Source: an uncultured delta proteobacterium
GTDB taxonomy: Bacteria > Desulfobacterota > Syntrophorhabdia > Syntrophorhabdales > WCHB1-27
Assembly (NCBI GenBank): GCA_963810935.1
Contig: CAWEPK010000017.1
Location: 1-64,000 of the forward strand
Direction: 5' to 3'
DNA: 64,000 bases
The notes under the pieces are model-generated. The model had not been told where the DNA came from. It saw nothing but the letters and a program-made list of their open reading frames with translations, and searched no databases. Of the stretch, positions 1 to 64,000 are shown one piece after another; positions within the stretch are counted from its first letter, which is position 1; every line of letters begins with the position of its first letter. The translations under genes were made by a program, and so were the position numbers.

Positions 1-1863
1 ACGCTCTTGAAATGTTGATCCCTGAGAAGCAACTCCCAAGTATCGCCTCGGTCCTCAACTATCAATTGTATTTAATTGCATACAATGCTATACTCTTGCA
101 TGTATAAAAGAACCTCTCCTCAAGGAAAACTATTCGGCGTAGAAACCCAATTGACGTCCTCCTTGCGCAGCCGCCTCGAGTCCTCATGGGCTCATCTGTT
201 CCGACTGGAAGTTCTTCCACTATTGCTGAAGAACGAAGACCAGTATGCGATGCTCTACGGGACAACGGGCCGCCCCAATTTCAGCGTCGCCCGTCTTTTG
301 GGCCTGTGTCTCCTCCAGGAGTGGAACGACCTGAGCGACCAGGAAGCCCTCGACGCCTTCAGCTTCGACATCCGATGGCGGTATGCTTTGGACGTAAGCG
401 AAGAAGAAGATTATCTGTCCCGTCGGTCTTTAGTCGAGTTCCGCAGACGATTGGCTTCTAAGGACCCCGAGATGAAGTTGATCCGCAACATCTTCGACAG
501 CGTCAGGGATGCGGCAATAAAGAAGCTCGGCCTCTCTTCCGCCAACCAGCGGCTTGATTCCACTCATATCATCTCAAACATACGAATGCGCGGCAGACTG
601 GCCCTGTTCTCAAATACCCTCGATTTCTTTCTCAAAAGCCTGAATGAGGAGCAGTTTTCACGGGTCCCCCAATCACTGCAGGACTGGCATACGGCAGAAC
701 CAGAAGGCTGGTTCGGACTCGGCCTGGCCGAGCAGAAGGTCAAAGCGCAGGAACTGGCGCACTGCGTTTATGATCTTATTGTCCTGTTCAAGAAAGACGA
801 GGAGCTTACAGCGCTTGAGCCTTATCAACTGCTGAAGCGCCTTTTTTCCGAACAATGCGAGATCTCTTCAGACGAGCAGGTCCACGTCAAAAAGAAGAGC
901 GAAGGGCCTACGCTCCAATCTCCCTACGACCCGGATGCCTCGTACGGACATAAAGGAGGCGGTTACAGCCTCCATATTTCCGAGACGTGCAACAACTCCA
1001 AGATGGAGATGATCACCGACTATGAAGTGCACGGCGCCGCTCGCTCCGACAAGGGCAAAGCCGTCTCCGTCGTTGAACGCTTAGAGGCAGCCGGGCGTAA
1101 GCCGGAAGTCCTCTTCGCCGACGGCGGCTATCCTTCCGGTCCTTCTGCGTTAAAGGTCATAGAGCAGGGCATAGAATTCATGGCGCCCGTCAACCGCGTC
1201 AGACTAGCCGACGACGTTGTGGGAAGAGACCTTTTTGCCTTCGACTCAAAAGGCTTTGCGACCAAATGTCCCATGGGCCATAAGCCCATAGCTCATCGCA
1301 TCATGAGCGGCAACAACACGACTCGCCGTTCGCTCCATGCAGTCTTCGACGGAAAGACCTGCCGATCCTGCGCCATGCTCGACCGCTGTCCGGTACGGGC
1401 TCCGAACCACCGCGACAAGGGCTGCCAAGCCCGCGACACGGTCGGAAACTTTCGATTGGAGATCACGCCCGAGCTTCGCCTCAGAGACCGCATGTATTCG
1501 ATCCAGCAGACGACTGAATGGAAGGACCGCTACAAAATCAGAGCAGGGATCGAAGCGACGAACTCCGAATTGAAGCGAGCCCATGGGATCGGGAAGCTTC
1601 GGGTGCGCCGATGGACAAAGGTCTGCTTTGCCGTCGCCTGCAAGCTGACGGCCTGCAACATCAAGAGGTGGGCCAGGGCCTATCGGGCCCTGAGAAGGCT
1701 GTTGCGGGACTTTATGTTGCCTATTTCCATCCGCTTGCGGCCGTTTGCTCCGCCAGAGGGTCCCTTTTTCGAAGGAATGACCTTTTGCGCCCGCTTGCAG
1801 CCTTGAAGGCTGAGATCGTTCAAAAAAGGCCGTTGCTTCTCAGGAATCACATTTCAAGAACGT
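1..1863 (+). mobile_element. IS1182-family insertion sequence (left end slightly clipped by the window edge)
   Basis: Imperfect terminal inverted repeats: 1-33 ACGCTCTTGAAATGTTGATCCCTGAGAAGCAAC versus the reverse complement of 1832-1863, ACGTTCTTGAAATGTGATTCCTGAGAAGCAAC. They enclose a DDE transposase. Confidence 0.85.
100..1806 (+). CDS. IS1182/IS5-like DDE transposase (DUF772 N-terminus, DDE C-terminus)
   Basis: Motifs GRP..LLQ..LSD, RLDST, SPYDPDASY, ADGGY, CP.G and YKIRAGIEATNSELKR. The ORF is open from 76; ATG 100 is preferred because it follows TTGTAT-N17-TATACT. Confidence 0.85.
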   Translation: MYKRTSPQGKLFGVETQLTSSLRSRLESSWAHLFRLEVLPLLLKNEDQYAMLYGTTGRPNFSVARLLGLCLLQEWNDLSDQEALDAFSFDIRWRYALDVSEEEDYLSRRSLVEFRRRLASKDPEMKLIRNIFDSVRDAAIKKLGLSSANQRLDSTHIISNIRMRGRLALFSNTLDFFLKSLNEEQFSRVPQSLQDWHTAEPEGWFGLGLAEQKVKAQELAHCVYDLIVLFKKDEELTALEPYQLLKRLFSEQCEISSDEQVHVKKKSEGPTLQSPYDPDASYGHKGGGYSLHISETCNNSKMEMITDYEVHGAARSDKGKAVSVVERLEAAGRKPEVLFADGGYPSGPSALKVIEQGIEFMAPVNRVRLADDVVGRDLFAFDSKGFATKCPMGHKPIAHRIMSGNNTTRRSLHAVFDGKTCRSCAMLDRCPVRAPNHRDKGCQARDTVGNFRLEITPELRLRDRMYSIQQTTEWKDRYKIRAGIEATNSELKRAHGIGKLRVRRWTKVCFAVACKLTACNIKRWARAYRALRRLLRDFMLPISIRLRPFAPPEGPFFEGMTFCARLQP

Positions 1864-1915
1864 CCCCATGTTCCCATGTTGCCCCCGAGCGTCCCCATGT
1901 TGCCCCATGTTGCCC
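1861..1915 (+). repeat. Short tandem CCCATGTT(G) repeats abutting the IS right end
   Basis: Four CCCATGTT units; CGTCCCCATGTT occurs at 1861 and 1890. Confidence 0.7.
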
Positions 1916-1923
1916 TCCAAGTA

Positions 1924-3063
1924 TTAACCGTATTTGAGCGCGGTGCTCTGCCCGACCTCGATAATATAACCGTCAGGATCGCGGATGTAGCAGCGCGTCT
2001 CGCCGTACTTGGGGATCGGTTCCGTGATGAATTCGGCTCCTCGACTTTTCCATAATTCGTAGCACGCTTGAATATCCGCAACCCGGAGATTCAGAAAGCT
2101 GCTCATGTGGCCCGGGTCGGGTACGCTGAGCGTTACCGTCGGCTTGTCCGGCGTCGGCCCGCCCCCGACGTTTAAAATCATCCATATATTCGCGAGCTGA
2201 AGGTACCCAGGCGCGTTGCCGTCGCCCAGGCTCAGAATGCGAGCACCGAAGACCGTCTCATAATAGCGAGCCGATCGCTCGATGTCCTTCACGGTGAGAA
2301 AATGCGCGATGCTGATCCCCTCCCGCGGGGGCATTTCATAGCTCTTCTGTTCGATTTGTACGGCGTCCATTGACGACTCCGATTTCGATACAGTCATGAG
2401 CCTCAGAAGCGCTTGAGCCGCGGACGTCGATGACGCGGGGTTCTGGCCGGTGATGAGACGGCCGTCAGTGATGACAAACGGCTGCCAGTCCGCCTTCTTC
2501 TCAAATATGGCGCCGAGCCGCAGCAGTTCATCTTCGACCAGGAACGGCACAACTTTCGTAAGCTGCATCTCCACTTCCTCGCCATTCGTGAAACCAGTGA
2601 CGTGTTTTCCCTTCACCAGCGGAGCGCCCTGGTAAGTGACGTGGCGGAGCACCCCGGGAGAATGGCACACCAATGCGATCGGCTTGCCTGAATTGTAAAA
2701 GGCCTCCAGAAGAGCGATCGACGTTGGGCTTTCCGCGAGATCCCACATCGGGCCGTGGCCGCCAGGATAGAAAACGGTGTCGAACTCCTCCGCCTTCACG
2801 TCCGCAAGTTTGACCGTGTTGGCGAGAGCCTTTTGCGCCGCCGCATCCTTCTTGAAGCGTGCCATGGCCTCGGTCTGATTTTCCGGCAGATCGCTCTTTG
2901 GATCGAGCGGTGGCTGCCCGCCTTTCGGTGAGGCGAGTGTTAACTCGACCCCGGCGTCTCTGAAAACAAAGTAGGGGGCCGCAAATTCCTCCAGCCAAAA
3001 ACCCGTTGGGCGGCCGGTGTTGCCAAGTTGGTCGTGCGACGTTAGTACCATCGCAAGCTTCAT
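1924..3063 (-). CDS. DJ-1/PfpI (Hsp31/glyoxalase III-like) domain fused to a VOC/glyoxalase domain
   Basis: N-terminus has TGFWLEEFAAPY, PGGHGPMWDL, VCHSPG and ITGQNPAS. C-terminus has HFLTVKDIERSARYY...RCYIRDPDGYIIEV. Confidence 0.85.
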   Translation of the reverse strand: MKLAMVLTSHDQLGNTGRPTGFWLEEFAAPYFVFRDAGVELTLASPKGGQPPLDPKSDLPENQTEAMARFKKDAAAQKALANTVKLADVKAEEFDTVFYPGGHGPMWDLAESPTSIALLEAFYNSGKPIALVCHSPGVLRHVTYQGAPLVKGKHVTGFTNGEEVEMQLTKVVPFLVEDELLRLGAIFEKKADWQPFVITDGRLITGQNPASSTSAAQALLRLMTVSKSESSMDAVQIEQKSYEMPPREGISIAHFLTVKDIERSARYYETVFGARILSLGDGNAPGYLQLANIWMILNVGGGPTPDKPTVTLSVPDPGHMSSFLNLRVADIQACYELWKSRGAEFITEPIPKYGETRCYIRDPDGYIIEVGQSTALKYG

Positions 3064-3483
3064 TGTTTTACCCTCCTTTCTTATCAGTTTTTCCTCTTCC
3101 CATACTTAAGGCAGCCGGGATATTGGCCGTGCCCACCGTATCCCCGTTCACCGCTTCTGGTACGGGTGAAAAATTAATCTTTTGCCTGTACTATCGTATG
3201 ACACTTGTACCCGCAGTTGTTGCCGCTCCCATCGGGCGTGAACGTGTCGGACGCGGCGTTATAGTTAGACAGGGCGTATCCTTACCTTTTATCTCCCCCC
3301 GCCTTGTGCGGCGGGCCTATGTAGGGAAACCCGGCGAGAAGCTTCAATGGGGCTAACATAACCATCTTTCCCGTGAATTCAAGATTGGCGGGAATTAGGA
3401 ATCTGTCACGAAATACTTCATTCCCACGGAGTCGCTGCCCTCTTTGACGGGCGCGCACTGCGCCCCTTAAAGGGCCGTCCGCA

Positions 3484-3512
3484 TTGACTAATTGCCTGAT
3501 ATCCATTATGAT
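3484..3512 (+). promoter_or_regulatory. Sigma70-type promoter of the ffh operon
   Basis: TTGACT(3484)-N17-TATGAT(3507), 7 nt before the ffh ATG. Confidence 0.7.
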
Positions 3513-3519
3513 ATGACAT

Positions 3520-4851
3520 ATGTTCGAAAAACTACAGGAACGCCTCGACGCCGTATTCAAGAAGGTCAAGGGGTACGGAAAACTTAGTGAGGCCAACGTA
3601 AAAGAGTCCCTTCGGGAGGTGCGCGTAGCCCTTCTGGAAGCCGACGTCAATTACAAGGTCGCCAGGGACTTCCTCGACAAAGTGAAAGAAAAGGCCATGG
3701 GGGAGGATGTGATGAGCAGCATCACCCCCGGCCAGAAATTCATCAAGATTGTATACGACGAGATGTGCAGCCTCCTCGGCGAGACGAACAAGCCGCTCGA
3801 TGTTGCCGGGTCGCCGCCCGTCCCCGTGATGCTCCTCGGGCTTCAGGGGTCCGGCAAGACGACCACCGCCGGGAAGCTGGCGATCTACCTGCGGAAAAAA
3901 GGGCGTAAGCCCCTTCTCGTCCCTACCGACGTTTACAGGCCGGCAGCCATCGAGCAGCTTACCAAGATCGGCAGCCAGATAGGCGTGGAGGCCTTTGCCC
4001 CCGCCTCCGGCACGGACCCCGTCCAGATCTGCCGGGACGCTAAGGCGTACGCGATGAAGCACGGCTTCGACACGCTCATCGTCGATACAGCCGGCAGGCT
4101 CCATATCGACGAGGCGATGGTGCAGGAGCTCGTTAAGCAAAAGGCCTTCCTCTCGCCGAGGGAGACGCTCCTGGTCGTAGACGCCATGACCGGTCAGGAC
4201 GCGGTCAATATAGCCAAGGCGTTCGACGAGAAGGTAGCCATCGACGGCGTCGTGCTCACCAAGCTCGACGGCGACGCGAGGGGCGGCGCAGCCCTGTCCG
4301 TCCGGGCGGTTACCGGAAAATACATAAAGTTCATCGGCGTAGGGGAAAAGCTCGACGCCCTGGAGCCCTTCCACCCGGACAGGATGGCATCCCGTATCCT
4401 CGGCATGGGCGACGTCGTCTCATTGGTCGAGAAGGCCCAGGAGGTCTTCGACGAGAAGAAGGCGAAGGAGTTCGAGCGCAAGCTGCGCAAGGACGAGTTC
4501 TCCCTGGAAGACTTCAAAGAGCAGCTCAAGCAGATGAAGAAGATAGGCAGCATGGAGTCGATCCTCGGCATGATCCCGGGCTTGGGCAGCAAGCTCAAAG
4601 GGGCCATTGATTTTTCGGAGGCCGAGAAGGAGATGAAGCGCACGGAGGCGATCATAAATTCCATGACGCCCAAGGAGCGCCTCTACCCTCACCTGCTCGA
4701 CGGCTCGCGCAGGGTGCGGATAGCCAAAGGCAGCGGGATGCGCGTGCAGGACGTGAACGACCTTTTGAAGCGCTACCTCGAAGCCAAAAAAATGATAAAG
4801 AGATTCACGAAGGGAGGCATGAAGGGCCTCCCGAAACAACTATTCAGATAG
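3520..4851 (+). CDS. ffh: Signal recognition particle protein
   Basis: ALLEADV, GLQGSGKTT, DTAGR, TKLDGDARGG and the M domain. Confidence 0.98.
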   Translation: MFEKLQERLDAVFKKVKGYGKLSEANVKESLREVRVALLEADVNYKVARDFLDKVKEKAMGEDVMSSITPGQKFIKIVYDEMCSLLGETNKPLDVAGSPPVPVMLLGLQGSGKTTTAGKLAIYLRKKGRKPLLVPTDVYRPAAIEQLTKIGSQIGVEAFAPASGTDPVQICRDAKAYAMKHGFDTLIVDTAGRLHIDEAMVQELVKQKAFLSPRETLLVVDAMTGQDAVNIAKAFDEKVAIDGVVLTKLDGDARGGAALSVRAVTGKYIKFIGVGEKLDALEPFHPDRMASRILGMGDVVSLVEKAQEVFDEKKAKEFERKLRKDEFSLEDFKEQLKQMKKIGSMESILGMIPGLGSKLKGAIDFSEAEKEMKRTEAIINSMTPKERLYPHLLDGSRRVRIAKGSGMRVQDVNDLLKRYLEAKKMIKRFTKGGMKGLPKQLFR

Positions 4852-4860
4852 GAGGCAGGA

Positions 4861-5121
4861 TTGGCGGTAAAATTCAGACTCACTCGGCATGGAGCTAAAA
4901 AGAAACCGTATTACAGGATCGTAGTGGCGGACGAACGGTATCCGAGGGACGGAAAGTTCCTGGAGATGGTGGGTACTTATAACTGCCTGGTGGACCCTTT
5001 CGAGGTCAAGCTCAATAAAGAAAGGATAGCCGCCTGGTATGAGAAAGGGGTGAGGCCTACAAAGACGGTCGAGGCGCTCTTTAAACGGGAGGGGGTCCTG
5101 AAGACTGACATAACAGCCTAA
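4861..5121 (+). CDS. rpsP: 30S ribosomal protein S16
   Basis: [16 protein letters not shown]; synteny. Confidence 0.97.
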
Positions 5122-5140
5122 TTCTTCCGGAGGTGGAGCC

Positions 5141-5374
5141 GTGTTAAAACAACTCATCGAGTACATCGCCAAGGCTCTTGTCGACGACCCTGACCACGTG
5201 AAAGTTTCGGAGATCGAAGGTGAGAAGACGTCCGTTATTGAGCTGAGCGTCGCCAAGGATGACCTGGGCAAGGTCATCGGCAAGCAGGGGCGGACGGCCA
5301 GGGCAATGAGGACGATCTTAAGCGCAGCGTCCACGAAGATAAAAAAGCGGGCCGTTCTGGAAATCATCGAATGA
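5141..5374 (+). CDS. khpA: KH-domain RNA-binding protein
   Basis: [17 protein letters not shown]; lies between rpsP and rimM. Confidence 0.93.
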
Positions 5375-5871
5375 AGCTCGTTCCGGTGGGGCAGCTTACG
5401 GCTGCCCACGGGTTAAAAGGAGAGTTAAGACTCAGGTACTATAACGAAGGCGGCGACGCTCCCTTACGGTATCCCTCGTTTTTCGTCGAAGACAACGGCA
5501 AGGAGATAGAGCTTAAGCCCGCTGAAGTACGTACCCACCAAAAGCAGTTCCTCATAAAATTCAAAGGGCTGGAAGGCGCGGACGCAATCCGCTTCCTCAT
5601 AGGGAAAGAGGTCTTCGTGAGGGAAGAGGACCTTCCGCCCCCGGAAGAAGGCGAATACTACGATTACCGGCTCATCGGCCTCCAGGCGGTCACGGTAGAC
5701 GGCCGCAGGCTCGGGGAAGTAAAGGAAGTCATGCACACGAGGGCGAACGATATACTTGTGGTAGGGGACGCGCCCGACGAGCACCTTGTCCCCATGACAG
5801 CAGACTACATCATTAAAATCGACATCGAAGCCGGCCTCGCGCAAGTAAGAATAGAAGGCTTGGTTGAATGA
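5371..5871 (+). CDS. rimM: 16S rRNA processing protein RimM
   Basis: HGLKGE, LP..EEGEYY, ANDIL; synteny. Confidence 0.95.
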
Positions 5872-5888
5872 CCCTGGCGGCATTTCAT

Positions 5889-5968
5889 AAAGCAAGCGAA
5901 TGCGCCGCGCCGAGGGGGGTGGCTCCATGCTGCTTTGCCGCTGGAGGGGGCGCTGAGCCCCAATAATG
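5889..5968 (+). repeat. Dispersed ~80-bp hairpin repeat (family B), copy 1
   Basis: AAAGCAAGCG...GGGGTGGCTCC-stem-CTTTGC-stem-GGAGGGGG.GCTGAGCCCCAATAATG; homologous to 28161-28303 and 57013-57114. Confidence 0.85.
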
Positions 5969-6697
5969 ATCTTTACCGTCCTTACCCTGTTCCCCGCCAT
6001 GCTCGAATCCTTCCTGGACGAAAGCCTCATCAAGAAGGCGCGGGATAAGGGCCTTCTCCAGTTTAACGTAATGAACATAAGGGATTTCGCCACCGATATA
6101 CACCACACCTGCGACGACGCGCCCTTCGGCGGCGGCGCCGGCATGGTGATGAAGGTGGAGCCGATACACGGGGCCATGGAGCACGTCCGCACGCAGACGC
6201 CCGGCGCGCGCTTCGCCCTTTTGACGCCCCACGGCAGGATGTTCGACCAGAACGCTGCAACCGGGCTTGCCCGCCTGCCCCACCTCGCCCTGATATGCGG
6301 GCGGTACGAGGGCGTAGACGAGCGCGTGTCCGAGCTTGTGGACGACGAGATATCCATAGGCGATTACGTCCTGTCAGGCGGCGAGGCCGCGGCACTGGTC
6401 GTGATCGACGCAGTCGCAAGGCTCATCCCCGGCGTCCTGGGCAATGAAGAATCCCCGTCCGACGAGAGCTTCCACGAGGGCCTGCTGGAGTATCCCCAGT
6501 ACACGAGACCAAGGGAATATATGGGCAGGGCCGTGCCGGACGCCCTGCTGTCCGGAAACCACGAGGAAATACGGCGCTGGCGCAGAAAGGAGTCCCTCAA
6601 AAGGACGGTCCTGCGGCGGCCCGACCTGATGGAGCGCTTCCAGCCGGAGCCTGAGGATGTGAAGCTCCTGCGCTCCGTCATGGACGAGATCGATTAA
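5966..6697 (+). CDS. trmD: tRNA (guanine-N1)-methyltransferase
   Basis: [44 protein letters not shown]. Confidence 0.98.
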
Positions 6698-6698
6698 C

Positions 6699-7262
6699 AT
6701 GGGCGCTGTCTCCATCGCAATCGTCCATTATCCGATAGTCGACAAGCGGGGCGACATCGTGGCGACGAGCATCTCCAATCTGGAGATCCACGACGCCGCT
6801 AGAAGTTGCATGACATTCGGCGTTGAATTATGCTATATTGTGACGCCTCTGGAAAGGCAGAAGGGGATAGCGGAGAGGCTTGCCCTTCACTGGAAGGAAG
6901 GCTACGGGCGGCAATACAACCCGCACAGGGCCGAGGCGCTTGAAAAAGTCTGCATCAGGGACAGCGTCGGCGACGTCATGTCCGATTTCCAGGGGAAGGA
7001 CCCGGTGGTCATAGGCACCTCGTCCAGGATAAGGGACGTCTCCATCGGGTATGACGCGTTAAGGGACTGGATAAAGACGGACCCCAGGCCGTTCCTTTTG
7101 CTTTTCGGGACGGGATGGGGACTGCCGGCCGATATAGTCGACGCCTGTGAAAGGACGCTTTTGCCGGTCAGGGGGCAGGGAGATTATAACCACCTTTCCC
7201 TGCGGGTAGCCATCGGCATCATTCTGGACAGGCTGTTCGGCATGCGTATGGAAGCTTCATAA
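6699..7262 (+). CDS. SPOUT-family RNA methyltransferase (DUF2168-like)
   Basis: VHYP, LLFGTGWGL and YNHLSLRVA; typically follows trmD. Confidence 0.85.
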   Translation: MGAVSIAIVHYPIVDKRGDIVATSISNLEIHDAARSCMTFGVELCYIVTPLERQKGIAERLALHWKEGYGRQYNPHRAEALEKVCIRDSVGDVMSDFQGKDPVVIGTSSRIRDVSIGYDALRDWIKTDPRPFLLLFGTGWGLPADIVDACERTLLPVRGQGDYNHLSLRVAIGIILDRLFGMRMEAS

Positions 7263-7353
7263 AGACCATAAAAGGGAGAAACCGGAAAGAAACGGCCTTT
7301 GCCGGCCTTTCCCGTTCGCGGGGCAGGCCGCCCGGTAATCGCAGGAGGTTAAG

Positions 7354-7701
7354 ATGAACGAGACCATCGACTTGATTGAAAAGGAACACATGAGGCTTGA
7401 CCTCATCGAAGTAGGGGTCGGGGACAGCGTAAAGGTCTTCACGAAGATTTACGAGGGCGACAAAGAGCGGATCCAGATGTTCGAAGGCGTGGTGATCGGC
7501 AAAAGGGGTGGAAACACCAGGGCCACATTCACCGTCCGCAAGGTCTCCTACGGCGTAGGGATCGAGAAGACGTTCCCGAAGCATTCGCCCCTTATCGAGC
7601 GTATCGAGGTGCTCAGCAAGGCGAAGATACGCAGGGGCAAGCTGTACTACCTGCGGAATCTCAAAGGGAAGGCTGCCAAGCTTAAAGAAAAAAGGGATTA
7701 G
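7354..7701 (+). CDS. rplS: 50S ribosomal protein L19
   Basis: [36 protein letters not shown]. Confidence 0.98.
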
Positions 7702-8285
7702 TGAGCTGCGCCCTCACAGGCCTGGTGGCCGGCCTCGATGAAGCGGGGCGCGCGCCCCTAGCCGGCCCGGTAGTGTCCGCCTGCGTCATCTGGGACGGTC
7801 CGCCGCCGGAGAATCACGAGGGCGTCAACGACTCGAAGCTACTGACCGGGAAACAGAGGGAATATCTTTTCGGCTGGATCCATGAGAACGCATACAGGGT
7901 TGGCGTGGGGATCGCAAGCAACGACGAGATAGAAAAGCTCAACATCCACCATGCCTCGCTCCTTTCGATGGAAAGGGCGGTGGCTGCGACTGCCGTTTCC
8001 CCCGGTCTCGTCCTCGTGGACGGCCTCTTCCCGCTTAAAGAACGGGCAGGCTCCGTGGCGGTCGTCAAGGGGGACCGGAAGTGCTTTTACATCGCCTGCG
8101 CCTCGATCATAGCCAAAGTTCACCGGGACCGCATGATGGTCGCCTACGACGCCGACTACCCGCAATACCAATGGAAGAAAAACAAGGGCTATCCGACGCC
8201 CGAGCATAAGCAGGCCATCCTTGACTACGGCATTACGCCGCTCCACAGGAAGACGTTCAGAGGCGTAAAGGAGATAGCCGGTTGA
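7701..8285 (+). CDS. rnhB: Ribonuclease HII
   Basis: GLDEAGR, DSKLL, ASIIAKV.RD, KGYPT..H. Confidence 0.95.
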   Translation: MSCALTGLVAGLDEAGRAPLAGPVVSACVIWDGPPPENHEGVNDSKLLTGKQREYLFGWIHENAYRVGVGIASNDEIEKLNIHHASLLSMERAVAATAVSPGLVLVDGLFPLKERAGSVAVVKGDRKCFYIACASIIAKVHRDRMMVAYDADYPQYQWKKNKGYPTPEHKQAILDYGITPLHRKTFRGVKEIAG

Positions 8286-8638
8286 GCAACCGTGAAGAAG
8301 GCCAGACAGGGGAAGATGAGGCAGTCAAGGCCCTGAAGCGCAAGGGTTACAAGATCGTGGAGAGAAATTACAGGACTAGGCTCGGCGAGATCGACGTAGT
8401 GGCGGAAGAAAGCGGCTGTCTCGTCTTCGTCGAAGTGAAAAAAAGAAATACCGGCCTCTTCGGAGAGGCCGTCTGCGCGATCGACGAGCGCAAGAAAAAG
8501 CACATGGTGAGCGCGGCCCTATATTATATGAAAACCCACGAGGCATTCGGAAGGCGCATCCGCTTCGACGTGCTCGGCATCGACTCGGGCAAGATGAAGC
8601 TCGTAAAAGGCGCGTTTATGGTGGAAGACCATGGATGA
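8282..8638 (+). CDS. yraN: YraN/UPF0102 family PD-(D/E)XK protein
   Basis: RNYRTRLGEIDVVA, VFVEVK, RFDV. Confidence 0.92.
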   Translation: MSNREEGQTGEDEAVKALKRKGYKIVERNYRTRLGEIDVVAEESGCLVFVEVKKRNTGLFGEAVCAIDERKKKHMVSAALYYMKTHEAFGRRIRFDVLGIDSGKMKLVKGAFMVEDHG

Positions 8639-9371
8639 CAGGATACTCGCCCTGCTGAAGCGCGTCGCAGAAGGCAGCGTATCGGCGGATGCGGCCTTTC
8701 AGGACTTGAAGGACATATCTTTTCTGGACCTGGAGCACACGAAGATCGACATCCACAGGCAGCTCCGCAAAGGCGTCCAGGAAGTCATTTTCGGCGAGGG
8801 TAAGACCTTCGAGCAGATATGCGACATCGTCCGCTCGATGCAGGAGAAAGAGATCGACGTCCTCGCCACGCGGATCGACGCCGAAAAAGGCAAGCGCCTG
8901 GCAGCGGCCTTCAGCGAAGGCGCCTACGTTGAGAAAGCCCGCTGCTTCATAATCAAAAAAGATGCGACCATAAGGGGCAAGGGCCTGATACTCGTCATTT
9001 CGGCCGGGACGAGCGACATCCCCGTTGCCGAGGAGGCATACCTCGTCTCCGATTTCTTCGGCAACGAGACACAGAAGCTCTACGACGTCGGCGTTGCCGG
9101 CATCCACCGCCTCTTCCACAGCATGGACCTTTTGAAAAAAGCGCGGGTGATCATCGTCGCGGCAGGCATGGAAGGCGCCTTGCCGTCCATCGTCGCAGGT
9201 CTGGTGGGAGTGCCCGTCATCGCGGTGCCGACGAGCATCGGCTACGGGGCGAGCCTCGGCGGCCTGTCCGCGCTTCTGGCCATGCTCAACTCGTGCTCGA
9301 CGGTAGCGGTTTTCAATATCGACAACGGCTTCGGCGCGGCCTATTTCGCCACACTTATCAACCGCCTATGA
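8631..9371 (+). CDS. larB: Nickel pincer cofactor biosynthesis protein LarB
   Basis: EVIFGEGK, AGTSDIPVAEEA, DVGVAG.HRL, AGMEGALPS, AVPTSIGYG, NIDNGFGA. Confidence 0.93.
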   Translation: MDDRILALLKRVAEGSVSADAAFQDLKDISFLDLEHTKIDIHRQLRKGVQEVIFGEGKTFEQICDIVRSMQEKEIDVLATRIDAEKGKRLAAAFSEGAYVEKARCFIIKKDATIRGKGLILVISAGTSDIPVAEEAYLVSDFFGNETQKLYDVGVAGIHRLFHSMDLLKKARVIIVAAGMEGALPSIVAGLVGVPVIAVPTSIGYGASLGGLSALLAMLNSCSTVAVFNIDNGFGAAYFATLINRL

Positions 9372-10518
9372 AAGTACTCTACCTCGACCCGGTTTTGGGC
9401 ATCAGCGGCGACATGACCATAAGCGCCCTCGTGGACGCGGGCTGCCCGCTCGATACACTGACCGGGCTGCTCGCGCAGCTTCCCGTCGATATTCCCGAGA
9501 TCACGACCGAAAAAAAGCGCCACGGCTCAATCGAAGGGACGCACCTTTTGATCGGCCCTTCCGACCTCCACCTGTCCGTAGGGGACATGCGGCGGATGAT
9601 CGACGGTCTCGACACGGAAGACCGCGTCAAGGCGGACGCGCTTTCGATCCTCGACATCGTCGTTGAAGCGGAAGCCAAGGTCCACGGGATGCCGAAGGAT
9701 AAGGTACATTTCCACGAGCTTTCGCATATCGACACAGTCATCGACATCGTCTGCGTCGCCCGCGCAATCGCCCACTTTTCCATAGACAGGGTCTTCGCGG
9801 GCCCCATCCCGGTAGGCAGGGGCTACGTTAAGACGGCCCACGGGATCATGCCGAACCCGCCGCCCGCCACGACCGAGCTGCTCATGGGTTTCCAGGTGGT
9901 CTTTCATGGATGAGGAGCTTGAGCTGACGACGCCGACGGGCGCCGCGATTGTGCGCCATTACGTAAAAAGCCAGGCGCGCGTCCCCTTCACGGTCCTCGC
10001 CCACGGGTGCGGCTTCGGCACCTACGAGACGGAGCGGCCGAACGTCCTGCGCGCATTTCTCGGCGAGACGGCCGACGCCGGGGCAGACGATGAGGTATGG
10101 GTGATAGAGGCCGACATGGACGACATGGAGACGGAGTATATGGGCGCAGTGGCGGACAGGCTCAGGGCTCGCCGGGGCCTTGGACGTCCTCTACTTCCCC
10201 GTGCAGATGAAGAAAGGCCGCTCGGGCGTGCGCCTCTCGGTACTTACGCCTGCTGCCGGCATCGGCGCAATGACGGACGCGATCTTCAGCGAGACATCGA
10301 CCTTCGGCGTCAGGATGCGCCGCGAGCACAGGACGGTCCTCGCCAGGAAGGAAGAGGTAGTGCAGACGTCTTTCGGCCCGGTGCGCGTGAAGCGGGGTTA
10401 CGACAGGCAGGGGCGGTGCGTCAAGACCCATCTCGAATTCGAAGAGGTGAAGGCTATCGCGGACGAGCTGAAAAGGCCTTACAGGGAGCTACTGGAGGCC
10501 CTTAAGAAAGAACTTTAG
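9368..10518 (+). CDS. larC: Nickel insertase LarC, split by two +1 frameshifts (~9905 and ~10166)
   Basis: GISGDM, HFHE and AHG..P.P.PAT in frame 1; TTPTGAAI and NVLR in frame 2; MKKGR and ETSTFGVR in frame 3. Confidence 0.85.
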
Positions 10519-10785
10519 GTCTTCGAAAAGGCCGGGCTTCAAAGCGCGGTCGATCTTCCTCAGCATATCGGCCTTCATATATTTCAATTGCGCAAGCCAG
10601 AGGTGGTCGTCCACCTCTATATAGAGGTATTTTTCCGTCAGGCGGGCAGGCCTGGTATGCGACGCCAGCGGCTGACCGACAATCTGCTGCCACTCCCCAA
10701 AGACCCTGAACGCCTCGATGTCCCCCCTGAACGCCTTTTCCCTGAGGACCCCTTCCAGGATGCGCTTTAAGGGGGTGAAAGGCAT
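10489..10785 (-). CDS. DUF721 / DciA-like protein
   Basis: W..IVG..LA.HT.P, L.IEVD...W..QL. Confidence 0.8.
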   Translation of the reverse strand: MPFTPLKRILEGVLREKAFRGDIEAFRVFGEWQQIVGQPLASHTRPARLTEKYLYIEVDDHLWLAQLKYMKADMLRKIDRALKPGLFEDLKFFLKGLQ

Positions 10786-10788
10786 GGT

Positions 10789-12315
10789 TCAGGCGTCCCT
10801 TCTCGGGAAGAGGGGCGGTATTTTGTCAACGGGCGCGAGGCCGGCGGGGAAATAGAAATTCCGCTCTTCGTCGAACGACACCTTGCTGATGTCCGTCCCT
10901 ATCCCCAGGGACTTCCAGGCGGAGTCCGTCTTCGACGGCATGAAAGGATGGAGAAGGAGCGTCGCGATGCGGACGCCGTTCCAGATATTGTATAGCACGG
11001 TCGAAAGGCGGCCCGCGTCTTCCTTTGCGAGCTTCCAGGGCGCCTCCGTGTCGATGTAGCGGTTGAAAAGCGCCGTAAGCTCGAAGACCGCAGATAATGC
11101 CTTCGAGAAGCCGAACGCCTCCATCTCCCGCTCGTAATCCGCAACCAGCGCGGTCGTGCGGTCGTGCAGCACGTCGTCCGTGCCGGCAGGCCCGGCGGGT
11201 GCGTTGAGCTTCCCTGCCTGGAACTTACCGACCATGTTCGTGCTTCTCGAGAGGAGGTTGCCGTAGTCGTTCGCCAGGTCCCCGTTTATGCGGCCGACGA
11301 TGGCCTCTTTCGAGAAATCGCCGTCCAGGCCGAAGGGCACCTCGCGGAAGAGGAAGAAGCGGAACTCATCGACCCCGTAAGTCTCCGCCATCTCCACAGG
11401 GTCAACAACGTTGCCCAGGGACTTCGACATCTTCTGGCCGTTCACGGTCCACCATCCGTGTGCGAAGACGTGCTTCGGCAGCGGCATGCCTGCGGCCATG
11501 AGGAAAGAAGGCCAGTAGACCGCGTGGAACCGGAGTATGTCCTTGCCGATCAGGTGCACGTCGGCCGGCCAGAACTTCCCGAACCGCTCCGGGTCGCTCA
11601 AAAAACCCGCGCCGGTCAGGTAGTTAACGAGGGCGTCGAACCAGACGTAGACTACGTGTTTGGGGTTGCCCGGCACAGGGATGCCCCAGTCGAAGGTCGT
11701 CCTGCTTATCGAAAGGTCGCGCAGGCCGCCTTTGACGAAGCTCGCGACTTCGTTATAGCGGATATCGGGCATGACGAAATCCCTGTGCTCTTCGAGGTGG
11801 CGAATGAGCGGGTCGGTATATTTCGACATCCGGAAGAAGTAGCTCTCTTCCTTGAGGCGCTCGACGCCGCGCCCGCAGTCAGGGCACTTGCCCTCCTTCA
11901 ACTGAAGATCGGTGAAATAGGTTTCGCAGGGGATGCAGTACCAGTCCTCGTATGCGCCGAGGTAGATGTCCCCCTTCTCTTCGATGGTCCGGAAGAGGTG
12001 CTGCACGACAAGCCTGTGGCTCGCGTCCGTCGTCCGTATGAACCCCGTGTTGGTGACATTCAGGAGCTTCCAGAGGTCGGTAAACCTCGGCACCATCCTG
12101 TCGGCGAGCTCCATGGGGGTGATCCCCTGTTCAACGGCCACTTTCTGCGCCTTCTGGCCGTGCTCGTCGACACCCGTAAGGAAGAAAACGTCGTAACCCC
12201 GGAGCCTCTTGTAGCGCGAAACTACGTCGGCTGCGCAGGTGGTATAGGCGTGGCCTATGTGCGGTACGTCGTTGATGTAGTAAATGGGCGTCGTTACATA
12301 ATAGCTCTTTGCCAT
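10789..12315 (-). CDS. metG: Methionyl-tRNA synthetase, short form lacking the C-terminal tRNA-binding domain
   Basis: YVTTPIYY, HIGH, KMSKS; ends at LFPR. Confidence 0.97.
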   Translation of the reverse strand: MAKSYYVTTPIYYINDVPHIGHAYTTCAADVVSRYKRLRGYDVFFLTGVDEHGQKAQKVAVEQGITPMELADRMVPRFTDLWKLLNVTNTGFIRTTDASHRLVVQHLFRTIEEKGDIYLGAYEDWYCIPCETYFTDLQLKEGKCPDCGRGVERLKEESYFFRMSKYTDPLIRHLEEHRDFVMPDIRYNEVASFVKGGLRDLSISRTTFDWGIPVPGNPKHVVYVWFDALVNYLTGAGFLSDPERFGKFWPADVHLIGKDILRFHAVYWPSFLMAAGMPLPKHVFAHGWWTVNGQKMSKSLGNVVDPVEMAETYGVDEFRFFLFREVPFGLDGDFSKEAIVGRINGDLANDYGNLLSRSTNMVGKFQAGKLNAPAGPAGTDDVLHDRTTALVADYEREMEAFGFSKALSAVFELTALFNRYIDTEAPWKLAKEDAGRLSTVLYNIWNGVRIATLLLHPFMPSKTDSAWKSLGIGTDISKVSFDEERNFYFPAGLAPVDKIPPLFPRRDA

Positions 12316-12324
12316 TCTTTCGTC

Positions 12325-13113
12325 TCACTCGATCTTGATAGGCTTGATGTCGGTCACGGGCAAGGTCGTCTCTTTCCCGTCCGCCGTCTCTACGACAACC
12401 GTCCGGGTGAAGACGTTGTTCTTTATCACCTTGGCCTCGCCCGCAGGCGTCATGACGCGCTTGCCCACCTTGGGGAAGTCCTTCTTGAGGTCTACGTACA
12501 TGCCGTACTCGTAGCCCAGGCAGCACATGAGCCTGCCGCATACGCCCGATATCTTCGACGGGTTGAGCAGAAGGTTCTGCTCCTTCATCATCTTGATCGA
12601 AACGATAGAGAAGTTGTTGAGGAAGCGCTTGCAGCAGACTACGTTGCCGCAGTTCCCCAGGCCGCCTATCATCTTGGCCTCGTCCCTGACGCCGACCTGC
12701 CGCATCTCTATCCTTACCCGGAATTCCTTGGCCAGCTCTTTCACGAGGTCCCGGAAATCGACCCTGTCCTCGGAAAAGAAATAAAAGATGAGCTTCGAGG
12801 CCCGCATGAGATATTCTGCCTGGAGGAGCTTCATGGGGAGCTTCAGCTCTTCGATCTTCCGCTTGCACACCTCGAAGGCGTGCCCTTCCTTGGTCCGCAA
12901 ATTCGCCTGGTCGGCCACCTCTTCGGAGGAGGCCTTCCTGGTTATCTTGCGCAGGCCCTCCCGGCTGCATTCAGCGGGCCCGGTCGCCACGACGCCGAGG
13001 CACTCGCCCTTTTCGAGCTCGCAGACGACGTAGTCTCCCGTCTTGATCTCCTCGCAGGCCTCCAGCTCGATGGTCCCCGTAAGGCGGTCGAACTTGACGC
13101 GACATGATTTCAT
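12325..13113 (-). CDS. ricT: PSP1-domain protein RicT/YaaT
   Basis: RVDFRDLVK, RIEMRQVGVRDEA, GG.G.CG...CC, SG.CGRLMCCL.YE. Confidence 0.92.
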   Translation of the reverse strand: MKSCRVKFDRLTGTIELEACEEIKTGDYVVCELEKGECLGVVATGPAECSREGLRKITRKASSEEVADQANLRTKEGHAFEVCKRKIEELKLPMKLLQAEYLMRASKLIFYFFSEDRVDFRDLVKELAKEFRVRIEMRQVGVRDEAKMIGGLGNCGNVVCCKRFLNNFSIVSIKMMKEQNLLLNPSKISGVCGRLMCCLGYEYGMYVDLKKDFPKVGKRVMTPAGEAKVIKNNVFTRTVVVETADGKETTLPVTDIKPIKIE

Positions 13114-14069
13114 GCGGGCCTCACAAGGTGCAGAAGCATATTTTCGAGGGCGAGCCACCTGTTCACGTTGTAGCGAAGCGTCCTTATCATCTCCATCACG
13201 AGGGCGACGGACGCATCACACCACCGCGCACCGCCGAGTGCCCCCTCCCGGACTATGCCTGCTAAATCCGCGTTGACGAGGCCCGATTCATCGCCCGTCT
13301 TGCGGAGCCACCAGACGTCCCTGAAAAATGTCAGAAGGAAGGAGAGGTATTCCATCTCGCGCCCTTTGGCGGCCATCCTCTCCGCGAGCACGGATGCCCT
13401 TGCGGACGAGCCGCTGCTGCCTGCCAGAAGCTCCGCGATCCTCCTTCTCATCCCGTAGTTCTCGTCATCCGCCCAGAAAAGGCCCGCCGCGATGCTGCCG
13501 CCTGCGAGCCTTGCGAGGCTTGCCGCCTTCTGGGGGTCCATCCCCTCCACTTCTTCGAAGTAAGACTGCACAAGCGAGGCGGGCAGCGAGCCGAACCCGA
13601 TGCGCATACAGCGGGAGCGCACGGTAAGCGGCACAGCCTGCTCGCGCGAGGAAACCAGAATAAAAAGGTTGGCGGGCGGCGGCTCTTCGAGCGTTTTCAA
13701 AAGGGCGTTGGCCGCCTCGCGGGTCATAAGGTCCGCGTCGTCCAGGATCACCACCCTTAAGGGCGCCTCGTAGGGCGGCTCGTAGCACTCTTTCGCGATG
13801 GCCCGCACTGCGTCTATCTTGATGGACGGCTCCCCGGAGATGAACTTGAAATCGGGGTGCGTCCCCGCGGCCAGCGACCGGCACCAGCGGCACTCCCCGC
13901 AGCCCCGCCCTTCCGCGCAGAACAGGTTGCCGGCGAATTCCGCGGCAAGCGTCCGCTTCCCGACCCCTTTGGGGCCGGAGAACAGCAGGGCGTGCGGCAG
14001 CCTCTCCCTCCCGACGAGGGAGGTAAGGAGCCGCTTCTGGCGGTCATGGCCGAGCGCCTTAAACTCCAT
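13110..14069 (-). CDS. holB: DNA polymerase III delta-prime subunit
   Basis: HALLFSGP.GVGK, CG.C..C, HPD, AANALLKTLEEPP, TVRSRC. Confidence 0.95.
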   Translation of the reverse strand: MEFKALGHDRQKRLLTSLVGRERLPHALLFSGPKGVGKRTLAAEFAGNLFCAEGRGCGECRWCRSLAAGTHPDFKFISGEPSIKIDAVRAIAKECYEPPYEAPLRVVILDDADLMTREAANALLKTLEEPPPANLFILVSSREQAVPLTVRSRCMRIGFGSLPASLVQSYFEEVEGMDPQKAASLARLAGGSIAAGLFWADDENYGMRRRIAELLAGSSGSSARASVLAERMAAKGREMEYLSFLLTFFRDVWWLRKTGDESGLVNADLAGIVREGALGGARWCDASVALVMEMIRTLRYNVNRWLALENMLLHLVRPA

Positions 14070-14683
14070 GGCTCTTCAGCAACTGTTCCACCCTGGTGCG
14101 GATGGTCTCGTGGATCGCTTTTACGTCGCCCTTCCCGTCTATCACGAAGAACCTCTTCGGCTCTTCCTTGGCAAGCTCGATGTAGCCCCGCCTTATCCGC
14201 TCGTGGAAGGCCGTCTCTTCTTCCTCGAACCTGTCCTTCCCGGCGTCCACTGCGGCTTTTCTTCCGAAGCCGGTCGTGACCTCGCAGTCGAGGAGGACCG
14301 TCAGGTTGGGCGTAACGCCTTTCGTGACAAGGCGGTTCAGGGTCGCAATGATCCCGAAGTCAACGCCCCGGCCGTACCCCTGGTAGACGTGGGTGGCGTC
14401 CGCGAAGCGGTCGCAAAGGATGACCTCGCCCCTCGCAAGCGCGGGCATGATGACCTCCTCCATGTGCTGCGCCCGCACCGCCATGAAGACGAGCAGCTCG
14501 GACAGGGGGACAACGCGGAGGTCCTTCTGGAGAAGTATGCGCCGCAGCGCCTCGCCTAATGCCGTGCCGCCCGGCTCCCGCGTCTTCAGGACCTTGTAGC
14601 CCTTTCTCTTGCAGGTATGCGGCGAGAAGCTCAACCTGCGTAGTCTTTCCGCTTCCTTCGACTCCCTCGAAAGTGATCAGCAT
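14059..14683 (-). CDS. tmk: Thymidylate kinase with one +1 frameshift near 14606 (probable assembly error)
   Basis: ITFEGVEGSGKTTQ in one frame; TREPGGT, LCDRF and YQG in the next. Confidence 0.92.
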
Positions 14684-14689
14684 GGCGGC

Positions 14690-15256
14690 CTACTTGGAGA
14701 CCCGCGTGATGTACTCCCCCGACCTCGTGTCGATCTTGATCATCTCTCCCTCTTCGAGGAAGAGCGGGACCTGAAGCGTGTAACCCGACTCGAGCTCGGC
14801 AGGCTTCGTGGCGTTCTGGGCGGTGTCCCCCTTGATGCCCGGCTCCGTTTTCGCTACCACAAGGTCCACGAAGTTGGGCAGGTCTACGCCTATCGCCTTC
14901 CCTTTGTAAAACGAGACATTGATGACCAGTCCCTCTTTCAGGTAGTTCTTCGCGTCCCCGAGGTTCTCCTCTTCTATGAAAGTCTGGTCGTAGGTGTCGA
15001 CGTCCATGAAGTAATAATTGACGCCTTCCTTGTACATGTACTGCATTGATTTATCTTCCATCTCCGGGACATCGAGCTTGTCCCCGGACCTGAATGTCCT
15101 GTCGAGCACGTTGCCGCTCACGAGGCTTTTGATCCGCGTCCTGACGAAAGCGCCGCCTTTGCCCGGCTTAACGTGCTGAAAATCGACTATGATATAAGGC
15201 TCGTTGTCGACTAAAACTTTCAGACCTTTTCTGAATTCGCTGGTAAAAACCATCAT
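14690..15256 (-). CDS. efp: Elongation factor P
   Basis: HVKPGKGGAFVR, PG.KGDT, IDTR.GEY..R. Confidence 0.98.
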   Translation of the reverse strand: MMVFTSEFRKGLKVLVDNEPYIIVDFQHVKPGKGGAFVRTRIKSLVSGNVLDRTFRSGDKLDVPEMEDKSMQYMYKEGVNYYFMDVDTYDQTFIEEENLGDAKNYLKEGLVINVSFYKGKAIGVDLPNFVDLVVAKTEPGIKGDTAQNATKPAELESGYTLQVPLFLEEGEMIKIDTRSGEYITRVSK

Positions 15257-15257
15257 G

Positions 15258-16337
15258 TCAAACCCCTCCTGTATGCAACAGGTCCTTCCGTAAACGGGTG
15301 AGGACCTCCCCGCCTTTGTCCGTTACTAGCACCATATCTTCGAGCCGCACTCCACCGACGTGCGGTATGTAGATGCCGGGCTCGACGGTGATGACCATCG
15401 ACTCTTCGAGAATGCCGTCGCCACTGGCCGTTACCGAGGGCGGCTCGTGGACTGCTATGCCCACGCCGTGCCCTGTGCCGTGGCTGAAGAACTGCCCGTA
15501 ACCCTTCTCTTCGATCACGCCCCGCACTATTGCGTCAAGCGTGCGCACGGGCATGCCTGAGCGCACCGACGCTATGCCCTTCTGCTTTGCCTCGAAGACT
15601 GCCTCGTGGATCTCCTTAAGCTGCGTGCCCGGCTCGCCTACTGCGACCGTGCAGGTCTCGTCCGAGCAGTAGCCCTCGAACCGGCAGCCGAAGTCTATCA
15701 CGACCGTCTCGCCCGCCTCCAGCTTCTTGGCCGTGGCGTGTCCGTGGGGAAGCGCCGACCTGGGCCCGGAGGCCACTATCGTCTCGAAAGACGGCCCCTC
15801 CGACCCCAAATCGCGCATCGCGCAATCGAGCTCGTTTGCGATCTCCATCTCGGTCCTGCCGGGCGCGATATTGCCGAGGACTGCGGAAAAGGCGTCCGTG
15901 GCGATGCGTATAGCCTCCCGCATCGTCGCGACCTCTTCGGGCTCCTTGCACGCCCTTATCGACTCGATCTCGTTCGCCAGCGGGACAATCTCGACGTCCG
16001 GGCTGGCGTCGCACCACGTCCGGTATTGGTGGAAAGTGGTCTGTATGCTGTCGAAGCCCGCCTTTGTGACCCCGTACTGCCGCAAAAGTGAAGCGAGTGG
16101 ATGGTCCGTGGCGCCCTTGACCTCGACTACCGTGCAGCCTTCAGCCACCTCGCGGGCGTGGGTGATGTATCTGCCGTCGACCATGAGGACCACGTCGCCC
16201 CTGGTGACGAGCGCCATGCCTTCGGTCCCCCGGAAGCCCGTAAGGTAGAATATGTTATCCATGCCCTTGATAATACAGGCATGGAGTTCTTGCCGCTCCA
16301 GAATCTCGACGACCCTACCTGCCCGCTTCTCTCTCAT
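15258..16337 (-). CDS. Xaa-Pro aminopeptidase (M24B)
   Basis: SFETIVASG, PH, SD.T.T, HGTGHGVG..VHE.P, TVEPGIY, GVRLED. Confidence 0.93.
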   Translation of the reverse strand: MREKRAGRVVEILERQELHACIIKGMDNIFYLTGFRGTEGMALVTRGDVVLMVDGRYITHAREVAEGCTVVEVKGATDHPLASLLRQYGVTKAGFDSIQTTFHQYRTWCDASPDVEIVPLANEIESIRACKEPEEVATMREAIRIATDAFSAVLGNIAPGRTEMEIANELDCAMRDLGSEGPSFETIVASGPRSALPHGHATAKKLEAGETVVIDFGCRFEGYCSDETCTVAVGEPGTQLKEIHEAVFEAKQKGIASVRSGMPVRTLDAIVRGVIEEKGYGQFFSHGTGHGVGIAVHEPPSVTASGDGILEESMVITVEPGIYIPHVGGVRLEDMVLVTDKGGEVLTRLRKDLLHTGGV

Positions 16338-16560
16338 CGCGCTTTTCTTCGATTTTCCTCAAGAGCCGCGAGAGCGCCCTGAGCCTCTTCGTATCAGGCG
16401 TTTCCGTGGAAAGAAGCGTAAGCCGCCTCCTGTAAAAGGAATTCGCCGCGTCCTTCGACAGTAGCCGCTCGTATACTTCCCGCGCCTTGTCGAAGTGGCC
16501 CTGCCGCATGTAAATCTCCGCCAGGGTCGTCGAAAGAATCCTGACTTTTTCCTGAGTCAC
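16315..16560 (-). CDS. Small TPR-like protein
   Basis: TLAEIY..QG.FDKA.EVY..L single TPR; SD GGAG upstream. Confidence 0.75.
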   Translation of the reverse strand: MTQEKVRILSTTLAEIYMRQGHFDKAREVYERLLSKDAANSFYRRRLTLLSTETPDTKRLRALSRLLRKIEEKRDEREAGR

Positions 16561-16685
16561 GCCCTTTACTCCCCTGTCCTTTCTCGTTAATTTATAAAGA
16601 ATAATTATATCACAAAACGACCCCGCCCGGCCGATTTATTGGTCAAAAGCAAGGCAAACCGGGCACTTCCTGCGCAAACAGGGAT

Positions 16686-16759
16686 TGGCTGGGGGATCAG
16701 GGCTCGAACCTGAATAGCGGGCTCCAAAGGCCCGTGTCCTACCATTAGACGATCCCCCA
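16686..16759 (-). tRNA. tRNA-Gln (anticodon TTG)
   Basis: Minus strand reads TGGGGGATCGTCTAATGGTAGGACACGGGCCTTTGGAGCCCGCTATTCAGGTTCGAGCCCTGATCCCCCAGCCA: cloverleaf, GTTCGA T-loop, encoded CCA. Promoter TTGACG-N17-TAATAT lies upstream. Confidence 0.95.
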
Positions 16760-16872
16760 TCTGCCCCTTATATTAGCGTTCGCAAGCGCTGGCGTCAAGG
16801 CGAACGTTGACCTGATCGCGCGAGAAAAGGCTAAAAAAGCAAAACCAATGCTTTTTGCGCGGCTGGACTCGC

Positions 16873-16990
16873 GCCTGCTGCGGTGTCGCGCTATGCGGCG
16901 AAATACTCGCCTTGCGCCCTCCGACGTACCTGGATACGCCTCCGGTCGGCAAGGCTCCCATTTCATTCACATATCGCAACCCCTTGAGGC
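16873..16990 (-). repeat. Long palindromic REP-like repeat, subfamily A2
   Basis: Minus strand TATGTGAATGAAATGGGAGCCTTGCCGACCGGAGGCGTATCCAGGTACGTCGGAGG aligns with 55462-55584. Confidence 0.7.
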
Positions 16991-17283
16991 GCTCCTCCGG
17001 CCGCGACCGCCGCAATCGAATAAAGAGCATTATTAGGCGGCGGTAAGAGCGGGTTGTACCGTAGACATAATTGGGATACTACGGAGATCAATACCGGGGG
17101 TAAGATGTAATATGTCGGAGAAGGGGCCGGGAGATTTTGGGTGGAATTCGCGTTGCTTTCCGAGGAAGCGAGCCGGAGTCTCTATGCTATAAAAGCCCTC
17201 TTCCACAGGGGCGGATAAAAAGGCTACCCTCTTTCTCTTAAGCGATGGATGCACATCGCAAACCAAGGAAAGGGAGGTAGCCA

Positions 17284-18360
17284 ATGGAGATTCATAGGGT
17301 ACAGGATTTTGTGGTTGAAGGTAAAGAGGTTTTTATCGGTTTGGAAGACTCAAAGAAGACCTGGAAGATAGCAGTTCGGTGTGACAGGATGGTGATCCAC
17401 CAGGTATCCATGGAGGCAAAGTATGTCTTGCTGAAGCAATACCTGAGAAACAGGTTCCCCGGTTGCACGGTCCATTTGATGTACGAAGCAGGCTTCAAGG
17501 GGTTCAACCTTCACGATCTTCTTGCCGAAGACGGCATCGACTGCGTGGTGATCCCTCCCCATATGGTGACGGAGCCGAAGGCAAACAAGGTTAAGACCGA
17601 TAAAAGGGATGCAAACCGTCTCGCCCGCATCCTGGAGAGCCACGATTACAGGGACCCCTGCTGTGTACCCGACAAAGAGAGGAGGGAGGACCGGCAGGTA
17701 AGCCGTACCATAATCGCCATACAGAAGGATATCATCGGTAACCGCAACCGCATCCGCAAGCTCCTCGACTTTCACGGGATCGAGGTCCCCTTTGCCGGTA
17801 AGAGCGAATGGGGGCGAAAGGAGTTCGAGGGTCTTCGGACATTACCCCTGAGCGATCCCTTAAGGGCAGCTCTGGGCTCGCTTTTGACCATACTGGAGGA
17901 ACTGTGGGGCCAGCGTGCGGTCTTGAGGGACTATCTCCGGGGTCTGTGCAAGAAGGAGCGTTATAGAAAGCCCTACGAGGTCGCAAAGAGCATCCCCGGC
18001 ATAGGGTGGTTCACAGCCATCCGCCTGATATTAGAGCTGGGGGAGGATCTCTCCCGTTTCGGAAGCGGGAAGAAGATCGCAGGCTTCGTGGGGTTGGGCT
18101 GCAGCGAGCATTCGACGGGCCAGACCGAACGGAAAGGTCGTATCACGGGCATGGGGTCGGGGTTCATACGGCATATCCTGGTCGAGAATGCCTGGATAGC
18201 GATCAGAAAGGACCCGGCCCTGCTGTCCAAGTTCTCACGGGTATGGCGGTCGAGCGGCAGCAAGAAGAAAGCCATAGTGGCAGTTGCCCGTACTCTTATT
18301 GTGCGCCTTCGGGCCTGCATGCTTTCGGGCAGGCCTTATACGGTCGGAGTTATTAGATAG
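17284..18360 (+). CDS. IS110-family DEDD transposase / RNA-guided recombinase
   Basis: IGLED, YEAG and KTDKRDA (RuvC-like DEDD); SIPGIG, RF..GK...GFVGL...SEHSTG and KKAIVAVAR (Tnp20 domain); SD GGAGG. Confidence 0.95.
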   Translation: MEIHRVQDFVVEGKEVFIGLEDSKKTWKIAVRCDRMVIHQVSMEAKYVLLKQYLRNRFPGCTVHLMYEAGFKGFNLHDLLAEDGIDCVVIPPHMVTEPKANKVKTDKRDANRLARILESHDYRDPCCVPDKERREDRQVSRTIIAIQKDIIGNRNRIRKLLDFHGIEVPFAGKSEWGRKEFEGLRTLPLSDPLRAALGSLLTILEELWGQRAVLRDYLRGLCKKERYRKPYEVAKSIPGIGWFTAIRLILELGEDLSRFGSGKKIAGFVGLGCSEHSTGQTERKGRITGMGSGFIRHILVENAWIAIRKDPALLSKFSRVWRSSGSKKKAIVAVARTLIVRLRACMLSGRPYTVGVIR

Positions 18361-18363
18361 GAT

Positions 18364-18536
18364 GAGCCTGACGGAAGAGGACCTTAACAGAACAAGGGCG
18401 TACAACGCCACGTACGCTGTATTAAAGAACGGCCCGGAGTATGTTGACGCCCGTTCCTCTTTTTTCGAAAAGCAGACACATGTGGGTTGGACCACGAATA
18501 GCAGCTTGCAAAGAACCTCCTCTTCAAGAAAGGCTC
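18364..18536 (+). ncRNA. Putative bridge/seek RNA of the IS110 element
   Basis: Nested stems 18364-69/18531-36 and 18374-81/18518-25 enclose two stem-internal loop-hairpin modules. Their loops match target (ACGTACGCT, CCGGAG) and donor (ATAGCAG) sequences. Confidence 0.75.
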
Positions 18537-18816
18537 GCGCTTCGGCCGCGGACCTGTGTAAGGTCGTCGGCCTCGCGCTCGCTATCGGATATGTACTCAC
18601 TAATAACAGAGGGAAAGTCATGGACTGACCCATAAAGAAAAGGGGGTAGCAAAAGCCCGCTGGAAGAATCCGTTGACTTTTATCATAGCAGCATACGTAT
18701 TCTGTATGTGAGGACTCGCGACTGAGGAAACGACGCGAAGGCCGCCAAAAGATCCCGGCCCCCACCCCATATTGCAAATTCAGGGGAAAAAGCACACAAT
18801 ACGGCAGGAGGGCGTT

Positions 18817-19020
18817 ATGTCTGAGACTATTGTGAAAATAGAAGGAATGAGCTGCCAGCATTGCGTAATGCGCGTGAAAAAGGCCGTCGAGGCCCTGCCC
18901 GGCGTATCGAAGGCGGACGTGGCCATCGGCACAGCCAACGTCACGTACGACGACGCGAAGGTCAAAGAAAAGGACCTCGAACAGGCAATCGAAAACGTGG
19001 GATTTACGATAAAGAAGTAA
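18817..19020 (+). CDS. CopZ-like heavy-metal chaperone
   Basis: GMSCQHC HMA motif; SD AGGAGG. Confidence 0.9.
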   Translation: MSETIVKIEGMSCQHCVMRVKKAVEALPGVSKADVAIGTANVTYDDAKVKEKDLEQAIENVGFTIKK

Positions 19021-19123
19021 GCCGCGCCCCGTCGTCAAGGTGGGCACGGCCCGGGAGCCGCTTGAAGACCTGCGGCCTCCTGGTTCGCTTTATGCAAGGG
19101 TAAAGCCGGATAAGGAGGCGTAA

Positions 19124-19582
19124 ATGTTCAACAAAATAGTAGTGCCTGTCGATTTTTCCGAATACACGGACGAGATACTCGAATACGCGTCCGCCATCGC
19201 CAAGCGCTTCGACGCGTCCGTTCATGTGATCCACGTCGTCCCGAGCATGGAGTATTTCACGCCCTACGAGTCTTTCATGGCTGCCGAATACCTGGAGACC
19301 ATGCAGAAAAACGTGGAAAACGAGATTACCAGGCAGCTCGATGAGGCGGCCGCAAAGGTGACGGTCCCGGGCGTGACCAAGGCGATCCGCACCGGCTCGG
19401 CCTTCATCGAGATCACGGAGTACGCAGAATCGATAGGGGCGGACCTGATCGTGATGGGCACCCACGGCAGGGGCGGCCTGGAGCACATACTCCTCGGCAG
19501 CGTGGCGGAAAAGGTAGTGCGCAAGTCAAAGTGTCCGGTACTGACGATACGGCCGGGGCAGAGGAACAAAAAAACGGCCTAG
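19124..19582 (+). CDS. Universal stress protein (UspA family)
   Basis: IVVPVDFS, ADLIVMGTHGRGG, LLGSVAEKVVR.S.CPVL. Confidence 0.95.
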   Translation: MFNKIVVPVDFSEYTDEILEYASAIAKRFDASVHVIHVVPSMEYFTPYESFMAAEYLETMQKNVENEITRQLDEAAAKVTVPGVTKAIRTGSAFIEITEYAESIGADLIVMGTHGRGGLEHILLGSVAEKVVRKSKCPVLTIRPGQRNKKTA

Positions 19583-20475
19583 CCCCCTACCCGGCCCTTC
19601 TTCAGAAGCTCTTTGAGGCGCTGGGCGTTGAGGGTCGCGTTGGCCTTGTGGCAGTTATTGAACATGGCGTAGGTCGTTTTTGCCTGCTTGTCCGCCTCCC
19701 TTATGGCCGGGACAAACTCTTCCAGCTCCGCATCCGAATAGAGATAGTCGTACCGCATTGTCGTGGGGACGCCCTTTTTCAGCCAGTTCTCGGCATTCCT
19801 GCCGTGGAACCTGAAATACGCCGTATCGGAGGTGACTGCGGGGACGAAGGGGACGGTCGCGCTGGTCCCGTACTGTGGCTCGTCGGCAGGCACGTAGGCC
19901 AGGCCGTGCTCGCGCAAAAAAGAGAACACTGCGGGCGCCTTTGACGCACTAAGCCAGCTACCATGGCGGAACTCGACGGCAACAGGCAGCGGCGCCATAA
20001 GCTCCCGGCACAGCAAAATATAATCGAGGTTGCGCGCCTTGTAGTCGAACCACGGCGGGAACTGGAAGACAAGAAGGCCGAGCTTGCGCGCCCGGACAAG
20101 CGGCGCAAGGACATCGGCGAACCGCCGAGCGATAGGGGCCAGCATCTCCCGCTCCCGCACGTAGACCTGGCTACCCGAATCCCCCCCGGCAAGCGCCCGC
20201 AAGTCGGCAGGCAGCGTCCGGGGGTCGATAGCGTGCCCGGTCAGCGCCCCGTAGACTTTTACATGGAAAATAAAATCCCCAGGCGTCCGCGTCTCCCAAA
20301 GCCAGACGGTCTTGGGATCGGGTATCGCATAATACGTAGAATCGACCTCGACGGTATCAAAATGGCCGGCATAGTAGCGCAACCGCGCCTCGGCGTTGCG
20401 GGCAGTGGGCGGATAAAAGTCAGGGCTGGCGACAAGGGTCTTTTCAGCCCAGGAGCAAGTGCCGACGTGGACCAT
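19579..20475 (-). CDS. DUF72 family protein
   Basis: VGTCSW, VEVDSTYY, QFPP, VEFRH.SW, YFRFHGRN, FNN. Confidence 0.93.
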   Translation of the reverse strand: MVHVGTCSWAEKTLVASPDFYPPTARNAEARLRYYAGHFDTVEVDSTYYAIPDPKTVWLWETRTPGDFIFHVKVYGALTGHAIDPRTLPADLRALAGGDSGSQVYVREREMLAPIARRFADVLAPLVRARKLGLLVFQFPPWFDYKARNLDYILLCRELMAPLPVAVEFRHGSWLSASKAPAVFSFLREHGLAYVPADEPQYGTSATVPFVPAVTSDTAYFRFHGRNAENWLKKGVPTTMRYDYLYSDAELEEFVPAIREADKQAKTTYAMFNNCHKANATLNAQRLKELLKKGRVGG

Positions 20476-20695
20476 GGGGTATTATATCATGTGATATATC
20501 TAAGGCCGGGTTAATTTTGCGCTATGCGCCTGTCTCTCCGGGCCGCACGTCCTCACGTACACAAAGAGTACGCTCCGGGCGGCGGCTCCTCGATCACGGC
20601 GCCTATCATCAAAATTCCCTCCGGCCGGGGAAGGGTCAATTACACAGGTCAAGACCAAAGCAAGGCGGGAAAGGCTACGGCGGGCAGATTGCGTC

Positions 20696-21092
20696 TTATC
20701 TAGCCCAGTCCGGTATGTTTGATGGTTTGTCTTTTGCCCCTATATTGCTAAACCCACAGCTTCGGCATTCCCAAAAATCGATAGTACGATTCAGAACGTT
20801 TTGGCACTGCGGGCAATGAGCTTTATATATCTTCAATCCCCGAACCTCACTAACGCTCCAAAAAACACTGTTACTTTCAAACAGTCGCGCTTCGCCTTCT
20901 GGCTGGCCCCGACCGCCTATCGGCTCCTTTGCTGTCTTGAGTTCAAGCTCCAGTTGGGTAATTGTATTTCGTTGTGAACTAGTCAGGCTTCTGATTCTTG
21001 ATGGTCTCGTTCTGAATCTCTACCTGCCGACGTATCATGTCCCTCAGTGCAACATCAGCTATTCTTGCAAGCAGCTTATTCCAATCAAGCAT
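20696..21092 (-). CDS. Coiled-coil plus C-terminal zinc-ribbon hypothetical protein, frameshifted near 20987 (absent from the ORF track)
   Basis: SD GAGGTG then MLDWNKLLARIAD...; after a one-base shift reads ...VFWSVSEVRGLKIYKAHCPQCQNVLNRTIDFWECRSCGF...DWAR*. Confidence 0.55.
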
Positions 21093-21134
21093 AATCACCT
21101 CAATACCTGCTTAGTCTTTCTGTCAATCTTAAGT

Positions 21135-21182
21135 GGGACAGGCTGCTCTATTTCGCTCTTTCCTCAAAAAATAGCCTGTCCC
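21135..21182. repeat. REP-like inverted repeat GGGACAGGCT...AGCCTGTCCC
   Basis: 10-bp perfect arms at 21135-44 and 21173-82, followed by a T-run. Confidence 0.65.
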
Positions 21183-21232
21183 CTTTTTCAGTCCAGGCGG
21201 GGCAGGAACTGACAAAAGACGCATAGGGCCTT

Positions 21233-22123
21233 TCATCTCTCAAGCATAAATCGCGATGGGGATAACCAGGAACACAGGCCTGGAATCTGAGTAGTAAATG
21301 CTTCTCCCGCGCCGATTAAGGAGGCCACACCCTTAAGTGCTGATATGAATTGCGAAAAATGCTCAGTGGGAAGGTAAGCGAGTGGGGTACCTCTTGTCAG
21401 ATTAATGGAGTCTGTGGAACCGGCCGCGATATATCTTGCGACTTTTCCTAAAATGACAAACTGACCGTCAATGATATCTGCTGGGCTTTCGTTGGAAAAA
21501 TAGTTTAGTTGAACAGGTATAACTGCATTCAGCCCGGAACTATTTACTAAACTAGCGACCAAGTCCAGAGAGCCAGTTTGTTTCAACATTGCTAGGAATT
21601 TCCTCATCTGACTCAGCATATCTTGCTGCGCTTTGATTTGCTTCTTATCTTCGCTATTCATAAAAGAAAGGCTCAATTCGACGGTTTGTGTTACTCCTTC
21701 CATGCACGCTACCATAGGGTTTTTCTTAAGAATGCCAGAGAACTCAACGAAACTCCCAGGCGTAAGTTTTTCGACTTTAGTCTCGTCATCCAATGATGTC
21801 AACAACTTCCTTTCAATTAAACTATCTCTCAATTTTGAAAACAGAGACGTGGGCGTATATACCCGCTCTTCCGCGATTTCTTTTTGATTGGCTTTTGAAC
21901 TCTCTCGTGACGTAGTGCCTTTAATACCTAGATTCAAAAAAGCAAAAACATTTTTTATACCTACTTCTCCTGAAACATCTCTCTTGTCTGACGAATCCCC
22001 GCTTTCAGAACGTTTCACCGTCTGGAGTTGTGTAAATCCGTCTTCAACAACAGCCAGAAGGTCAAACACTATCCTCTGGTTCAAGTATATGGGTATGCTT
22101 AGCCGTCTACTCTCCATCGTCAT
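21233..22123 (-). CDS. Low-GC hypothetical protein (DUF6414-like); the true C-terminus is probably GPVFLVIPIAIYA after a one-base shift
   Basis: IPIYLNQRIVFDLLAVVEDG, TPTSLF.KLR..L, G.F..LGKV; AT-rich relative to flanks. Confidence 0.6.
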   Translation of the reverse strand: MTMESRRLSIPIYLNQRIVFDLLAVVEDGFTQLQTVKRSESGDSSDKRDVSGEVGIKNVFAFLNLGIKGTTSRESSKANQKEIAEERVYTPTSLFSKLRDSLIERKLLTSLDDETKVEKLTPGSFVEFSGILKKNPMVACMEGVTQTVELSLSFMNSEDKKQIKAQQDMLSQMRKFLAMLKQTGSLDLVASLVNSSGLNAVIPVQLNYFSNESPADIIDGQFVILGKVARYIAAGSTDSINLTRGTPLAYLPTEHFSQFISALKGVASLIGAGEAFTTQIPGLCSWLSPSRFMLER

Positions 22124-22286
22124 ACCTCCCCTTGCCCTCTACTGATGTCTATTTTCCAATGGCTTCGAATAAATAGCAAGACGATTGTTGCGGGTAATCT
22201 CAAGAGGAAACACAAGGAGCCCAAAAAAGCATTGGTTTCTGTCGACGAGAGGCGGGTGCCAATCGGACCGTCTTAAATTCGGCAAA

Positions 22287-22415
22287 CGGGGCCGGGAGAT
22301 TTTCGATGGATTTCGCGTTGCTTTCCGACGAAGCGAACCGCAGCATACGTATTGTATACGTGAGGATTCGCGCCCGAGAAAACGACGCGAAGGCCGCGAA
22401 AAGATCCCGGCCCCG
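22287..22415 (+). repeat. 129-bp palindromic REP-like repeat (family A), intact
   Basis: CGGGGCCGGGA...TCCCGGCCCCG arms; central CCGCAGCATACGTATTGTATACGTGAGGA. Confidence 0.92.
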
Positions 22416-22426
22416 CCCCCCACTAC

Positions 22427-22471
22427 TTGACCTCTTATGCCATTTGTCATATAGTATTAATGACATTGGCA
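22427..22471 (+). promoter_or_regulatory. Toxin-antitoxin promoter with an overlapping operator palindrome
   Basis: TTGACC-N17-TATAGT; inverted repeat TGCCATTTGTCAT(22438)/ATGACATTGGCA(22460) straddles the -10. Confidence 0.7.
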
Positions 22472-22482
22472 GGAGGTAACGG

Positions 22483-22932
22483 ATGACCAGGGTGGTTAGT
22501 ATTTTGGGCGGGGAAAAGGAACTTGGTAGGAAAATCCAAAACCCTATCGATTTTGACTCGCTCATAAGAAAAGGCATGCCTCCGGCTGCGCTTTATCATG
22601 TAAAAGAGACGTTCGATCTTTCTGATGAGACGATGGCGAACATTATAGGCGTGAGCCTGCGCACCGTCGCCAGGCGGCGGGCCGCGTCGAACAAGCGGCA
22701 TAAGCCGGCAGCCAGGCTGTCGCCTGTCGAGAGCGACAGGCTCTATCGCTTCGCAAGGATACTTGCTCTTGCGGAAGACGTATTCGAAAGTAGGGAAGAC
22801 GCGATTGAGTGGCTCAACAGCGGGCAATACGGGCTGGGCGGCGCCGTACCGATCAAGATGCTTCAGACGGACGCAGGCTCCCGCGAGGTCGAGGAGCTGC
22901 TTATCCGCATAGAGTACGGTGTTATTTCTTGA
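22483..22932 (+). CDS. Xre/MbcA/ParS antitoxin
   Basis: HTH region, LSP.ESDRLYRFARI..LA..VF, WL......LGG..P...L.T..G..EV..LL.RIEYG. Confidence 0.92.
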   Translation: MTRVVSILGGEKELGRKIQNPIDFDSLIRKGMPPAALYHVKETFDLSDETMANIIGVSLRTVARRRAASNKRHKPAARLSPVESDRLYRFARILALAEDVFESREDAIEWLNSGQYGLGGAVPIKMLQTDAGSREVEELLIRIEYGVIS

Positions 22933-23399
22933 CGGTCGCGTGGCGGCTGGTCAAGAAGAAACACGCGGCCGAGGCCCTCTCGGGAGAGGGCGCGCGCCTC
23001 GGCGGCGGCCGCTGGAATGAGGTGGGGATACCCGTCGTCTACGCTAGCGGGACGCTCTCCCTCGCGGTCCTTGAGTTGATTGTCCATTTTACAAGAAGAG
23101 ACATCAAGATCGCTAAATCGCTCGTTGCAGTGCCTGTCGAGATTCCGGATTCCGTATCGCAATTGGAGATTGGGCTGAAGGACTTGAAACCAGGGTGGGA
23201 CACATCGCCCCCGCCCGATTTTACGAGGGCCCTCGGGACGGAATGGGTGCGCGATGGCAAATCGGCCGTGCTCCGCGTACCTTCCGCGGTCGTTCAAAAC
23301 GAATACAATTTCGTCATCAATCCGAAGCACCGGGACTTTGCCAAAATCACCACCGGCGACGCCCGGCTGTTTTCCCTCGACGAACGGGTCTGGAAATAG
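22929..23399 (+). CDS. RES-domain toxin (NAD+ phosphorylase family)
   Basis: WRL, SGEGA...GGRWN, VYAS..LSLAVLE, LRVPSAVV..E.N..INP.H; TTG start overlaps the antitoxin stop. Confidence 0.92.
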   Translation: MTVAWRLVKKKHAAEALSGEGARLGGGRWNEVGIPVVYASGTLSLAVLELIVHFTRRDIKIAKSLVAVPVEIPDSVSQLEIGLKDLKPGWDTSPPPDFTRALGTEWVRDGKSAVLRVPSAVVQNEYNFVINPKHRDFAKITTGDARLFSLDERVWK

Positions 23400-23487
23400 C
23401 CGGGGAGCAACCCGCCCCGCCCCGCCCTTTACATCGCTCACCAATTCTGATTCACTAGGAAATCTACTACATCAGGAGGCTGTCGTT

Positions 23488-23949
23488 ATGGCGGAGTCCA
23501 AGTACGGGAAACATATTGTGAGCGATCTGAGGACGACCAGGTTCTCGCCGGAGTTCAATGCTAAGTATGCAAAATGGGCCACCAGGATATTGTGGATGGA
23601 CGACGAAGTAGTGCCGGGCGCATTCCAGATGAACTGCGCATGGTACCTGCGGCCGCCGACAGAAGAGATGCCCATGGACCACCCTCATACGCACAACACC
23701 GATGAAATCATCGGTTTTTTCGGAAGCAACCCGCAAGACCCTTACGACCTCGGCGGGGAGGTGGAATTCTGGCTGGAGGACGAGCAGCATATCATTACAA
23801 GAAGCAGCATGATATTCGTGCCCGGCGGAATGAAACACTGTCCGCTCAGGGTGAGGCGCGTCGACCGGCCCATCTTCCATTTCAGCACCGTGACGGAGGG
23901 CAGCTATACGATGCGCAACTACAAGGAGTCGGAACTGATAGGCGGCTAA
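23488..23949 (+). CDS. Conserved hypothetical protein, cupin-like
   Basis: HPHTH..DEII.F.G.NP....LGGEVEFWL, P.GM.HCP; SD AGGAGG. Confidence 0.7.
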   Translation: MAESKYGKHIVSDLRTTRFSPEFNAKYAKWATRILWMDDEVVPGAFQMNCAWYLRPPTEEMPMDHPHTHNTDEIIGFFGSNPQDPYDLGGEVEFWLEDEQHIITRSSMIFVPGGMKHCPLRVRRVDRPIFHFSTVTEGSYTMRNYKESELIGG

Positions 23950-24022
23950 AGGTACAGGAGAGGGGCGCGCCATGGCCCTATGATAAGGGGGTTTGGAAAT
24001 AGCCGGGCCTTATGAGGCGTTG

Positions 24023-24310
24023 CTAGTTCACCGCCGTCGGCGTGCCCTCTTCTCTGTCTTCTTCGCCCTCGATCTTTTGCCGTTCCGGGTACGGGACCCT
24101 GTACTTCTGCATCTGTTCCGGGGTCATGTTCAGGACCCGGTTGTTCCACTCGCTCCGGAAGTCGGCCCTTTGATCTTTCGGGACGCCCTGCTGCTTGAGC
24201 TGGTACAACTGGTCGGTCGACATTTTATTGAAGTCCATCGACTGGGCCGTGGCGGTAACGGTAAAGGCCAGGCACACTGCTACCGTAACGGCCGCGATAA
24301 TTATCTTCAT
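24023..24310 (-). CDS. Small periplasmic protein, DUF1104-like
   Basis: Signal peptide; DF.KMSTDQL...VP..QR.DF..EW..R...MTPEQ. Confidence 0.65.
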   Translation of the reverse strand: MKIIIAAVTVAVCLAFTVTATAQSMDFNKMSTDQLYQLKQQGVPKDQRADFRSEWNNRVLNMTPEQMQKYRVPYPERQKIEGEEDREEGTPTAVN

Positions 24311-24482
24311 ACTGCTTCCTCCTTCTGTCTTTCTGCTGCTGCGTAGCGGCCCGGAGGGGAACCGTTGAGCCAATGCATCCTATGTAAGTACGAACGGGGA
24401 GATTGTAAAGTCCGCCGCCGCCCGGACGCCGTATGTCTTCGCGCGGCGAACGGGGCCATACCCCTTCGGATTAAATTCATCA

Positions 24483-24518
24483 CGGGACCGGGAAAGGCGC
24501 AACAAAATCCCGGCCCCG
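24483..24518 (+). repeat. Internally deleted mini-copy of family A (terminal arms only)
   Basis: CGGGACCGGGA...ATCCCGGCCCCG. Confidence 0.6.
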
Positions 24519-24534
24519 CACCCGATATGTGAAA

Positions 24535-24663
24535 CGGGGCCGGGAGATTTTCGATGGATTTCGCGTTATTTTTCGAAGGCGAGAGCCGGAGCGTACAGTT
24601 TGTGTACGTGAGGACTCGCGCCGAGAAAAACGACGCGAAGGCCGCGAAAAGATCCCGGCCCCG
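24535..24663 (+). repeat. 129-bp palindromic REP-like repeat (family A), intact
   Basis: Near-identical arms to the 22287 copy; central GCCGGAGCGTACAGTTTGTGTACGTGAGGA. Confidence 0.92.
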
Positions 24664-24715
24664 GCCCAAATCTTGACATTTCGCGCCATATTTTGTACAG
24701 TCTATACCCACATCT

Positions 24716-24919
24716 ATGGAAAAAACTAAAAGCCGTGAAGAACTTTATCAGGAAGCCAAGGAAGCCCACACGTCACTCGACAGGCGGCTCCAGATGCTTT
24801 TGCGCAAAGCGTTCCTCTCTGAGGCCGAAGAGGTGGAAGTGCGGGTGCTGAAGAAGAAAAAGCTCTATTATAAAGACCTTATGGAAGGGCTGAGCGACAA
24901 GGGCCAGGGACCGGAATGA
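24716..24919 (+). CDS. DUF465/YdcH-like small coiled-coil protein
   Basis: H..LD..L, L...EE.E...LKKKKL..KD; promoter TTGACA-N17-TACAGT at 24673. Confidence 0.75.
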
Positions 24920-26607
24920 AGAAGACCGGCGGCCAGATATTCGTTGAATCCCTCAAAGCCGAGGGGGTCGATACCCTCTTCTGCTACCCCGGCGGCGCGG
25001 TCCTCAATATAACGGACGCCTTGTACGACTGCGGCATCAGGCAGGTCCTCGTCCGCCACGAGCAGGCGGCTGTCCACGCGGCAGACGGCTACGCCCGCGC
25101 CTCCGCGCGCGTCGGCGTGGCGCTGGTCACATCCGGCCCCGGCGCGACGAACACCGTCACAGCCATCGCCACCGCCTACATGGACTCGGTGCCCGTGGTC
25201 ATCTTCTCCGGCCAGGTGAACACCGCCCTTATCGGCAACGACGCCTTCCAGGAGGCCGACATCATCGGCATCACGCGCCCCTGCACGAAGCACAACTACC
25301 TTGTCAGGGACGTAGCCGATATGACGCGCATCATCAAGGAAGCCTTCTACATAGCCCGCTCCGGCAGGCCGGGCCCCGTCCTCGTCGATATACCGAAAGA
25401 CGTATCGGCGGCGCTGGCTGATTTCAAATATCCCGATAAAGTCTTCATCAGGGGCTATCAGCCGAATTACATGGGTCATCCGGGGCAGATAAAGCGGGCG
25501 ATGAAGCTGATCTCCTCTTCGAAAAAACCGGTGCTCTATACGGGCGGCGGCATCATCACGTCGAACGCTTCGAAAGAGCTGACCGCGCTTGCGGAGCGGC
25601 TGCACATCCCGGTGACGAGCACGCTCATGGGCCTGGGCGGCTTCCCCGGCGACCACCCGCAATTCCTCGGCATGCTCGGCATGCACGGCACCTATACTGC
25701 GAACATGGCCATCACCAACTCCGACGTCGTCATTGCCGTGGGTGCGCGGTTCGACGACAGGGCAACGGGCAAGGTGGACGAGTTCGCCCCGCACGCCAAG
25801 ATCATACACATCGATATAGACCCCACCTCGATCAGCAAGAACATACAGGTGGATGTACCGATAGTCGGCGACGCGAAGAACGTGCTAAAGCGGATGGTCC
25901 AGATATGCGATGAGGACAAAGAGTCGTTCGCGGGCTACAGGCACGACATAAACGACTGGCTGAAGCAGGTCGACGAATGGAAGAAGGGCTTCCCCTTAAG
26001 CTACACGAGGGACGGCACGCTCAAGCCCCAGTACGTCATCGAGCGCATCTTCGAGCTTGCAAAAGGCAAGGCCATCATCGCGACGGAAGTCGGGCAGAAC
26101 CAGATGTGGACCGCCCAGTTCTACAAGTTCCTGGTGCCCAGGCGGATCATCACGTCCGGCGGCCTAGGGACGATGGGCTACGGGTTCCCGGCGAGCATCG
26201 GCGCGCAGGCGGCTTACCCCGACGCGCTCGTCGTCGATATCGCGGGCGACGGCAGCATCCAGATGAACATCCAGGAGCTGGCAACGGCCGTGCAGTCCGG
26301 GCTCCCCGTCAAGGTCGTCATATTGAACAACGGGTGCCTCGGCATGGTGCGGCAGTGGCAGGAGCTTTTCTACCAGAAGCGGTATTCTATCTCCACCCTC
26401 GAATGCATGCCGAATTTCGTTAAGCTCGCCGAGGCGTACGGGGCGGCAGGGTACGAGATAGAGCATGAGAGCGAGGTGGACAAGGTGCTCAAAAAAGCGT
26501 TCGCCAACGGCAAGCCAACCCTCATCGACGTCCACATCAGCCCGGACGAGGGGGTCTACCCCATCGTTCCTTCCGGCGCGGCCCTCCGCGACATGCTGCT
26601 CGTATAG
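24916..26607 (+). CDS. ilvB: Acetolactate synthase large subunit
   Basis: [46 protein letters not shown]. Confidence 0.97.
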
Positions 26608-26616
26608 GGGGAATCA

Positions 26617-27153
26617 TTGAGACATATTATCTCCGTCCTCGTTGAAAACGAATTCGGTGTGCTCGCCCGCGTAGCCGGGCTCTTTTCCGGCAGGGGTTTC
26701 AATATCGAGAGCCTCTGCGTCGGCGAGACGCAGGACCCGGAGATGTCCACGATGACCATCGTCACCACGGGCAGCGACGCGATCCTCGAACAGATCCTCA
26801 AGCACCTCAACAAGCTCATCAACGTGGTCAAGGTGACCGATTTCAAGGACGTCGAGTACGTATCGCGGGAGATGGTGCTCGTCAAGGTTAACGCGGAGGA
26901 CAGGACGAGGGAAGAGGTCCTGCGCATGATAGAGATATTCAGGGGCAGGGTGGTGGACGTTTCGCCCAGGTCATACGTTGTTGAGATAACGGGCAACGAA
27001 GACAAGGTGAAGGCGTTTCTGGCCCTGGTCAGGCCCCTCGGGATAAAAGAGCTCGTCAGGACGGGCTCCGTAGCGATGATAAGGGGCGAGAAGCCGCCCG
27101 GATCGAAAGAGAGACAATCCAAAGGAGGAAGCAATGGCGAAGGTGTACTATGA
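26617..27153 (+). CDS. ilvN: Acetolactate synthase small subunit
   Basis: [31 protein letters not shown] domain. Confidence 0.96.
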
Positions 27154-28132
27154 CAAGGATGCGGACCTAGGCGCCCTAAAAGGCAAGAAGATAGCGATAA
27201 TCGGGTACGGGAGCCAGGGCCACGCGCAGGCGCAGAACCTGAGAGAAAGCGGCCTCGACGTTATCGTGGCCGAGCTCGAAGGCACGCCCAACTACAAGCT
27301 GGCGAAAGACCACGGCTTCAAGCCCATGACCGCAGACGCGGCCTCGCGCCAGGCGGATATAGTCCAGATACTTGCGCCGGACCAGGTCCAGGCGTTCCTT
27401 TACAAAGAGCAGATCAAGGCGAACCTGACGAAGGGCAAGACCCTCGTCTTCTCCCATGGCTTCAACATCCATTTCAACCAGATCGTCCCGCCGGCCGATA
27501 TCGACGTCATCATGGTCGCGCCCAAAGGGCCGGGCCACCTGGTAAGGCGCGAGTTCGAGAGGGGCGCAGGCGTCCCCGCGCTGATCGCCATCTATCAGGA
27601 CTTCTCGAAGAAGGCGCACAAGCTGGCCCTCGCTTACGCCAAGGGCATCGGCGCGACAAGGGCGGGCGTACTGGAGACGACGTTCCAGGAAGAGACGGAG
27701 ACGGACCTTTTCGGCGAGCAGGTAGTGCTCTGCGGCGGAGTGACCGAGCTGATCCGGGCGGGCTTCGATACCCTCGTGAACGCGGGCTACCAGCCGGAGA
27801 TCGCCTATTTCGAGTGCTGCCACGAGCTGAAGCTGATCGTTGACCTCATTTACGAGGGCGGCATAGCCAATATGCGTTACTCCATCAGCGATACCGCCGA
27901 GTACGGCGACATCACGCGCGGCCCCCGGATAATTACGAAAGAAACAAGGGCCGAGATGCGGAAGATCCTGGACGAGATACAGACGGGCGAGTTCGCAAGG
28001 GAATGGATACTCGAAAACGCGGCCAACAGGCCGGTTTACAACGCGATCGTCAGGAGGGACAAGGAGCACCTGATCGAAAAGGTCGGGGCTACCCTGCGCT
28101 CGATGATGAGCTGGATCGGGAGAAAAGGTTAA
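27134..28132 (+). CDS. ilvC: Ketol-acid reductoisomerase
   Basis: [38 protein letters not shown]. Confidence 0.98.
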
Positions 28133-28160
28133 ATACCCTTGCTGCAAGCAGCAGGGTATT

Positions 28161-28303
28161 AAAGCAAGCGCAGCGCAGCGCCGAGCGGGGAGGCTCCGCG
28201 AGCTTTGCTCGTGGAGGGGGTGCTGAACCCCAGTAATTGCCCGCGCCGAGCGGGGTGGCTCCGGCGGCTTTGCCGACGGAGGGGGCGATGAGCCCCAATA
28301 ATG
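28161..28303 (+). repeat. Family B repeat, two tandem copies (28161-28237, 28239-28303)
   Basis: Hairpins CTCCGCGAGC-TTT-GCTCGTGGAG and CTCCGGCGGC-TTT-GCCGACGGAG. Confidence 0.85.
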
Positions 28304-28333
28304 CAGAGTGGATCGGGAGAAAGGGTTAATTTA

Positions 28334-28990
28334 ATGGCATTTCCCATAGCGAAGGAAGGACTCATTTTTGTCCTGCCATGTATTTTCCTGGCCTTCCTTT
28401 TCTATGTTCTGGGCGTCTATCCCCTCACGGGCGCTGCCGTCTTTATCTGCCTATTTTTCATCTTCTTCTTCAGGAACCCGTCGCGGCCGGGGGTGGCGGC
28501 AAGCGGGGAGATCCTGTCGCCTGCGGACGGCAAGGTCATCGGAGTGGAGGACCTCGACGAAAGCGAGTACCTGGGCGAGAGAATGAAGCGGGTGAGCATT
28601 TTCATGTCCGTCTCGAACGTCCACGTGAACCGCGCCCCGTGCGACGGTAGCATAGAGAAGATCGAGCACCGAAGCGGCAAGTTCAAGCTTGCCTTCCAGG
28701 AGGGGATAGACGTAGAAAACGAGCGTAATTATATAGTCTTCAAGAAGAACGACGAGAGGTTCCTGATCGTCCAGATAGCCGGCTTCCTCGCCCGGCGCAT
28801 AGTCTGTTACGTAAAGGAGCGCGACCGCGTCGAAAGAGGCGAGCGGGTAGGCTTGATCGCCTTCGGCTCCAGAGTGGACACCTACATGCCGACCTGTTAT
28901 ACTCCTCTTGTAGAGGTAGGCCGGCAAGTCAGGGCCGGTCTGACCGTATTAGCAAGGAAGGAGGCGGGCAATGAAGAGAAGAAATCGTAA
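28334..28990 (+). CDS. psd: Phosphatidylserine decarboxylase proenzyme
   Basis: FFRNP.R, SPADG, SIFMS..NVHVNRAP, NER, QIAG.LARRI, FGSR. Confidence 0.95.
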   Translation: MAFPIAKEGLIFVLPCIFLAFLFYVLGVYPLTGAAVFICLFFIFFFRNPSRPGVAASGEILSPADGKVIGVEDLDESEYLGERMKRVSIFMSVSNVHVNRAPCDGSIEKIEHRSGKFKLAFQEGIDVENERNYIVFKKNDERFLIVQIAGFLARRIVCYVKERDRVERGERVGLIAFGSRVDTYMPTCYTPLVEVGRQVRAGLTVLARKEAGNEEKKS

Positions 28991-29711
28991 GGGGGTCTAT
29001 CTCCTTCCGAACCTCGTCACCTCTATGAGCCTTTTCGCGGGCTTCTACGCGCTTGTCTCGACCGTCGACAAGAAATTCACGCAGGCGGCCATAGCCATAT
29101 TCGTCTCGTGCATCCTGGACGCGCTCGACGGCAGGGTTGCCCGCATGACGGGCTCCACCAGCAAATTCGGCGTGGAATACGACTCCCTGTCGGACGTGAT
29201 CGCTTTCGGCGTCGCCCCCGGCTTCCTGTTCTATATGTGGGCATTAAAGGGTTACGGCCGCTTCGGGTGGCTCGCTGCCTTCCTGTACGTGGCGTGCGGC
29301 GCCCTGCGCCTTGCGCGCTTCAACGTGCAGGCGGACACCGTTCAGAAAAAACAGTTCCTCGGCCTGCCGATACCTGCGGCCGCAGCGACGATCGCTGCTA
29401 CGGTCCTCTTTTTCGGCGAGCTGAGCATACCGCCCCAGGTAAAGAAGATCTTCGTCCCGATCCTCATGTACGGGCTTGCCTTCCTGATGGTGAGCGGGAT
29501 AAAGTACGCGAGCATGAAGGGGTCGAGCCTCTTCAAGTCGCGCCACTTCGACGCAGTAGTGCTGGCGATACTCCTGTTCGTGATCGTGCTGATCGAGCCG
29601 GCTATCATGCTGTTCGTCGCAACGATGGTCTACGCCCTTTCCGGCCCCGTTGCTTACATCTTCAAGCGGCGGGCTGTTGTGGAAGAGGTCCCTCGTTCCC
29701 AAGAAACCTGA
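28971..29711 (+). CDS. pssA: CDP-diacylglycerol--serine O-phosphatidyltransferase
   Basis: LPNLVT, DALDGRVAR, FG.EYDSLSD..AFGVAP, LRLARFN, F.GLP.P. Confidence 0.95.
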   Translation: MKRRNRKGVYLLPNLVTSMSLFAGFYALVSTVDKKFTQAAIAIFVSCILDALDGRVARMTGSTSKFGVEYDSLSDVIAFGVAPGFLFYMWALKGYGRFGWLAAFLYVACGALRLARFNVQADTVQKKQFLGLPIPAAAATIAATVLFFGELSIPPQVKKIFVPILMYGLAFLMVSGIKYASMKGSSLFKSRHFDAVVLAILLFVIVLIEPAIMLFVATMVYALSGPVAYIFKRRAVVEEVPRSQET

Positions 29712-30315
29712 GTATCTCCTTGTGGTCACGGATGACGATGCCTGTCGATATGGCCCGGTTCTTATAGGCCACGAAAGTGACGCCTGCGGACCTGGCCGTA
29801 TTCAGGTCGATCTCCGAATCGCCGATATATAACGTCTCTTCCGCCTTCACGCTGAACGCGCCCAGCACCTTTATGACCGACTCCGGGTCCGGCTTCGGCC
29901 TTGCGACGTCGAGGGCCGTGACTACCATGTCGAAGTAAGGCCTCAGCTTGAACCGCTCCATGATGTAGGGCATCGAGTTAGTCCTGTTCGTGCTTATTGC
30001 GGTCTTGACCCCTTTCGACTTGATCGTGGAAAGCGTTTCCATGAGGTGCGGCTCCATAATGAGGTAGGGGATGAAATCCAGGAAGTTTATCTTCTCTTTC
30101 CAGAACTTGACAGCCCTCGCCTCCCCTTCCGGGTCGTTCTCGAAGAGACAGTGGATGCTGTCGCCGACGGTGTTCATGTGGCAGTAAACCAGCTCCTCTT
30201 CGGTAAGGTGCCCCCTGTTGGAAGATACGGCTATGTGGTCGTAAAGCCTGCGGTTGGCTTCCAGCGAGTCGAAAAGCACGCCGTCGCAATCGTAAATGAT
30301 GCAATTAATCGGCAT
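29662..30315 (-). CDS. HAD-family hydrolase (phosphoglycolate phosphatase-like)
   Basis: IYDCDGVLFDS, STN, KPDP, YIGDS..D. Confidence 0.9.
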   Translation of the reverse strand: MPINCIIYDCDGVLFDSLEANRRLYDHIAVSSNRGHLTEEELVYCHMNTVGDSIHCLFENDPEGEARAVKFWKEKINFLDFIPYLIMEPHLMETLSTIKSKGVKTAISTNRTNSMPYIMERFKLRPYFDMVVTALDVARPKPDPESVIKVLGAFSVKAEETLYIGDSEIDLNTARSAGVTFVAYKNRAISTGIVIRDHKEILRFLGNEGPLPQQPAA

Positions 30316-30524
30316 AAATACTCCGTGTGAAAGAATAGTCCCCGGCCCACTGCCGGGACGTACTTCCTGCGGCGACAAGAGTTTAGCATAACGATACCCA
30401 CAATCAAGGGCAAAAGGGGATGCAGGCTCCCCCCCGACCGGAATGATGCCTTCCGTCGCATTTATTTGTGCTTGTGCGGGCCGGGTTATGCTACAATACG
30501 AACAACGATCATCAGGAGGGATGA

Positions 30525-30995
30525 ATGATAAACGTGCAAATCCCCGGCTGGGGGGAACTCGCCATCGAATACGTGATGCTCGATTTCAACGGCACCGCGG
30601 CGTTAGACGGCAAGCTCAAAAAAGATGTCAAGGACGTAATCGACAAGATATCGCGGTACGTTAAAGTCTTCATAATAACTGCCGACACCTATGAGACGGC
30701 CGACGCCGAGTTGAGCGCCTCCAGCGTCACATTCATCAAGGTGGGAAAGAGCGCCAGCGGAGAAGAGAAGGCAAAGGTCGTCAGGGAGCTGGGCCCCGAG
30801 AAGATAGTCGCCATCGGGAACGGCTCGAACGACGCCCAGATGCTGAAAGAAGCGGCCGTCGGCATAGCCGTCATGGGAGATGAGGGCTGCTCGACCGCCG
30901 TATTGAAAGAGGCCGACCTGATCGTCACCGACGTCATAAAAGCCCTAGGCCTGATCGTCCATCCGGAGCGGCTGGTCGCCACCCTGCGCGATTGA
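30525..30995 (+). CDS. HAD-family hydrolase (soluble P-type ATPase-like)
   Basis: LDFNGT, ITADT, AIGNG.ND..ML. Confidence 0.85.
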   Translation: MINVQIPGWGELAIEYVMLDFNGTAALDGKLKKDVKDVIDKISRYVKVFIITADTYETADAELSASSVTFIKVGKSASGEEKAKVVRELGPEKIVAIGNGSNDAQMLKEAAVGIAVMGDEGCSTAVLKEADLIVTDVIKALGLIVHPERLVATLRD

Positions 30996-31107
30996 CAAAA
31001 ATGCCCGAAGGCCGCAAGCGCCCGTTTCGGACGTCCGGCCTTCGGGAGCCTTTCCTTTTCGGGCCGTCACCCCTCGCACAAGCCCCCTTTGATAATTATA
31101 TTAGGAC

Positions 31108-31452
31108 ATGACCGGAGACGGACAACTCGAAGAGCGCTTCAATGACCTCCTCAAGCAGATAAAGAAGGCGTCCGAAGAGACGAGCCGCGAGTTCGAAGAA
31201 CGCATGCGCGAGGGAGAAGGCTCCATGGAGTCTTCATTCCGCGACGGCGAGACGGGCAGCTACGAGCTGGCCCTAGACTACCTCGACGAGGTGGCCAAAA
31301 AGAACAAGCCGCTTTCGTTGAACGGCGTAGAGGAAGCGTATGTGGGGCTTCTGCTCTCTTACAAAAGGATGAAGGGGAACGTCTCGGCACTGGGCGACGT
31401 GCTGCATCTGATGCAGACTGCGTTCGGGCTGGCGCCGAAGGAAGAGACGTAA
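31108..31452 (+). CDS. Hypothetical protein
   Basis: 114-aa ORF with host-like codon usage. Confidence 0.6.
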   Translation: MTGDGQLEERFNDLLKQIKKASEETSREFEERMREGEGSMESSFRDGETGSYELALDYLDEVAKKNKPLSLNGVEEAYVGLLLSYKRMKGNVSALGDVLHLMQTAFGLAPKEET

Positions 31453-31471
31453 GCTCCCGCCGGTTTCAACC

Positions 31472-32140
31472 TTACAGCAGGGGCGCTTCCATCACCTCGA
31501 CGGAAAACTGCTTCGGTTTCGACGTATAATTAGCGGGAAAAACTATAGAGAAAGGTATGGCCTTGCCCTTGACGACCACGAAGGCCGACAAGGCGGATAG
31601 CCGGAATTCGGCCACCTTCCTATCGATCTCCGAGGGAGTCAGGCCGCGGATATCGGCGGAGGACAAGGGAAGCCCGGCCAGTGCAAAGTGCTCGCCTATG
31701 ACCTTCCCGCTCTCGTCGAACAGCTTGGCCTTCAGGATCGCATATTTCCTCGTCTTGGTCGAGTTGTTCTGGATGACCCCCCTGACGAGGAAGACCTTTC
31801 CGCCGACGACCTCCGTCTCCTGTCCCTCAATATTCTTCAGGGCTAGCCACTTGTCCGAGGCGCCCAGGTAGTTCGACCAGTATAAATAGGCAAGCCCTGC
31901 CAGAACAACGAGCAGGGCTGCGACCGCAACGGCCAGGGGAGCCCCCTTTCGCTTCTTTCGCGCGGCCGGGCCCACGTCCGGAACGACCGTGAACTCGGGC
32001 AGGCCCTCATCCACGGCAACCGGCTGCTCGTAAGTGAAGACGTTGCCGCAGACCGAGCAGCGCATTTTCTGGTAAGGCGGTTTTATCCTGTCTTCGTCTA
32101 TGCGGTATTTTCTCTTGCAGGAAGGGCAGGTGATAATCAT
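31472..32140 (-). CDS. MJ0042-type zinc ribbon, TM segment and DUF3426-like domain
   Basis: MIITCPSC...MRCSVC, one TM helix, periplasmic domain. Confidence 0.85.
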   Translation of the reverse strand: MIITCPSCKRKYRIDEDRIKPPYQKMRCSVCGNVFTYEQPVAVDEGLPEFTVVPDVGPAARKKRKGAPLAVAVAALLVVLAGLAYLYWSNYLGASDKWLALKNIEGQETEVVGGKVFLVRGVIQNNSTKTRKYAILKAKLFDESGKVIGEHFALAGLPLSSADIRGLTPSEIDRKVAEFRLSALSAFVVVKGKAIPFSIVFPANYTSKPKQFSVEVMEAPLL

Positions 32141-32180
32141 ATTGCGTCCGGGAAGGGGGGCTTCACGCCCCCCCTACCCC

Positions 32181-33176
32181 TTATCTAGTCAACTTTTTCT
32201 TGAATTCGTCAATCAATTTCGGCACGACCTGGTTAATGTCACCTACGATCCCGTAAGAGGCGATCTTGAAAATAGGCGCCTCTGCGTCTTTATTGATGGC
32301 TACGATGCAGTCGGACGTCCTCATGCCTGCCAGGTGCTGGATGGCGCCCGAAATGCCGCAGGCGATGTAGATTTTCGGCTTCACTGTCTTGCCCGTCTGC
32401 CCGACCTGGTGCTCCTGGGGTATCCAGCCGGAGTCGACCGCAGCGCGCGATGCGCCAAGTGCGCCGCCCAGGGTATTGGCCAACTGCTGAAGGATGCCGA
32501 AGCCTTCAGGCTTGCCTACGCCCCTGCCGCCGGAAACGATGATGTCCGCCTCGACCAGGTTGACCGTCACTTCCGATTTGATGAACTCGAGGACCTTCGT
32601 CCGCAGGGTGTCCTCTGCGACCGCGACCGACTCCTTCACCACTTCGGCTGCCTTCGACGTGTCGCGCTCCGCCATTGCGAAGACCTTCGGCCTTACGGTG
32701 GCAAGCTGGGGCTTCGTCTTCGTGTTGATGACGCTTACCAGGTAGGCGCCGCCGAACGCGGCCCTGGTCATCTTGACTGCATTGCTCTCGCCGAGCTCCA
32801 GCCCGATGGCGTCCGACCCGAGACCTGTCTCAAGGGCGGCCGCGCAGACGGCTGAGAGGTCCGCGCCCTGCGTCGTCGCCCTGTAAAGGACTACGTCGGG
32901 GCTATATTTCTTCATCACCTCGGAGGCTGCCTTGCCGTAGGCCTCTCCCCTGAACGTCTTGAAGGGGGCCCCGTCAACTGCATAGACCTTCGACGCGCCG
33001 TAGTAGCCGGCCTCTTTGGCCATCTCGTCCGTGTTCTCGCCTATAACCAGGGCGCAGAGGTTCGAGCCCAAATCGCCCGCGAGCTTCTTGCCGATCCCGA
33101 AGAGCTCGAAAGCCATAGGCGTGAAAGCGCCGTCTTTATGCTCCACGTATACCCAAATATCTTTATGATCGCTCAT
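32181..33176 (-). CDS. etfA: Electron transfer flavoprotein alpha subunit
   Basis: [35 protein letters not shown]. Confidence 0.96.
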
Positions 33177-33187
33177 ACCAGCCTCCC

Positions 33188-33985
33188 TTATTTAATAACT
33201 TTGAGATCAAGGAGCTTCTCTACGAGGAGGGCCCCTACCTGATCCACGTCGCCGGCAAGCATCTCACCGGCCGCCCTCGGAGGGGGTGTAGTAAGCTCGA
33301 TCACTTTCATTGCGGCGCCTTCCGTACCTGCTTTTTCCTTCGCCGCGCCGATTTCGGCCGCATCCCAGACAGGTATCTGGACCTTGGCGGCCTTCCTGAT
33401 GCCCATGAGGTTCGGCAGTCTCGGCTCGTTGATGCCCTTGAGCACCGATACGACGGCGGGAAGCTGCGCCTCGATGACCTCTCTGCCGCCCTCGATATTG
33501 CGCTCGACCTTGATCTTCTTGCCCGCGGCGTCGATGTCGATGATCTTGCCGACAAAGCTGAGCTGAGAATATCCGAGCCGCGTTGCAAGCTCGGTAGCGA
33601 CGATGCCCGTGTTGCCGTCGGTCGCCTGTTTTCCGCACAGGACGAGGTCTGCATCGCCTATCTTCTCGATCGCTTTGGCGAGCACGTAGGACGTCCCCAG
33701 CGTGTCGGAGCCGGCCAGGGCAGGGTCGGTGATCTGGTGCACTTCATCTACGCCGAGGGCGAGGCTGTTCCTCAGCACGTCGGCGGCCTTCTCGGGGCCC
33801 ATCGATATCGCCACGATCTCGGCGTCATACTTCTCCTTCGTGAGAAGCGCTTCCTCCAGTGCAAACTCGTCGAAAGGATTTGTGACAGAATCCATATCCT
33901 CTCTCTTAAGGGTGCCCTTCTGGAGGTCCCATTTGACTTCGGCTTCTGTGTCAGGAACCTGTTTTATGCACACGACGATCTTCAC
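33188..33985 (-). CDS. etfB: Electron transfer flavoprotein beta subunit
   Basis: VCIKQVPDT, NPFDE.ALE, GSDT..T, GKQATDG.TG, NEPR.P. Confidence 0.96.
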   Translation of the reverse strand: MKIVVCIKQVPDTEAEVKWDLQKGTLKREDMDSVTNPFDEFALEEALLTKEKYDAEIVAISMGPEKAADVLRNSLALGVDEVHQITDPALAGSDTLGTSYVLAKAIEKIGDADLVLCGKQATDGNTGIVATELATRLGYSQLSFVGKIIDIDAAGKKIKVERNIEGGREVIEAQLPAVVSVLKGINEPRLPNLMGIRKAAKVQIPVWDAAEIGAAKEKAGTEGAAMKVIELTTPPPRAAGEMLAGDVDQVGALLVEKLLDLKVIK

Positions 33986-34007
33986 GGCATCCTCCTTTCG
34001 GATTTAA

Positions 34008-34790
34008 TTATTCACCACGATACGTGGGTTTTCGCTTCTCCAGGAAAGCCTTCATCCCTTCTTTCTGGTCGGCTGTGCCGAAGCAAAGGCCGAAAGCCTT
34101 CGCCTCCACGTCCAGGCCGGAATCGGTATCGAGGTAAAGGCTCTTGTTGATGCAAGACTTCGCGAGCCCGATCCCCACCGGCCCCGCGGCCAGCATTTTG
34201 CCGGCCAATTCCCGCACTGCCTCCGCCAACTGCCCGTCGGGCGTCACCTTATTGATGAGACCCATCACGTAGGCTTCCTGGGCGCTTATCACCTTGCCCG
34301 TGAAGATAAGCTCCTTGGCGTTCGCCAGGCCCGCGAGCTTGGCGGTCCGCTGCGTGCCGCCGAAGCCGGGGAGAATGCCCAGCGTAACTTCCGGGAACCC
34401 CATTTTCGCTTTTTCCGTTGCATAAATGATATCACAAGCGAGGGCAAGCTCAAAGCCCCCGCCCAAAGCGTAGCCGTTGACCGCCGCGATGACCGGCTTG
34501 TCCATCCTTTCCAAAAGCAGCATGGCCGCGTGCCCCTTCTCGGAGAAGACCGTCCCCTCCATGGGGCGCATGGGCTGCATCTCCGCGATGTCCGCCCCCG
34601 CGACGAACGCCTTGTCGCCTTCGCCGGTCACAACGACGACCCTTACGCCCGGGTCGGCGGCGAGCACACCAGCGGCTGCCGTAAGGTCGTCGAGCGTTGC
34701 CGAGTTGAGCGCGTTGAGCGCCTTCGGCCTGTTTATCTTGATTGTGCCTACGCCTCCGGCGACCTCCAGGATCAGGTTGTCGTAAGGCAT
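34008..34790 (-). CDS. crt: Enoyl-CoA hydratase (crotonase)
   Basis: NRPKALNALN, AFVAGADI, VNGYALGGG.E, PGFGGTQR. Confidence 0.9.
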   Translation of the reverse strand: MPYDNLILEVAGGVGTIKINRPKALNALNSATLDDLTAAAGVLAADPGVRVVVVTGEGDKAFVAGADIAEMQPMRPMEGTVFSEKGHAAMLLLERMDKPVIAAVNGYALGGGFELALACDIIYATEKAKMGFPEVTLGILPGFGGTQRTAKLAGLANAKELIFTGKVISAQEAYVMGLINKVTPDGQLAEAVRELAGKMLAAGPVGIGLAKSCINKSLYLDTDSGLDVEAKAFGLCFGTADQKEGMKAFLEKRKPTYRGE

Positions 34791-34791
34791 A

Positions 34792-36075
34792 TTACGCCTC
34801 CCTCTCCACTATCATGGCCATGCCCTGGCCGCCGCCGATGCACATGGTGGCGATGCCGTACTTGAGGCCGAGCCTGGGGAGCTGGTGCATAAGCGTTACG
34901 ACGAGCCGCGCGCCCGTGCAGCCGATGGGATGGCCTATCGAGATGCCGCCGCCGTGGATGTTCACCCGGTTCGTGTCGAGCTTCAGCTCCCTGATATTCG
35001 AGATCGCCTGCGAGGCGAAGGCCTCGTTGAGCTCGATCATGTCTATCTTGTCGGTAGTGAGACCGGCCTTTTTCAATGCCTTCTTGACTGCGGGAACCGG
35101 CCCGAGGCCCATATACTGCGGGTCCACGCCGCCTGCCGCCCAGGAGACTATCTTGCCGATAGGCTTGATGCCCAGCTCTTTCGCCTTGTCCCGCGACATT
35201 AAAACGACCGCCGCCGCCGCGTCGTTGAGGCCGGAGGCGTTGCCTGCCGTGACCGTGCCGCCCTTCTTGAAGGCGGTCCCGAGCTTGCCCATCTTCTCCA
35301 TCGAGGTGTCCATGGGCCGCTCGTCCACTTCGAAGACGATCGGGTCTCCCTTCTTCTGGGGCATGACCACGGGAATGATCTCAGGCTTGAGCCAGCCTTC
35401 CTTGATCGCCTTGCGCGCCCTCTGGTGGCTGACGAGGCCGAACATATCCTGCTCTTCGCGGCTGATGCCGTACTTCTCGGCAATGTTTTCGGCAGTCAGG
35501 CCCATATGGTAGCCGTAGAAGATCTCCCAGACACCGTCCATGACCATGAGGTCAACCGCCTCGGTGTTGAACATGCGGGCGCCCCACCGCAGGGATGGAA
35601 GGATAAAGGGGGCCTGGCTCATGTTTTCCATGCCGCCCGCCACGATTACCTCCGCGTCGCCGGTCATGATCGCCTGGGCGCCGCTCACTATCGACCGCAG
35701 CCCGGAAGCGCAGACCTTATTGACTGTAAAGGCGTTCGCCTCCTTCGGCACGCCGCCGAATATCGCGGCCTGGCGGGCGGTGTTCTGCCCCTGCCCCGCC
35801 TGGAGCACGTTGCCCATTATTACTTCGTCTATATCGACCTCTTTTAAAGAGGCGTCGAAGTCGTAATACTTGCCTTCGAGGTCCGTGTCGAGCTTCCCGC
35901 CGAAAATCTCAGGGGCGAATTCCTTGTCCTTCGTCCTGGACGGCTTGATCCCCGCCCGCTTGATCGCTTCCTTAATAACAAGCCCCCCCAGCTTGACTAC
36001 AGGCACGTCCTTGAGGCTTTGTCCGAACTGTCCGACGGCAGTCCTCGCGGCTGAAACTATGACCACGTCTCTCAT
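34792..36075 (-). CDS. Acetyl-CoA C-acetyltransferase (thiolase)
   Basis: NKVCASG, NEAFA, GHPIG.TG, CIGGGQG. Confidence 0.95.
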   Translation of the reverse strand: MRDVVIVSAARTAVGQFGQSLKDVPVVKLGGLVIKEAIKRAGIKPSRTKDKEFAPEIFGGKLDTDLEGKYYDFDASLKEVDIDEVIMGNVLQAGQGQNTARQAAIFGGVPKEANAFTVNKVCASGLRSIVSGAQAIMTGDAEVIVAGGMENMSQAPFILPSLRWGARMFNTEAVDLMVMDGVWEIFYGYHMGLTAENIAEKYGISREEQDMFGLVSHQRARKAIKEGWLKPEIIPVVMPQKKGDPIVFEVDERPMDTSMEKMGKLGTAFKKGGTVTAGNASGLNDAAAAVVLMSRDKAKELGIKPIGKIVSWAAGGVDPQYMGLGPVPAVKKALKKAGLTTDKIDMIELNEAFASQAISNIRELKLDTNRVNIHGGGISIGHPIGCTGARLVVTLMHQLPRLGLKYGIATMCIGGGQGMAMIVEREA

Positions 36076-36322
36076 ATATCACCTCTTCGGTTTTTGTTAG
36101 CAAAAAATTTCACATACTTTTAACGTAATCGGGAGCTTTTGTCAATTCTTTTGATACCCTCGGAAAGGGAGGCGGGGCAGCACGGACACCGCCCCTGCAA
36201 AACGCCCAATTGGGCTTGTCCCACAATAGAATAACGCTTTTGCCTGCATCGGATTAGAACAGCGTATGCGAGGAGCACTGTCGCCTCCACAAGCAGATAG
36301 AGGCTGTCTACCAGGAGGGATA

Positions 36323-36525
36323 ATGAAGGCATTGATCGGTATTTGCATCATTTCGGCTTTTTAGTCTGCTCTTGCGCAACGGACGAAGGCTACAACACAC
36401 AGAAGGGTGCGGTTATCGGGGCCATCTGCGGCGCGCTGGCCGGACAGCCCCTCGGGGGCCACACGGGCTCGACCTCATAGGCGCTGCCGCGGGCGCCCTT
36501 ACAGGAGCGGTGGTAGGGAACGCCC
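36323..36525 (+). pseudogene. Glycine-zipper lipoprotein remnant
   Basis: MKALIGICIIS../VCSCATDEGYNTQKGAVIGAICGALAGQ../IGAAAGALTGAVVGNA across frameshifts, then truncated. Confidence 0.6.
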
Positions 36526-36668
36526 CGCCCACAGGGCCTGGGTGCCGGTAAATCCACAAACCGGTCCGTAGAAGGGGTCAGCCCTTGAGGGCCTGTTGCC
36601 CAAACGACCCTTGTGATTCCCCGAGGCATTATAACATTTCCCGTCGGTGCTTGCTTCCTACAGTTTTC

Positions 36669-37374
36669 TCAAGGTTTATTGCGCCGTCGGGACTCTTGCT
36701 GAACAAGCTTGCCAGAAGGACGGCAAGAATCCCGGTGAGAAAAATGCCGTCGAACGTTCCTGCCCCTCCGATCGACGCAACGGGTGCGGCTAGGCCCGTA
36801 TCTTTCCGAGATTGAGTAAATCGGCCCCGACAAGTGTGCCCAGGCTTCCGGCAATGTACGCGAGCGAGGGAGCGTAACGGCGCGACAGGAGGATACCTAC
36901 CGCCGCAGCGACCAGCGGAGGAATGTACGTAGGTACCGCAATCCCAACCCCCTTGAGCGGCTCGGCGAGCATGTGCACAACCATGGCAACGATTGCCACG
37001 CCGAGGAGGCTTCGGCCCGGCATCTTGTTTTTCATCAGCAAGTACACAGAAAGGAAGGCGGGGATGATCGCGCCGCCGAGGTTAACGGCAATTATAGTTC
37101 CAGGCGGGCCTTTCACCTGTGGAATGACATGAAGCATTCCGTGAAAGCAGGCAAGCCCTGCCTGGCTGACCGGGCAGGGAGGAAGCTGCCATAAGGGAAT
37201 GTTGACATAGCTCCCAAAGAACGAGAGGGCGAGCAGAAGAAACATATGGCGTTGCCCCACCCCTATCCTGTGGAAGGCGTAGCGAAGGATCCCTATCTCC
37301 ACCATCGCCATCAGCACGACGAGGAAAATCGCAAACAGAACCAGGAAAGGAAATGCGACAGGGAAATAGTGCAC
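36669..37374 (-). CDS. DUF1614 membrane protein, frameshifted near 36797
   Basis: GSYVNIP, AVNLGGAIIP, GTLVGADLLNL, then SIGGAGTFDGIFLTGI in another frame. Confidence 0.8.
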
Positions 37375-37426
37375 GGGCCTACCTTAAAAAAGCCGACTCC
37401 ATCCTATCTATGGGGAGAAAACGCGA

Positions 37427-37828
37427 TCATAGCAGAACACAGTCTCCTTTGATCCATTTTATCTCCCATTTCTTTGCTTCAGGGTCCAACAGCACTTTGA
37501 AGCTCCATACGCCGTGAGGCGCGAGTCTGCTGTCGATGTCCTCCCCGTCGCCTATTCCGGAGCCGGACTTATCGTAGAAGTTTACATGAACTATTACGTC
37601 GCGGCATTGCTGGTTTGAGTCATTCCGGACGCTGCCTGCGGCGTATAGCAAATCTCCTCCGCCTTCGGAATGGCTTTCGACCAACTGTAAAAAACCCGGC
37701 GTGATATTTACGCTGCCCGCCTGTGTTCCGTCGTTATCTCTTTCAGCGGCTATGCAGTTAATAGCAAGGCATAAGAACATGAATATCATGCAAAAGGAAA
37801 GCGTATGCCAAACGATATGCTTTTTCAT
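37427..37828 (-). CDS. Exported FxLYD-domain protein
   Basis: Signal peptide; G.VRN.S, V.VNFYDK.G, L.P...WSF. Confidence 0.75.
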   Translation of the reverse strand: MKKHIVWHTLSFCMIFMFLCLAINCIAAERDNDGTQAGSVNITPGFLQLVESHSEGGGDLLYAAGSVRNDSNQQCRDVIVHVNFYDKSGSGIGDGEDIDSRLAPHGVWSFKVLLDPEAKKWEIKWIKGDCVLL

Positions 37829-38026
37829 ACGTTCACCCCTCCCGACTCGATATCATCGATGTGACTTTACAAAACGAATATATACCTCCCATGCCACGGC
37901 CGCAAAGAGATAGGAATGGGCCGGCCGCTGCCCTCGGTTTATTTCTGCTTCTCCCATATCGGGCGATTATATTGTGGGTGAATTCCGAAAGAAGGAACAA
38001 TTTACCGAATAAGGAGGAACGCAGAT

Positions 38027-38569
38027 ATGATGCCAAGATCGTTCGGTCTGGTGGTCATGGTTGCTGTCATAGGTTTCAGCTTGGCGGCTTGTGGGTGTTT
38101 TCAGCAGAAGATGAGGGGCGAGGCAGCGCCGCCCGCAGCGCCCGAGCAAAAAACAGTTGTCGCGCCTGAACAGAAGGAACGGATCGTTGTGAATGAAGAG
38201 GGGAAAGGGGCCGTCGCAAGAGCCGCGCTCGCCTCGGTTCTCCAGGACGTCTACTTCGATTTTGACAGGTACAACATAAGGCCGGGCGACGCCGAGACGC
38301 TCAAGGAGGACTACGCCTGGATACGGTTGAATACCGGCGGCAAGGTGAGGATCGAAGGGAATTGCGACGAGAGAGGGACCGTCGAGTACAACCTGGCCCT
38401 CGGTCAGAAGAGGGCGGACACCGCGAAGGCATTTCTAGTCAGCCTGGGTGCGGACACGAGCCGCCTGGATACTGTTAGCTATGGGAAAGAGAAGCCCGTG
38501 GACCAAGGACACAACGAAGAGGCGTGGGCGAAGAACAGAAGGGACCATTTCACACCCATCGGCCAATGA
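38027..38569 (+). CDS. pal: Peptidoglycan-associated lipoprotein (OmpA family)
   Basis: Lipobox LAAC; VYFDFD, IEGNCDERGT.EYNLALG.KRA, SYGKEKP, NRR. Confidence 0.9.
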   Translation: MMPRSFGLVVMVAVIGFSLAACGCFQQKMRGEAAPPAAPEQKTVVAPEQKERIVVNEEGKGAVARAALASVLQDVYFDFDRYNIRPGDAETLKEDYAWIRLNTGGKVRIEGNCDERGTVEYNLALGQKRADTAKAFLVSLGADTSRLDTVSYGKEKPVDQGHNEEAWAKNRRDHFTPIGQ

Positions 38570-39002
38570 GGCAGGGAAAGATAATGGGGGTTGTTTTCCA
38601 CGTCCGGCAAGATGGAAACCGCTACGGGCAAAGTCACCGCCATCGACCCGCAGGGAAAGGGGACCATCATCTCTGCGAAAATGGGCAATGAATCAATGGA
38701 CGTCGGAGAGCTGTAGTGGACAAAGATACAGTATTCAAGGCCGATGGTAAAAAGGGGGATACGACGGCGGGCGGGGCGCGGTCCAAAAGAAACCTCATAA
38801 CAGGGTCATCGAATGGAAACACTCATTTTTCAATCTTCACAACAAAGTGGGGAAATGCGCGCTCCTCGCCTGCCGCATCGGGTCGGAAGGTTTCGACAAA
38901 CTAGGCTATGTGTCGTTTTATTCTCGACAGTCTTGTCGATACGCCGGGCCTATATGAATAAGAAACATCCATGATATCATATTGTTCTATATCCTCTCCG
39001 AC

Positions 39003-39019
39003 TTGGCATGAATGTTGCT
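39003..39019 (+). promoter_or_regulatory. Sigma54 (-24/-12) promoter
   Basis: TTGGCATGAATGTTGCT fits GG-N10-GC, upstream of SD AAGGAGG and ATG 39051. Confidence 0.6.
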
Positions 39020-39050
39020 TGAAACCGTACTGTGCAAGGAGGGGCACAAT

Positions 39051-39353
39051 ATGAGAAAATGCTCCTCGACAAATAGCCTTTTCCGCCGAGCACCATTTTG
39101 TCTCGCCGTTATCCTTATTATGCTGCTCGCGCTGCTGCCCGCAAAAAAGCTTATAACCATCGAAACAGGCGGCCTGGAAAACCAATTTCAAGTGGCTCAG
39201 GACGCAAACGATCCGGCTGCCCTGGCGGGCTGCGTTTGCGGTCCACTCTTCTCCGAAGAGACTTCTTACCTTACCCCTGACGCAGCAGTCCCTTTCCATG
39301 AATCTTTGGTGGTCCACACCCATTCCTACCGAGGTCCGCCCGTTCTTTCCTGA
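39051..39353 (+). CDS. Small hypothetical membrane/exported protein ending in RGPP
   Basis: SD and sigma54 site upstream; hydrophobic segment; C-terminal YRGPPVLS. Confidence 0.5.
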   Translation: MRKCSSTNSLFRRAPFCLAVILIMLLALLPAKKLITIETGGLENQFQVAQDANDPAALAGCVCGPLFSEETSYLTPDAAVPFHESLVVHTHSYRGPPVLS

Positions 39354-39524
39354 TCCTTACATCGGTTCCGGTCCATTCTATACTCAATTCCCTTAGCACG
39401 TTTTTTATGCTTGGGCTCTTGGGGTTCAGAGAGACGAAGTATCGGATCTCTAAAAATATGAGGAGCGATCCATGGAAACAATGGTACAGATCAACCGCCG
39501 GAAAACCGCAGCGCCACAAGGGAG

Positions 39525-40088
39525 GTGGAAAGATGTTCCGCCGGCCACGAAATACCGGATGCACCCGGAGGTTACATGAGGCCGGGACCGCTGGACCTGA
39601 ACATTTGCATCAATCGTCTTGCCGGGCTGCTTTCGCCGTTCGAAAGGATCAGCCTTAGAACGGTCCTCGGGGGCAACGTGCTGCTCGTTATGGCAGACCC
39701 GGATCTGATGGCCGCTATGTTCTTCACCATCGTAGAATGCGCGGGCCGTCTTGCACCCGGTGGTACCGTCACGATCCACACCGCCTTGGCGCCTCTCCAA
39801 ACGGGACTGGTGTCGAAAGGAATGGGCAACGCCTGCGTACTCCTTTCATTCCATGCAGCAGCCAAGGGGGGGCGGAGGATACGCCTTAACTCCCCGGGAC
39901 ACGATAACGTCCTCCGTCCCCTTTCCACTGTCCGGGATATACTGGAGGCGCATCATGGCTGCGTCAGGATGCGCCTCCGCGCTACGGATATAACCTTCAA
40001 CGCCTACCTTCCGGCCTTGAGGCACATGCCGGTTCAGGCAGGCGGAGATAGCGAGGCCGTCTTTGACGTCCGAAAGGAGGGGCAATGA
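39525..40088 (+). CDS. Degenerate histidine-kinase ATPase-like protein
   Basis: LDLN, V.ADP, GGTVTI.T, LSTV.DI..AHHG, F..YLP; lacks intact N/G boxes. Confidence 0.5.
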   Translation: MERCSAGHEIPDAPGGYMRPGPLDLNICINRLAGLLSPFERISLRTVLGGNVLLVMADPDLMAAMFFTIVECAGRLAPGGTVTIHTALAPLQTGLVSKGMGNACVLLSFHAAAKGGRRIRLNSPGHDNVLRPLSTVRDILEAHHGCVRMRLRATDITFNAYLPALRHMPVQAGGDSEAVFDVRKEGQ

Positions 40089-40440
40089 GGGTTCCGATAA
40101 TAAGGGAGGGAGCGATTTCTATCGTCTTCGATGAGGATGACGTGAGGCAGACATGCCGGCTCCTCAAATGCAGGAAGCAAAGCGACGACTGCATAGCGCT
40201 TATGTCTAATAATGCCATGCAATGCGTGCCGTGTTACGCAACCCTGCGATTGTTGAACCGGCCTTTCAGGATGAGGATAAACAGGCATGCGGCCGAGCAT
40301 CGGAACTAACGGTAAAGGGAGGCGTTACATTAAGTCTATGGTTGTCAATGCGGGGCGTGTGATTGAAATCGACGGGTGGACTCAAGGCCGATGGCCTTGA
40401 GTAGGCGATATAACATTATGAAATTAAAAGGAGATGCCAT

Positions 40441-40971
40441 ATGAAACATTTAACGGTGTTCGGATTGGCTGCGTTGGCCCTGGTGCTGGGAATTGCGGGA
40501 TGCAGCAAAGGAAATATGGCCGAAGCGCCCAAGCAGGAATATGTCACGAAAAACCTGGTCCCCTCGAAGGCTGATATCAAAGGGGCGGACTTCGAGATCC
40601 AGGTGGAGAGCCTTCAGCTTACGATGTATGTGGACCCGACATCCAAGGAGGTGGTCAAGACGCCCTCTCTCGGAGGCCATTACAAGATAACCAACACATC
40701 GAAAGATGTCCTGGACGTCCAGGGAGTCACAGTCGAATACCTGGACGAGCAGGGCAAGGTTATTCCCTTCAGCCTCGGGTAGAAAATAGCCAAGGCTTCC
40801 ATGATGTTAAGCAAGATAAATCCCGGCGAGGTAGCCGAAGGGTCCCTGGATGTTACGTTTCCGAGGGCGGCATTAAAGACCCTGGGGAGCATAGATTTCA
40901 ATCTTGTCTTTATCCCGTCCCCCCTTAAGAGAGAGACGCTCAAGATGCCCGAGAAAATAGAACAGAAGTAA
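40441..40971 (+). CDS. Lipoprotein with an in-frame TAG at 40780-40782
   Basis: Lipobox IAGC; the frame stays open 62 codons past the TAG to TAA at 40969. Confidence 0.6.
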
Positions 40972-41059
40972 GAGGGCGAATCCGGGAGGAAGCCCCCGAT
41001 GACAGATTGTCGGGGGCTTCCTCTTTCGGGCTGCATATAGCAATGACTTCCTGGTCACT

Positions 41060-41402
41060 GAGGCCTGATATGAAAATTCGGTTAGATTGCGCGAGAATGG
41101 AGCGCGCCTTTCTTAACCTCGTCAGCAATGCCATAGACGCCACTCCGGAAGGCAAATCGGTGATCGTCCGCACTGCCTTCATAGATGGCAAGGCCCTGTT
41201 CGAAGTCACGGACCGGGGCCCGGGAATACCGGCGGAGCACAGGAAAAAGATATTCGAGCCATTTTTCACGACCAAGCAGCATGGTACAGGACTCGGCCTT
41301 GCCATAGCACTCAAAGTTGTTGAAGCACACGCCGGAGAGCTCAAGGTGTTGCAGTCTGAGGAAGGGGGCGCCGTCTTCAGGGTCTTCCTTCCGTTGTCGT
41401 AA
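41060..41402 (+). pseudogene. Orphan HATPase_c fragment of a sensor kinase
   Basis: NLVSNAIDA, DRGPGI, IFEPFFTTK..GTGLGL; no HisKA or sensor domain upstream. Confidence 0.75.
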
Positions 41403-41696
41403 AAGGCACCTGTTTCGAAGAAGGTCCGTGCCGTTTGACGCCATGCCGGCAACTGCCAAGGCATTGTTCTCGAGCTATGGTGACCCCGGTGCTTCGAAAT
41501 CAACCACCCCTTCAAAACCCGATCACCGGCACGGGTTCGCTTCCGCTGTGTGCCGTCTGCCGACCAATAGCCTTCCCCGAGACGCCTCATCCGGCCGTCT
41601 ACCTCTTGCGCTCCTTTAGTACTTCTTCACAAGACGGCATGTACTCCTTGTAAGGTATCGTCATGAGGTCACCGGTAACGAGGTGACCTGAGACCT

Positions 41697-41783
41697 TGGA
41701 GCAAATAGGGGACGTAGTTGACCAACGTGACGAGACAAATGGAGCAAATAGGGGACGTAGTTGACCAACGTGACGAGACAAAT
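41697..41783 (+). repeat. Perfect 43-bp tandem duplication
   Basis: TGGAGCAAATAGGGGACGTAGTTGACCAACGTGACGAGACAAA twice. Confidence 0.95.
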
Positions 41784-42026
41784 ATTTTATCTTCTTTACG
41801 ACATAATCGAGTCAGAGCCTCAAGGATAGCCATTCCCCGGAAAGCACGCCGGACCTGAAAACTTGACAAAAATAAAAGCGACTTAGTAGCCTATACCCCT
41901 CCTTCGGGTAGAGTCGCCGCACACCTTACACTAAGACCGCGCCATGCAAGGCATATCGGGGCCCCCGGAGGTAAGGAGGCTGTTACGAATTCCAAACACG
42001 ATCATAAAAGGCGCCCTGTAAGCGCC

Positions 42027-42777
42027 ATGGCTTTCGTTATGTGCGCCCTTCTCGTCCCGATCTTCGCCGGTCCGGCGGCGGCCGGGACGGGTGGGGCCAG
42101 GGAAGAGCTGAAGGTGGAAAACGGGCAGAAGATAAGCGTAGACGTCGAGAACAAGTCGCTTTCTTCGCTTTTGCGGATGATGGCCGACAAAAAGCTTTTC
42201 GACCTGTCCGGCCGTCAAGGCAGCGCGAACGAGCCGTTAACCCTCCATTTTTCGAAGTTGACCTTGCCGGAGGCGCTTTCGAAGATGATGAGGGGATACA
42301 GCTACGTGCTCATGGACGAAGGGAAAGGCAGGCCGGTCCTGACCGTGATGGGAAAAGCCGAGCGGGGCGCGCCCGGTGCGGACAGGCAGGAGCCGAAAGG
42401 CGGCACGCCGCCCGATCAGGGCGCGCCAACAGCCGCGGACGCCTTTACCGCCCGTACAGCAGAGGCAGCCCCTTGCGCCTCCCCCGCCACGTGAGACTGC
42501 ACAACAGCCCCCGCCAGGCGGCGAGCAGCAGACTGCACAGCAACCCCAGACAGGCGGCGAGCAACCCGCGCAGGGCGGCCGGCAGCAGCAGCCGGTGCAG
42601 CAGCAGGCCACGCAGCCTGCTCAGCCTCAAGCGACGGGCGGCCAGCCCGCGCAGGGCGGCCGCAGGACCAGCAGCAGCCGGGGTCGCAGCAGGCGCCCGC
42701 TGCGCCGGCGCCTCCGCCGGAGCCTGAGGGCGTCCACTTCTAGGACAACGCAAATCCGCCGGATGGCGGCGCTTTAA
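42027..42777 (+). CDS. Exported protein with secretin-N/STN-like domain and Gln/Pro-rich tail (frameshifted)
   Basis: Signal peptide; ISVDVENKSL..LL...LTL.EAL..MM.GYSY; repeats like TAQQPQTGGEQP in a shifted frame. Confidence 0.55.
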
Positions 42778-43103
42778 GAGACTGGGCTGCCGTTCGGGAT
42801 ATCTTTGTCCGGCGTAACGAGGACCACGGACGACTTGTCCTCGCTGGAGGCGGCGAGTAGCATGCCGTGGGACATGATGCCGCGAAGCGCCCTCGGCTCC
42901 AGGTTCGCCACGATGACTATGCGCTTGCCCACCAGCTCTTCTTTTGTGTAATAGGGCTTTATGCCGGCCACTATCTGCCTTTCTTCCCCGGCATCGATGG
43001 TCAGCTTGTAGAGCCGGTCGGCGCCCGGTATCTCCTCGCATTCCTTGATCTGGGCGACCCGAAGGTCCACTTTCTTGAAATATTCGAAATCGATTGTCTC
43101 CAT
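42774..43103 (-). CDS. Stand-alone tRNA-binding domain (MetRS beta subunit / Trbp111-CsaA family)
   Basis: IDFEYF.KVDLRVA, RQIVAGI, VANLEPR.LRG..S.GMLLAA. Confidence 0.9.
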   Translation of the reverse strand: METIDFEYFKKVDLRVAQIKECEEIPGADRLYKLTIDAGEERQIVAGIKPYYTKEELVGKRIVIVANLEPRALRGIMSHGMLLAASSEDKSSVVLVTPDKDIPNGSPVS

Positions 43104-43331
43104 CTAAACTCCTTTCCCGCGCAATGGGCGGATCGTGCGCCGCTTTCCTTTAACGGCGCTTCCGGTGAGACATCAAGATTATATCAAAGAGTCCTTCCGG
43201 TTGCCATGCTCCGCCTTTTCCCGCTTCCACAAAAATAAGCTATTCTGATATAATCGACATACGCAGGCCGACACCGCGCGAAGGACACCGTGTCGGGGCC
43301 GCTTATATCCTTACAATAGGGGGAGACCGCT

Positions 43332-43769
43332 ATGAAAAAACCTGCTGCACCCGTATCCGGGCCGCCCGTCTACGGCGCGGACGTCACCCTCGCCGTCGCG
43401 AAGAAGGTTGTAGCAGCGGCGGAGGCAGAGGCGAAAAAGAACGGCTGGACCTTCGTGATCGCCGTCGTCGATACGCGGGGGCTCCTCGTCATGCTCGAGC
43501 GCATGGACGACACACAGACCGCGAGCATCCGGGTGGCGATCGAGAAGGCGCGCACCGCCGCCATGTTCAAGCGGCCCAGCAAGGCCTTCGAGGACGCACT
43601 TGCGGGCGGCCGCATGGCGATATTGCGGATGCCCGGCGCGACGCCTATCGAGGGCGGGGTGCCTCTTTTGAAAGGCGGCAGGATCATAGGCGCAATCGGC
43701 GTGAGCGGCATGACGTCTGCTCAGGACGGCCAGGCTGCACTTGCCGGAGCAGCCGCCATAGCAAGCTGA
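43332..43769 (+). CDS. GlcG/HbpS family heme-binding protein
   Basis: IAVVD..G.L....RMD, A..KA.TA..F.RPS, GGVP, IGAIGVSG....QD. Confidence 0.9.
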   Translation: MKKPAAPVSGPPVYGADVTLAVAKKVVAAAEAEAKKNGWTFVIAVVDTRGLLVMLERMDDTQTASIRVAIEKARTAAMFKRPSKAFEDALAGGRMAILRMPGATPIEGGVPLLKGGRIIGAIGVSGMTSAQDGQAALAGAAAIAS

Positions 43770-43893
43770 CGCCGGGAAACCGTCTCCCGGAGCAAGGCAA
43801 CGACGACTTCGGGCGCAAAAATAACCCGCCCGACCCCGGCCTGCGGAAGGGACTTGAAATATTCGATGATTTTGTCATATAATTCCAGGCTTT

Positions 43894-45438
43894 ATGAGAG
43901 TTTTACTGATCCTCTGCATCGGTTGCGTTCTTTTTGTCCATGGCCTGGGCAGCACGGCTTTGTGGGACCCCGACGAGCCGAGGCAAGCCATTATGGCCAG
44001 AGAGATGATGGAGCGCGGCGATTATGTCCATCCTTATCTCAACGGAATGCCTTACCTTGAGAAGCCGCCCCTCCATCCGTGGCTCATAGTCGCCACCGCA
44101 AAAGTCACGGGCAAGATAGATGAGTTCTCGTCGCGCCTCCCTTCGGCGATAGCCGCCCTGCTCTTGCTTTTGCTCGTTTATTTTTACGGGGCGAAGACGG
44201 ACCACGAGGTCTCGGGCTTCCTCTCCGCCCTTATCCTGGCGACAAATTACCAGTTTTTGGGGAACGCAAGAGAATCGGTCATGGACATGACCTTTGCCCT
44301 TTTCATAGGCGTGGCTATAATTTTAGGCTATTTTTGCATCGAAAAGCGCAGGACGAAGTGGCTCCTGCCGTTTGCGCTCCTGCCATGCGCGGGGGCGATT
44401 TTGAGCAAGGGGCCTGCCGGGCTTGTTATACCCCTGGTGGTCCTCTTCTTTTACTGTCTCGCGACCAAGCGCCTGCGCAGCATGTTCCTTCCCATGACGG
44501 CCGGCTGCCTCCTTTCCTCGGCCGTCGCCTCCATCTGGTTCTTCATGGCGGGAAAGGCCTACGCTACCGAGTTTATCCTGCACCAGAACGTGGCCCGGTT
44601 CGCTACGGGCTTCGACCACATCCAGCCGTTCTGGTACTATTTCCCCAAGCTCTTCGTCAATTTCCTGCCGTGGAGCATCGCCCTGCCCTTCGCCGCCTGG
44701 TTCGCGTACAAGCGTAAGCTATGGCTGCCCCTCATCTGGCTCGTCTTCACCTTCGTTTTCTTCGACATATCGCGGAGCAAGCGCGCCATCTACCTGCTCT
44801 CGGCGTATCCGGCAGCCGCCATCCTGGTGGGCATGTACCTCAAGGAGCGGTGGTACGCACTGGCGGAGGCGCGATGGACCAGGCTCGTTTTCTGCGTCTT
44901 CGGCGCGCTCCTTGCCCTGGCCCCGCTGCTTTTCTTCCCTGCTTACGACCGGGTGCCCCTCGTTGCGCAGATGTTCGCAGGACGGATGCCTCTGCTAATA
45001 GGCATGGCGGCGGTCCTGTTCGCCTGCGGGGTCTTCTTCGTAGTCTCGGTCCTCATGAAATCGCCGGCAAAGAACTTCCTCGCGCTCTTTGTCTACCTCC
45101 TGATACTCGGGGTCGTCTACCACACGAATTTTATGCCTGCCGTCGACCGGAACGTCAACTCGGTCCGCCTGATCACCGACCGGTTGAGCGACGCCCAGAA
45201 GGCAGCCACGGTATGCAGCTACGGTTTTAACTCCCCCGCCCTGATCTACTACATGGGCAGGCCGGTCCCGGCCATTTTGGGGCCGGATGATGCCCTTTTG
45301 AAAAAAGATGATATAATAGTCATCGCCGAAGACAAGTATGGGAGCGCTAGTGCGCTCAGACAACTTTTTCCCCTTTCGAAGAAAGCGCAGTACGAGAGGG
45401 ATAACTACTTGATCTTCATGAGGAAAGATGGAAAGTAG
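43894..45438 (+). CDS. arnT: ArnT-like glycosyltransferase (GT83/PMT_2)
   Basis: DPDEPR.A..AREM, EKPPL, R.PSA, KGP, H.QPFWYY, SKR..YLL. Confidence 0.88.
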   Translation: MRVLLILCIGCVLFVHGLGSTALWDPDEPRQAIMAREMMERGDYVHPYLNGMPYLEKPPLHPWLIVATAKVTGKIDEFSSRLPSAIAALLLLLLVYFYGAKTDHEVSGFLSALILATNYQFLGNARESVMDMTFALFIGVAIILGYFCIEKRRTKWLLPFALLPCAGAILSKGPAGLVIPLVVLFFYCLATKRLRSMFLPMTAGCLLSSAVASIWFFMAGKAYATEFILHQNVARFATGFDHIQPFWYYFPKLFVNFLPWSIALPFAAWFAYKRKLWLPLIWLVFTFVFFDISRSKRAIYLLSAYPAAAILVGMYLKERWYALAEARWTRLVFCVFGALLALAPLLFFPAYDRVPLVAQMFAGRMPLLIGMAAVLFACGVFFVVSVLMKSPAKNFLALFVYLLILGVVYHTNFMPAVDRNVNSVRLITDRLSDAQKAATVCSYGFNSPALIYYMGRPVPAILGPDDALLKKDDIIVIAEDKYGSASALRQLFPLSKKAQYERDNYLIFMRKDGK

Positions 45439-46357
45439 GGTCGATATATCGGTCCTCGTGCCGGCCCTGAACGAGGAAGAATCGCTCGACGAGCTGAACG
45501 AGCGGCTTACGAAGGTCCTGTCATCGATGGACCGGTCCTGGGAAATCATCTACGTCAACGACGGGAGCACCGACAGGACCGAGGAGATGATAGAAGGCTA
45601 CCGGAAGACCGACCAGCGGATCAAGGTCATCGAGTTCGAAAGGAATTTCGGACAGCACATGGCGCTTTTCGCGGCTTTCGAGCGGGCCGCCGGCAAGGTG
45701 ATCGTCACGATCGACGCAGACCTGCAAAACCCGCCGGAGGAGATACCCCGCCTCGTCGAGAAGGCGGACGAGGGCTACGACGTGGTCGCAACGTGCAGAA
45801 GGGGGAGACAGGACTCGATCTTCCGCAGGTGGCCCTCCTGGATCGTGAACAAGATCACCTCGCGCCTCGTAGGCGCGAAGCTGCGGGACTACGGCTGCAT
45901 GCTGAGGGCGTACAGCCGCCAGGTGATCGACTCGATCAACCTCTGCCAGGAGTCGTCCAGCTTCATCCCTGCGCTGGCCAACACTTACGCCAGACGGTTC
46001 GTCGAAATCGAGGTCGGCCACGCGGAGCGCAAACGGGGCGTCTCGAAGTACGGGCTTTTCCGCCTCCTTCGGCTCAACTTCGACCTTATGACGGGCTTTT
46101 CCCTCCTTCCGATACAGTTCATCGGCATCCTTGGCGTAGTGATCGCCCTCATGGGGCTGGTCTTCGCCATTTACCTCCTCGTCCGCAGGCTCATCCTCGG
46201 CCCTGAGTCGGACGGCCTATTCACGCTGTTTGCCGTCCTTTTCTTCTTCGTGGGCATCCAGATCTTCGCACTCGGCATCATCGGCGAATACATCGGGAGG
46301 ATCTTCCAGGAAGTGCGGAGAAGGCCCAGGTTCGTAGTGAAGAAGGAACTTCTGTGA
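45428..46357 (+). CDS. arnC: Undecaprenyl-phosphate Ara4FN transferase
   Basis: VP..NEE, NDGSTD, RNFGQH, DADLQNPPEEIP, DYGCMLRAY, GEYIGRI. Confidence 0.9.
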   Translation: MESRVDISVLVPALNEEESLDELNERLTKVLSSMDRSWEIIYVNDGSTDRTEEMIEGYRKTDQRIKVIEFERNFGQHMALFAAFERAAGKVIVTIDADLQNPPEEIPRLVEKADEGYDVVATCRRGRQDSIFRRWPSWIVNKITSRLVGAKLRDYGCMLRAYSRQVIDSINLCQESSSFIPALANTYARRFVEIEVGHAERKRGVSKYGLFRLLRLNFDLMTGFSLLPIQFIGILGVVIALMGLVFAIYLLVRRLILGPESDGLFTLFAVLFFFVGIQIFALGIIGEYIGRIFQEVRRRPRFVVKKELL

Positions 46358-47274
46358 AAGCGGTCGTCTTAGGTTATCACGAGATAGGCTACGTCTGCCT
46401 CGAGGCCCTGCTGGCAAGCCGCATATCCGTGCTTGCCCTGTTTACCCACAAAGACGACCCGAAAGAGGAAATCTGGTTCCGCACGCCGAGGGCGCTGGCG
46501 GAAGAAAACGGCATCCCCGTCTTCGACCCTGAATCGCTTGCCGACCCGGCGTGGGCCGCACGCATCCGCGCTTACGAGCCCGATTACCTTTTTTCATTTT
46601 ATTACAGGCACATGCTCCCGAAAGAGGTCCTCGACATACCGAAGATCGCGCCCCTGAACCTCCACGGCTCGCTCCTGCCGAAATTCCGCGGCAGGTGCCC
46701 CGTCAACTGGGTGCTCGTAGAGGGGGAGCAGCGTACCGGCGTCACCCTCCACGTGATGGAGGTAAAACCGGACGCGGGGGACATAGTGGGGCAGAGGGAA
46801 GTGCCCATTGCGTTCGAGGACACGGCGGAAAGCCTGGCGCGGAAGCTGGCCGCCGCTGCGGCGGGACTGATGCGCGAGGTAATGCCGCAACTTGAGGCGG
46901 GCAGGCCGGAACGCAGGCCCCAGACGGGTCAATCTTCATATTACGGCGGCCGCAGGCCGGAAGACGGTATAATCGACTGGGAAAAAAGCGCATTGAGCGT
47001 TTACAACCTCGTAAGGGCGGTCACCCACCCATACCCCGGCGCTTACACGTTTATGGCAGGCCGCAAGCTCTTTATATGGAAGGCAGCGCCGCGGGAAGGG
47101 GCAGCCGCCGGGCTACCCGGTACGGTCGTCTCTACGGACCCTCTCGTCATCAAGGCGGGGGACGGCCTGCTGCGCGTCATGTCGCTCCAGGCGGACGGTG
47201 AAAACGAGATGGGAGCGGACTCTTTCGTCCGCCTCCACGGACCTGATATGAAATTCTTAGGAGGTAGGTTTTGA
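46354..47274 (+). CDS. UDP-Ara4N formyltransferase (ArnA N-terminal domain, stand-alone)
   Basis: [38 protein letters not shown]. Confidence 0.9.
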
Positions 47275-48302
47275 ACATCTTGATACTGGGCGTCAACGGC
47301 TTTATCGGCAACAGCCTTGCCAGCCACATCCTGGAAAACAAGGACTGGGAAGTTTACGGAATGGATATACGGGATGACAAGCTGGACAAGTGCCACGGCA
47401 AACGGTGCTTCCACTTCGTCGAGGGCGATATATCGATCAACAAGGAATGGGTCGAATACCACGTGAAGAAGTGCGACGTCGTCCTGCCGCTTGTGGCGAT
47501 AGCTACGCCGGCCACCTACGTCAAGGAGCCGCTGAAGGTGTTCGGCCTCGATTTCGAGGAAAACCTGGCGATCGTCCGCCAGTGCGTGAAATACAATAAA
47601 AGGCTTATCTTCCCCTCCACGTCGGAGGTCTACGGCATGTCGCCCGACGAGGAGTTCAAAGAGGACGAAAGCCCGCTCATGGTGGGGCCCATCAACAAGC
47701 AGCGCTGGATTTACAGCGTCTCCAAGCAGCTCCTCGACCGCGTCATATGGGCATACGGCTTCCAGAAAGGCCTGCGCTTCACCCTCTTCCGCCCCTTCAA
47801 CTGGATTGGGCCGAAGCTCGACGATCTGACCATGGAGCCGGAGAAGGAAGGCAGCTCCAGGGTCGTCACGCAGTTCATATCCGCCCTGATCCACGGAGAC
47901 GTCATCCGCCTCGTTGACGGCGGCGGGCAGAGAAGGTGTTTCACCTACGTCGACGACGGCATAGACGGCCTCATGCGCGTCATCGAGAACAAGAACGACG
48001 TCTGCAACGGCGAGATATTCAATATCGGGAACCCCAGAAACGAGGCGACGATCAAAGAGCTGGCCTACAAGCTCCGCGACCTTTTTATGGCGTACAAGGG
48101 CAACGCGGGCAAGAAGCCGGCCGAGATAGTCGATGTCTCCTCCGGAGACTTCTACGGCAAAGGGTATCAGGACATCAACCGCAGGGTGCCGTCGATCAGG
48201 AAGGCGCGCGAGATCCTGGGGTGGGAGCCGAAGGTGGACCTCGATACGGCGCTGCGCAAAACGCTCGAATACTACCTGGGACCGAAAGCCGACGGCATCT
48301 GA
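47271..48302 (+). CDS. arnA: UDP-glucuronate oxidase/decarboxylase (ArnA C-terminal domain, stand-alone)
   Basis: [46 protein letters not shown]. Confidence 0.9.
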
Positions 48303-49213
48303 TGCACAAAGTCGTAGGGCTGCAGGTCCACGTCGATACCTTTGAAGGGATGAGGCACGGGGTGGGCCGCCTGCTCGACCTGTTCGATTCCTTCGGCCTG
48401 CACGCGAGCTTTTTCGTCCCCATGGGCAAGGACCATACGGGCTGGACCGTGAAGCGCGTCTTCACCCGGCCCGGCTTCGTCTCCAAGGCGCAGCGGGTAG
48501 GGGTGCTCGAGACGTACGGGGTAAAGACCCTCATGCGGGGGCTGCTCCTGCCCGGCGCGCAAATCGCCAAACGCAACGCGGGGCTGCTGCGCGACATCGA
48601 GGCAAGGGGACACGAGCTCGGCATCCACGGCCTCGACCACGTTTACTGGCACGACCACATAAAAAATATGGACCGGGCGCGGACGGAGAAGATACTTGCC
48701 GAAGCGGCCGGTACGTACGAAGCGCTGGTCGGAAAAAAGCCCGCGTCGTTCGCGGCCCCCGGCTGGATGATAAGCGCCCACGCGCTCGCCTTCTTCGAGG
48801 CAAACGGGTTCTCCTACACGAGCGATACGCGTGGGACCGGCCCGTTCTATCCGCGAATGGGCGGCAGAACATTCCCGGTGCTCCAGATACCCTCGACGCT
48901 GCCGACGCTCGATGAGATGGTGGGCCTGGAGGGCAACGACCAAGCCACTCTAGCGGCTTTCTTCGCAAATTCCCTTACCGAAGGACTAAACGTGATCTCC
49001 GTGCATACGGAGCTTGAAGGCAACCGATGGACGGGCTTCCTAAAGATGTTCATCGAGCAGGCGTTAGAGCGCGGCTACTCTTTCAAGCGCCTGACAGATA
49101 TAGCGGCAGAACTGAAAAATCAAAAGGACATACCGGTCTGCGAATGCCAGTACGGCACGGTCCGCGGAAGGGCCGGCGAAGTAACCCTGCAAGGCCCGCC
49201 GGCGTCGTTGTAA
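48302..49213 (+). CDS. arnD: ArnD-like deformylase (polysaccharide deacetylase)
   Basis: VDTF.G, G.DHTG, HE.G.HG.DH..W, YTSDTRG, QIP.TLPTLDE, H.ELEG. Confidence 0.85.
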   Translation: MHKVVGLQVHVDTFEGMRHGVGRLLDLFDSFGLHASFFVPMGKDHTGWTVKRVFTRPGFVSKAQRVGVLETYGVKTLMRGLLLPGAQIAKRNAGLLRDIEARGHELGIHGLDHVYWHDHIKNMDRARTEKILAEAAGTYEALVGKKPASFAAPGWMISAHALAFFEANGFSYTSDTRGTGPFYPRMGGRTFPVLQIPSTLPTLDEMVGLEGNDQATLAAFFANSLTEGLNVISVHTELEGNRWTGFLKMFIEQALERGYSFKRLTDIAAELKNQKDIPVCECQYGTVRGRAGEVTLQGPPASL

Positions 49214-49411
49214 TCCGCACCTATCATCATCGCTTCGAGACCATTAGCTTCTTCCTGAAGTTGTGATCTCTCCATTAACGGCACAAGCGTAACACTTCAC
49301 GCGGCAATCCTGATGAAGCGCCATTTCCCTATCGCCCTTCGGTGCATGCCACCGTGGTGCAGGAGTTTACCTATGCTACAATCTTTATGTGCCTGATTCC
49401 CTGATCGATCG

Positions 49412-50617
49412 TTAACCGGTAATTTGTTCCAACTCCATCTGAGCAGTTTCAGGCGCATATAAATAAATGACTAAAGCTGCTATCAGGAATATCACTGAAA
49501 GTATCGGCAGTCCGGCAGCAATCGATGTCTTTGTGGCTATGTACCCTATAAGGAAAGGGGAGACTGACGCCAATATACGTGCAATGAAACATTGCACCGC
49601 CATAACCCGTGCCACGCATTCTGGTCGGGAAGAATAGACTGTAAGTGATGCCAATGGCATACCCGCCGTAGATAAAGAATGAGGTGATGGAGCACAACGA
49701 GCAGAGCGATGACCGATGATAAATTGACATAGATCACAAAAGGACGGCGGCCGGGAAAATGAATAACCCAATAATTTCTTACTCCTGAGTTCTCTCTTAT
49801 ATAACCGCAAATGAAGTAGGCGGGAAGACCGAAGATGCTATAATATATTATGAAGTAAGAGCCTTTCAATATACCCAGGTGCTTTTCCGTTATCAAGAAC
49901 TGCGGTATCGAAGTGGCCCATCCCCACCACATGAACAAAAACGCGAACATTATGACGATCCCAACGAGATAATTTCTCACGCTGTACCGTATCGGCTCCA
50001 ACAGGTCCAATTTGTGGCGTTTGTTTTTTTGTCTTGCCTCAGTCTGGATTTGCTTGAACCGTTCCGTTTCTCTAAGAATAACTGCTATGAATGCTATTAA
50101 AACCAACGCAGGTATAGCGCCGGCAAAATATAACGAACGCCACCCATAACGGGGCGACAAACCGATATTGAGGGCCGCCGCAATTAAATACCCTATCGGA
50201 TAGGCACTGATCAACGCTCCCAGTGCAAAGCCTCTCCATTTTGCAGGATTGGTTCGAATACCACGTCCTAGGGCACTTCCTTGGCCAGATCTGAAAACGA
50301 TCTGGAGACCAACATGCCTTTCAAGCTCCTTAAAGCCGCATAACCAGTGACAACTGACTGTATATGCTAATGATAACATTAACATTGGCTTTCTCCATAC
50401 CTGTCGGCGAAGAATGCAAATACTAAATCGCCGACAGCGTATTTGAGGAGAAATGCAGTTCCCATTAGACCTAAATCGATTGGGTTATATGCCATTCTTT
50501 GATCATTGCCGGTATGGTCAACCCATATATCATTGAATCCATGGCATCAAAGAACCAGCCGAACCACGTTAAAGCAAAAGCCACAAAAATGTACCTTCCC
50601 GTTCTCCGCTGCATCAT
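49412..50617 (-). pseudogene. MFS transporter pseudogene (aromatic acid/H+ symporter-like)
   Basis: GWFFDAMD, F.DRYGE, GWRSLYF.G.IPA, FP..MRGTG and APET spread over several frames; low GC. Confidence 0.75.
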
Positions 50618-50836
50618 CCCCCCCTTTTTTTTCTTCTTTGCTCATCAGGATCTGCCAAAGAACACTATCCCGCCCTCAAATCTTCCCTTTTCTCTCACCT
50701 CACCGAATGGCTCTTATTTGTCCCAGGGTGAAGGTCCGTGTTCGGCTCGTGCCGTCGGCCTTCACCCTGGGCAAGACCACTCTCCAGCACCCCTAACCCT
50801 CTTCTGAGAAGCAGGGACCGCAGCTCCTGCAATGTC

Positions 50837-52557
50837 CTAAACGTTCGTGTACGGCCTGCCTCCCGACAGGAAAGTTCCAATGATATTACCCTCGGTAATG
50901 GGAAGCAGCACGTGTGACGGATGGTCGGCGTCCTGAAAGACCGTGATGCGTGAGGAGGACTGCCGCTTGATGTGACCGCCCGCGATCTGTTCGAACGTAT
51001 GCTTTGCGGGGTCATAGGCAGACGTGATTCTCAGCTTTATCTTTGTGCAGGCCTTAAAGAGGTTAGAGGTCGGGTTCCGCCTATACTGACTGGTAACTTG
51101 CATCGGAGGTGCTGTAGGGGGCGGACGGCTAGAGTTTTGAGCGGGCGGTATTGACGGCCGATGGGAGCCCTGAGCCAGCCGCGAGTCAGTTCTTCTCGTT
51201 GCCTTGCTGGTCGACTTCCCTGAGACTGGTCACCACAGGGCCAGAATCGTCGGTGGTGGACGCATTTGGATTCAATATCTTTTCCGAAAACCTTTGAATC
51301 CCACCAGAGGAGAGGAATAATAGTCCACGTGGCCGCGCACCCAGGGTGAATCCTCATAGGAAACCTGCGCCTCGTAGGGCCAATGCTCATGCTCGGAGAG
51401 GAGTTCACCCTCGTGAAGGAATAAAGATGTCCATTTGGTCTCGGGGAGAGGCCATTCATTCGACTTCTTCCACCTGTTCGAGCCCATCACGAAAAGCTTG
51501 ACCGGCGGCTCTTCCATAAAACCCGTGTCTATTCCCTTCAACCATTGGTCGAACCACCTGAGGGCCTCGAACTGCAACTGGAAGAAAGGCCGGTCGAGAT
51601 AGAAGGGCGGACCGATAACCATCTTCTTTGGGGGCACTCAATTTTTCCCAGCCTCGAAATGCGCCGGGCAGGTGGAGCCCATACGTCGCCCAGCATCCGC
51701 CGATATACGCGGGTACCTTTGTCGTGTCATATTTTGCCTTGCGCTCCTCCCAGAAAGGATTGTCCAGAGGGTTGAGGGCGACATCGGCAAGGATCGGATT
51801 AATGCCTTCGGTGAGGTTTTTCACCACGTCCATCATACCGGGGATGGCCATGAGGTCTTCATCCTGGAGGGCCTTCTTGACCGCCTCCTCGACCGCCTTA
51901 TCCCCAAGGAGCCTGCGGGTGATCAGGCTCGAATCGCGGGTTAAGGTAATCCTTGGCCAGTGCCCGCAGGAAGTTGTACCCGAAAATACGGCCCCGGTAA
52001 ATCCAGTCGCGATAAAAGTCGGTGAGCCCGTGGGGCGCGAATATGCACTTGAGGGAAGGCGGATTCAGGGCCGCAACGAACACCTGGATCCAGGCGAAGT
52101 AAGAAACGCCGAACATGCCCACCTTGCCGTCGCACCACGGCTGCTTCGCTATCCACTCTATGACTTCATAGGTGTCGCGGATCTCCTGATTCCCCATGAA
52201 GTCATACGTTCCCCCGGACTTGCCCGTGCCACGCACATTGGCGACTACCTGAACGTACCCGCGTCGCACCAGGAAATTGGGATCGCCCGATTCTATCCAG
52301 CCCCTGCCCTTATCCTCTCCTGGATGGGGATGTGTCACGGAGGAAAAGGAATTAGGCATTATGGGTGCCGTTTGTGGTTGTTGCGGATACGGATGGATGC
52401 CTAGGATCATGGCGAATTTTTCGGCACTGTCCGGCCGCCAGATATCCGCGCTGAGTTCGGTCCCGTCGCTCATGGGCACCCGCACGTCCGCTCGAAAATA
52501 AAGTTGGTGGATTTTATCTTTGAAGTCTTCCACTTCGTACTGAACAATGCACCTCAA
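50837..52557 (-). pseudogene. CocE/NonD family hydrolase pseudogene
   Basis: VPMSDG..LSADIWRP, NVRGTGKS.G, GKVGMFGVSYF, RWFD.WLKG, WPLPET, TRGWLRA, HPSH.LLP with multiple frameshifts. Confidence 0.85.
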
Positions 52558-52609
52558 TCGTTTGTTTTGTATATGTCACCGCTTTCTCTACCTCGGGAAC
52601 AAACATATA

Positions 52610-52625
52610 TGCAGCAACCATGCCT
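52610..52625 (-). promoter_or_regulatory. Sigma54 promoter for the CocE-MFS operon
   Basis: Minus strand AGGCATGGTTGCTGCA fits GG-N10-GC; divergent from a sigma54 activator gene. Confidence 0.55.
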
Positions 52626-52835
52626 GCACGAAGTGAACGTGGCAAAAGGTGACGATTTATCAAAGAAGGCGCGGAAAATGTAAAAAAGGAAAGCAGACGA
52701 AAAAACAAGGTAAATAGTATTCTCTTAGATATGGGTGCGTTTTTTTGTTGACACAATTTTCCGTACAGCTGATCATTTTGTAGCGCCATGGCGAATCCTA
52801 CGGCAATAGTCTTCTATGTGTAAAGGGGAGATAAC

Positions 52836-54236
52836 ATGTCCATTTCTGCTGACTCATGGTCCGATGTTTTCACGAAGGTCAAGGAAGGGCTAAGCCATTA
52901 CGATCCGGTTCCTGTTTTTGAGGAGCTTTTCAGGTTTCTGTATGAAGGTTCGATCGTGATCGATACAAAGGGCCACGTGGTGTTCATGGACAAACCCACC
53001 GAAACATGGTTCGGACTCCCTCCGGGAGCAGGCCGCGGCAGAAACCTTGCGGAGTTTTTTCCGGATTTAGGCTTATTGAAGAGCAAAAGAACGTATTTCC
53101 GCAATGGCAGGTTATCAAAGAAATACGTTTGGCAAAAATGGCTATGTTACAAAGGCTTCCGATAGTGAGAAACAGGCGGTTGATCGGCGCGGTGGGGACA
53201 CATGGTCATTCATGAGAGAGATGGAGATCGAGAACGTCCTGGCTCAATCTCCGGCCACCGACAAATTTATAAGCTTTAGCCATGCTCCGAATAATGCCGA
53301 TTATACTTTCGATGATATTCTGGGGATAAGTCTGTCCATAACCGAGTCAAAAGAAAGAGCCGCAAGAATTGCGCGCACAGATTCCACCGTGTTGTTAACC
53401 GGGGAGACAGGAACGGGGAAAGAGTTATTTGCGCATAGCATCCATCAACTCGAGTAGTCGCACCAAGGGTCCCTTGATTCGGGTTAACTGTGGTGGCATA
53501 ACTGTTGAACTAGCCGAAAGCGAATTGTTTGGTTACGCGAAGGGAGCCTTCACCGGCGGAAGCAACACCGGGCATATAGGAAAGTTCGAACTCGCTTCCG
53601 GCGGGACTATATTTCTTGAGAAGTAATCGCTATGCCCTTGTCCATACAGACGAAGCTCCTGAGAGTAATTCAGGAAAAGGAAGTCCAGCTCTCGCTTTGA
53701 ATGATACGAAAAAGCTCGATTTCAGATTGATCGCGGCGACGAATGTCGACTTATCCAACCTTGTGGAAAAAGGAACTTTCAGGCCGGATCTTTATTACCG
53801 GCTGGCTTCCATGCCGATTGCGATAGCCCCACTGCGGGAGAGAGTCGAGGATATTCCCTACACGGTTAATAGTCTGTTGCCGGTCATCAATCGAAGATTG
53901 TCCGGGAATGTTCGGTCAATTTCAGGCGGCGCTCTCGACGCGATGTGCAGCTACAGATGGACGGGCAATGTTCGCGAACTGAGTAACGCCGTGGAACAGT
54001 CGATTTTCAACGCCTATCCCGGCACCGAAATTGACAGGACCGATTTGCCTGCATTCTTGAAATCAGTCTCGCACAACGAAATATCATGTGAGAAAGAGAT
54101 GCGCAAGGCAAGGACCAACGCGGAGCAAAGAGCTATAAATCAAGCGTTGAGGATAACAAAAGGAAACAAGAAAAAAGCAGCACAACTGCTGGGAATTTCC
54201 AGAACATGGTTGTATCAAAAGCTTCGCTCTCCATGA
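52836..54236 (+). pseudogene. PAS-AAA-Fis sigma54-dependent activator pseudogene
   Basis: GETGTGKELFAH, ESELFGY.KGAFTG, RLIAATN, FRPDLYYRL, W.GNVREL, GNK..AA.LLGISR; at least three frame breaks. Confidence 0.88.
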
Positions 54237-54319
54237 CCCTGGCAATCCCCTTTGTTTGGACGAAAAAGGCGGAAGATGTCGCCAAGAAAATAGCCCGTGT
54301 AAAGCCATTAATGAGACGG

Positions 54320-54516
54320 TACACTAGATTTACTGATCAGTTCATAAGTAAAGCCTCTTTATGGTATACTGGGAGGCATGAGAGAGACTGATGGGAGAAA
54401 GCTCAAACATGATGTTCTGGAAGCTATCCGGATACGCGCGGTGCGGCGGATAGAAGAGAGAGATCCCCGAGGTGGTCATCAAGGCTCTGGGAATGAACCG
54501 TCGTACCATCTACCGC
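54320..54516 (+). mobile_element. IS630-family remnant (left end and N-terminal HTH)
   Basis: TA-CACTAGATTTACTGATCAG end; MRETDGRKLKHDVLEAIRIRAVRR../PEVVIKALGMNRRTIYR, then truncated. Confidence 0.7.
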
Positions 54517-55461
54517 GGAAGTCGTACAGCTAATTGCCCCTTGTATCTGTCCTTACCCGCCCTGATTTACCAATGAGATCGATCAAATTAGTCGTGATGT
54601 TGGAAAGGTTTACAAGCTGCTAAAATTGTAAAGTATTCATACATCCTGTCAAGACGAAAGTGCCTCCGGTAATAAGGCCGGACTGCAAAGACACCGAAAC
54701 AAACAGGCTATTTACAAGGCGTTTTAGGGTCCAGCCCTTTCCGACGCCTCTTAAGTCTTACAACCGAAGTTTGACGCGCTGCGCGCCTTAACGGTGTACA
54801 ACCGGCCCGGGGCCCCAGCAGATCGCCATGTCCGCAGCGTGCAACTTTCTCAAAACGGCCTCATCGGCCTAACCAAGGCTCTACGCACTTAATTCCACCC
54901 ACCGATAGCATAAGAGACCAGGCCGTGTGCCCGGCGTCCGGAACGACGAACCTCTTTTCGACATTTCGGAGTCCTTCGCGCTGGTCGAACCACGCGGTTC
55001 TGAAAATTCTGCCGCAGGATTATAGCCGACCGCATTCCGGTCGATCGACAAACAGGTAAGTGGGAAATGAAGGAGAAAAGGATGCGATCACCCGCCGGGT
55101 ACGCAGGGTGCCGAATGGACGAATATAGATTCTGCCAAAAAGAAATGGCCGTACCCGTTTCTCTTCTTCCTTGTGGCATTCGGTACTTTTACGCGTCTCG
55201 CCGGTGGGCTCTGATTGTAGGTGAAATACGGAGTATTTTGAATAGGATCGGGGGCTTGATTTGCCGGCGACAGACTGCACCACCCGCTCTCGCCGCAATT
55301 GTCCGCTCGTAAGGACAATTGCGGCAGCGTGACCACCGGATCACAATCACTGTCCCTTTGCTTTTTTCCGGCCTAAAGCCGGGCGGCAGGGCATGCCGAT
55401 GCCGACCACCCCTAACAGCAGTTGTCCGCCCCGGCGGACAACTGTTGTAGTGCCCGGAGGA

Positions 55462-55584
55462 GCCGCATGGAGGATGCTTCATATGCGGATGCAATGGGAG
55501 CCGTGGCGGCCGGAGATCGTACATTCGTACATCGGAGGCCCCACGGCGAGCATGGCGCCGCAGAGGGAGTATTCTTCATGCGGC
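55462..55584 (+). repeat. Long palindromic REP-like repeat, subfamily A2
   Basis: Arms GCCGCATGGAGGATGCT / AGTATTCTTCATGCGGC; central GCCGGAGATCGTACATTCGTACATCGGAGG. Confidence 0.7.
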
Positions 55585-55650
55585 GAGTCCAGACCTGGCC
55601 ACACTATCCGCCTTAGCCTCTATAACCGCACCGATGCACTTCCAGACCCG

Positions 55651-56930
55651 CTAAATCACGCTGCCCGCAGGTATCACTGCACCCTTTGGTATCACCGTGA
55701 TGCCGTCGCGCACCCAGTATAGCTCCGACTCGTACGACTCTCCCCGCGCCTTCGCCCGTATCGTCACGCCGTCGCCTATATGCACGCTCTTGTCGATGAT
55801 GGCCCTCTCGATGATGCAGTTCCTCCCGATGCCCATGGCCGGGTTGCCTGCGGGTGCGTCCTCATCTGCGACGAGCTGCTCCCCATCGTAGAAATCCTCA
55901 CCCAGCAGCACGACTTGGTCGAGCGTAGTCCCCTCGCGGATTACGCTGCGCACGCCAACCACCGAATCGGTCACGCGGGCGTTCACGATGCAGGAGCCTT
56001 CGCAAAGCAGGCTGTCGCGTATCTCCGAGCCGATCACGCGGCCCGGAGGCAGCGGGCGGCTGCGCGTATAGATCGGCTGTCGCGGCGCGTAGAGGTCGAA
56101 GGCCGCATCCGGCTTTGTCAGGCCGATATTTGCGTCGAAGAACGCCTCTACCGTCCCGATATCGCGCCAATAGCCGGCAAAAGGGTAAGCGGCCACGCTG
56201 TACCGGCTCATCGCCCATTCGAATATGCCGGTGCTGAAATCGTTCGCGCCGTTCTCGGTGAGCGCCTTTTTCAGCACTTCCGGCCTGAACACGTAAATGC
56301 CCATCGAGCCGAGCGCGCTGCCCGGCCGTATATCCGTCGCGCCGGGGAAAAGCGCAGGCGGAACGGGAAAGGCATCGATCACTCTGTCATCTTGCGGCTT
56401 CTCCATGAACCGCCGTACGACGCACGAGGCGTCTACGCCGACGAGCCCCATCCTGCGGGCGTCCGCCCTTTCCACGGGGCAGACGCAAATCGTGACGTCC
56501 GCCTTCGATTGCCTGTGGGACCGTAGCAACTCCGCGAAGTCCATGCGGTAAAGCTGGTCGCCGGAAAGTATAAGTATCTCGTCGGAGTGGTAGTAAAGCG
56601 TGTGGTTCATGGTCGCCCGCACTGCGTCGGCAGGCCCCTGGAACCAGTCGCTTTTCTGCGCCGTCTGCTCCGCGGCGAGGATGTCGACGAAGCCGTCCGA
56701 GAACTCGTCGAACCGGTATGTCTGCATGATGTGGCGGTGGAGGCTCGCGGAAAGGAACTGGGTCAGCACGAAGATGCGCTTGATCCCCGAATTGATGCAG
56801 TTGGACAGCGGTATGTCGATGATCCTGTATTTGCCCGCAAAACCGACCGCAGGCTTGGCCCGCTTCAGCGTAAGCGGATAAAGCCGCGTGCCGCGCCGCC
56901 GCCGAGGATGATAGCCGTCATTCCATCCAT
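55651..56930 (-). CDS. glgC: Glucose-1-phosphate adenylyltransferase, frameshift near 56895
   Basis: IILGGG / GTRLYPLT..RAKPAV.F.GKYR.ID, WFQG.ADAVR, LSGDQLYRMD, SMGIYVF, YW.DIGT. Confidence 0.93.
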
Positions 56931-57012
56931 ATTTATATATTCCAGCACAAGGGCGTACGCATGCAAGCTACTTCTATTCTTCGTTAACAAAAGCTTGCAA
57001 AAGAGGGGGCTA

Positions 57013-57114
57013 TCATTGGGCTTCAGCAGCCCCTCCACGGGCAAAGCCGCGGAGCCACCCCGCTCGCGCGGCGCATACGCTTGCTTTGGGCAATCATTGG
57101 GGTTCAGCACCCCC
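57013..57114 (-). repeat. Family B repeat, one full and one partial copy
   Basis: Minus strand GGGGGTGCTGAACCCCAATGATT, then AAAGCAAGCGTATGCGCCGCGCGAGCGGGGTGGCTCCGCGGCTTTGCCCGTGGAGGGGCTGCTGAAGCCCAATGA. Confidence 0.85.
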
Positions 57115-57194
57115 GCTGCGACCCTTCCCTCCTCACGTCGGGCGGGCACCCCGGCTTCCTTGCTGCCGCCCCGAAATGTGTCCCGGCCTGCCGG

Positions 57195-60100
57195 CTATTT
57201 GTTTGTCCCGCCTGCACCGCCTTCCCCGCCCTGGCTGCCGCCTTCCAGGTCGAACTGCATGCCGTCTGCATTGATCGATTTTATAGTGGCCGAGTAGCTG
57301 CCCGAATCGGAGTAGACGATATGGTTATCCATCGTCCCGTTTACCGTCCCGGTGTTCGTTGGCGTAAAGCAGCCGATCTGGTTGTTCAGCCCCTGGCCGG
57401 TAGAATTGCTCCCCTGGCCGCTAAAAGAAGCCTGCCCGCCCGTCTGCTGGCCGTTGGACTCGAAATTGGCTTCCTGCTGGGCCGCGAATGCCTCCGCCGT
57501 CGCCACGGCTGTCTGTTGTGACGTAGCCTGCTGAGTAAGGGTCTGGGCGTTGGCAACCGCCGTCGCGGCTGATTGGGCCGCGTTCGACTCGGGCGGCCCT
57601 TGAGTGGACGAGCCAAAAGTGCTGGTGGTTGTCGATACACCGGTGCCAGAGCCTCTTCCGACGCCTGTTGATTCACCCGTCGTCGTTGGGTTGAAGGTGT
57701 TACCGTTGAATGTGGTGCTGCCGTTGCGGCCGGCGAACCCATCGACATAGGAGGAGGCGTAAGTCCCCGTCAACGAGACATTGCCGAAGGCGGAAGAATT
57801 ATTGACCTGCCCGCTGAACGAGTAGCCCCCAAAGCTGCCGCTAAGCCCGTAACTATAGGCACCCGACGAATCTCCAGGTACCGTCGTGGTAGATGATAAC
57901 GTAGTATAGGAAACCGAATTATTGATGATGCCACTTCCGTTGCCATTTACATTGTAACCGAAGAACCCGCCGATACTGGTAAAGGGAATGTTCGATCCCG
58001 CCGCGGACGACGCTATCACTGCCCCGTCCGAAAGGGAGTTACTGATGACACCGCCATTGTTTTTTCCGACGAACCCACCGAAGCCAAGTCCTCCGTTAAG
58101 GGTCGTCGTGTAGGCATTGTAATTGGTTTCGTAAATGGTCACCGTTCCATACGAGGCGGAGTTAAGGATCACGGCATGAGAACTGCCTTCGGACACATTT
58201 TCCCCGACGAAGCCGCCGACTGCGTAAGCATCCGTCGCGTTGACGTTCACATTGGCCCGTGAACCGTAAATGACGCCTTCGTTTATTCCGGCGAAGCCGC
58301 CAATATCTTCGCCGCCCGTGAAGGAGGTCCCCACCGCTGACCCGATGACATTCACTGTCCCGCTAACATAGGCGTTGATGATGGTGCCGTTGTTCACACC
58401 GATAAGGGCGCCGTCACCGATTGCCTCGGAGTTTATGGTGACCTTCGTCAGGTTGATGTCGCGGATCGTGCCGTAATTGCCGCCAAAGAAGGACGCCGGC
58501 GTCAATGCCGGATTGGCCGTTACGGTGACGCCGCTGATGCTATTTCCCAGGCCTTCAAAGATTGACCCGGTTGCCATGCCGCTGATCGGAGGGGCTGTAA
58601 ATGCCGTGCTCGGCGCGGTTAGATTTGAAGCCAAGGCATAATAGCCAACACCGTTATTGGTGTTGATGACGCTCAGATCGTGCGGCCCCGACCCGCCAAT
58701 GCTTGTAATAAGCGTATAGACATTCCCGTTGATGATCACCGGAGTGGCCGCGGTGCTATTGACGAAATCGAGGCTGCCGATGAAGGACCAGGGTGTTGGA
58801 GCTATCGGAGGCGTCGTCGCGGTAGCGGGTGTGGCGGGTTGGAAGAGGAAATTGAACCCGCCAAAGGGCGTTCCATAGGTCGCGGTCGGACTTCCTCCGG
58901 ACATGCTCGTGTCCATCGCAGTATCATAGGTTGCGACGAACTGCGCATTAGCGCTCGCCGTCATCACCGCATTCACATTGATGAAGCCGCCCGCAGCGCC
59001 GGCGTTCAGCGTCAGCGTGCCGGCCGACCAGTTCACCGTATCGTTGACGTTGATATTCGTGCCAGAGAAGGTCCAGGCGCCGTTGTTCGCCCAGGTCTGC
59101 GGGGCGTTGATGTTCACGTTATTCCCGGCGGTCGCGCCCAGCGTGGCGACTTGCAGGGAGGATGGGGCATTGATGTTGACATCAGTGCCTGCCGTCAGCG
59201 TGAGCGTTCCCACGGGCGCTGTGACCGCCGCGTTGACATTGATGGCGTTGGTGGCGGTGAGCGACAGGGTGTTGGCTGTGGTCCAGCTCACCACATCGTT
59301 GACGTTGATATTGCCGTCGTTCGCTCCGTTGTTGCCGCTGCCCTGTGTCGATGCGATAGTGACATTGTTAGCGGCAAGCTCGCTGCCTAGCGTCGCGCCT
59401 GTAATGTCCCCCCCGCTTGCCGCTATAGTAAACCCATCCGGGTCTATAACCCACGTCCCCGCCTTGCCGTAAGCCGCAGCCGTGGTTATCACCGCCGAAT
59501 TGGCTATGTTGACATTGGCGCCCGACGTCTCTATCAACCCCCCATCCCCACCGTTAGGAGCAGAGGCGTCCAGCGTACCTGCCACGTTGACCGTGCCCCC
59601 ATCCGCATAGAGCTTTATGTTGCCTTTAAGGTCGTCTATGGTGCGCGCCTGGATCAGCCCTGAGTTATTCACCTGGGCGGATAGGAGGTCGTCTGCTGCT
59701 TTGGCGGTAAGTATTACCGTACCCCCGTCCGCATAGATGGCCTGCTTGTTCTCTACCAGGGCATTTAAGGCGCCCTGGTCTATCGTTAGGTTAAGGAGGG
59801 AGTTGCCGTTGAAGTTGAGGGTTATCTGGTCGCCTGAGGCTAAAGCTACCGTACCCTTGGTAGCTGCTATTACCCCCTGGTTGGATACCGTATTGCCTAG
59901 AAGGGCTACATACCCTCCGTTGTTGGCTGTTATAGTCCCCTGGTTAACTACGGAGCCTAAAGAGCCGTTGGCGTTGAATACGTAGTTGCCTGCGTTGAAG
60001 TCCGCATCCGTTATGTTCAGGGTACTGGCTAAGAAGCCTGAGGTATTTACACTAGACCCCTTGGTGAAGAGGATGCCGTTGGAGTTGATAAGATATACCC

Positions 60101-60438
60101 TGCCTGTGGCATTTAATGCACCCTGGATGATACTGCTCTCATTGCCGACCACCCTGTTCAGGGTGATGGCGTAGATGCCTAGGCTGGTTGAAGTTGACCG
60201 TCTCTGCCGGTGCGATGCTGAAGGTCTGCCAGTTGATGGAGGCCTTGTTCGTGGACTGGTTGATGTTCGTTGTATTGCCCGACTGGACTATGGCGGCGGT
60301 GCCGCTTGTGACTACGCCGCCCGTGGGGGCGGCTAGAAGAGGGCCTGCAAGGAGGCCGTAGAGCCAAAGGACTGTCATAAGCAGGGCAATCGCCCTCTTT
60401 GTCTCTTTAAACCCATTACCGTTAAAGCATTTCATCAC
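57195..60438 (-). CDS. Filamentous haemagglutinin-like TpsA exoprotein with GLUG-type repeats (frameshift near 60180)
   Basis: Signal peptide, APTGGVVTSG, INWQTFSI, V.FNQP / LNRVVG, LINSNGILF, W.IDP, and GGFAG.N.G repeats. Confidence 0.88.
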
Positions 60439-60695
60439 GACCTCCCTTCAATTAGTCAAAGGTGTAGATACAGCGTCCGCAGGTATTTCGGTTTACGGGT
60501 TTTGCTAAGGCTGCGGCTTCCCGCCGTACCTTATGCGTTATTTATGCATGTATACAACATTATGATACGTTATATCCCATAGTACCTAACGCTTGTCAAG
60601 ATTATTTCTTAAAATACTTTTGCGGGCTTATAAGTTTTTCTTAGTTTGAATTATTCGGGGTCCGCCGCCCTTCGGTGGGCGATACGCTCGCTTCA

Positions 60696-60728
60696 AAAAA
60701 AGAGGGGGCCTGAAAGAGGCCCCCTCCG
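60696..60728 (-). terminator. Rho-independent terminator after groEL
   Basis: GAGGGGGCCT arms followed by a T7 tract on the minus strand. Confidence 0.8.
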
Positions 60729-60750
60729 GTACTTTTTATTCGTTAACCTG

Positions 60751-62394
<1,644 letters not shown>

Positions 62395-62399
62395 TTATA

Positions 62400-62690
62400 T
62401 TAATCTTCGATTACGGCAAGGACGTCGTCTTCCCTCAGGATGAGGTGTTCCTCGCCGTCGATCTTTATCTCGGTTCCCGAATATTTTCCGAAGAGAATCT
62501 TGTCGCCGACCTTAACGGACAAAGGAGACCTCTTACCGCTTTCGAGCACCTTACCGTCGCCCACTGCTGTCACGCGCCCTTCCTGGGGCTTCTCTTTGGC
62601 AGCGTCAGGAATGATAATGCCGCCCTTCGTTTTCTCCTCTTCCTCGATCCTCTTGATGACCAGTCTGTCCTGTAATGGTTTGACCTTCAT
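62400..62690 (-). CDS. groS: Co-chaperonin GroES
   Basis: [42 protein letters not shown]. Confidence 0.98.
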
Positions 62691-62719
62691 CGTATCACGC
62701 TCCTTTCTTGAATTTGGAA

Positions 62720-62746
62720 ATAGCAATCTGTGAGAATGATTGCTAA
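62720..62746 (-). promoter_or_regulatory. CIRCE-like operator (HrcA)
   Basis: TTAGCAATC-N9-GATTGCTAT (consensus TTAGCACTC-N9-GAGTGCTAA), just downstream of a TTGACA...TATATT promoter at 62751-62780. Confidence 0.85.
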
Positions 62747-62898
62747 AAATAATATAATGGGTGCACCGCTTTTTTGTCAATAGCTGGGGAGATTTTTTTT
62801 AGGCGGCTCCCGGCGTCTATAATGACTTGCATCCCGCTTTGCCCGGAATAACGGCGAAAAGAGCCTGGAATAAAGGACGGGGTAAATTATTGGAATCT

Positions 62899-63183
62899 TT
62901 ATCCCCCGCCGAGGAGGATAAGGGAGAGCCGGACGGTGTCGCCGTCGCGGAGGGGGGTAGCCAGGCCGTCGGGCAGGCTATTGTGGGGCATTTCGTTGAG
63001 CGCCACTTCGAAGACGCCCTCCAGCCGCAATTCCCCGGTTCGAGAATCGATCATCTCCCGGCCGACCGGCGTCCCCGTAAAGAGCCTGACGAGAAGGTCT
63101 TGCAGGAGACCGGCTTCCATCTCTATCTCGCCGGGGACCTCCGGCATGTGTACGGTGGTCCTGATATATATTTTCATTTTCAT
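62899..63183 (-). CDS. MoaD/ThiS-family ubiquitin-like protein
   Basis: GL.TPLRDGD.V.L; C-terminal GGG. Confidence 0.8.
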   Translation of the reverse strand: MKMKIYIRTTVHMPEVPGEIEMEAGLLQDLLVRLFTGTPVGREMIDSRTGELRLEGVFEVALNEMPHNSLPDGLATPLRDGDTVRLSLILLGGG

Positions 63184-63239
63184 GGCTATTATCGGCAAAT
63201 CATGGGCGATTGTCAAGCTCCCGGGGGAGGGGGGAATGG

Positions 63240-63390
63240 GTCAGTTTGAGATTAGCCAACGCTATGACCCTGTACGTCATGTACTACAACTTATGCCGGA
63301 TTCACAAGACTCGGGGAGTAACCGCCGGCAATGATAGCAGAGGTAACAGATCATGTGTGGGAGGTCAAGGATATAATAAGTTTAATATAA
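63240..63390 (+). mobile_element. IS1-family transposase C-terminal remnant
   Basis: LYVMYYNLCRIHKT.GVT / AM.A.VTDHVWEV.DI. Confidence 0.7.
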
Positions 63391-63410
63391 TCAATTCCTC
63401 CCAGTAATTA

Positions 63411-63482
63411 GGTTTACAAAACAAGACTTACAGTTGACAACAAAGCTCTAAAGGTTTACACTTATTCAAGACAAGGTTGACA
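63411..63482 (+). promoter_or_regulatory. Phased direct repeats RGTTKACA (putative operator array)
   Basis: Copies at 63411, 63432, 63453 and 63475 (21-22 bp period). Confidence 0.7.
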
Positions 63483-63497
63483 AGATGGAGGGGCGAG

Positions 63498-64000
63498 GTG
63501 ACAAGATTAAGAAAACGAGGCGAAATCGTAAGAGAATTTATCTTGGAGCACATTGAAAACGACGGGCAAAACATAGTCCAGACAACTATGGATAATTTCA
63601 AGATCACGCGGCAAGCCGTCTACAAGCATCTTAGAAACCTCAAAGAGCAAGGCTGTGTGGTTATAGGGGTAAATGGGCTACCCAAATTAGGACCACAAGA
63701 AAAGTGGGATACTACCCTGTCTATAGCGGAAAATGTTCATGAAGATGTTGTTTGGCGAACTATAGTAGCCCCGAAGGTCGGGCGATTGTCAGACAATGCT
63801 TTGTCGATTTGGAGTTATGGGTTTACAGAAATCTATAATAACGTTGTTGATCACTCAGGAAGCGATACTGTATGGATTGAGGTCGAAAAAACGGCTCTGA
63901 CCACGAATGTGGTAATATTGGATCGTGGGATTGGCATATTTACTAAGATCAAGACTGCACTGGACCTACTTGACGAAAGACATGCAGTCTTAGAATTAAC
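63498..64000 (+). CDS. wHTH + HATPase-like protein (DUF4325/STAS-associated type), runs off the window edge
   Basis: SD GGAGG and GTG start; ITRQAVYKHL..L, EDVVW, YGFTE.YNN..DHS, D.GIGIF.KI. Confidence 0.8.
   Translation, partial: MTRLRKRGEIVREFILEHIENDGQNIVQTTMDNFKITRQAVYKHLRNLKEQGCVVIGVNGLPKLGPQEKWDTTLSIAENVHEDVVWRTIVAPKVGRLSDNALSIWSYGFTEIYNNVVDHSGSDTVWIEVEKTALTTNVVILDRGIGIFTKIKTALDLLDERHAVLEL

What the first reader, a model, noticed from the sequence alone, without database searches (positions are those of the whole stretch)
17123..18762. IS110 element inserted at the conserved centre of a palindromic repeat, with empty sites nearby
Removing 17179-18691 restores GCGAGCCGG-AG-CATACGTATTCTGTATGTGAGGA within a family A repeat. 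Intact copies have AACCGC-AG-CATACGT (core 22342-43) and AGCCGG-AG-CGTACAG (core 24590-91). Only the 2-nt AG core is duplicated. The empty copies each deviate from the predicted guide (1 left plus 1 right mismatch; 2 distal right mismatches), which gives a natural specificity series. Targeting a multicopy intergenic repeat would provide many harmless landing sites (inference).
Basis: seen in the sequence. Interest (0 to 1): 0.8.

Follow-up and report, generated by a model that had tools for sequence, protein, structure and literature searches.

The report
RNA-guided jumping gene in hairpin repeats
A jumping gene of the RNA-guided IS110 family sits in a common hairpin repeat because its guide RNA spells out a short motif in that repeat, a known habit; its other copies sit in a second repeat family and in a gene, so the nearby empty repeats do not show how specific it is.

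Summary
The insertion is real: a 1,513-bp IS110-family element (17179-18691) splits a ~125-bp palindromic repeat (family A, 82 loci) at an AG core, and a congeneric genome has the repeat intact at the same locus. Its 3' end holds a two-loop bridge RNA; target and donor guides covary with their DNA sites across relatives. The element reads a ~12-nt motif, CCGG-AG-(G)-CRTACG, shared by both families. The 'specificity series' is unsupported: four perfect-match A copies are empty, as are six sharing the occupied site's 13-mer. Repeat targeting by IS110s is known (IS621, ISPpu10, ISPa11), and this scan noted similar cases in other genomes. Smaller extras: one guide is used in two registers (an extra base beside the core in 2 of 4 sites; again in one relative); related guides hit these repeats at about seven positions; non-AG cores occur only at the right junction (11 of 76 against 0 of 78), fitting top-strand-only integration.

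The parts
17123..17176 (+). left half of the interrupted family A palindromic repeat (ends in the right-target half CCGG)
17177..17178 (+). core AG at the left junction (CT on the other strand, as in IS621); inferred to come from the donor circle
17179..18691 (+). IS110-family element, 1,513 bp (17177-18689 if the left core copy is counted inside, giving the 7+3 end extensions of IS1111 usage); 4 copies in the genome, 99.1-100% alike
17182..17192 (+). left subterminal inverted repeat (9 of 11 matches to the right one); holds the predicted -10 hexamer TATGCT (17183-17188) of the circle-junction promoter
   Evidence: sequence
17222..17282 (+). hairpin that hides the ribosome-binding site of the transposase; also formed by the two relatives folded
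   Evidence: z -3.75; relatives -5.3 and -2.9
17284..18360 (+). 358-aa IS110 recombinase: DEDD RuvC-like domain and C-terminal Tnp domain; Thr278 aligns with the catalytic Ser of IS621/ISCro4
   Evidence: Pfam PF01548 and PF02371, NCBIfam NF033542 173.6 bits over cut-off 140
18390..18456 (+). bridge RNA target-binding loop; guides at 18408-18418 (pairs with the flank right of the core) and 18432-18439 (matches the flank left of the core)
18459..18515 (+). bridge RNA donor-binding loop; guides at 18472-18480 and 18498-18504 match the joined element ends (left guide 5 of its last 7 nt, right guide 7 of 7)
18673..18688 (+). predicted -35 hexamer TTGACT (18673-18678), 17 nt from the -10 once the ends are joined, and right subterminal inverted repeat (18678-18688)
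   Evidence: sequence
18690..18691 (+). core AG at the right junction; inferred to be the target's own core
18692..18762 (+). right half of the interrupted family A repeat
22288..22414 (+). intact family A copy, core 22342-43, 2 inner mismatches to the guide
24536..24661 (+). intact family A copy, core 24590-91, 2 inner mismatches
   Evidence: 18991-19110 in IS-excised coordinates; inverted pair I1
16911..17007 (-). intact family B repeat with the extra-G form of the target motif; absent at this locus in G002

Best explanation
An autonomous IS110-family element of IS1111-type layout. Shown from sequence and comparison: recombinase gene, two-loop bridge RNA in the 3' end, guides that match the target (CCGG-AG-CGTACG) and the joined ends, a sigma-70-type promoter that forms only when the ends are joined. 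Inferred from IS621, ISEc11 and CazIS110-1: the element is copied out as a circle, the junction promoter drives recombinase and RNA, the RNA pairs with both strands around the core, and the strand reading CT is cut after the core and exchanged. The guide is tuned to a mini-hairpin module shared by two abundant intergenic palindrome families, so most good sites in the genome are repeats; selection is by the ~12-nt motif with tolerance for a mismatch or one extra base next to the core, not by family A as such. Empty copies are simply not yet hit.
For: Four copies with identical ends, all at CCGG-AG-(G)-CRTACG in three unrelated contexts. Guide against own flank: 5.58 of 9 (22 elements) and 3.74 of 6 (17 elements) versus 2.28 and 1.48 against other elements' flanks; none of 100,000 permutations reached it, also after dropping 4 elements with similar guides. 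RNA fold over 27 guide sets: 32 pairs, 9 with compensatory changes, 97.3% of cells paired, 0 of 500 shuffles. The variable base of the right donor guide follows the element end (C, G or T) in the rows. Module present in 62 of 82 A and 17 of 21 B copies. 27 of 31 near-perfect unshifted sites are in A. Empty orthologue in G002. Relative in G004 with a changed guide (GTATG for GTACG) sits mostly at CATAC copies.
Against: No RNA, circle or activity was observed: no RNA run listed and no circle joint in the contigs laid. The window's own site has a mismatch two bases from the core, and the left donor guide has a mismatch to the element's own end. For 2 related elements (L014, L024) the guide does not match the flank at any register tried. 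Related elements are not independent, so the permutation p overstates. Two of four copies carry frameshifts, real or assembly errors.
Confidence: 0.88

Rival explanations
1. One reading: the element is specific for family A, and the mismatched neighbours are empty because the guide rejects them.
For: Most near-perfect sites are in family A; the G004 relative lies at the family A core wherever both flanks can be read; both window neighbours carry two inner mismatches.
Against: 3 of 4 copies are outside family A; 4 of 4 perfect A copies and 22 of 23 one-mismatch copies are empty; with 4 insertions there is no power to rank sites.
Confidence: 0.06
2. Sequence-plus-structure recognition: the target hairpin that includes the left-target half adds specificity, as reported for ISPpu10, so repeats are chosen for their fold as well as their motif.
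For: In 3 of 4 sites the CRTAC half is the stem of a hairpin lying 5' of the core on the CT strand, the geometry described for ISPpu10 (10.64898/2026.03.19.712850, sections 7 and 8 read); the gene site can form a 3-bp stem.
Against: Motif abundance alone predicts it: 24 of 33 sites with perfect CCGG, at most one mismatch on the other side and an optional G are in A or B, against 3 of 4 observed. Relatives such as L004, L005, L006 and L042 use flanks that do not fold better than shuffles (z 0.0 to 0.9).
Confidence: 0.3
3. The extra G at two sites is not guide flexibility but an assembly error or a base gained during insertion.
For: The C5 and C7 copies carry other single-base indels, so local sequence quality may be poor; the empty alleles of these two loci were not seen.
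Against: The extra G is the usual form of intact family B copies in G000 and G002; in the PC4-like gene three bases are needed there to keep the frame shared with 20 homologues; a second guide is used in two registers in other data (L132, L133).
Confidence: 0.1

Closest known systems
IS621 of E. coli and its bridge RNA (Durrant et al. 2024, PMC11208160, sections 9 and 12 and passages read; Hiraizumi et al. 2024, PMC11208158, passages read)
   Same: DEDD recombinase with both Pfam domains; target loop then donor loop, each a simple internal loop; CT core (on the minus strand here); junction promoter; insertion into a repetitive palindrome; tolerance of a natural mismatch. Durrant et al. also remark that some off-target sites tolerate insertions in the target.
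   Different: RNA lies downstream of the gene; left target guide is 9 nt rather than 7; Thr in place of the catalytic Ser and GLED in place of the usual first-acid motif; only distant protein similarity (profile E 3e-10, single sequence no hit); an extra base beside the core occurs at natural sites.
IS1111-group elements ISEc11, ISPa11, ISKpn4 (Siddiquee et al. 2024, PMC11187229, section 6 and passages read)
   Same: Long non-coding region 3' of the gene, top-strand-complementary guide first, subterminal inverted repeats, 7+3 end extensions, (S)TG motif, junction promoter, natural reprogramming among relatives.
   Different: Inverted repeats are imperfect (9 of 11); protein is 358 aa, above the 330-350 given for the group; a full donor-binding loop is evident; phylogenetic placement not tested.
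ISPpu9, ISPpu10, ISPa11, ISRm19 as REP occupants (Tobes and Pareja 2006, PMC1525189, abstract and first part of the discussion read; Na et al. preprint 10.64898/2026.03.19.712850, abstract and sections 7, 8, 11 read)
   Same: IS110 elements placed at a fixed base of an abundant intergenic palindrome, with a target hairpin next to the core.
   Different: Here one guide serves two repeat families and a gene; in ISPpu10 the guide position next to the core tolerated no mismatch, whereas here 2 of 4 sites carry an extra base there; the repeats are ~125-bp long palindromes with no linked Y1 transposase found.
CazIS110-1 (Sun et al. preprint 10.1101/2025.10.25.684509, abstract and sections 5, 7 read)
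   Same: Reported top-strand-dominant integration predicts the junction asymmetry seen here (donor core left, target core right).
   Different: That work is biochemical on one element; here the evidence is only a genomic footprint across a clade, and relationship of the two proteins was not tested.

Membership tests
IS110 family (bridge-RNA recombinases) | [quoted passage not shown] | tested here: met
   PF01548 E 1.6e-9, PF02371 E 6e-18; NF033542 above cut-off
IS110 family (bridge-RNA recombinases) | catalytic acidic tetrad and C-terminal Ser/Thr-Gly nucleophile | tested here: met
   E21/D22, E68 invariant, D106, D109 nearly so, Thr or Ser at 278 in 25 of 25 rows; T278 aligns with the SG of IS621 and ISCro4. 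Which of E21 and D22 is catalytic is open.
IS110 family (bridge-RNA recombinases) | structured non-coding RNA with target guides that covary with the insertion site | tested here: met
IS110 family (bridge-RNA recombinases) | donor guides matching the joined ends | tested here: met
   right donor guide follows the end base; left donor guide follows the first three bases of the element in most rows (read by eye, no permutation test)
IS110 family (bridge-RNA recombinases) | short shared core, no true target duplication, no terminal inverted repeats | tested here: met
IS110 family (bridge-RNA recombinases) | circular intermediate and expressed RNA | not testable with these tools
   only DNA contigs were available; no circle joint listed; junction promoter predicted
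IS1111 group | long non-coding region downstream of the gene | tested here: met
   105 bp upstream against 331 bp downstream
IS1111 group | top-strand-complementary guide precedes the bottom-strand one | tested here: met
   against the order stated in PMC11187229
IS1111 group | near-perfect 11-13 bp subterminal inverted repeats with 7 and 3 bp extensions | tested here: inconclusive
   9 of 11 matches; 7+3 spacing holds only if the repeat is started at ATG/CAT, where 7 of 9 match (sequence; rule)
IS1111 group | transposase falls in the IS1111 clade, 330-350 aa | not tested
   358 aa; no reference IS1111 proteins were available; tree holds only close relatives
REP elements maintained by a RAYT (family A/B repeats) | repeats flank a Y1 tyrosine transposase | tested here: not met
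   7 Y1 loci share their own ends and lie at least 2.2 kb from any A or B copy; genome is 93% complete
MITE (family A repeats) | target-site duplication outside terminal inverted repeats | tested here: not met
   no 4-9 bp direct repeat outside the outer stem in 68 copies tested; 2-bp in 3, 3-bp in 5

The most novel reading that the evidence does not exclude
This clade of bridge recombinases lets the left target guide slip by one base relative to the core, so a single guide covers two repeat families that differ by one base there; the slip is favoured when the extra base repeats the guide's core-facing base (C here, T in L133). Related guides have been repeatedly re-aimed at new positions and orientations within the same two repeat families, and only the exchanged top strand is fixed in the genome. 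Together this would be a natural record of register tolerance and strand use that sets limits on bridge-editing specificity.
Probability: 0.35. Interest if true: 0.55.

Novelty: new member of a known kind. Interest (0 to 1): 0.3.

Why it matters
The core finding repeats a known theme: IS110 elements use guide RNAs to home into repetitive palindromes. Its use is as a clean natural data set for a distant clade (Thr nucleophile, downstream RNA): many reprogrammed guides with their sites, a same-guide register shift that predicts a class of off-targets for bridge editors, and a junction asymmetry that bears on the open question of dual-strand versus top-strand integration. Each is testable with a simple plasmid assay.

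Tried and rejected
Rfam: no family over the element; only a tRNA at 16689-16759 and a sub-threshold match. Linear promoter scan of 17000-18900: none, as expected for a junction promoter. Single-sequence search of solved structures: 0 hits; the profile found ISCro4 and IS621. Sequencing runs: no RNA holder listed; no evidence either way. Laid contigs: a joint skipping 1,513 bases in 3 of 4 runs cannot be told from intact paralogous repeats, so it is not counted as an empty allele; no circle joint was listed; the runs may include the source sample. Orthologue of the C17:104567 site in G001-G003: not found, only paralogous B copies, so whether that site lacked the G before insertion is open. RAYT and MITE readings of the repeats: not met. 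Between-element register shifts (16 of 42 well-matched sites, 3 elements) were set aside because guide-loop length varies and my anchor can be off by one; only same-guide comparisons are used. Handshake-guide positions were inspected by eye in the output and gave no consistent pattern. The junction promoter in relatives is partly circular, since right ends were located by the -35 motif. Literature searches for a bulge or extra target base and for this taxon listed no paper devoted to either; only the remark in PMC11208160 section 9 bears on it; bioRxiv supplements and figures were not seen and may hold more.

Full report
Observation. The window carries a 358-aa IS110 recombinase gene at 17284-18360 (Pfam PF01548 and PF02371; NCBIfam NF033542 above its cut-off). 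AG stands at 17177-78 and 18690-91, and removing 17179-18691 restores a palindromic repeat in register with the copies at 22288 and 24536. The repeat folds with z -6.2 and has 82 loci in the genome by nhmmer (family A); a crude ORF call puts 10 of 82 inside ORFs, against 82% ORF coverage. A congeneric genome, G002, has an intact A copy and no element at the orthologous locus between the tRNA and the copZ-like gene; G001 has a palindrome with the same outer arms and other inner arms there. The core lies about 8 nt from the symmetry axis, at the foot of the central mini-hairpin. The closest transposases lie in records titled Syntrophorhabdus, Syntrophorhabdales or delta proteobacterium.

The genome holds four copies, 99.1-100% alike, with the same ends. 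Only the window copy is in family A. Two (C17:104567, C7:15880) are in a different repeat, family B (21 loci), and one (C5:83380) splits a PC4-family gene (PF02229, E 1.2e-7) next to an integrase fragment. All four share CCGG-AG-(G)-CRTACG. Contigs of public runs show the element joined to family B flanks in two runs (these may include the source sample). Families A and B share a central module around this motif (62 of 82 and 17 of 21 copies).

Bridge RNA. The 331-bp 3' end folds with z -3.1. Across 27 distinct guide sets from related elements it gives two stem-closed internal loops: 32 pairs, 9 with compensatory changes, 97.3% of cells paired, 0 of 500 shuffles (relatedness inflates this). 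The first loop holds guides at 18408-18418 and 18432-18439 that spell GCCCGG-AG-CGTACGTGG. Guides match their own flanks at 5.58 of 9 (22 elements) and 3.74 of 6 (17 elements), against 2.28 and 1.48 for other elements' flanks; no permutation of 100,000 reached this, also after dropping four elements with similar guides (duplicates and L069 left out; L014 and L024 do not fit). The second loop matches the joined ends, and joining them builds TTGACT-17-TATGCT. Read on the minus strand the core is CT and the loop order is that of IS621; read with the gene, the guide order is that given for IS1111 elements (PMC11187229). Rfam has no match.

Specificity series. Of 31 genomic sites within one mismatch of the guide's inner 13 nt, 27 are in A, 1 in B, 3 elsewhere, while A and B are 0.30% of the genome: the guide is aimed at the repeats. 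But 4 of 82 A copies match perfectly and all are empty; 23 have one mismatch and one is occupied; 7 share the occupied 13-mer and 6 are empty. The two neighbours are two of 21 two-mismatch copies. Four insertions cannot rank sites, so the series is not supported. 'Harmless landing' fits 3 of 4 copies; the fourth breaks a gene of which the genome keeps a second homologue.

Relatives. A 75%-identical element has 9 copies in G004; the left junction is readable in 8 and the right in 6, all at the same AG, and 6 score as family A; its guide reads GTATG and 5 of its 6 right flanks begin CATAC. Eight of the 27 guide sets (one weak, E 4e-4) fall inside A or B, at about seven positions and in both orientations (18 of 55 flank sets); five of them form a supported branch in a quick tree (SH-aLRT 96; the careful search did not finish). 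In 68 distinct metagenome loci, 5 of 56 flank sets lie in B and none in A. Many relatives use other palindromes or unfolded sequence. Repeat targeting is thus common but not obligatory in the clade.

Register shift. Two of four sites have an extra G between core and the left-target half: 7 and 6 of 7 matches when shifted by one, 0 of 7 unshifted. The G is the usual form of family B and is needed for the frame of the PC4-like gene, so it is unlikely to be an error. L132 and L133 (98% alike, same guide) also use registers 0 and +1. In both cases the extra base equals the guide base that faces the core, so the guide can stay paired and slide (inference). Chance matches of this quality were 0 of 1,712 and 2 of 3,496. 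Against this: only two guide sets show it, and Durrant et al. already noted tolerance of target insertions. Unexplained: 19 of 20 PC4 homologues have Gly where the restored site reads Arg, so the base may have changed before or after insertion.

Junction asymmetry. The left junction reads AG in 33 of 33 and 45 of 45 loci; the right junction reads otherwise in 5 of 32 and 6 of 44 (Fisher p 0.024 and 0.012; loci are not independent). Both were placed at fixed offsets from conserved end motifs, not by the AG. So the AG is a shared core, one copy from the donor, one from the target. This is what fixation of the exchanged top strand predicts (IS621 cuts after the core; CazIS110-1 integrates mainly by the top strand). 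Selection on the left core is a rival reading.

Comparison and verdict. Membership of the IS110 family is met on every feature testable here; the IS1111 group is likely but inconclusive (imperfect inverted repeats, 358 aa, no phylogeny). Targeting of repetitive palindromes is established for IS621, ISPa11, ISPpu9 and ISPpu10, and four earlier notes of this scan describe like cases in other genomes (unchecked AI notes, not support). The repeats themselves show no RAYT link and no target duplication; their origin is open.

Noticed in passing
window 17222-17282: A conserved hairpin in the left end pairs with the ribosome-binding site of the transposase and would keep translation low.
   Followed up: partly
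window 18532-18584: A further hairpin after the donor loop is conserved in many relatives but folds only weakly alone (z -1.9); role unknown.
   Followed up: partly
G000 C8 near 467700 (family A) and C7 near 258100 in IS-excised coordinates (family B): Two repeat copies lack exactly the core bases (2 and 3 nt) at the target site; slippage or an excision footprint.
   Followed up: no
L069 (G004:C2:1-2487): An element with the ends and flank of the G004 element but another transposase (54%) and a guide that does not match its site; hitch-hiking hybrid or assembly chimera.
   Followed up: no
window 16884-17122: The family B copy and about 110 further bases left of the interrupted repeat are absent in G002, so family B copies are gained or lost between close species.
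   Followed up: partly
window 17123-18762 against L095 and L096: Orthologous family A copies keep the outer arms but differ in inner arms by whole subtype, suggesting conversion among copies; many A copies carry extra nested hairpins.
   Followed up: no
window 5908-5967, 28178-28302, 57012-57121: A third dispersed repeat family in the window.
   Followed up: no
G000 C3, C5, C7, C8, C12, C16: Seven loci of one IS200-type Y1 element with shared hairpin ends, unrelated to families A and B.
   Followed up: partly
window 22483-23399: An Xre/MbcA-type antitoxin gene followed by a probable RES-type partner, directly after an intact family A copy.
   Followed up: no
L016-L021, L013, L026-L030: More distant relatives sit in other hairpin repeats; one has six copies at the same GG core of one motif.
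   Followed up: partly

What the first reader, a model, noticed from the sequence alone, without database searches (positions are those of the whole stretch)
18364..18536. Bispecific guide RNA (bridge/seek type) in the IS110 3' non-coding end
Seen: the region folds by eye into outer stems (GAGCCT/AGGCTC, GAAGAGGA/TCCTCTTC) enclosing two modules. Module 1 has stem 18390-406/18443-456 and carries ACGTACGCT (18410-18), the reverse complement of the right target half AGC(A/G)TACGT (8/9 to the occupied site), plus CCGGAG (18434-39), identical to the left target half plus core. Module 2 surrounds hairpin GTGG/CCAC and carries ATAGCAG (18498-504), identical to the element's right end plus core, and a weaker AGAC (18474-77) complementary to the left end. 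On the bottom strand the core is CT. Known: IS110/IS1111 recombinases use such RNAs, and IS621 uses a CT core. Inference: this is an intact, reprogrammable RNA-guided recombinase whose guide explains its own insertion site.
Basis: partly seen in the sequence, partly recalled or inferred. Interest (0 to 1): 0.92.

Follow-up and report, generated by a model that had tools for sequence, protein, structure and literature searches.

The report
Guide RNA of IS1111-type insertion sequence
The stretch behind this jumping gene's transposase encodes a folded guide RNA whose short loops spell out both the genomic repeat it lands in and the element's own ends: a very well supported natural example of the RNA-guided insertion sequences described in 2024, not a new kind of system.

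Summary
Window 17179-18689 is a 1.5-kb IS110-family element of the IS1111 layout, flanked by an AG core. It has split a REP-like repeat, and the genome holds 4 copies, two of them identical. Directly 3' of the transposase gene, 18364-18536 folds (z -3.9) into a closing stem with two arms.

- **Target arm:** carries ACGUACGCU, complementary to core plus right flank (8/9 here, 9/9 at a sister copy), and CCGGAG, identical to left flank plus core.
- **Donor arm:** carries AUAGCAG (right end plus core) and CAGACACA (left end, 5/8).

In about 26 distinct homologous RNAs the scaffold is conserved and all four guide segments co-vary with each element's own flanks and ends. None of 20,000 permutations reached the observed match, and the variable donor base agrees in 22 of 22 elements. 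A covariance model finds the RNA only inside the IS copies and always just 3' of the transposase gene.

No transcript data exist, and reprogrammability is inferred from natural variation only. The class is known (bridge RNA/seekRNA, 2024), so this is a new member of it. One modest oddity: the right-target guide seems to work in two registers, with a 1-nt bulge.

The parts
17124..17178 (+). Left half of the interrupted REP-like repeat. Its last bases are the left target CCGG (17173-76) plus core AG (17177-78).
   Evidence: Own-genome BLAST: query 25-79 and 1591-1661 lie next to each other, overlapping by 2 nt, in many uninterrupted copies. Empty sites read GAGCCGGAGCATACGTATTGTG.
17179..18689 (+). 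Insertion sequence proper (1,511 bp), followed by a second copy of the AG core at 18690-91.
   Evidence: 4 copies in the genome share 17173-18698. Copies 1 and 2 are identical, copy 3 has a 1-nt insertion in the transposase gene, and copy 4 has several indels.
17182..17195 (+). Left subterminal inverted repeat CTATGCTATAAAAG, 3 nt from the end. It contains the -10-like TATGCT (17183-88).
   Evidence: Read from the sequence. Conserved in 17 of 18 homologous left ends. The partner is 18677-18688. The junction promoter scan is.
17222..17282 (+). Hairpin in the left end whose 3' arm covers the ribosome-binding site GGGAGG of the transposase gene.
   Evidence: Inverted repeat I2, arms 17222-39/17265-82. 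Both arms are conserved in homologues. The function is inferred.
17284..18360 (+). Transposase gene, 358 aa, IS110 family (DEDD/RuvC-like N-terminal domain plus C-terminal domain with S/T-G motif).
   Evidence: ORF. Pfam PF01548, PF02371. NCBIfam NF033542 'IS110 family RNA-guided transposase'. A profile of 10 relatives hits PDB ISCro4 9t56 (3.8e-12) and IS621 8wt6 (3.8e-10).
18364..18536 (+). Predicted guide RNA (bridge RNA / long seekRNA): a closing stem plus a target-binding arm and a donor-binding arm.
   Evidence: Fold z -3.87. Consensus structure of 26 homologues has 34 pairs, 11 with compensatory changes. A closing stem appears in 25 of 26 individual folds. Covariance model R1 scores 110.8 bits at 18363-18537.
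18390..18457 (+). Target-binding arm (stem 18390-18408 / 18442-18457 with an internal loop and a small inner hairpin).
18410..18418 (+). Right-target guide ACGUACG+CU. It pairs with the top strand AG+CGTACGT.
   Evidence: 8/9 to this site and 9/9 to copy 2. Own vs non-cognate flank is 5.23 vs 2.15 of 8 in 22 elements, 0/20000 permutations.
18433..18439 (+). Left-target guide CCCGG+AG. [quoted passage not shown]
   Evidence: CCGGAG is present at all 4 left junctions. Own vs non-cognate is 4.20 vs 1.99 of 8 in 15 elements, 0/20000.
18473..18480 (+). Right-donor guide CAGACACA, opposite core plus left end (AG+TCTCTA). The match here is imperfect (5/8).
   Evidence: Register fixed by homologues with 7/7 matches (L014, L039, L016). 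Own vs non-cognate is 5.67 vs 4.37 of 7 in 15 elements, 0/20000.
18481..18496 (+). Invariant hairpin UGUGG...CCACG at the tip of the donor arm.
   Evidence: 5 pairs, unchanged in 25-26 of 26 sequences.
18498..18504 (+). Left-donor guide AUAGC+AG, identical to the last 5 nt of the right end plus core.
   Evidence: The one variable base (C/G/T/A) equals the last base of the element's right end in 22 of 22 elements, 0/20000 permutations.
18537..18578 (+). Second conserved hairpin 3' of the guide RNA. Its role is unknown (part of a longer transcript, a processing signal or a stability signal).
   Evidence: 15 predicted pairs in 14 homologues, 5 with compensatory changes.
18673..18678 (+). -35-like TTGACT in the right end. 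After circularisation it lies 17 nt from TATGCT in the left end.
   Evidence: A script scan of the joined ends, using the same criteria as the promoter tool, gave one site at 9/12. No sigma-70-like site was found in the linear element. The TTGACT is conserved in homologues.
18677..18688 (+). Right subterminal inverted repeat CTTTTATCATAG (reverse complement CTATGATAAAAG), 1 nt from the end.
   Evidence: Read from the sequence. TTGACTTTTATCATAG is near-invariant in homologues.
18690..18760 (+). Core AG (18690-91), right target CATACGT (18692-98) and the right half of the REP-like repeat.

Best explanation
Window 17179-18689 is an IS110-family insertion sequence with the IS1111 layout: short left end, transposase gene, and a long right end that carries the guide RNA.

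The RNA (about 18364-18536) is most likely made as the 3' part of the transposase transcript. That transcript would be driven by a promoter that exists only when the excised element is a circle (TTGACT in the right end, 17 nt, TATGCT in the left end).

The RNA folds into a closing stem with two arms.
[quoted passage not shown] Bound by transposase, presumably as in IS621, the RNA brings the circle junction and a CCGG-AG-CGTACGT site together, and the strands are exchanged at the AG core. This explains why all four copies sit at CCGG|AG|(G)C(A/G)TACG sites inside short genomic repeats.

**Shown here:** the anatomy, the fold, the matches, and their co-variation across relatives.
**Inferred:** transcription, protein binding, and the chemistry (by homology).
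For: 1. **Transposase family.** Pfam PF01548+PF02371. NCBIfam NF033542 above its cut-off. A profile of 10 relatives hits ISCro4 and IS621 structures.
2. **Ends and core.** Defined from 4 copies and from empty sites.
3. **Fold.** z -3.87, with 0/200 shuffles as stable.
4. **Conserved scaffold.** 26 distinct homologous RNAs give 34 consensus pairs, 11 with compensatory changes. A closing stem appears in 25/26 folds.
5. **Co-variation, each with 0/20000 permutations reaching the observed value:**
   - RTG vs own right flank 5.23/8 against 2.15/8 for other elements' flanks (22 elements).
   - LTG 4.20 against 1.99 (15 elements).
   - RDG 5.67/7 against 4.37 (15 elements).
   - LDG variable base 22/22.
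6. **A relative with 9 copies (G004).** Its RTG differs (AGUAUGCU). It sits at CCGG (8/8 left flanks) and CATACT (6/7 right flanks), as its guide predicts.
7. **Model R1.** It finds 4 hits in the own genome, all inside the 4 IS copies. It finds hits in 22 of 101 related genomes, and the listed hits that I compared with the transposase coordinates lie directly 3' of the gene. It also finds the RNA next to 49%-identical transposases not used to build it. Those guides again match their flanks, with a GG core (read by eye).
8. **Chance.** The three strings of the window RNA occur together in 0/20000 shuffles.
9. **Layout.** It agrees with published IS1111 seekRNAs: NCR downstream, top-strand match 5' of bottom-strand match, long forms 151-172 nt.
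Against: - No RNA data. No listed sequencing run holding the stretch is RNA, so transcription, ends and processing are unknown.
- The right-donor guide matches this element's own left end at only 5 of 8.
- The occupied site has one A:C mismatch to the RTG.
- 2 of the 4 copies sit at sites with an extra G between core and right target.
- In 3 of 22 relatives (L042, L031, L068) the RTG matches the flank in no register. LTG matches are generally weaker.
- The homologues are kin, so the permutation counts overstate independence.
- No Rfam family matches.
- R1 finds nothing significant next to 4 plasmid-borne IS110-family genes, best E 0.11. Similarity to experimentally studied RNAs is therefore architectural and not shown by alignment.
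Confidence: 0.9

Rival explanations
1. The RNA gene is real, but this lineage is a decaying or poorly mobile element. Its donor guide no longer fits its own left end (5/8), so the copies are relics of past activity and not an 'intact' system.
For: RDG CAGACACA against the expected UAGAGACU. Copy 3 has a frameshift and copy 4 several indels. No contig joint showing a circle or an empty allele was seen.
Against: Copies 1 and 2 are identical over the whole element at different sites, which argues for recent movement with this same guide. Imperfect RDG pairing is common in relatives (10 of 15 have fewer than 7/7). It is also reported as discontiguous for IS621 (Durrant 2024, passage). The transposase frame and its conserved residues are intact.
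Confidence: 0.07
2. The structured region is a cis-acting DNA or RNA element without guide function. Examples would be internal transposase-binding repeats that copy the ends, a terminator, or an mRNA-stability structure. The flank matches would then be coincidental.
For: ATAGCAG is a copy of the element's own end, as internal binding sites would be. There is no transcript evidence.
Against: Internal binding sites cannot explain matches to host DNA outside the element, nor why those matches change with each relative's insertion site. No intrinsic terminator was predicted on the + strand. The three strings occurred together in 0/20000 shuffles.
Confidence: 0.02
3. The region is protein-coding (ORFs 18284-18628 +, 18441-18635 +, 18235-19047 -).
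For: Open frames of 114, 64 and 270 aa overlap it.
Against: No Pfam family passes its threshold. The 270-aa frame runs across the element's end into host DNA. Homologues differ by 1- and 2-nt indels and by paired compensatory changes.
Confidence: 0.01

Closest known systems
seekRNAs of IS1111-family elements ISEc11, ISPa11, ISKpn4, ISPst6 (Siddiquee et al. 2024, PMC11187229; sections 6, 8, 9, 13 read)
   Same: Non-coding region downstream of the transposase gene. Subterminal inverted repeats. The RNA segment complementary to the top strand lies 5' of the one complementary to the bottom strand, and the two overlap at the insertion point. [quoted passage not shown] Long RNA forms of 151-172 nt compare with 173 nt here. 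ISPa11 also targets a REP.
   Different: The transposase is 358 aa (theirs are 330-350). The motif reads GLGCSEHSTG, with C where the family logo has P. No plasmid-borne relative exceeds 39.4% identity. None of their RNAs could be aligned here. Nothing is shown experimentally for this element.
IS621 bridge RNA (Durrant et al. 2024, PMC11208160, passages read; Hiraizumi et al. 2026, PMC13626964, abstract and passages read)
   Same: Two loops, each with two guides that read opposite strands of target or donor. The 2-nt core is included in all four pairings. The core is CT on one strand (AG on the transposase strand here). RDG pairing is imperfect or discontiguous. The transposase profile matches 8wt6.
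   Different: In IS621 the RNA lies 5' of the gene in the left end and the guide order is LTG then RTG. Here it lies 3' and the order is RTG then LTG and RDG then LDG. A closing stem joins the two arms. I found no consistent equivalent of the handshake dinucleotides: the 2 nt after the core complement are an invariant stem (by eye).
REP-targeting relatives ISPpu9/Ssr9 (PMC12288879, abstract in the search listing only) and ISPpu10 (bioRxiv 10.64898/2026.03.19.712850, abstract read)
   Same: IS110-family elements with a small RNA that insert into repetitive extragenic palindromes or stem-loops present in many copies.
   Different: Different hosts and sequences. Whether the repeat's hairpin adds specificity here, as reported for ISPpu10, was not tested.

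Membership tests
IS110 family RNA-guided transposase | DEDD_Tnp_IS110 (PF01548) plus Transposase_20 (PF02371) domains, and the NCBIfam equivalog NF033542 | tested here: met
   PF02371 6e-18 and PF01548 1.6e-09. NF033542 scores 173.6 bits against a cut-off of 140.
IS110 family RNA-guided transposase | Catalytic DEDD residues and the C-terminal S/T-G nucleophile motif | tested here: inconclusive
   D22, E68, D106, D109 and G279 are invariant in 10 relatives, with S/T at 278. The ...STG segment aligns with YESG of ISCro4. Assigning the four acidic residues as catalytic rests on motif position recalled from the family. The PDB alignment covered only the C-terminal half.
IS1111 group of the IS110 family | Longer non-coding region downstream of the transposase gene | tested here: met
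   329 nt (18361-18689) against 105 nt (17179-17283).
IS1111 group of the IS110 family | Subterminal inverted repeats of 7-17 bp | tested here: met
   CTATGCTATAAAAG (17182-95) against the reverse complement of 18677-88, CTATGATAAAAG. That is 12 of 12 with one extra base, set 3 and 1 nt from the ends (by eye). The repeat tool missed it because of the indel, but reported further LE/RE inverted pairs I7 and I9.
IS1111 group of the IS110 family | Transposase of 330-350 aa with a GL-P----S(t)G motif | tested here: inconclusive
   358 aa. The motif is GLGCSEHSTG: spacing and TG are kept, and P is replaced by C. Relatives at 49% identity have GLIPSEYSSG or GLTPSEYSSG. No tree with ISfinder references could be built.
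Bridge RNA / seekRNA | Guide segments complementary to both strands of the target, overlapping at the core | tested here: met
   18410-18 and 18433-39 against the junctions of 4 copies. Co-variation in 22 and 15 elements.
Bridge RNA / seekRNA | Second loop complementary to both strands of the donor (joined ends) | tested here: met
   LDG 7/7 here and 22/22 for the variable base. RDG 5/8 here, with 7/7 in 3 relatives, and it co-varies.
Bridge RNA / seekRNA | Transcribed, bound by the transposase and required for transposition | not testable with these tools
   No RNA run holds the stretch.
Any Rfam 15 family | Match to a curated covariance model | tested here: not met
   Only tRNA matched in 16500-19200 at E up to 1.

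The most novel reading that the evidence does not exclude
The right-target guide of this RNA family works in two registers. The same RNA has inserted at CCGG-AG-CGTACGT/CATACGT (copies 1, 2) and at CCGG-AG-G-CGTACG (copies 3, 4), where one target base next to the core must bulge out.

A one-base offset also restores a 6-7 of 7 match in 4 of 22 relatives (L017, L020, L055 at +1; L034 at -1). It never does so in 462 non-cognate pairs per register.

If real, bulge tolerance next to the core roughly doubles the natural target pool here (10 plus 10 empty sites). It would also be an off-target rule not covered by mismatch screens.
Probability: 0.35. Interest if true: 0.4.

Novelty: new member of a known kind. 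Interest (0 to 1): 0.3.

Why it matters
It adds a clean, naturally 'reprogrammed' series to the RNA-guided recombinases. There are about 26 related guide RNAs from uncultured anaerobes whose four guides can be read against known flanks, including members with AG and GG cores. The transposase clade is under 40% identical to any plasmid-borne relative.

Such a series can inform scaffold and guide-length rules, and possibly bulge tolerance, for bridge-recombinase design. It also gives annotators a covariance model for a family that Rfam lacks. It does not change what is known about the mechanism.

Tried and rejected
- **RNA evidence:** no RNA holder listed among 13 runs.
- **DNA contigs:** contigs of 4 runs laid on 16900-18950 gave no joints, so no circle junction or empty allele. 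The loose ends at 17178 and 18690 fit other copies of the repeat and decide nothing.
- **Rfam:** nothing but tRNA.
- **PDB:** a single-sequence search gave 0 hits. Only the profile reached ISCro4 and IS621.
- **R1 on plasmid loci:** on 4 plasmid loci with IS110-family genes (36% and about 29% identity) R1 found only a 9.8-bit partial match, E 0.11. The model is clade-specific.
- **Handshake-guide logic of IS621:** the two bases after the core complement of RTG and RDG are invariant stem bases and do not track LD or LT (by eye). No claim is made.
- **Coding reading:** the overlapping ORFs have no family above threshold.
- **Promoter:** no sigma-70 promoter was found inside the linear element.
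- **Earlier scan notes:** none by place or by sequence.
- **Two calls failed on form and were corrected:** (a translation with stops; that sequence was dropped; word format, repeated).
- **Bulge literature:** one search ('bridge RNA', 'bulge', 'IS110') found 3 papers, of which 2 were listed; neither is on this point by title. I did not read them.

Full report
**What is there.** Window 17284-18360 (+) is an open 358-aa frame.
- It carries the two Pfam domains of IS110-family transposases: PF02371 at 6e-18 and PF01548 at 1.6e-09.
- It passes NCBI's equivalog model NF033542, 'IS110 family RNA-guided transposase', at 173.6 bits against a cut-off of 140.
- A profile of 10 relatives reaches the solved ISCro4 (9t56, 3.8e-12) and IS621 (8wt6, 3.8e-10) transposases. 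The single sequence did not.
- D22, E68, D106, D109 and G279 are invariant among the relatives. Residue 278 is S or T, and the segment HSTG aligns with YESG of ISCro4.

**Ends, core and target.** A search of the window's own genome found four copies sharing 17173-18698.
- Copies 1 (window) and 2 are identical. Copy 3 has a one-base insertion in the transposase gene. Copy 4 has several small indels.
- The DNA on the two sides of the window copy is a short repeat that occurs uninterrupted many times in the genome. In those copies the two halves abut with a 2-nt overlap.
- The element is therefore 17179-18689, flanked by AG on both sides (17177-78 and 18690-91).
- The four junction pairs read xCCGG-AG|TCTC... 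and ...ATAGC|AG-CATACGT, AG-CGTACGT, AG-GCGTACGC and AG-GCGTACGT.
- The genome holds 10 sites CCGGAGC(A/G)TACGT and 10 sites CCGGAGGC(A/G)TACG, nearly all inside two repeat families.
- One such unoccupied near-target lies at 16935-16945 (-), about 230 bp from the element.

**The observation.**
- The stretch 18364-18536 folds at -57.5 kcal/mol against -42.8 +/- 3.8 for 200 shuffles, z -3.87, with none as stable.
- In 20,000 dinucleotide shuffles of the 173 nt, the three matches never occurred together. These are the 9-mer with at most one mismatch, CCGGAG and ATAGCAG. Singly they occurred 143, 1213 and 71 times.

**The decisive test: do the loops track the flanks in relatives?**
- *Data set.* Transposases of 65-79% identity occur in 25 of 101 related genomes, counting the window's own, and in 32 public contigs. 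A profile search of all loci gave 44 RNA hits, which collapsed to 27 distinct sequences after duplicates between the two searches were removed. I aligned 26 of them (A1). Copy 4 of the own genome was left out.
- *Scaffold.* It is strongly conserved while four short segments vary. RNAalifold gives 34 pairs, 11 with compensatory changes. In 25 of 26 individual folds a closing stem pairs the 5' and 3' ends with different sequences.
- *Ends located.* The ends of each element were found with two conserved end motifs. 22 elements gave a right junction and 15 a usable left junction. The others end at contig borders or lack the motif, and one spurious left match (L034) was dropped.
- *Right-target guide.* It matches its own flank at 5.23 of 8 positions against 2.15 for other elements' flanks.
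- *Left-target guide.* 4.20 against 1.99.
- *Right-donor guide.* 5.67 of 7 against 4.37.
- *Left-donor guide.* Its one variable base equals the last base of the right end in 22 of 22 elements, using all four nucleotides.
- *Permutations.* In each of the four tests none of 20,000 permutations reached the observed sum. The elements are kin, so these are not true probabilities.
- *Independent spot checks.*
  - A relative with nine copies (G004) has a different right-target guide (AGUAUGCU). It sits at CCGG in 8 of 8 readable left flanks and CATACT in 6 of 7 readable right flanks.
  - Loci not used for the alignment show 7- to 10-nt matches, read by eye (L090, L091, L095, L096, L097).
  - Six copies of a 49%-identical element have a GG core and the flank CGGATAGG, complementary to their guide in 4 of 6 (by eye).

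**A model of the family.** The covariance model R1 was built from A1.
- In the own genome it finds exactly four matches, each inside an IS copy. There are no orphan RNA genes.
- It finds matches in 22 of 101 related genomes. The listed places that I compared with the transposase coordinates (for example all nine G004 copies) lie a few bases 3' of that gene.
- It also detects the RNA beside four 49%-identical transposases that were not in the model, at 23.6-50.3 bits.
- It finds nothing significant beside four plasmid-borne IS110-family genes, best E 0.11. No Rfam family matches the region.
- The closest plasmid-borne transposase is 39.4% identical.
- The scaffold is therefore specific to this clade, whose public records are labelled Syntrophorhabdales, Syntrophorhabdus and 'delta proteobacterium' MAGs, with outliers.

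**How it most likely works.** The strand logic is the published one.
- LTG and LDG look like the top strand and pair with the bottom strand. RTG and RDG pair with the top strand. The core is included in all four pairings (Durrant 2024, passages).
- The order, top-strand match first, and the position downstream of the gene are those of IS1111-type seekRNAs (Siddiquee 2024, sections).
- Seen from the other strand the core is CT and the order is LTG then RTG, as in IS621. The IS1111 layout amounts to the same machine with gene and RNA inverted relative to the ends.
- No sigma-70-like promoter is found in the linear element. Joining the ends creates TTGACT-17 nt-TATGCT, 9 of 12. Siddiquee et al. 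likewise found no promoter other than the junction one.
- I therefore infer transcription from the circle through the transposase gene into the RNA, which starts 4 nt after the stop codon.
- The 173-nt structure is the size of the 'long' seekRNAs (151-172 nt). The 68-nt target arm is near the size of the 'short' ones (82-96 nt).
- Transcription, binding and catalysis are inferred, not shown.

**Points against, and oddities.**
- No RNA run exists for this sequence. Contigs of four DNA runs showed no circle or empty-site joint.
- The right-donor guide fits this element's left end at only 5 of 8.
- The occupied site has one A:C mismatch. Two of four copies sit at sites with an extra G after the core.
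- When a shift of one base is allowed, 18 of 22 relatives match at 6 of 7 or better: 14 in register, 3 at +1 and 1 at -1. Three (L042, L031, L068) and L029 (5 of 7) fall short. Non-cognate pairs reach 6 of 7 in 6 of 462 cases in register and 0 of 462 in either shifted register.
- This suggests, but does not prove, tolerance of a one-base bulge next to the core. Some offsets could be errors in where I placed the ends.

**Comparison and verdict.** The element meets the tested defining features of IS110-family RNA-guided transposons and of the IS1111 layout.
- Met: downstream non-coding region, subterminal inverted repeats, guide order.
- Departures: a slightly long transposase and a C in place of the motif's P.
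- It is a new member of a known kind, and a good one: all four guides are legible and supported by natural co-variation.
- Earlier notes of this scan list 72 similar findings in other genomes, which fits an ordinary though attractive case.
- Interest is 0.3.

Noticed in passing
window 18537-18578: A second hairpin directly 3' of the guide RNA is conserved in 14 homologues, with compensatory changes in 5 of 15 pairs. No U-run follows it. It may belong to a longer RNA form or to processing.
   Followed up: partly
window 17222-17282: A conserved hairpin in the left end has a 3' arm that covers the transposase ribosome-binding site (I2). A similar motif, AAAGGGGGTAGC, recurs in the right end at 18639-50 (I7). 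This could be translational control or an extended inverted repeat.
   Followed up: no
window 17124-17178 + 18690-18760; also 16908-17010 and 22288-22412, 24525-24660: Two families of short REP-like repeats are present, with dozens of copies genome-wide. The IS target motif sits in their hairpin. An unoccupied near-target CCGGAGGCGTA lies at 16935-45 (-).
   Followed up: partly
window 16686-16759 (-): tRNA-Gln (anticodon TTG), about 420 bp to the left of the element.
   Followed up: yes
window 18817-19020 (+): A small heavy-metal-associated (HMA) domain protein gene lies just right of the interrupted repeat (PF00403, 9.6e-17).
   Followed up: yes
L038:224-940 (-) (own genome, next to IS copy 2): A second, unrelated IS110-family gene (28% identity to this transposase) lies upstream of copy 2 on the other strand.
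   Followed up: no
L089, L090 (G012): A related IS in another genome has guides aimed at CCCTGT-AG-ACCGGAGGCGTACT. That is the same kind of repeat motif, cut at a different position.
   Followed up: no
L043: A contig filed under a Nitrososphaerales archaeon MAG carries a 73%-identical transposase and an RNA with the same donor guide as the window's. This is either a binning error or transfer across domains.
   Followed up: no
L057, L058-L063, L064, L065: Relatives at 49% identity from other phyla use a GG core. LTG ends in GG, LDG is AUAGCGG, and the RTG core complement CU pairs by C:G plus a U:G wobble.
   Followed up: partly
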